Shown: positions 1-64,000 of the stretch, piece by piece
Position numbering within the stretch: the stretch's first letter is position 1
How the letters are laid out: each line of letters begins with the position of its first letter
Origin: the human T2T-CHM13v2.0 reference genome, Homo sapiens
Assembly (NCBI RefSeq): GCF_009914755.1
Contig: NC_060925.1
DNA length: 64,000 nucleotides
Reading direction: 5' to 3' (one strand)
The notes under the pieces: generated by a model
What the model was told of the DNA's origin: nothing
Databases searched by the model: none
Seen by the model: only the letters and a program-made list of their open reading frames with translations
Program-made: the position numbers and the translations under genes

Positions 1-476
1 AAAAAGAAAGAAAATCATATGTACACATCAAACTCATGACTTTATGGATATTATTCCTTAGGACAAGGATAAAGTTAAAAAAAATGTGATTTTTTTCTTT
101 TTCCTCTTCTGGGGATATTGTCTAGAGGCACTGAGAATGTTCCAGCATTTGACATATTGTCATAGGCTTTCCTACGGTACAGCCTCTAACAAAACTAGGC
201 TGTCCTGAGCCCCTCGTAATAGAATTGTTGACCTCTATACCTACAAAGTTGGGAAAGCACCAAAATCTGCATGTGGCGTGTGCCCAGGCAGACTTCAAGG
301 GGTTCATGTTGTGAGGTCTAAAGTTCTTATGAGATTGTCCAAAACAAAAAACATGTCAGGAGGGCCTATGGTGGTTCCAGGTATGCTAAATGTGTTCGTG
401 GCAGGATCAAGCCTGCTTTCCTTATGCAGCAGCTAAAAATCCTTATGAAAGTGTTGAAGGCACAAGCACAGACTCA

Positions 477-1430
<954 letters not shown>

Positions 1431-1657
1431 GCTTTTTTTAAGAAATAAAAATTAATTAAAAGACTTTTAAAAAGAGAGTTAATCTAGAGAAAAATATTAA
1501 GTAGACAATGGCTCAAGAGGAATGACGATGTGGCAAAAGTTGTGACAAAAGTACACAAATGCTGTGTTTGGGAAACACACAGCTAGACACTCATCCAGAA
1601 AGGCCTGCCCAGACACGCTCAGCCCCAGACACGCTCAGCTCCAGCCACGCTACCCAC

Positions 1658-1781
1658 CTGCTTGATGGGGTAGAGGGAGCCCACCCTCTGGGTGCCGCTG
1701 TAGGTCAGCCAGTTGGTGATCTCGCAGCTTCCCACCAGCCACTGGCGGCCCCGGAAGTCACTGTGTTCACATAGCACCCAA
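1658..1781 (-). CDS. CRYBG2: CRYBG2 exon 17, Greek key 12 (WVLCEHSDFRGRQW...GSLYPIKQ); gene continues left of the window
   Basis: cccag|T TGG...CAG|GTGGGT, 124 nt. Traced exons total 1526 codons, leaving ~135 aa for the C-terminal lectin domain if the recalled length of 1661 aa is right. Confidence 0.95.
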
Positions 1782-2182
1782 CTGGGCCCAGCAGGTGTCA
1801 GGGACACAGAGAAGAGCACAGACACACAGACAGACAGACAGGTGGAGGAGGAGACACAGACGTCAAAACGTTCTCCACCTCCTCTTCTCCCATGCAGGGA
1901 TTCCTCTGCCTGGAATAGGGTTCCCAGGGCGGAGAGGGAGGCTGGGAAGTAGATTTGGGGTTTTCAGGGTAAAGAAGGATCCTGAGAAGCCCACCAAGCT
2001 GGGGTCTAAGCCCTGAGAGCCAGTGACCCTTCTCAGTCCGCACTTCTCCCTCCTTCCTGGCTTGGAGGGGAGTGGGGGAAAAGTGGGGAGGGGAAAGAGG
2101 CCAGAGACCCCCAGGATCTCTGTCTTGCCATGACTCATCCCCACCAGCAGCCACCGCACCCATGCTTCCCCTCAGCACTCAC

Positions 2183-2322
2183 ATGCCCCCCTTGATCCGC
2201 ACAGACAGCACATGGTTGTTGAAGCCCTCGGCTTGCAGGCTCCGCACCTCCCTGCTGAGCTCGATCTCCTTCCCCTCGAAGCACTCGAGTCCATACAGGA
2301 AAATGGAAGGCTCTGAAAAGTG
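2183..2322 (-). CDS. CRYBG2: CRYBG2 exon 16, Greek key 11 (HFSEPSIFLYGLECFEG...SVRIKGG)
   Basis: cccag|CAC...GGC AT|GTGAGT, 140 nt. Confidence 0.95.
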
Positions 2323-2620
2323 CTGGGGCCCAGGAGACAGAAGAGGGTGAGGCTCTGAGAGCCCAAGTCCCAGACGCAGCCCCACAATCCCAGACACCCT
2401 GACTCCCAGATCTGTATGTTAGGCCTTCTTCCCTCCTGAGCTCAGTTCTGCAGGGCCACTGATTCTTGGACGCTGCCAGCCGAGTGCTCCTGATTCTCAG
2501 AGGCAGTAAGCGCTAGGCTGGGTCCCCAGTTTCCCCCTCAAACCTCCTCTCCAGTAAATAGCACTTCTCAGAACTAACCTGGCACTCTGAGCCAGGATGG
2601 AAACCTGGGGCTTATTCTAG

Positions 2621-4336
<1,716 letters not shown>

Positions 4337-4940
4337 TAAGCATCACCTGTTCTGACTGGGTACTGCCCCCACTGGCCACACAGTCACCAAGTCCTACAGA
4401 TGCTAGCCCCTTATTGTGGCCCCGTCACTTCCATCCATCTCTTCCTAGGTGGAGGACATCACAATTCATTCTGGGTCATTGTAGCAGCAACCCCACTGCC
4501 TTGCCCCTTCTCACTGGTCTGCGGCTGGCAGGGCCATCTTTCTAGCTGGTCCTGTCACTCCTCCCTGCATGGAACATCACCTTGGCAGCACTGGCCCCTG
4601 CCCCACCCAAGCCCTGAGTGTTAGTCCCACCATCCCCGCACCACTTCTGTATCTGGATGCACCACTCTGCATGTAATCTTTATGTCTATGGGATCATGGG
4701 TTCCTTACAGGCAGGGCTGTGTCTGATTTCTTTCCATGTCCCCAGGTCCTCTCTCAGTGGGTGCTCAATGAAGAGCTAGCAAACTAAACTGGCTTTACAG
4801 CCCCAGAGTCAAGGGGACCTGGGGCAGTTCTAAAAACACTGGAATCAACCCCTGCACCAGCACACAGGTTCTGTGTCCAGAAGTCCCACAGCAGCAACTT
4901 CTGCTTCCGGGATTGCCTGGAACCAGACATGGAAACTCAC

Positions 4941-5070
4941 CAGGGATACCTTCTGGAGAGAGCCCAGGACTGTGGAGGCGAGGCAGCCCATGGCCGTGAG
5001 AGTGGGGAACTCGCCCTCAGAGAGAATGTGCTGGTCACCCTCGAAGTTCGTCTCATCAAACAGGATCCAG
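4941..5070 (-). CDS. CRYBG2: CRYBG2 exon 15, Greek key 10 (WILFDETNFEGDQHILSEGEF...SLQKVSL)
   Basis: ccctag|C TGG...CTG|GTGAGT, 130 nt. Confidence 0.96.
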
Positions 5071-5477
5071 CTAGGGAAGGGGAAGAAATGGAGGGTATCT
5101 GAGCCTACCTGTCCTTGGCCTGCCCAGGTTCCCCTGAGATACAGAAGAGGGAATGCAGACTTGATCATGATCCCCTGTCCCAGGGGAGGTGGGATGAACA
5201 GGCACTACAGCAGCAGGGAATGAGGTCAGACCTAAGAAAAGACTGAATGAAATCATACTGCCCCTATGGAGGGGAATTTGGCAATATTAGGCAAAACTCC
5301 ATGAGTAATTACTCAGCAATCTCATACCTAGGAATCCATCCCAAGGACACCCTTTGAAAACATGAAATAACACATGCAGGGGGCTATTCATTATGGCACT
5401 TCTGCAATAGAAAAGGGGGGAAGCAGCCCAGATGTCCATCAATAGGGGATTGGAGCTGAATAAATTAAGAAAAAGTG

Positions 5478-9075
<3,598 letters not shown>

Positions 9076-9540
9076 AAGGACCTTATTTGGATGCTGAGAA
9101 AAACAAGTTAATTTCACAAAGGCATTTTTGAGACAATGGGAGAAATCTGAACACGGACTGGGTATTGGGTAATATGAATAAATTGTTATTAATTTTATTA
9201 GATGTGATAATGACTTGTAGCTACGTGGGGAAAATGTTCTTTCATATTAGAGACACACGTTGAAGTGTGTACCCATGAAATTTTACGTTGGGTCAGGGAT
9301 TTAAAATACTCCACCGAAAATTTAAAAGAGCACACGGATAGAGGAAACAAGATTTATCTTTATATTATACAATCTACAGTTTTACATTTTCCATTAAAAC
9401 CTTATTTTGTTTTAAAATTGCGCAAGACAGAACAGTTCATCGCAAGGTAGCCAAAGGAAGGAAATCATTTGAAAGACTCTCCTCCTGCAGCCCCGCCTCT
9501 GCCCCAGCGCCCCCAGCCCTCCGCCCCTCCACGTTCTCAC

Positions 9541-9653
9541 CTGCCGCCGTGGACCCGGCAGGACTGAGGTCGGAAGGAGGCGGGCAGAGCGGCCTGGTCA
9601 TCTTCGAAAGAGAAGTGGTCGCCCAGAAAGTCGGGGCGGGAGAAAAGCTGAAT
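9541..9653 (-). CDS. CRYBG2: CRYBG2 exon 14, Greek key 9 (IQLFSRPDFLGDH...SCRVHGG)
   Basis: ccag|ATT...GGC AG|GTGAGA, 113 nt; hand-translated. Confidence 0.94.
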
Positions 9654-9783
9654 CTGGAGGCAGAGAGGGGAGATGAGGGGAAGGAGGACGATGGAGTGGG
9701 GCCGAGAACAGCGGGGAGGGGAAAGGTCTGAAATGAGGGGAGAGACGTGAGCCCAGCGGCTCCCTGCGGAGTCCCTGCCTTAC

Positions 9784-9816
9784 CTTTGAGACGAAGTGCA
9801 GATCGTGCTCCCCGAC
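9784..9816 (-). CDS. CRYBG2: CRYBG2 exon 13, 33-nt linker micro-exon VGEHDLHFVSK
   Basis: ccttcag|GTC...AAG|GTAAGG, phase 0/0. Confidence 0.88.
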
Positions 9817-10051
9817 CTGAAGGTAGGGACCGAATCGAGAATTAGGGAGGGTGCCGGCCCCTAGCCTTGTCTTCTCTAGGTTTCAGTACCGTCCACCCCG
9901 CGGCCGCGCCCTCGGCCCCGCCCCCTTCTAAGGCCCCGCCCCAAGCGCCCAGGCAGGTCCTCCAGCCCGCTACCTCTGCGTGGGGGCGGGGCGCACCCGA
10001 ACTCCAGGTCCCGCCACCGGGGAGGCCCCGCCCCCCGCGGCCGGCACGCAC

Positions 10052-10178
10052 CTGTAGGACCGGCTGCAGCGAGGCGAGGGTGCTGTTGCCAGCGCCCCAG
10101 TCCTCGCAGTTACGATACACGCCCTTCTCCAGCACGTACTGTTCCCCGGAGAAGCCCACCTCCTGGTAGGCCACCCAC
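10052..10178 (-). CDS. CRYBG2: CRYBG2 exon 12, Greek key 8 (WVAYQEVGFSGEQYVLEKGVY...SLQPVLQ)
   Basis: gcag|G TGG...CAG|GTGCGT, 127 nt. Confidence 0.96.
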
Positions 10179-10286
10179 CTGCAGGAAGGGCGGGGCGCGA
10201 GTCAGCTGGGACGGAGCCTGCACCTCTCCTGGAACCGCCCCCGGCTCGCCCGGGCCCGCCCCGCTCCCGGAGCCCGGGTCACTTAC

Positions 10287-10426
10287 ACGCCGCTGAGCAC
10301 GTGGATGGCCTGTGTGTTGGGGCCGTGTTGCACCAGCTCCACATCCGGCAATGCCTTGCTCACCTCCACGCCGTGCCCCTCGAAGTCCATGGCCTCAAAT
10401 AGCACGACGGCCGGGTCCCCGAAGTC
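10287..10426 (-). CDS. CRYBG2: CRYBG2 exon 11, Greek key 7 ([17 protein letters not shown]...AIHVLSG)
   Basis: cag|GAC...GGC GT|GTAAGT, 140 nt; hand-translated. Confidence 0.94.
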
Positions 10427-10698
10427 CTGGGTCCCCAGGGACAGTCAGGTCTCTCCCGCCCACAAACCGAAACCCCTGGGAGTGCCCAGACCCCAGGGTC
10501 ACAGCCCACCCGGGGAATTAGGGGTGAGGCTGTCAGTACGACCTGGAGAAGAGCAGCAGGGGAAGAGAGGCTAGACCTCTGGGAACACTTACAGGGAGAA
10601 CACGGAGAGGGGGTACAAATTCTTCCCTCCACAAACTGTACTGGGGGAGGTCTGGCTGTGGCCAGAGGCAGAGGGATGGGCCAATTGCCTTTGCTTAC

Positions 10699-10825
10699 CG
10701 TCCGGATGACCCGGAGGGAGGTCAGCAACTCGTCATAGCCTCCCCAGTGTGACCAGTCTGGGTATTCCCCCTCCTCCAGCAGATACTGGTGGCCCCGGAA
10801 GCCCTCCTTCTCGTAGCCCACCCAG
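10699..10825 (-). CDS. CRYBG2: CRYBG2 exon 10, Greek key 6 ([21 protein letters not shown]...SLRVIRT)
   Basis: cag|C TGG...ACG|GTAAGC, 127 nt; textbook beta-crystallin motif. Confidence 0.97.
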
Positions 10826-10983
10826 CTGGGAAAAGCAGGAGGACAGACAGGCAGGTTCAGTCATAGGAGGCCCATGGATGAATGAGACAGCTGTCCCCAC
10901 CCCTACGCAGCCCAGGTCACTCCCCACTCCCAAGGGTAAAGGCCAGAGGTGATGAAATAGAAGGAAGGGTCCTGAGTTCTCAC

Positions 10984-11120
10984 CAGCCTCCGAGAACTCT
11001 CAGGGACCCCACAGAGGCCAGGTGGGGGCTCTGGCTGTCCTCTGGCTGCTGAAGGTTGTAGATGTCTCGGCTCACTTCCCAGCTGCGGCCCTGAAAGCCT
11101 GGGGCCTCATACACCACAGC
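10984..11120 (-). CDS. CRYBG2: CRYBG2 exon 9, Greek key 5 (AVVYEAPGFQGRSW...SLRVLGG)
   Basis: cccag|GCT...GGC TG|GTGAGA, 137 nt; hand-translated. Confidence 0.94.
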
Positions 11121-11457
11121 CTGGGGGAAAGGGGCTGTCAGGAGTCATCTGGACCCAAACACACCCAGCCAGCTCAGGAATGGCTCTGCCCAGCATCAGG
11201 CCAATGTGGCACCCCCCAGCCCTCCCACCTCCTTGCTGAACTCCATCCCCTTACCCAATTCCTATCTCTACTCTGACCTCTGACCTTCTTACACATCAAA
11301 AGCCAGTTCCCAGTGAGCCCATCAGGTCCCATCCCCCCAGACCGTGCTTCTGGCCCCCAGTGCCCTCCTCTCTGGATTTCCTGTCCAGACCACGATAACC
11401 AAACACCTGCACCCCGCCACCAAAGGCCCTCTTTGGCTCTTAAGCCCAGACTCTTAC

Positions 11458-11493
11458 CCTGGGCTCCCCTGGCTTCTCCACACTTGGGCAGCC
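11458..11493 (-). CDS. CRYBG2: CRYBG2 exon 8, 36-nt linker micro-exon GCPSVEKPGEPR
   Basis: ctctgcag|GGC...AGG|GTAAGA, phase 0/0. Confidence 0.88.
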
Positions 11494-11796
11494 CTGCAGA
11501 GGAGACAGAGCTGAGACACCAGCCCAGAGATGGGAAAGACAGATGGGGCTGCGGATCTAGGATTTTCCTGATCCTGAGAACCCCAACCCCATGTCTTCCC
11601 TTTTCCCCTACCTCTTAGGTTAATCCCTACCTCTCCTCCCACTCCCATTCCCAATAGAAGCTCCCAGGAAGCAGTCTCCAAGGGGTGCTGTTTTACACTT
11701 CATCCCCCATCCCTTCCCACAGACTGCAGGACCAGCTACTTGGGACCAGGGGCAGAGCCTAGACCTCCTGGCCTGTGGGTGTGCCCTGTTCTTTAC

Positions 11797-11923
11797 CAAT
11801 CTCATGGGCTTCAGGGAGCCCACGCTGGGGTCCGATGTGCCCCAGGCCTCTGAGGTGGGGTACTCTCCAGGTTCCAGGATGTAGGGAGTGTCTTCGAATA
11901 ATGGTTTGGGGTACAGTAGCCAC
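11797..11923 (-). CDS. CRYBG2: CRYBG2 exon 7, Greek key 4 (WLLYPKPLFED...GSLKPMRL)
   Basis: tag|G TGG...TTG|GTAAAG, 127 nt. Confidence 0.95.
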
Positions 11924-12735
11924 CTAGGGGAAACAGAGAGGCTGCTGCACCCTAGCAGAGAGACTTCAAGGGACACAGATTGGTGGGCGGGAGGGAAGGT
12001 TTAGAGTGGAAAAGGAGGTTTTCTGGGGAGGTTCCCATCAGTCTCGTATAATCTCTTGCAGTAGCCACATTGGTCTCCCTTCCTCTGGCTTTGCCTTCTC
12101 TAATTTCACACAGCAGCTGGAGCATTTTTCTCTAGCATGCATGGAAAACTGCTTCAATAACCCCAGTAGTTCCCTGTTAGCCTCACAATAAAGCCCGGCT
12201 ATGCAAAGAGGCTCTGCAATCTGGCCTCTTCCTTCTCCCTGGGCCTCAGTTCTTCCCACTTGTTGCTTATGCTGGCTACACTGAAAATTTGAAGCTTAGC
12301 TGTCTCCTCTCTGGGCCTTTGCATGTGCTATTCCCTCTGCCAGATATACTCTTTTCCCCATTTATTCAATTGACAAATATTTAGAAGCATCTGCTCTGTG
12401 CCAGACCCTGCTACAGGCATCAGGGATACAGTGGTGAACAAGCATACACAATCTCTGCCCTCATGGAGCTTAGATTCTTGGCCAACTCATCCCAGCATGG
12501 TGTCTCCTCCTCCAGGAGGGTTTCTCTGACTTCCACACTCTGCCTCTCATGGTATGCTGTTTTTCTGTGCTCCCTCACCCCAAAACACTGAATTGCTATT
12601 GTCTGCTTACTTGCCTGTCCCCACCAGTGGACTGAGCACTCCTGAAGGCAGGAACTGTGTTCTGTCACCTCTGTGTCCCCAGCACCCAGCACAGTGAATG
12701 TCAAATGAGGGGATTCTAGAATAGACCAGACTCAC

Positions 12736-12875
12736 AGTCCTGCAGAGACGGTGGCAGATGCCACCTGCAGGGGCTTCTCCAGACCCTGGGAATTCTTCAA
12801 GGCCTCTGTTAGCTTCACTTGCTCCCCCTTGAGGCCCTCCTCAGAGAAGAGGCTGATTTCCGGGGTGCTGTAGTC
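12736..12875 (-). CDS. CRYBG2: CRYBG2 exon 6, Greek key 3 (DYSTPEISLFSEEGLKGEQ...SATVSAG)
   Basis: cag|GAC...GGA CT|GTGAGT, 140 nt, phase 0/2; hand-translated, not in the ORF track. Confidence 0.93.
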
Positions 12876-12911
12876 CTGTGGAAGGAGGGGGAAAATTAAA
12901 TATAGATAAAC

Positions 12912-16160
<3,249 letters not shown>

Positions 16161-16199
16161 TAGGCACTCGAGGCCGTCTCCCACCTCCAACTCACTCAC

Positions 16200-16329
16200 C
16201 CAGACAACCCTCCTTAGGGAGCCGATGCCTTGGGGACTCCACTTTGTCCCTGGGGTTCTGAGTTCCATGTCTCCTTCAGGCAGGACCAGCTTCTGACCCC
16301 GGAACTCTGGCTCTTCGTACAGCACCCAG
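16200..16329 (-). CDS. CRYBG2: CRYBG2 exon 5, Greek key 2 (WVLYEEPEFRGQK...GSLRRVVW)
   Basis: cag|C TGG...TGG|GTGAGT, 130 nt; crystallin WxxYExxxFxG and SLR motifs. Confidence 0.96.
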
Positions 16330-16492
16330 CTGTGGGCACAGAGATTCCAGGATCACAGATGGGGAGGAGGATGTGCCCAGGGCTGCTGGGTAGCTGATGG
16401 GGTTTCTCCCAGGCTGGACTGGTCACTCCTCACTCCCCTCTGCATCCCCCCAGGTTCACAGCCAAGTGCCTTGCTGGGCACTCCCCACTCAC

Positions 16493-16605
16493 CAGCCTCG
16501 AACTACCCTTATGGAGGCTACGGGGGCCCAGCCTGAGGCATCAACGATGTCTCCCCAGACCTCCCTGCCACTGCCTTGGCAGCCAGACTCTGAGAAGAAG
16601 ATCAC
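16493..16605 (-). CDS. CRYBG2: CRYBG2 exon 4, Greek key 1 (VIFFSESGCQG...SIRVVRG)
   Basis: cag|GTG...GGC TG|GTGAGT, 113 nt, phase 0/2. Confidence 0.95.
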
Positions 16606-16691
16606 CTGAGAAGGCACAGAAGGGGTCCTCAGGCCCTGACCCCAGGCCCCTGCATCCTGCTGCCCCCACCCACTTGCCCCCACAACCCTAC

Positions 16692-16739
16692 CTTTCCAGG
16701 CCTGGTGTTCAGCTTGCCCTGGGTCTTTAAGGCTGGGCT
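16692..16739 (-). CDS. CRYBG2: CRYBG2 exon 3, 48 nt, linker SPALKTQGKLNTRPGK
   Basis: tttcag|AGC...AAG|GTAGGG, phase 0/0; the NxRPGK motif precedes the first crystallin domain in AIM1-family proteins. Confidence 0.93.
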
Positions 16740-17190
16740 CTGAAACGGAGGCAGGTGATAAAGAAGTCCTGTGGGGTCACCTCTTTTCTGCCTCCCCACA
16801 ACCCGCCATTCCAAGGATCCCACATCCTCCCTATTAACCTCCACCCGCAAGGAGCTGGCGCATAGAGGATGCTCACACTTGTTCCCAACCCCCAAGGGCC
16901 TCATCACCCTGTCCCAGGAGCTTGGTGCTCATCACCCGCCTTCCTCAGCTCCCAGGATCTTGGAGCCCCCACACCCTTTGGAATCCACAGTACAAACCTC
17001 CCACAGTAGGGATAGGGATAGGGAGATTGAGGCCCAGAGAGATGTGGCTTGCACAGGTCAACTGAACCAGACTTCAGACAGAAGCCTCTGCCCCCAGACT
17101 CTGACTCCCAGCACCACTCTCTTCACACCACTCAAGCCTTGACCCAGGTGAGGCCAGGCACCTCCCTTGCCCACCCGAGGCCTCACTTAC

Positions 17191-20103
17191 CCACCCCTCC
17201 AGGGGCAGGGAACAGGCAAGCTTCTCCGTTGGGGATGATCTTTCACTGCAAAGCAGGGGCAACTGTCCTGGCACCTTCCTGAGCCCCGGTGCCCCATGGG
17301 GCAGCAGAGCAGATAGTTTTGTGCCCAGCGGTTCCGGGGTGGAGGCCTCCTTGGCGGTAGGCACCAGACTGCCGAACAGAAGGCTGCCTCCAAGACGGGA
17401 AGTGGGCCTGCTGCCTCCCTGCAGTTCCAATCCCAGCTCTGAGTGGGGGCCCTTGGTTCCTGCTACATGCTTCTTCATCATCTCCAGAGGAGAGCAGGAG
17501 ACCTGGGTGGGTCTGGCAGGGTGGAGGTCCCTGGAGGGGCTGGGCCCAGCTTTCTCCTGCCTGCGCTGGAGCTTCTCATCGTCACTCAGATAGGGGTTCT
17601 CTGGTTCCTCCTCCTCCTCCTCCTCTTTCTCTTCCAGTGAAGGCACCTCCTGGGGTCCGGGGCCCAGCACCCATGGCCCCAGCTGGTCCTCCTCAATGGC
17701 AGGCAGTGTGGCGTACATGGACAGGTAGGAGGAGCGAGGGGCTCGTGGCAGCCGGTGAGTGCGGAGGATCTCAGGGGGCTCCATGCTCCGCAGCGTATCC
17801 AGGAATATCTCCAGGTCAGCGGCCAGGGCCACCTCATCCTCCTCCCTTGATGTCTCTGTGCACGTCTTGCCCTCGGTGGGATCAGAGACAAGCTGGGACT
17901 CCGTGCTGGCCTCTGCTCCTGTTGGCACTGGGGCAGGGGTGCCTCCTGGGCTGGGGGACACCCTGTCCACTGAGGAAGATGGGGCAGGGAGAGCATCAGG
18001 GTCCTGCACAACCTCTTTCTGGGTGAGAGATGAGATGGTGCTCCCTTCAGAGTCCTGGACCCCCTTATCCTGTTTGGGGAGTGAGGTGGCAGGAGCAATT
18101 GGGCCTTGAACAGTCTCTTCCTTGGTGAGGGGCGGGGCAAGGCTGCCTGCAATACCCTGGACAGCCTCTTTTTGGATGCTACTGCTGCCTTTTGGGCCCT
18201 GGGCAACCTCAGTTGACTTGGGGGACAAGGCAGCAGGAGCACCAGACCCCTGCACCACCTCCTTCTGGGTGGGAGATGAGGCAGCAGGAGCACAGGGGCC
18301 CTTCACAACCTCTTTCTGGGTGGGCGATGAGGCAGCAGGAGCACCAGGGCCCTTCACAACCTCTTTTGGGGTGGTGGACAAGGCAGCAGGAGCACCAGAC
18401 CCCTGCACCACCTCCTTCTGGGTGGGGGATGAGGCAGCAGGAGCACCAGGGCCCTTCACAACCTCTTTCCAGGTGGGAAATGAGGCATCAGGAGCACCGG
18501 GGCCCTTCACGACCTCTTTCCAGGTGGGGAACAAGGCAGCAGGAGCACTGGACCCCTGCACCACCTCCTTCTGGGTGGGAGATGAGGCAGCAGGAGCACC
18601 AGGGCCCTTCACGACCTCTTTCCAGGTGGGGGACGAGGCAGCAGAAGCACTGGACCCCTGCACCACCTCCTTCCGGGTGGGAGATGAGGCAGCAGGAGCA
18701 CCGGGGCCCTTCACGACCTCCCTCTGGGTAAAGGGGAGGACAGGGACATTTTCAGAGTTCTGAACAAACTTATTCCTTGGGGACGATGGAGCAGAAAGAC
18801 CTCCTGGGCTGGGGACATCCTTCCTTCTTGTAGTGGATGGAGCAGGAGGTTGTCCAGGGACTGTCACATGCTCGCTCCTCACCATGGGCAGGACGGTGGC
18901 AGCAGGGGGGTCCACGGGCCCGTCCTTTTTTTTAGGGGGCAGAACAAGGGGAGTGAGCCGGGCCCCGGGGTGAGTGGGCACCACAGGCTGCTTTGCAGGG
19001 TGAGTTAGGCCAGGAGAGGGGACATGGGTCTCGAGTCTGGGAGAGGAGGGGACTGATGCTTGACCCTGAGAAGTCTGGAGAGGGAGCTCAGTGGAACTGG
19101 GGGCTCCCAGCACCTGCCAGAGCTCACAGGCCCTGGCATCCGGGGCTCTGCCCTGGTCTCTGTCCGGACAGGCTGCAGGGGCATCCTGATTCTTAGGCAG
19201 GTGAGCACTGGCTGGGATGCCTGTAGAGGCCAGGGCAGAGCTGTCTTTAAGCTCTGCTGTCCCGGTCTCAGGCAGCTGCCTCAAGGCTGCCCCCACTGTG
19301 CTGCCCAGACCTGTGCTCCTTGGCCCGCCAGCCGTGGGCCTGGGCAGGTGACTGGCAGGGGGGCTGTGCCCAGCAGGCACGAGGTTACTTAGCACTTTCA
19401 CGGCCTGGCTGCGGCTGGGCGAGCCTGGTGGGGAGCCCACCACCACTGGCGGCACCATGCGGGAGACCTGACGGCCCCGTGGCAGGGCCTCGCCTGAGGA
19501 CACTGGCCTCACAGTCACAGAGCTGCTCATCCGCCGGTCCACATGACCTCCCACCACTGTGGTGGTCCGCACAGTGCGTGTCACTCGGTATTCCTCGAGG
19601 CTCCGGGAGCTACCACTGGTGAGACCTACACCTGGGTGGGGACTTGGCTCTCGGGGCCCAGGCAGGGGAACCAAAAGCTCAGTCCTGGCCATAGCTCCCA
19701 CACATGGGGGCTCAGTCCTGGGAGCTTGGCGGCTGCCATCACTCTGGTCCACAGCCTCCTTCAGCCTCCCCTCAGGCCTTTTCTCCTTGGGAGGTGGTAT
19801 GTACTTCTTGGAAAAGATGGGTCCATGGCTCTGGAAGTTCTTGGAGCCAGCTGTATCCCGAGGGCCCTGGCAATTCACAGTCTCTTCTTCCTGTGTTGCA
19901 AAGCCATTGACTTCCACTTCCTCTCGACGGCTGAACTCAAACATCTCCTTCTGCGGGGCTTCCATCTGGGCCCCTGACACCAGGGACACCTTGTGAAAAC
20001 CATGTTTGATCTCTTCCTGGGTGGGGGGCCACTGCCGCCATGTCAATGTGGCACTTACCACTTGGGCCTTGGCCCGGGCCATGGGCCCACCTGCCTCCTC
20101 CAT
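17191..20103 (-). CDS. CRYBG2: CRYBG2 large coding exon (exon 2; exon starts at 20158, ATG at 20103): 971-aa Pro/Ser/Ala-rich disordered N-terminal region MEEAGGPM...LPLEGW
   Basis: 1014-aa ORF in the track. Acceptor ttattcctctgcag|G at 20158, donor TGG|GTAAGT at 17191 (phase 0). Splices in frame to the crystallin exons. Protein recognised from recall. Confidence 0.96.
18220..18729 (-). repeat. Coding tandem repeat, 10 x 51 bp (17 aa, T-x-K-E-V-V-[KQ]-G-[PS]-[GS]-A-P-A-A-S-S-P), with ~5 degenerate units continuing to ~17975
   Basis: Visible in both DNA and translation. Confidence 0.97.
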
Positions 20104-20716
20104 GTGGGGCCCTGGCAACCTGTCTGGAGGTGTCCTTGTCCCACTGTGGTCCAGCTCCCTGCAGAGGAATAAGAGAGATGAGGGTCAGAGGGTGGTGAGA
20201 GTGGCTTCCTAAAGTGCAGAATAACCACCCCTACCCAAGTCAGGCTGGGAACCTCAGGCAAATCGCTTGGCCTTTTTGGGCCATTGCTTTCTCATCTGTG
20301 AAATGGGCATGGTAGTCTCAGCTCTGATTTGGTTGATCAGAGCCCCTCATCCATCCCTCTCCCTGACTTTCAGGTGATCTCCTAGGTCAGGGTCCTTCAA
20401 AGGTGAAGCTGAGGCCTGAGACCAGAAGGAGAGAAAAGGAAGAAGGCAGAAGGGAAGATGCAGCTGACCCACAGGTCTATAGGGGGGCTGGGACTCTGCC
20501 CACAGAGCCCTAGGTCTAGTCCCCCAGGAGCTGAAAACTAGAAAGCCGAAAACTGGGCAAGCGTTGTTCTAACTCTGTTCAGGGAAGATGGGCTTTGGCC
20601 TCAAGCAGAGCTGGGTTCCTTAGTTGCTCACTAACTGGCCATTTCTTCTGTTCAAGCATCAGGGTCCTCAGCCACAAAACTGGAGTCTTGCCAGAGTCCA
20701 GTAAGAGAAACAATGA

Positions 20717-22683
<1,967 letters not shown>

Positions 22684-23060
22684 TTACAAGGCACTCTTCC
22701 CTCGATTCTGTCCTCTGTGATTTTTTCCCTACTGAAGGTTAAGAAACCGAGGGTCAGAGAAGACGAGTGACTGGCCCAGGATGACGCGGCTATGAGGTTG
22801 TCAAGCAGGGATTTAAATTCCCATCTTCTGATTTCACATCCAGGCATCCTCCCTCCTACCCCCAGGCCACAGCTCTGGGGCATGTCCAGCTGCTCCTGTG
22901 ATCATCCTCAGCAGAGCATGTCTCACCCTCCGTCCTGGAGGGGTGGGGCCTGGGTCTTGTTTCTTTTCTGACTCTTCCTTGATCTCTCTGGGTCTCCATA
23001 GCCTCCCTTACTAAATGTAGGATAATATTAACACCTGCCAAAGAAGACCTTCTAAGCTTC

Positions 23061-23750
<690 letters not shown>

Positions 23751-25599
23751 CTCCCTAGGAACTCTCAGGTGAATTTCTCTGTTTTACTAGTTGCAACAAC
23801 AACAAAAACAGCCATTTGGGGAGGGCTGACTCTGCCAAACACCTTGCTAAGTGCTTTAGATTCATTGTCCCATTGAAGCCTCAGAAGAATCCCAGGAGCT
23901 TGAGACCTCATAAAGAATAAATTATTAATAAATTAGATCATACCTTCCCATTTTGCAGATGAGATTTTTTAAATGCTCAGAGAGGTTAAGAAACTTGTCC
24001 AAAGTCACAGAGTAACCGAAACAAGACTTGAACCCCAACCCTAAGTGCTCACTCACCATACCAAACTCCCTAATATATGTATCCTATAACTGAGTCTCTG
24101 GTTTGGGGGTTTACATTTACAGGGAGCCATGTCAGTCCTGGAGGGCGTCTCCACCCCCACTCCCTGACTTCCAAGCTACACTGACCAGGGCAATCCTATT
24201 CTTAGGCCCCACGAACCCCAGAGAGGCCAGCCTGTTCAGCCCGAGTCTTTGGGCCTTCTCCATGAGGTACCCTCCCCTCCCCAAGAGACCTGACTCTGGG
24301 CAGGAAATGGACCCACTGCCCCCACTCCCCTCCCCCATTTCCCATTGTCCTCCTTCCTGAGAAGCTGGTGGAATTCAGAACTTTGACCCTTCCCTGTGGC
24401 CACAGCAGTGACTCAGGCTTTATGAGGGGCAGAGATGAAAGAGACTGAAGCCCCGGGAAGCCTGACCTGACTCCAGGACTGCTGGTGGCTATGACAGTGT
24501 CAGGGACAGGGTCCAAGGGGGACTGGAAGGTGGAGGGGTTAGGTAGAGCCCTGGTCATTTTCCCAGGCCAGGGCTTCCTGAGAGCAGTACACAGCCAGAC
24601 ACCAAAGGCTCTGGATTTTAGCCTCTCACTGAGGCCCCAGCCCACTCCCCTGTCCCCATTAGGGAGCTCCCTTTTTCCTCATGCAACCCCTGCCCTCCTC
24701 GCTGGGACTCTGCCCAAATGAAGTTTGACGCCCTCGCTGAGCACCTCCTAAGCCCCTGTCCACCTGCCTTCCACTCTCCGAGCTTCCTTGTCTCTGATGG
24801 TGCTTATAGTAAGTGGCAAAGCTTGAGCTCTAACTCATTCATTCATTCATTCAATTACTCACTCATTCAGTGCTAATTGTATCAAGGGATGTGCTAGGCC
24901 TTGGCTAGACTCAACCAGAACCAGAGCCAACTTTCTCATGAAAGGTGGCATATTAAGAAGCCAGGGGCCAAGGAATTAGACATAAAAACAGGGACATTTG
25001 GAAAGCGCCATAGGCATCAGGAAAGCGACAGGAGAGCAATGTTAAAGGAGGCGGCCGATCATGAGATCAGATATTGTCGATGACCTCCTACCAATCAGAA
25101 TTTAACGTCTTTCTCAACCAGCCCAACCCCTGGACAACACCCCTGATAGCCAGTCATTCCACAAGCATGTGGTCATTGGCTTCTGCCTGCATACCTCCAG
25201 GGACAGGGAGGTCACCACTCGACAGTTCACCTGCCCCGTCCCTGAACAGTCATGAGTGCTAGAATGTCCTTCAGACTCTGCTGGAATGTGCCTGCCTATA
25301 GATGCCCCCTTTTGTCCTTGCTCTGAAGACATACCCCAATACAATGACCCAGGATGCCTCTCCTGGGCCAGCAGAAGGGGCCATTCCCAGAGCCCTTTCT
25401 TCTGCAGGGCCCCAGACCAGAAGTGGATTTGTTGGCAGCGTGACCTGTGACCTCCAAACAAGGCGTGTGGAGCTGGGAAGGGAGAGGCTGAGGAGGGGGC
25501 GGGGGGAGTGTGGGAAAGAGCCTTGTCTAACCCAACAAGTCCTGGATTCTCCCCACTTACCTGTGAGTCACCCCCAAACTAGGCCAAACCAGTCCACAG

Positions 25600-25965
25600 G
25601 CCCACATGCAGGCAAACACATGCTGTGTCACACAGACGCAGGCACAGACACACAGACAGATACCGACACAGACCCACAATCACACAGGCACAAAGATACA
25701 CCTAGAAGCCTATAAAAACATACACAACCAGGGACACACACACAAATATACACTCACCCAAGAAATACAAACACGCACAGGCACTCAGAGCCACAACAGA
25801 CACACAAATCACATACAGACAGAAACACAGGCACAGTGACACACACGTGCACACATTCACAATACACACACAGTCAATTCACAGCCCCAAGCTCTCTTCC
25901 CCTTGAAATTCACCTACCCCTGAACGTGGACACACACGCTTGGATGCACACGTATCTTACACATT
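25600..25965. repeat. Degenerate CA-rich low-complexity tract
   Basis: Direct reading. Confidence 0.8.
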
Positions 25966-27492
25966 CCCACTGGCAGTCCCAGCTATGTCTCACTTCTTCT
26001 CGACTCCCATATTTGCCAATCTTGGCCCAGAGAACCTTCTCCCAGGAAGGGGACATAGAAGGATGATGTTTCTGGAGGTCACCTGCCCCCCACTCTAAGT
26101 GAGCCCTAGCCTCCCACCTGAGTCTGTCATTATCCACCTGGGCCCAAAATACCCAGGTAGTGGCAGATAGAAACCACCTCCCCCCAGCTAACCCTACTTC
26201 TCTTTCCCGTCCCCCTCTCCAAGGTAGCCTCCTCCACCCCCCTTCCCTCTCTCTGTAGCCCTTGTCCCCCAGCCCCTGACTTCTGGGGCATCCAAGCAGG
26301 TCTCAGAGCCAGCCTGGGTCCTACATCTCCCTCTTCCTTGGCACGGAAGCAGTCACATTGACCCCTGCTTGGAGGACCCCAGCATTCCTGATTCTGCCTC
26401 TGCTACTACAATGCTGCCCAATCCACCGCCATAGGAGCCTAGAAAACCCTGGAGCCCACACAGCAACCTCACTCAACCCTCCACTCTCTGCACAGGGCCA
26501 AAGAGGTTTCTTCCAGGCAGGATGGAGCAGTGGTTAGAGCACAGGCACTGGAGTTATAGAAACCTAAGTTCAGATTCTAGCCCCTTCACTTTCTAGTTGA
26601 CTTTGAGCAAGTGACTTTCAGAGCCTCCTAGAATTAGGTGACAGGGGTTGGGATCAGTCCCTACTCATGGGATGGTTGGGAAGATTAAATAAAATTATGC
26701 TTAGAAAACAAATTGCAAATGACAGCCACCCCATCATCCTTAAGCACCCTTCAAAACCCCACCCCAGGCTCATTTCCTCTTCAGGGTCATCCCTGGGAGG
26801 TTCCATGTTCATCCCTCCTTGATGAGCTTTGGGGGACATATCCTTCCACCTCTGCGCCCCCCAGGCAGATTTAGGAGAGTCATTTCAACACAAATAAAAC
26901 TAGGCTTGGGAAACTCGACACCCACTCCTTTGGCTTCCAGCTCAGAGCCAGGTGGGGTAATTATTGCTGTCACTGAGACGTAATTAATAAGCATCCCTGC
27001 TATTTTGGCACCCCCAGTCTCTGGAGTTCAAAGTATATTCCTGTAGCCACCTCCTCCTTCCTCATTTTCAGCTACCAAATCCTCTCAACAACTCAAGGCC
27101 CAGAGAGGTTAAGCAACTCGCCTCAGGACACCCAGCACCTAGGCTGGGTGCCAATTCCCAGGCTGAGTCTGTGGCCTCCTGAACAGAACTGGGGAGTGGT
27201 GTATGCTGTGAAGAAGGCAACCCCCCTTCCTGCCCATCCTCTCCCTGACAGACTTTCCCCTTTCTCAGATGGACAGTGGGGGTGAGAAGCAGTGGGTTCC
27301 AGGAGGTAGCCTGTGGGCAAAGGGAGGGAGAGGAAGGCAGGGTTGGAGCAGGGAGGGAAGGCAGAGTCGGCTCAGGGTCCTGAATGAATGGGCCTAGAGC
27401 TGGAGAGGCCCAGGGAATAGGCAAAGTCTCAAGACAGGGCAGCCAGGCCAGTCTCCCCTCCCATCTCCACACACAGACCGACCTCTACTCAC

Positions 27493-28232
27493 AGTCTGCG
27501 TGGGGACCCAGGTGTCCAGCCAGCCTGGAGCTCCTGCTGCTGGGCCGTGCTCCCCTGATGCGATTGGGCTCTCAGCTGGGGTTCCTGAGGCGGGGCCGTC
27601 CGGCACCCTGTGATGGGGCGTGGCCCCTGGGGAGGCTCCCACCAGCCCTCAGATTCCTCAGGGCCGCAGAGGTGTGGAGCTGGTTGGGCCGGTTCTTCAC
27701 CCTCCTCCCCTGGTGCTTGCCTGTGCCCCAGCAGGGTGACAGTGATGTAGTAGCGGGTCCTCCTGGAAGAGGGACGCGTGTGTAGGGTCTGGGCAGGCTC
27801 TGGCAAGGCAGTCCCTGGGGTGGCGGGCTTGCCCTTTGTCCCCTCTGCCCTGGGGAAGGATGCAGGGTGGAGCAGCAGGGGTGCGTCTTCCAGGTTGCTG
27901 GGTGGCTCAGGCCTCAGAGGGACCTCTGAAGCTGTGGGTGGAGACTGCTGACAGGTGCAGCCTGAGGATCCCTGCTCCCCATGTCCAGGAGCAGGCCCTG
28001 GGTATTGGGGGAGCCTGGTACGAGCAGACTCTCCTGAGGCCACTTCCAGGGCCAGGCTCTCAGGCCCCAGGGAGGCATGGCTGGCCAGGTCGAAGGCGCT
28101 GCCCACCGCTGGCCTCTGTAGGCGCCCCAGGGACTGAGCAGGACCCCCCGAGATTCCTTGTTGCTTCCAAATCCAGAAATCATCATGGTCCCCTACATGG
28201 ATGTCCCATTCTGAGCAGCTCTGGCCTTGGGC
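27493..28232 (-). CDS. CRYBG2: Upstream CRYBG2 exon. Its 3' part probably corresponds to the usual non-coding first exon; the whole 740 nt is a candidate coding exon (AQGQSCSEWD...GSPRRL)
   Basis: Strong acceptor tctctgttttcacccag|GCC and donor CT|GTGAGT; stop-free (within 280-aa ORF); phase 2 joins exon 2 in frame. Confidence 0.65.
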
Positions 28233-31179
28233 CTGGGTGAAAACAGAGATAGACACTGAGAGAGGCAGGGGCATAGTGACAGCTCCCCCTGCCCTCCAGG
28301 CACCCCTGGTACCTGGTATCTTCCCTGTCACAAGGAAGCTGAACAGGGCTCTGACACCAAGGTAAGCTGCCCTAGGGAGAGGCTGCTAAGGCCACCAGAG
28401 CTGGACAAAGGGACAGAGCTCTGGGAAGGCCCTTCAGCATTTAACTCACCCCTTCCCATTCTACGTAAGAGGAAAGTGGGGCCCAAAGAAGACGGCGACA
28501 TGACTGAGATCACACAGCAAGCCAGCGAGGGCTCCCAACGCTCAGGTGCCGCACTCCCTCCCAGGTGACAAGGCACCCAGGGCCTGGCCGGCCATGCCCC
28601 CCAAAGGCTGGAGATCTCAGCTTCCTTGCAGTCCTGAGGTGCTTCCCCGCCCTGGGGCTGAGGGCTGGGTGGGAAGGCCTGCCTCAAGTGCCCATGGCCT
28701 CTGCCCATTCCAAGCTAACAGAGAGACTGCGGCCACCTCTCTTGTACCCTCCCAGCTTGAGACAGAACACCTGGGAGGATGTACCTGGGATATAAGGGAG
28801 CCAGAGAAGAGGGTTCCCCTGAAATGGGACAACACCTGACCTCTTCTGCTGTCTTCCCCTGGGGTCCAGCCTGGCTGTGGGGATAAGAGGAGAGGGCTCA
28901 GCACCCCAGACCCAGATGGACACTGCCCCCAAAACGACCCGTTTTAAAAGATGGGCTGTTTCCTTGGCAACAGAGGAGGTCAAAATTCCGCCTAGCAGGG
29001 ATCCTTGCTGCCAAATGCCTTAATTTACTCATCTATGAAACAGATGCAGCCTCTCATTCCCCAGGGGCTGACCACCTCAAGAGACAAGAGTACAGTGATG
29101 AACCTGGAGGCTTGGATCGAGGCAACCTGGGCTTGAATCTCCGCCCTGCTGCTTCCTATAATAGCTGCAGTACCGTTTGTATTTCAGTTTCCTCATGTGG
29201 AAAATGGGTGTGATAATAACAGTACCTGCCTCCTGAGAGTGTGGTACAGATGGTACAAGATAGTCCATGCAGAGGGCCCAACACATGACAAGTAGGCAAT
29301 TAAACACTGGCAATTACTCATGGTATTCAAGACCCAAGAGAGACACATGGCTGCTTGAGCCACCTCCAGAGGAGGCTGCCCTCACTCCTCCAAGGGAAGA
29401 ACACTTTTTCACTGTTCAATTCAGGGCTCAGGTCCTTACTGCAGATGAGGAAACTGGGGCAGGAGGTTAAGCCACTAGCCCAGCCTCACCCCTGAGGGGC
29501 CATGCCAGGAAGTGGGGAAGAGGGACCAAAGATGGAAGGCGGTCAGGCCAAAGAAGAGAATGGAGAGAAGCGAGGCCCCTCTGCCCCTACATCCCTCCCC
29601 AGAAGATCCCAGCTTTAGGAAGTCACATTTCCTGAAAGTCCGGGCCCCAACCATGCGGGATGTCCCATATCCATTACTTTATCTCCCACAACAGCCTTGA
29701 GAGTGGAGCATTATTGTCCCCATTTTGCAGAAGGGAACACTGAGGTTTCAAGGAGGGGAATGATCTGCCCAGGGTCACATGGTGGATCAGTGGCAGAGGG
29801 AGGACTGGAGCTCCGGTTGTCTGACTTGTTGGTCCGGGTTCTCACAACCTGCTCAGCCCTCCCAGAGCTCCTGCCCTCCCCACTCCCCTTTGGATTTTCT
29901 CCTACCTTGAGGCTGACATTGCAGGTGGTACCCTGGGCTAGGTCAGAGCAGCTCCGGCCATCCAGAGGCCTGGGAAGGAAGCACACGGGGAAGAGAATGA
30001 AGTAGCCTCCTCCTGTGCCAACACCATCACCCCCAGTCTGGACCCGGAAGTCCTCTCCCCCAACCTTTTCTCAGGGCCCACAGCCCAGCAGGATGAACTC
30101 CTAACACATTTTGGGGAAGGTCTATGTGGCAGCCTCCTCTCTGTTCCCTCTCCCAGCTGTCCACTTCACCCCCAGAGGCAAAGAAAGAGACAGGAATGGG
30201 CTTGATTGCAAAATGGGGGCTGGGCCTGTTATGGGGCTGGAATACAGAGAAAGACAGTGCCCTGATAATGCAAAAGTTGGCCGTTTGCTGAGGCCCTCCT
30301 GTGTGCCAGGCTTGGCACTAGGCATTGTACCTACATGATCTCCCCTAAGCCTCACAGTAATCCTAGAAGGTGGATATTAGTGCCCCCTGTTTCTCGGATA
30401 CAGAAAATGAGGCCCAGAGAGGTGAAATGGCTTGCTTAGACTCCACTCCAAAGGTTGGCTGGACACCACGGCATGAATAGGGGCCAGGTAGGAAAGTGCC
30501 TTGGATCCTCCTCTGCGCACTCCATACCCCCAGCAATCAGCAGGGGTCAGAGGCCCCTGCCTCGGTACCGGGTTCCCATTCCCAGGGCGGGTGAGATCGG
30601 AGAGCAAGTGTAGCATGGCCAAGAATCATCACTCCAGCCCTGCAGATTGCCTGAGCAACCCCTCCTGGCCCTCCCCACCCCTGACTCATTTGCACCTCCA
30701 AGTCCAGAGAGGGAGGGGCAGTGCCGCCTGGGCCTATAGGGCAGGTTTCTGCCAGACAGGGTAAAGGGGGAGGGCGTGTCTTCCAGGCGGGGGCGGGCAG
30801 GGCACTGGCAGGGTGTGGACACCCCAGGGCACCCAGGCTTCCAGGCATAGGGTGACTGGACCTTCCTCTCCTCTCTCTTTAGGGTGACAGAGCAGCACAA
30901 ATCCCTGCCCTCATTTTGCCCCCACCACACCCCCAGTCCCCCTGGCGCAGGCTGAAGACACCTGTGCCATGATAAGATCAGAACAAATTGCCGGGTAACT
31001 GGGCAGACACATAAACACCCATGCGTGAGAGCACACCCTATGCTCTTCACGGATGTAGGACCGGGGAGCTGTGGGGCTCTCGGATTCTCAATACTGCCTT
31101 CCCTGCCTTTTGACTTGGCCTTCCACAGGATGTTTTTCCTTCTGTTTAAAACATTTTAAAGTTTTAAAAGAGCACAAGG

Positions 31180-33259
<2,080 letters not shown>

Positions 33260-33265
33260 TGATCA

Positions 33266-33267
<2 letters not shown>

Positions 33268-33332
<65 letters not shown>
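33268..33332. repeat. Compound microsatellite (CT)n(CA)n at the edge of the CpG island
   Basis: Direct reading. Confidence 0.97.
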
Positions 33333-33335
<3 letters not shown>

Positions 33336-34390
33336 TCTAGGGCCCAGAGGCTCCCCACGCGGCCTTTCTCCATCTCTCCTCACCTCTCCCGGGATGTGGC
33401 CTCCGAGATCTCTTTCCCTCTGTGCTCCCTCCGGACCCCTAACCCAGCCAAAAGGTGGGCCAGGCAGGCCCCCGGGCCTCCGCACCGCTCGGCCATGGCG
33501 AGTGAAAGACCCGGGGCTCCGGCCGTCGGAGCACCTGACCGCCGGGGCTACCCGCATCCGCTGCATTTGCGGAGAAATGCCTCCTCCGGCCCGCCCCCCT
33601 AGCAAACAGCGGCCCCACCCGCAGCCCATGCGGGCGGTGACCCGATCCAGATGCTGCCCGTGCCCTGGGGCACTCTCCAGGACCCCCAACCTCATTGTTC
33701 TCCTCGGACCGCAGACCCCAGACGTTCGGCAAGAGCCCTTGCCCCCACCCCGGGGGCGTGGTTCTCCGCCCGGTCCGCGCTACATCTTTAAGCCCCTGGA
33801 GGCGCCAGGGCCCCCCGCAGCCCCAGGTGAGCTAGCCCGAGAGCAAGACCTGCATGAGGCCGGACAGGGAAAGTGGCCTGGGGCGAACAGAGGCGGGGAG
33901 GCGGGGCTGAGCGAGCGAGGGGGATCCCCCAGGAGCAGGAGGAGCTGGGCAAGGGGGGCGGTTGCGGGGAGGGGTGGATGGTTCGGAATGGGCGTGGTCT
34001 TGCCGAATGGGAGGGTCTAACGCGAGTGGTTGGCGTCCCGCGCGGGGCCCAAAGTGTGACACGGGTGGGCTTGGAACCGGGACCTTAGCTACTGGTGGGG
34101 CTGAAGCCCACCCTGCCATTGTTCTGCCACGGTCAGTGGGGCTTGCTCCTCCCTATGGGAAGCACTTACGGCCGGGAGCGGGAATCCCGTCACCACCGCG
34201 GTGGGGAAGCCGCACGGAAATCCACGGGGTGCGGACGGTGCCATCTCCTGGAAGTTGGCCAGAGAACCCCACTCTGTCCGCAAATCGCTCTTATTTAATA
34301 ACAACTATCATCGATTGTGATCCTAACCTGGGCCTCCTGCCTCCCAGGCAATACCCTTTTCCGCCTGGCGCGGCCTCTCTGACTCGAGTG
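33330..34390. promoter_or_regulatory. CpG island between the ZNF683 3' end and CRYBG2; candidate distal CRYBG2 promoter
   Basis: Dense CpG; GC boxes (GGCGGGG x2 at ~33892-33907). Confidence 0.8.
33384..33695 (-). CDS. CRYBG2: Candidate first coding exon of a long CRYBG2 isoform (MRLGVLES...GHIPGE) inside a CpG island
   Basis: ATG with A at -3, 104 open codons, donor GAG|GTGAGG in phase 0 matching the 28232 acceptor. Confidence 0.5.
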
Positions 34391-35096
34391 GGGATGGGGA
34401 GCACCTTGTACATTTCAGAGGATCCTCCGGGCCTACAGGGAGAAGGGCCATCAGGCCTCAGCTCCCCAGGGTCTCTGCCAGTTCTTCTCTGCCTGTAGCC
34501 CTTATCTGGCTGCAGCCTCCACGCCTTCCCTGAGCCTGGCACCCTGTTAGCCCAGAGTGTTGTGGTAACTAGACCCGGTTGACAGAGGACATCATGCTTC
34601 TGGGTCGTGAGTGGACCCTGATATCTCGAGTCTCCTTCTTCAATAGACCCACAATGAGGGGCACCCTCCCCCTCCACCTCGCAACGACCATGCAGGGAGT
34701 ACCGGCTGAGGTGCAAGTGGCCAATAGGAACGGTGAGACCCAGGCAGTGGGGGCAGCGGGACCCTCTGCACAGGTGTTGGGAACAGGACAATGTGCCCAG
34801 GCTGGACAGCACGGTCGGCACCCTGCAGCGCGCTGGAGGGCTGGACTGTCCGTCGGTGAATAGACGAGGAGAGCCTGGTCCTAGACGGGGAGTGGAACTC
34901 AAGCCTTGCTGAAGCAGATGGCTGCAGGCAAGCACCGCACACACAGGCAGCACAGGCTCTTCCTGGCTGAGTCCCCTGACCTGCTCCCGGGTGAAGTGTG
35001 AGGTCTGGCAAACACAGTGGCTTTCCCCCATTACCCCCACCCCACACCTAAACTGTTGAAGCTCAGGAAGCCTCAAAGCATGACAGAAGAAACATT

Positions 35097-35102
35097 TTTA
35101 AT
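35097..35102 (-). terminator. ATTAAA poly(A) signal overlapping the ZNF683 stop codon
   Basis: AAT TAA AAA TG followed by U/GU-rich TGTTTCTTCTGTC...CTTTG. Confidence 0.65.
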
Positions 35103-35469
35103 TGTTCTGGTCCTGCCCCATCACCAGGGGAGTCCCGGCACTGCTCAGGCTCACTGCTCTTGCTTTCCCCTGGGATGTCGAGGACACTTTGACCTCATCT
35201 ATGTCATAGCCCATGTGTTTCTCAGATGCCACCGCCATAAGATCTAGTGCCCCCTGGTGCCATTGGGCAAGGCAGGCCAGAGAGGCCAGGGGCAGCTGGG
35301 TGTGCACCAGGCCACAGGGCTGTGGGGCATGCAGCCGATGGTGCAGCTTCAGGTGGATGTGCTGGGTGAAGCGACTCCGGCAGACACTGCACTGGAAGGG
35401 CCGGGCCCCGGAGTGCAGGCGCAGGTGGGTCTTGAGGTTACTGGAGCTGCTGAAGCGCTTGTGGCACAC
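35098..35469 (-). CDS. ZNF683: ZNF683 last exon: rest of ZF3, ZF4 and C-terminus (...MGQDQNN*)
   Basis: gtcag|GTG TGC CAC; C2H2 fingers with an HSGARPF linker; TAA at 35098-35100. Confidence 0.97.
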
Positions 35470-35562
35470 CTGACGGGAACGAGCACTGGCATCAGCTTTG
35501 TCCTCTGGGCTGGCTCAGGCATTCTACTCCCTCTCCTCATCTTGGAAATACCCATGACCCAC

Positions 35563-35622
35563 CTCTCTTTCCCTCCAGGCCTGGAAGCTTTTCCAGTGAT
35601 TTCTTCCTGGAACCCACGGTAT
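35563..35622 (-). CDS. ZNF683: ZNF683 60-nt cassette exon IPWVPGRNHWKSFQAWRERE (gives the 524-aa isoform)
   Basis: gctag|ATA...GAG|GTGGGT, phase 0/0; peptide matches the long ZNF683 isoform as I recall it. Confidence 0.85.
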
Positions 35623-36472
35623 CTAGCACATTAGAACCAGGCCAACTTGGGTTAGTGTCCTTTACTCCATGTGTGACCTTGTAAAAGTAACTTCTCCTCT
35701 CTGAGCCTTCCTCTCCTCATTGGTAACATTGGTTATTAATACCTAGCTTCATAGATATGGTGGACTGAATGAGATAATCACATAGAACTCTTAAGTATGA
35801 AGCTGCAGCTTCAGTAGATTGTAATGAACATTTACAGGGGGCTGCCACATGCCTGCAGTTGGTTTCATCTAGTCTTCCCCAGGACCCTAGGGAAGCATGA
35901 CTAAGTATTAGTACAAGTCCTATATTATAGTAAGAAAGCAGAGTCTCAGAGGAGTGAAGCCACTAGCCAAAGGTCACACAGCAAGTTGAAGGCAGAGCTA
36001 GGATTTGAACACAGGTGGCCCGACTATGCAGCCCGGACTCATAATCATGGCACTGCTTTCATTTCTGCCCCTGTAAAATGGGAAAGAACCCCTGCCCTTC
36101 TGATTTCCCGAGGGATGTGGCCAGGCTCACAGAAGGAGGGAGCTGACATCAAGCTAATAGTTTTCCTACTTGGATACTCTGGGTACACTATAGCATTAAC
36201 TCCTCCAATAACTCAGGGAGGTAGATAATGGGTATACATACACTCTCCATGACCTCCAACTTCATTGTTCTCTCCCTCCTGCAGGCCTTTGGAGTGACCT
36301 TCAGTATTACCCATTCCAGGCTGAGAGGAGTCATTTTCAATTTTCACTCCCCCTTCCCATCTCCACTTGCTCAGGAGGACTGGGGAATGGAGGCTGCAGG
36401 TGCCAGCCCTCCAAGGGCCTAAAACTCCTCTCCAGCCTATAGGAGTACATAGTAGGGGGAGAAGGATCTCAC

Positions 36473-36601
36473 CGAGCACTTGTGGGGCCGCTCCCCAGTG
36501 TGCACCAGGTGGTGCTTCTGCAGGTGGGCAAGTTGAGTGAAGCTCTTCTGGCACAAGGCACACTGGAATGGACGCTCTCCACTGTGCACACGCAGGTGGA
36601 C
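36473..36601 (-). CDS. ZNF683: ZNF683 exon 5 ([14 protein letters not shown]...[10 protein letters not shown])
   Basis: ctcag|GTC...TCG|GTGAGA, 129 nt; PRDM1-like fingers. Confidence 0.97.
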
Positions 36602-36814
36602 CTGAGTCAGATGCGGGATAAATGCTGCCAACTGCCCAGCACCCCTAGCAGGGCCTGAGGTCCTCTCCAAATCTCTGCCCACTTCTCTCTCCCTCCCCGT
36701 CATCTCCCTCAGGGCCCATCATCCCCAGGATACTCTACTCTTTCTGCTGCCCTGTAGGGGAGATGGCAGTGGTCAGAAGGCCAGGGGTAAGAGGTACCCC
36801 AGGTATATTGTGGA

Positions 36815-37327
36815 ACACTGCTATTCAAAATGTGGTTCACAGACCAGCAGTGCTGGTATCACACTTTGGGAGCATGTTAGAAATGCAGGTTCTCAAGTCC
36901 GGCCCCAGACCTGCTGAATCAAAAACTCTGGGAGGGCTGGGCACACTCTCGTGGCTGTAATCCCAGCATTTTGGGAGGCCGAGGAGGGAGGATCAATGGA
37001 GCCCAGGAGTTCAATACCAGCCTGAGAAACACATTGGGACCCCGTATGCACAAAAAATTTGAAAGTTAACGAGGAGTGGTGGTGTTTACCCTTCGTCCCA
37101 GCTACCGGGGAGGATGAAGTGGGAGAATCCCTTAAGCCCAGGAGTTTGAGACCAGCGTGGGCGACAGAATGAGACTCCATATGGAAAAAAAAAAAAAAAA
37201 AAAAGATAACTCTGGGGCTGGGAGCTACTCTGGAGGCTGAGGTGGGAGGATCACAAAAACTCTAGGAATCTGCATGTTTACTAGCTCTCCAGGTGGTCTG
37301 AGGCTCATGAAAGTTTAAGAACTCCTG
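36815..37327. mobile_element. MER5A-like hAT DNA transposon relic interrupted by Alu sequence (36934-37255)
   Basis: gttagaaatgcag...cccagacctgctgaatcaaaaactctgg ... ggaatctgcatgtt...aaagtttaagaac. Confidence 0.7.
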
Positions 37328-37443
37328 CCCTGCAGGATCCAGCAGGGCTTCTCCCCATAACCACAATGTGCCTTCAACTTCAGAACTAGCCAGAGAGCGC
37401 ACAGTTTCCGCCCTTTGCTAACGCACTGAGATGCGCTCCCTGG

Positions 37444-37457
37444 GCGCCCCCTGCTGG
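37444..37457 (-). promoter_or_regulatory. Consensus CTCF site CCAGCAGGGGGCGC in ZNF683 intron 4, within a small CpG-retaining patch (37390-37500)
   Basis: Exact match to the CTCF core; local CpG preservation. Confidence 0.75.
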
Positions 37458-37978
37458 GCGATGCGGATGGTGAGGCCAATCGCATCGGCGGTCGCGCAGA
37501 TTTGTGGGATCCCACTTGAAAAAGGTTGGTCATCGGACTGTGGTCTAGACTCACCAAAATCTACCCATTCCCTCATCTGACTGCCCAAAAAAATAAATAA
37601 GAAGCTTAACTTGGAGTCCAGAAAGGATGGTTGTCCAGGTAAGGGCTTTCTTTGCCCAGAGCAAATGTTGAGAGACTAAACCTAACACTACCGTTAAATC
37701 GGGGTAATCTTAGGCAAACGCTGCCCATTAAAAGCCTCAGTCTCCCCATTTTAACCTAAATGAGACGATCTCATAGGCAGTCCTCTAGGGTGGCGAGGAC
37801 TTTGGTGGCCGTCTTATCCGATATCTCCACCCAAATGAACCATCCAAGGTCACTTGGCCCTAGAGGTTGCCCAGGAGTGCCTTCTAGCTTTGAGGTCCTT
37901 GCTTCTAGAAGCAGACTCGGGTGCATGGGGGGCCCTGAAGGATGTTGAGGGGAGAAGCAGAGCCCAGGAGGCAGATAC

Positions 37979-38673
37979 CTTGAGATTGGAGAGCTGCCCA
38001 AAGCTCTTGCCACATATGTTGCACTCGTACAGGATTTTGCCATTCTTCTTTTTCAGCGGGTAAGGCAAGGCTGCGGTGCCTGTCTGGGAACTCAATGGGA
38101 CCCGCTTTGCTGGAGATGCCATGCCACCACGCTCCAGGCCTGGGGAGTCGGTTGGGGCAGCTCCAGCACCTGGATTTCGGGCCTGGGAAGGCAGAGCTTG
38201 GCCAGAGGCTTGGAAGGCCCCTGGGTAGGGAAGCAGGGTCTCCCACCGAGCGCTGGGGTGCCCCAGCTCATTGACCATCATCAGCAGGCTAGGCATAGCC
38301 ATGGTGGGGTAGGAGGGGTCTTGGGGCAGCATGAGGAGGTGGGGACATTGGTCAGAAGGTAGGGCCCCATAGGTGAACAGGTGGGGTGGAGGCAGGAGAA
38401 GTGGGTATCCAGGGTAGAAGGCGTGGAGGAGAAATGGGAGCTCCTTGGAGATGGAGTTGACAGGGGGACAGGGGCAGAAAGCCAAGGGGCTGGGGCTCTT
38501 TCTGTTCTGCAGCGGTGGTGGGGAAGAGCTGTTATGAGAGGAGAAGGCTGGGCAGGGGGCCCCCTCGCCAGCTCTTTCTGGCTGTTTTCCCAGCTTGTCC
38601 TTGTTCTGTGGGTACTTGACTGTGAATTTCTTGTCATCGGTGGAGCTGGCCTGCAGCCCTGGTGGCTCGTGCT
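37979..38673 (-). CDS. ZNF683: ZNF683 exon 4: Pro-rich region and start of ZF1 (...[30 protein letters not shown])
   Basis: cttag|AG CAC...AAG|GTATCT, 695 nt, phase 1/0; motif nearly identical to Blimp-1 LPYPLKKQNGKIKYECNVC. Confidence 0.96.
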
Positions 38674-38969
38674 CTAAGCAGGAAAAGGAAGGCGGTCAGA
38701 TCCCCACAGTCTGGGGTGAAGTTCTGTCCGCCATCAAACCTGCCCTGCTCGGGGCTGAGAAAGACCTCCAGCCTGCGAGCCTGCTAGCATTTCTGTAGTG
38801 CTGAACAATTTCAGGGGGAGAAAGCAGTTCAAGGTCCCTATTAGACACCCAGGTTGAGAAGCCAAGTGGGCAGATGGATAAACTGGGTTGGAGTTTAAAG
38901 GAGAGGTCTGAACTGGAGACATAAATCCAGGTGCCATGGGCACAGATAAGATCACATAAGGGTGAGGCT

Positions 38970-39160
38970 AGATCTGCTATGTCCGAAATGGCAGCCACTG
39001 GATGCATGACTAGATTTACATTAATTACAATGATTCTAATAAAAAATGAAGTTCTCAGTTGCACCAGTCACATTTACAGTGCTCAGCAGGTATAGTATTG
39101 GACAGCACAGGTATAGAATGTTCCCATTATTGCAGGGAGTTCTACCAAACAGTGCTATTC
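38970..39160. mobile_element. MER3/MER33-like hAT relic
   Basis: atggcagccact...cacatttacagtgctca...tattggacagcacag. Confidence 0.55.
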
Positions 39161-39207
39161 TAGATAAAGAGTACTAAAATAAAAAACCTGTTAAAAAATA
39201 AACTGTC

Positions 39208-40795
<1,588 letters not shown>

Positions 40796-41039
40796 TCAGC
40801 TCCCACACACATGCCTGAGAAGCCAGTGCCCAGCTTCTCTGGCTTAGGTATCACCACTCGAAAGCCCCCTGCACCCTCAGGCCAGAACTCCAAGGCCAAA
40901 ATGTGGAAGTAAAGTGTGCCTAAGCTCTGTCTTCATCAGTGACACTGCGTCCTCTCCACCACCCATCCCCAAACCTAGCAGTGCCCCCCACCCTCCAGCC
41001 TCTGCCAGGCGCAGGTGCAGCCCGGTGCCCTGGGCTTAC

Positions 41040-41244
41040 TCATGCTCAAGGCGTCCTCTTGGAGGCCCTGCAGGTCTGTGCCCAGGGGTGCCGGCTGTGG
41101 GGTGCACAGGTTCAGGTCCAGGTCCTGTAGGCAGGCCAGCAGTGCAGACCTGCCCGGTGCCAGGGGCAAGGGACACAGCCAGCTGGCACAGGATGGGCCA
41201 TGAGCATCCACCATGTCTGGAAGTGGTCTGCAGGCTGAGAAGAC
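41040..41244 (-). CDS. ZNF683: ZNF683 exon 3 (VFSACRPLPDMVDAHG...EDALSM)
   Basis: ctccag|GTC...ATG A|GTAAGC, 205 nt, phase 0/1. Confidence 0.94.
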
Positions 41245-41904
41245 CTGGAGGGCAGGGGCAAGGGGCTTGGGGGCTGGTGACTGGGACTCCATGGGTCCCT
41301 TAGATGGCCCCTACCCCTATTTTGTTTTCCAAAGGGGAGAATAAGCTAAAACAGCCACCACACTCCATATCTGTCACTCAAATGGCATCTCTTCCCTCAT
41401 CCAAAGATCTCTTTCCCCCAGGATTTTCCCACCCACCACAAGATTGCCCTCCTCCTGTCCCCAGGGCCCTCTCTAGCCCTGTTCTCCCTCCCTGCCCCGA
41501 ACCCATGTACCTCTGACCACCCTGGTCCCCAGTGTATCTCAGACCATCACTGTAATTTGAATGGCACCAAGTTGAGCACAAAGAAAATCCCCATCAAAGA
41601 CTATAAACTCCACAAGATGGCCCTGAGCCCCTGCTCACTAAGGCCCAAGGCCATGGTCATAGCAGCCAAGCCTACTGCACGAGGCTTCCGCTTCTTATTC
41701 CCCACAGGAGAGTCTGGGCCCCTGAGGCATGGGGAGAGGGTGTCTGGCTCCTCAAAGAAACATCCCTATGATGTGCCTGGGATAGGGGGTGCTCAGACTG
41801 GGAAGGAGATCTAGGTCCCTTCAGACGTTCCCCTTTTTCCTCCTAATGTCACCTCCTACTATAAGCAGACTACCCACAAAGGTAAGGCTGGGGTTCTACC
41901 TTAC

Positions 41905-42018
41905 CTGGTCACCTCGGAAGAGCTGGAAGTCCAGGCTGGGGGACAGGGAGCCCCCTGTACCTCCCAGGGCCATGGGCCTATGACAACAACCTAATTGTGC
42001 AGCTGATTCTTCCTTCAT
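41905..42018 (-). CDS. ZNF683: ZNF683 exon 2 coding part (MKEESAAQLGCCHRPM...LFRGDQ); exon acceptor at 42032 or 42029 (NAGNAG)
   Basis: ATG at 42018, donor CAG|GTAAGG; the five constitutive coding exons total 504 codons. Confidence 0.93.
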
Positions 42019-42266
42019 ATCCCCATTACCTGCTGGGAAACAGGTGAGTTAGAGGTAAGCTGTGAAGGTCCTCCAAATAGGAGTCTGAGTTCTAGGACTG
42101 GCTCTCCCATTAACATGCTGCATGACCACAAGTTATTCATGTCCCTTCCTGGACTCAGTTTCCCTATCCGCAAAATGGGAAGGTTGGTCTAGTTGATGCG
42201 TAAGGATTCTCTCAATGTTGACATTTAGAAGCCAGTGATGCTCTCCTGGTGGGTGTGGGAAGATTA

Positions 42267-45386
<3,120 letters not shown>

Positions 45387-45475
45387 TTAATAAATAAGGA
45401 AAAGACATGTCTAGATACAAAAAGGGAGACCTCATAGGCCAGAAAGTGGCTTTTTAGCCTGAGCAATGTCATTAT

Positions 45476-48196
<2,721 letters not shown>

Positions 48197-48524
48197 GGAG
48201 CTGACTCCAGGTGCAAGGGGCACATTCGGGAGGCCTCTGAAGAGGAGGTGCCTCCACATTAGGGGACAAGAGCTGGAGGGGCTGGGTCCTTGGGCTCCCG
48301 GTGCTCACTGCACACTTTCTTCTTCCTTTCGTTAGTTGCAAAATAATACATACTAGTGGTAAACATTTCAAACAACAGAAAATGTAAAAACGAAAAATGG
48401 AAGCTCCTCCTCCTTCGCAATTTCCCAGTGGTCAATGTGAATTGTTTAGTGTTTACCCTTCCAGACATTTTTCTATGAACCAACAAACAGGTAAATTGAT
48501 TTTTTTAATTGCTTTTTTTTTTCC

Positions 48525-49252
48525 TAAGGAATGAAGTGACTTATTGAAAATGAAAGTACACTCTGCAGTGTGGGAGCAGGCCTGAGCATAGGGGCTCAAA
48601 GGCCCCATTACAGAGTTTTTGAGAGTTTAAATACCTTCTGCTTGTGGTACGCCCTATGTAAATGAAGAGAATGAAGTAAAGTTACAATGTCATGTACTCA
48701 GGGAGAAGCTATTTCCTGTCAGAGCTGAAGTGTGAATTGGCCTTATGTTTCCTGCCTCCAGCCCCTATTTTCCTGCCTCATCTCCCCGCTAAGAGATGTG
48801 ATTGTGGTCCCCGTAAATCTTCACGGGAGGCAGAGGGACCGATGGTCTTTTTCCTGCGACTGCTTCATGCTGGCATGGGGCGTAGTCCCTACTTATTGGG
48901 GATCATGGAACCCTCACCTTGTTCTGTCTAGTGGAGGCAGGGTAGCTTCTTGATGGCCAGGGGTGGTGTCTTCACCTGGACTGGCTGGAGCCTTTGTTGC
49001 ATGATCATCTGAAGCTTGATGGCCTCCTTTTGCTGGTATGCCAGGTTTCTGGGCTCTCTTTCCCTGAGCGGCCCTTCCTCCGGGCTGGCTGGCCAAAATA
49101 TGTCACTGGTGGGGGGTGTCCAGGTTCTTGGCATCTTGAACAAAGAATTGGACAAAAAGCAGAAACAAAGCAACGAAGAAATGAAGGGATTTATTGAAAA
49201 TAAAGTACACTCCACAGTGTTGGAGTGGGCCTGAGCATAGGGGCTGAAAGGC
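48525..49252 (-). mobile_element. Internally deleted ERV1/MER4-group provirus (MER61-like): partial 5' LTR 49101-49252, PBS 49078-49095, ~320-bp internal remnant, PPT, partial 3' LTR 48525-48780
   Basis: Two LTR copies share attgaaaa..aagtacactc..gcctgagcataggggct; LTR termini TGAGGCAGG and GTGACA; tRNA-Arg-like PBS. Family name from recall. Confidence 0.75.
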
Positions 49253-49307
49253 TAAATTGTGTTTTATACAAACATGGGAATATATTGATGCACATTGCTC
49301 TTCCTGG

Positions 49308-49338
<31 letters not shown>

Positions 49339-49399
49339 GAGACAGAATCTGACTCTGCCTCCCAGGTTGGAGTACAGTGGTGTGATCTTGGCTCACTAG

Positions 49400-49657
<258 letters not shown>

Positions 49658-50398
49658 TGAACATACCTATCTGCCTCCTGCTTTTTCCTGACTATATAAT
49701 GTTCCATTGCAGGGTTGTGCTTAATATGTAGCCTTCCCCTGTTGGTGGACATACGGGTGGGATCCAATTTTCCCCTTTCTACACAAGGCTGGAAAAGACC
49801 TCCAGACAGAGTCAGTATGCGGAATGGTTAAGAATACGAGCTCTGCTGGATTTAATCCCAACTGGGTAAACTTATGGCAAATCACTTAACCTCTCTGTGC
49901 ATCTTTCCTCATCTGTCAAATGGAGATAATAATAGCACTTGCCTCATAGAATTATTTCCAGCTTTCCTCAAGATAATCCATGTAAAGCCCTTAGGATGGT
50001 GCCTGGCCCAAAGCAAGCACTTGACCAATGTGGATGACTATATTGTACATTACCCTTTACCTAGTTAGGCAAGCATCTGCAAGTCAGCTTCTTAAAAGTG
50101 TTAAAATTTTGATGGTTATTCCTGACCCATTTTGGAAGATCGAAATTTGGGCAGCACAATTGGAGAGATTAACTACATTTAGTTTTCTTGCTTTATTTAT
50201 TGACCCTTCCCTGGTTGGGGATCATTGCTCTCATTCAATGCAGTCTTCTCCTACCCCATCCACACACCACAATAATAATAGCTCTTGGCATGGGAGCCCT
50301 CATTATATGCCAGGAACCATGCAAAGCCATTCCACACGCTTTGTCTCACTGGATCAGCAGAGTGACTCTGGGAGATGAATGCCATTATTCCCATTTTA

Positions 50399-51110
<712 letters not shown>

Positions 51111-51326
51111 AAACACATGACCCAAGTTGAGGTTGTAAGTCCCAGAGGTGAGGGAGAGCTTAGGGAAGACTTTCCAGGCATTTGAAGAAGTAAAAAGTGC
51201 CACAAATATGTTTGGTAGAAGGGGCTCCCAGAAAAATTAAGACAAACAGAGGCCATCTTGAAACGAGCTGCAGAATTAGCTTCTGGTACCCTGCAAGAAC
51301 GTCATTCATTCACATATTTATTTGCC

Positions 51327-51329
51327 TTT

Positions 51330-51390
<61 letters not shown>

Positions 51391-51393
51391 TTT
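51327..51393. repeat. (TTTC)n tetranucleotide microsatellite, tail of a truncated antisense Alu
   Basis: Direct reading. Confidence 0.95.
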
Positions 51394-52880
51394 CTTGTTG
51401 TATTTTGGTAGAGACAGGGTCTGGCTGTGCTGACCAGGCTAGTCTCAAACTCCTGCCCTCAAACAGCCTCCCAAAGTAATTCACATATTTATTAATTACC
51501 AGCTATGTGTCAGGCATTGGACTATTTTCTGGGAATACAGCCCATAGAAATATGACTCAGACCTTGGAATTACATTCCGGCTATCAAGAAGCTTGCTGGA
51601 TGTTGTGAAATGGAAAGTAATGTACATCTGAGCTTATTATTAGGAGGGTAGGGGCTGGAGGAGCAAAGTAGAACTGGGGGTGGGGTTGGCTGACTCATGC
51701 ACCAAGAAAGGGAGACAACGGAACCACAGCCAGAAGCCCCACTTCCTCCCTGAAAACCTTAAAAACTTCTTCAACCCATATCCATTGCCACCTCCAACCT
51801 TGAGGCCAGCCAGCTGACTTCCCAGTCAGCTCAGCACATGGGTCCAGGACCTCTGTCACATGGACACTTTTGAGAGGCACCAGGTAAGGACCCCAGGTCA
51901 GGAAGGGATCTGGGACGTCACTGGCTTAGAGGTTAAGCAGCTGTAGGGTGTGCCTCCACAGGCAGAGCTGAGGGTGGAGCTGACAGTGCTCTTGCCTGGC
52001 TCTGCTCTGTGGTTGACACCTCCCTCCCTCTGCCTGACACCCACATGCTTATCTCCCCAGACAGCCCAGCTGTCAGTCTGTCAGATGCATTTGAGTTGGC
52101 CCTTGGCTTCACACCCCAAGGTGGGGAAGAGATCTTGAGTTAAGGCGTGCCTGCTCTTACATTTGCAGAAGGGGCCTACAGACACTCTTGCGTCTTCCCC
52201 TGCACCCATCTGTGACCTTCCAATCCTTCTGTGGGTAAAATTGCAGATGCATCTTCAAATGATATCCAAGGTCATGCCACTTATCCTCAACCATTCCAAG
52301 AGAATAGGAGACAAGAGGTCACCTTGCTTGGATTCAAATCCAGCAGAGCTAATGTAATCTGAGCCACTGTGCAAAACTGCCCACCATGTACATGTATGTC
52401 CTTTCCAGCCTGGTGTGGAACGGGGCAAAATTAAAGTCCACCTATATGTCTACCATTAGAGGAAAGCTACATATTATGTACATCCATGCATCAGAATACT
52501 ATGCAGCCAGGAAAAAGCAGGAGGTAAATTTACTCAATGCCTCCTACATGCCAAATCTCTTTATGATCATCTTATTTAATCGTCCTCAAAATTCTCCAAG
52601 TTGGCCAGGCATGGCGGCTCACACCTGTAGTCCAAACAATTTGAGAGGCCAAGGTGGGAGGATAGCTTGAGCCCAGGAGTTTGAGACCAGCCCGGGCAAC
52701 ATAGCAAGACCCCCTTCCCTACAAAAAATAACTAGGCATGATGGCATGGGCCTGTAGTTCCAGCTACCTGGGAGGCTGAGGCAGGAGAATTGCTTGAGCC
52801 CTGGAGGTCAAGGCTGTAGTGAGCCATGATTGTGCCTGCCACTGCACTCCAGCCTGGGCAACAGAGTGAAACTTTATCTC

Positions 52881-52914
<34 letters not shown>

Positions 52915-53382
52915 AAGGTAGGAATTTTTAATGTCTCCATTTTATGGATGAGCAGACAAGACTCAGCAAGGGTATACCAGGTAGTATCAACTCAAATGCC
53001 TACAGTGGCCATGTAGTTAACATAAAGTGATCCAAGAATAAGTATGATAAAATTGTTTCCTGACACTCAGTCTTGGTTTCAAGCTTCCAACAGGGAAGGG
53101 TTGGGACTGAGGCAAACCAGAGAGCATGGTCCATTCTTAAAGATCAGCCACTACTCAGAATAATCAGGGGCCAGTGTTGCCAGTCTTCCAACTTTTCCAG
53201 AGAATCTGAAAATCAGGAGTTGTACATGAAATCTCCATATTTTTTAAAAGAATGGCTCCAATGTCTTTTTTTTTTTTTTTTTTTTTTTTTTGAGACAGAG
53301 TCTTGCTCTGTCACCCAGGCTGGAGTGCAGTGGCATGATCTCCCTATTGGAGATCATGGAACTCTCACCCTGTACTGTCTAG

Positions 53383-53709
<327 letters not shown>

Positions 53710-53849
53710 TAATGTGTATGCCAATCAGAATAGGTCTGTGTGTCAGATTCAGCAGCCTCTGCCCAAGGTCCCAGAGCCTAAGACCTTTCCACATTTCTAG
53801 CTGTCTCCAAAGCCATGGCCTTGACTGTTTTCACTAAACACTTAAATAA

Positions 53850-59360
<5,511 letters not shown>

Positions 59361-59589
59361 AGAAAGGTAGAGAGAGAAAGAGAGAAATAGAGGAATATTC
59401 CTGCTCTCCTTACACTTGACTGCCTTCCTAGGGTTCCCCATAAACGCCTCCTGCTCGAATGGGAGCTCTAAGAAATGAGGGAACAGCTGAAGTTTCCACC
59501 AAAACCTATATGTCAGCATCCCCCACACAAAAAGCAGACCCTGGGTCAGGTAATTCGATGAAAAGCCACAGGCTCTACAGTGGCAGAAA

Positions 59590-64000
<4,411 letters not shown>

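What the first reader, a model, noticed from the sequence alone, without database searches (positions are those of the whole stretch)
41040..42029. Fossil PR/SET domain in ZNF683 exons 2-3
Hobit is normally described as a Blimp-1 homolog lacking the PR domain. Seen: exon 3 reads VFSACRPLPDMVDAHGPSCASWLCPLPLAPGRSALLACLQDLDLNLCTPQPAPLGTDL. By eye this aligns with PRDM1 (recalled) [59 protein letters not shown] (VFS/IYS, VDA/IDG, SWL/NWM, LLAC/LAAC, TPQPAP/TIKPIP, DL/EL), starting at the same phase-0 exon boundary. Exon 2 read from the 42029 acceptor in a different frame from today's CDS gives VMGI*RKNQLHN*VVVIGPWPWEV, versus PRDM1 [23 protein letters not shown]. Inference: the N-terminal half of the PR domain was pseudogenised and re-used in a new frame, while the C-terminal half persists in frame, resembling the PR-truncated PRDM1-beta.
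Basis: partly seen in the sequence, partly recalled or inferred. Interest (0 to 1): 0.72.

Follow-up and report, generated by a model that had tools for sequence, protein, structure and literature searches.

The report
Hobit keeps half a PR domain
Exon 3 of human ZNF683 (Hobit) is a worn-down but still in-frame leftover of the second half of the PR/SET domain of its sister gene PRDM1 (Blimp-1), whereas the claimed frame-shifted first half in exon 2 cannot be shown.

Summary
The exon 3 claim holds. ZNF683 exon 3 and the PRDM1 exon for the C-terminal half of the PR domain share boundaries: phase 0 start, phase 1 end, lengths differing by 16 codons. The three downstream junctions also coincide. 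The human exon 3 peptide aligns from its first residue with the PR C-half of two unnamed PR-bearing proteins of the ZNF683 clade. BLASTP gives E 3e-5 and 8e-6; Smith-Waterman gives 66 and 63 against about 24±4, with 0 of 2000 shuffles reaching it. Non-primate placental Hobit is closer to PRDM1 than human Hobit is. The stretch is no longer a PR domain. Pfam finds nothing, the ELLVWY block is deleted, and AlphaFold2 gives pLDDT below 50. The exon 2 claim is not supported: no frame resembles the PR N-half beyond chance. Only a post hoc 27-nt similarity at its 5' end, including the ATG, hints at positional homology. An ancestral PR domain is already in print (PMC7662092); the mapped relic is a modest new detail.

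The parts
41040..41244 (-). ZNF683 exon 3 (205 nt, 68 codons plus 1 base; phase 0 start, phase 1 end). It is an in-frame degenerate relic of the C-terminal half of the PR/SET domain, counterpart of PRDM1 exon C (253 nt).
   Evidence: Translation. Phases. Smith-Waterman and BLASTP against PRDM1 and PR-bearing ZNF683-clade proteins. hhalign. tblastn over the 16-kb locus has its only two HSPs with E<0.01 here.
41905..42032 (-). ZNF683 exon 2 (128 nt, or 125 nt from the 42029 acceptor). The start codon is at 42018-42016 and the exon ends in phase 0. It is a possible positional counterpart of PRDM1 PR exon B (120 nt, phase 0/0), but homology is not shown.
   Evidence: Exon order, 3' phase and length. 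No protein similarity in any frame.
42003..42029 (-). The first 27 nt of exon 2 counted from the 42029 acceptor, including the ATG. They show nucleotide similarity to the first 27 nt of PRDM1 exon B, with ATG aligned to the Met codon of VIGV-M-SKEY.
   Evidence: The global score is 6. It is reached by 195 of 20000 shuffles of the 27-mer, by at least 27 of 127946 window 27-mers, and by 1 of 265 acceptor-like sites. The test was chosen after the similarity was seen.
37979..38673 (-). ZNF683 exon 4 (phase 1 start, ends after ..GQLSNLK in phase 0). It is colinear with the large PRDM1 exon D.
   Evidence: The colinear BLASTP HSP with P0279 runs through this region.
36473..36601 (-). ZNF683 exon 5 (129 nt, VHLRVH..HKCS). 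It has the same length and boundaries as PRDM1 exon E.
35098..35469 (-). Coding part of ZNF683 exon 6 (starts VCHKRF..). It has the same 5' boundary as PRDM1 exon F.

Best explanation
ZNF683 and PRDM1 are sister genes that came from one PR-domain-plus-zinc-finger ancestor, and they keep the same exon layout. In the lineage leading to placental mammals the ZNF683 PR domain decayed unevenly.

The exon for its C-terminal half survives as exon 3, still in frame and with the ancestral phase-0 and phase-1 boundaries. Relative to PR-bearing relatives it has lost 2 residues internally and about 15-16 residues at its end, including the ELLVWY block. It has diverged so far that no PR/SET profile detects it and no fold is predicted.

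The N-terminal half and the upstream acidic region are no longer recognisable. Translation now starts at an ATG in exon 2. Hobit is therefore built like the PR-truncated PRDM1-beta: second half of the PR domain, linker, zinc fingers.

Shown here: homology of exon 3 with the PR C-half, exon colinearity, and loss of the domain's defining features. Inferred: that the relic no longer folds as a PR domain; that exon 2 descends from PR exon B; and that the relic's above-average conservation among placentals reflects a new role, such as a docking or linker segment.
For: 1. Exon structure. PRDM1 exon B is 120 nt (phase 0/0). Exon C is 253 nt (phase 0 to 1). Exon D ends after GQLSNLK. Exon E is 129 nt. 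Exon F starts VCHKRF. ZNF683 exons 3 to 6 have the same phases and junction residues, and exon 3 is shorter by 48 nt, which is 16 codons.

2. Human exon 3 peptide against PR-bearing ZNF683-clade proteins. BLASTP gives E 3e-5 for P0218 (exon 3 residues 1-58 to P0218 98-157) and E 8e-6 for P0279. Smith-Waterman gives 66 and 63 against about 24±4, reached by 0 of 2000 shuffles.

3. P0279 against Galeopterus ZNF683. One colinear HSP runs from P0279 212-704 to ZNF683 50-428 with E 9e-66, from the PR C-half into the fingers.

4. Pfam. P0218 carries a full PF21549 match (130.5 bits, profile positions 9-122 of 123). P0279 carries the C-half only (83.1 bits, positions 42-119).

5. Tree. A careful tree of the finger block (35 rows) has a split with support 99/96. 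It puts P0218, P0279, P0194, P0199, P0200, fish ZNF683-type proteins and placental ZNF683 apart from PRDM1 and invertebrate Blimp-1.

6. PRDM1 against placental exon 3. BLASTP finds an extra HSP of 30 bits, E 3e-4. Smith-Waterman scores of non-primates are 40-66 against about 21±3.7, and controls are at chance.

7. hhalign of the exon 3 profile against PR C-half profiles gives P 0.0018, 0.0011 and 0.00034, in register. Controls give 0.15-0.97.

8. tblastn of five PR-bearing N-termini against window 34000-50000 gives 24 HSPs at E<=2. The only two below 0.01 both lie on exon 3.

9. Literature. PMC7662092 (passages read) states that ZNF683 and PRDM1 share an ancestor, that fish orthologues keep the SET domain, and that human and mouse ZNF683 lost it.
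Against: No PR/SET profile sees the relic. Pfam hmmscan of exon 3 alone finds 0 families at E<=10. Three full-length placental proteins have no PF21549 or PF00856 match at E<=1. The whole-genome PF21549 scan gives 38 matches at E<=10, none in ZNF683. phmmer of exon 3 against the PDB finds 0 at E<=10.

An HMM of placental exon 3 ranks the PRDM1 exon C frame only second of 2419 frames (E 0.042), behind a decoy. DNA-level local alignments of exon 3 with exon C and of exon 2 with exon B are at chance. Two primates score at chance against PRDM1: P0004 scores 25 (258 of 2000 shuffles) and P0008 scores 21 (919 of 2000).

The two bridging proteins are unnamed representatives, so their species and gene-model quality are unknown. 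The finger-only tree does not resolve their position inside the ZNF683 side. The case for constraint rests on amino-acid identity alone: 0.751 for exon 3 against 0.672 and 0.660 for its neighbours. No dN/dS could be computed.
Confidence: 0.88

Rival explanations
1. Exon 2 is the N-terminal half of the PR domain, pseudogenised by frameshift and stops and now translated in a different frame from the ancestral one.
For: Exon 2 sits where PR exon B would be: next upstream of the relic, phase-0 3' end, 125/128 nt against 120 nt.
Against: The anchored 23-residue pairing is reached by 793 of 10000 shuffles. In the 27-nt alignment the ZNF683 ATG pairs with the exon B Met codon. From there, both genes run in frame to a phase-0 exon end (38 against 36 codons). 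Today's frame would then be the old frame downstream of a 1-nt change, not a new one.
Confidence: 0.1
2. Exon 2 is unrelated to PR exon B. It is a new leader exon, or a descendant of a beta-type alternative first exon lying close upstream of exon C. Placental Hobit would then be a fixed beta-form of the ancestral gene.
For: No protein similarity of exon 2 to any PR N-half, in any frame, was found. Tests covered 15 orthologues in the coding frame against PRDM1 exon B, 6 of them against the P0218 and P0279 N-termini, and the human exon in three frames. Exon 2 lies only 660 nt upstream of exon 3. In PRDM1, exon B lies about 3.5 kb upstream of exon C, while the beta first exon (ATGGAAAAG|gt, L001:1290-1298) lies 205 nt upstream. 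Beta-type forms exist in both sister genes: MEK plus exon C in PRDM1, and MAE plus exon C in 18 of 50 fish ZNF683-type hits that carry the motif.
Against: Exon 2 is an internal exon with its own acceptor, spliced to an upstream non-coding exon, not a first exon (and the annotation supplied with the finding). The 27-nt similarity to the start of exon B argues the other way. A 3-codon leader gives nothing to compare.
Confidence: 0.4
3. The exon 3 resemblance is chance or a compositional artefact, and ZNF683 lost the whole PR domain.
For: No profile method detects it. DNA similarity is absent. Two primate sequences score at chance against PRDM1.
Against: Composition-preserving shuffles never reach the observed scores against P0218 and P0279 (0 of 2000). 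The alignment is colinear with the rest of the protein. It starts exactly at the shared exon boundary. Cross-exon controls are at chance.
Confidence: 0.03

Closest known systems
PR domain of PRDM1/Blimp-1 (Pfam PF21549 PRDM2_PR; solved structures 3DAL, 9Q1G, 9Q33)
   Same: ZNF683 exon 3 is homologous to the exon that encodes the second half of this domain. The PRDM1 exon C translation matches chain residues 111-194 of 3DAL and 103-186 of 9Q1G. The two exons share phases and are colinear in sequence. Retained positions include the W of ..SNWM.., the ..L(L/V)AC.. block and ..Y..T(L/I).P.P...
   Different: No profile match. The N-terminal half is undetectable. Two residues are deleted after the W block, and about 15-16 residues including ELLVWY are deleted at the end. 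The region is predicted without structure.
PRDM1-beta (Blimp-1 beta), the PR-truncated isoform made from an internal promoter
   Same: PRDM1-beta keeps exactly the exon C part of the PR domain: P0021 and P0042 start MEK and then IYSRGELHH... Hobit keeps the counterpart of that exon and nothing recognisable of the first half. [quoted passage not shown]
   Different: In PRDM1-beta the retained half is intact and sits beside a 3-residue leader. In Hobit it is degenerate and shortened, it follows a 38-residue exon 2 peptide, and it is the main form rather than an alternative one.
Fish prdm1b / ZNF683-type genes and the unnamed representatives P0218 and P0279
   Same: They fall on the ZNF683 side of the finger-block tree and share protein colinearity with placental Hobit. 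They show what Hobit's exon 3 looked like before it decayed.
   Different: They still score as PR/SET in Pfam, at 83-149 bits. Placental Hobit does not.

Membership tests
PR/SET domain (Pfam PF21549 / PF00856) | Profile match at or above the curated cut-off | tested here: not met
   Exon 3 and exon 2 peptides: 0 families at E<=10. Placental ZNF683 P0004, P0009 and P0015: no PF21549 or PF00856 at E<=1. Genome-wide PF21549 scan: 38 matches at E<=10, none in the window.
PR/SET domain (Pfam PF21549 / PF00856) | Both halves of the domain of about 120 residues present | tested here: not met
   Only the C-half is traceable. Exon 2 is at chance against the N-half in all frames.
PR/SET domain (Pfam PF21549 / PF00856) | Conserved C-terminal ELLVWY-type block | tested here: not met
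   There is a 15-residue gap in placental ZNF683 opposite ELLVWYSQEDFTQ.. of P0279. Exon 3 is 16 codons shorter than PRDM1 exon C.
PR/SET domain (Pfam PF21549 / PF00856) | SET-like fold | tested here: inconclusive
   AlphaFold2 on gibbon ZNF683 with a 15-sequence alignment gives pLDDT below 50 for residues 1-309. The alignment is shallow, so absence of a fold is not proven.
PR/SET domain (Pfam PF21549 / PF00856) | Descent from a PR-domain exon (homology, not function) | tested here: met
   Same exon phases. BLASTP E 3e-5 and 8e-6 to PF21549-positive relatives. A colinear HSP.
PRDM1/ZNF683 sister-gene pair | Colinear exon-intron structure and a PRDM1-type five-finger block | tested here: met
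   Four shared junctions with the same phases. Finger block 52% identical to PRDM1 over 210 residues. Tree split with support 99/96.
PRDM1-beta-type architecture | Protein begins with a short leader joined directly to the exon C part of the PR domain | tested here: inconclusive
   Hobit has the exon C counterpart and no recognisable N-half, but it has a 38-residue exon 2 peptide instead of the 3-residue MEK or MAE leader.

The most novel reading that the evidence does not exclude
The relic is not a neutral fossil. It is a retained working piece: the most conserved non-finger segment of placental Hobit, with an invariant S-C-A-x-W-L-C-P block, kept as a docking or linker element. The 'second half only' architecture would then be ancient, because beta-type forms (MEK or MAE leader joined to exon C) exist in both sister genes. 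On this reading placental Hobit is a constitutive beta-form, whose differences from Blimp-1 in repression trace to this half-domain.
Probability: 0.3. Interest if true: 0.55.

Novelty: new member of a known kind. Interest (0 to 1): 0.38.

Why it matters
Hobit and Blimp-1 bind overlapping sites but are not interchangeable. The papers read here describe Hobit as lacking the PR/SET domain (PMC7662092). Showing that residues 39-106 are a conserved leftover of the same half-domain that PRDM1-beta keeps gives a defined segment to delete, swap or use as bait when asking why the two factors differ. It also dates the decay of the domain to the lineage leading to placentals. More generally, it is a worked case where exon phases and intermediate orthologues recover a homology that Pfam, phmmer and AlphaFold2 all miss. 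The broader fact, that the ancestor had a PR domain, is already published, so the advance is modest.

Tried and rejected
1. Direct profile and sequence searches with exon 3 found nothing: Pfam, PDB phmmer, genome-wide PF21549.

2. An HMM of placental exon 3 searched against 2419 open frames from 30 PRDM loci ranked PRDM1 exon C second (E 0.042), behind a decoy (E 0.014). This was too weak to use alone.

3. DNA-level local alignment of exon 2 with exon B and of exon 3 with exon C was at chance.

4. A word-index search with PRDM1 exon C returned only PRDM1 orthologues among the 120 rows listed, of 552 hits. No ZNF683-type protein was seen there.

5. A search with P0186 showed it to be a teleost protein and listed mostly teleost ZNF683-type proteins plus some poly-zinc-finger proteins. 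No marsupial, monotreme or sauropsid ZNF683 was obtained.

6. The protein Atlas gave only 'Chordata' for the neighbours of P0279.

7. I looked for fossils of PRDM1 exons A and B in window 34000-50000 by tblastn. Nothing below E 0.13 lies outside exon 3 (the first run was cut in display).

8. An eye-caught resemblance between P0279 residues about 150-170 and exon 2 was tested and is at chance.

9. The first tree (69 rows) did not finish its careful search and only a quick tree was shown. It was replaced by a 35-row careful tree.

11. No fold search was run, because the model of the region has pLDDT below 50.

Full report
**What is there**

The window is human chr1 with ZNF683 (Hobit) on the minus strand.
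- The coding part of exon 2 (42018..41905) gives 38 residues starting MKEES.

A scan of the window's own genome with Pfam PF21549 found the PRDM1 PR exons on contig C6. Their translations contain both strings letter for letter.

**Exon structure**

Reading the PRDM1 loci gives these exons:
- Exon A ends ..NSEE|gt in phase 0.
- Exon B ([9 protein letters not shown]..YFWR) is 120 nt, phase 0/0.
- Exon C (IYSRGEL..MMNL plus one base) is 253 nt, phase 0 to phase 1.
- Exon D ends after ..GQLSNLK.
- Exon E is 129 nt (VHLRVH..HECQ).
- Exon F starts VCHKRF.

ZNF683 compares as follows:
- Exon 3 is phase 0 to phase 1.
- Exon 4 starts in phase 1 and ends after ..SNLK.
- Exon 5 is 129 nt.
- Exon 6 starts VCHKRF.

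The five coding exons of ZNF683 are therefore colinear with PRDM1 exons B to F. Exon 3 differs from exon C by 48 nt, which is exactly 16 codons.

**Direct tests of exon 3**

Direct tests with human exon 3 alone mostly fail:
- Pfam hmmscan: 0 families at E<=10.
- phmmer against all PDB chains, which include the PRDM1 PR domain (3DAL, 9Q1G): 0 at E<=10.
- The genome-wide PF21549 scan: 38 matches at E<=10, none in ZNF683.
- DNA against DNA: at chance.

The one pre-defined pairwise comparison is above chance. Smith-Waterman of exon 3 against exon C scores 39 against 20.8±3.6, reached by 7 of 5000 composition-preserving shuffles.

**Orthologues strengthen the signal**

A database search with exon 3 returned 17 proteins, 68-96% identical to exon 3. 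Sixteen are named ZNF683 of placental mammals and one is unnamed. I used 15 of them, dropping a duplicate isoform (P0007) and an unnamed 135-residue intron read-through (P0012).

Their exon 3 parts against PRDM1 exon C:
- The 11 non-primates score 40-66 against about 21±3.7. For 10 of the 15 orthologues, 0 of 2000 shuffles reach the score.
- The primates score 21-41, and two of them (P0004, P0008) are at chance.
- Cross-exon controls (exon 3 against B, exon 2 against C) are at chance.

So the older-looking placental sequence (..LLACPQGLDLYLCTLQPAPLGT..) is closer to PRDM1 (..[22 protein letters not shown]..) than the human one. That is the direction expected for true homology.

BLASTP of PRDM1 (P0024) against Galeopterus ZNF683 (P0009) reports this stretch as a separate HSP of 30 bits, E 3e-4.

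**Bridging sequences**

An exhaustive HMMER search of cluster representatives with PRDM1 exon C gave 1667 hits at E<=0.001, of which 150 were listed. A careful maximum-likelihood tree of the finger block was built from 35 rows I picked to represent all groups. It has a branch with support 99/96.
- On one side are placental ZNF683, fish proteins that UniRef names ZNF683, and the unnamed representatives P0194, P0199, P0200, P0218 and P0279.
- On the other side are PRDM1 and invertebrate Blimp-1.
- The order inside the ZNF683 side is unresolved.

Pfam shows a full PR domain in P0218 (130.5 bits) and P0200 (149.1 bits). It shows only the C-half in P0279 (83.1 bits), P0194 and P0186.

The human exon 3 peptide against these proteins:
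- P0218: BLASTP E 3e-5, from exon 3 residue 1 to P0218 residue 98, the first residue of its exon-C-equivalent.
- P0279: BLASTP E 8e-6.
- Smith-Waterman: 66 and 63 against about 24±4, reached by 0 of 2000 shuffles.
- Against PRDM1 and the fish forms it scores only 29-39.

P0279 aligns with Galeopterus ZNF683 in one colinear HSP, 212-704 against 50-428, E 9e-66. It runs from the PR C-half through the middle region into the fingers, with a 15-residue gap in ZNF683 opposite ELLVWYSQEDFTQ...

Profile-profile comparison (hhalign) of placental exon 3 against PR C-half alignments gives P 0.0018, 0.0011 and 0.00034, in register. Four controls give 0.15-0.53.

Homology of exon 3 with the PR C-half is therefore established by transitivity, colinearity and exon phase.

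**It is no longer a PR domain**

- There is no profile match.
- Two residues are lost after the W block, and the ELLVWY block is lost.
- No N-terminal half can be traced.
- AlphaFold2 on gibbon ZNF683 (96% identical to human in exon 3) with a 15-sequence alignment gives pLDDT below 50 for residues 1-309. The fingers reach 70-83. The alignment is shallow, so this is weak evidence of disorder.

Among the 15 placentals, exon 3 is the best conserved part outside the fingers:
- Mean pairwise identity is 0.751, against 0.672 for exon 2 and 0.660 for the non-finger part of exon 4.
- Fifteen columns are invariant, including S56 C57 A58 W60 L61 C62 P63.

This hints at constraint. It is amino-acid identity only.

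**Exon 2**

The other two frames are no better, and exon 2 of all 15 orthologues in the coding frame is at chance. Further tests agree:
- The anchored 23-residue pairing is reached by 793 of 10000 shuffles.
- Exon 2 against the N-termini of P0218 and P0279 is at chance.
- hhalign gives P 0.33-0.97.
- tblastn of five PR-bearing N-termini over window 34000-50000 gives 24 HSPs at E<=2. Only the two on exon 3 are below 0.01, and nothing falls on exon 2.

One thing I noticed and then tested, so it is post hoc. The first 27 nt from the 42029 acceptor resemble the first 27 nt of exon B, with the ZNF683 ATG opposite the Met codon of VIGV-M-SKEY. The global score is 6. It is reached by:
- 195 of 20000 shuffles of the 27-mer;
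- at least 27 of 127946 window 27-mers;
- 1 of 265 acceptor-like sites.

If this is real, exon 2 is the positional descendant of exon B. Today's frame from the ATG to the phase-0 exon end (38 codons against 36) would then be the old frame, not a new one.

The alternative is that exon 2 is a new or beta-type leader. This is favoured by spacing. Exon 2 lies 660 nt from exon 3. PRDM1 exon B lies about 3.5 kb from exon C, while the beta first exon lies 205 nt away. I cannot decide between the two with the sequences available.

**PRDM1-beta**

Proteins P0021 (human isoform X6) and P0042 begin MEK and continue with exon C. Their leader exon ATGGAAAAG|gt is at L001:1290-1298.

Of the fish ZNF683-type hits that carry the motif, 18 of 50 begin MAE and continue with exon C. 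Beta-type forms thus occur in both sister genes.

**Literature**

Four full-text searches and passages from seven papers were read: PMC7662092, PMC6446816, PMC8829541, PMC12802269, PMC11318973, PMC7820527 and PMC5430038.

Only PMC7662092 deals with the question. [quoted passage not shown] I found no description of a residual half-domain in exon 3. Subscription papers, such as the original Hobit descriptions, are outside the library, and no supplements were opened.

**Verdict**

The exon 3 claim is right and now rests on solid evidence. The exon 2 claim is unsupported in the form given. The finding refines a published picture rather than overturning it.

Noticed in passing
L001:1290-1298 (human PRDM1, 205 nt upstream of PR exon C): The PRDM1-beta leader exon ATGGAAAAG|gt (MEK) lies here. 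Fish ZNF683-type 'isoform X2' proteins start MAE and continue with exon C, in 18 of the 50 hits that carry the motif. A beta-type internal start may predate the PRDM1/ZNF683 duplication.
   Followed up: partly
P0241 and P0279 (unnamed ZNF683-clade representatives): Both models lack a recognisable PR exon B but keep exon C. P0241 joins an exon-A-like stretch directly to exon C. P0279 has unrelated sequence upstream. Either the N-half was lost more than once in this clade, or the gene models are faulty.
   Followed up: no
window 46200-46253 (-) and 48025-48078 (+): Two near-identical stretches in opposite orientation, one abutting ZNF683 exon 1, give weak tblastn hits (E 1.7 and 0.72) to PRDM1 residues 57-74 of exon A. 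Being duplicated and inverted, they look like a repeat rather than an exon A fossil.
   Followed up: no
window 41245-41310 (-), intron 2 just upstream of exon 3: The tblastn alignment of P0218 runs through the exon 3 acceptor into the intron in the same frame (GPSKGPMESQSPAPKPLAPALQ opposite the end of exon B). Few matches; probably a chance extension.
   Followed up: no
window 1-33894 (CRYBG2) next to ZNF683: CRYBG2 lies beside ZNF683. PMC7662092 states that znf683 and its neighbour aim1l arose by duplication of the prdm1-aim1 region. The window shows this paired arrangement.
   Followed up: no
P0012 (135 aa, unnamed record): A predicted protein that reads straight through an exon-3-like stretch and its flanking introns in another mammal. 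It is an artefact of gene prediction and was left out of all counts.
   Followed up: no
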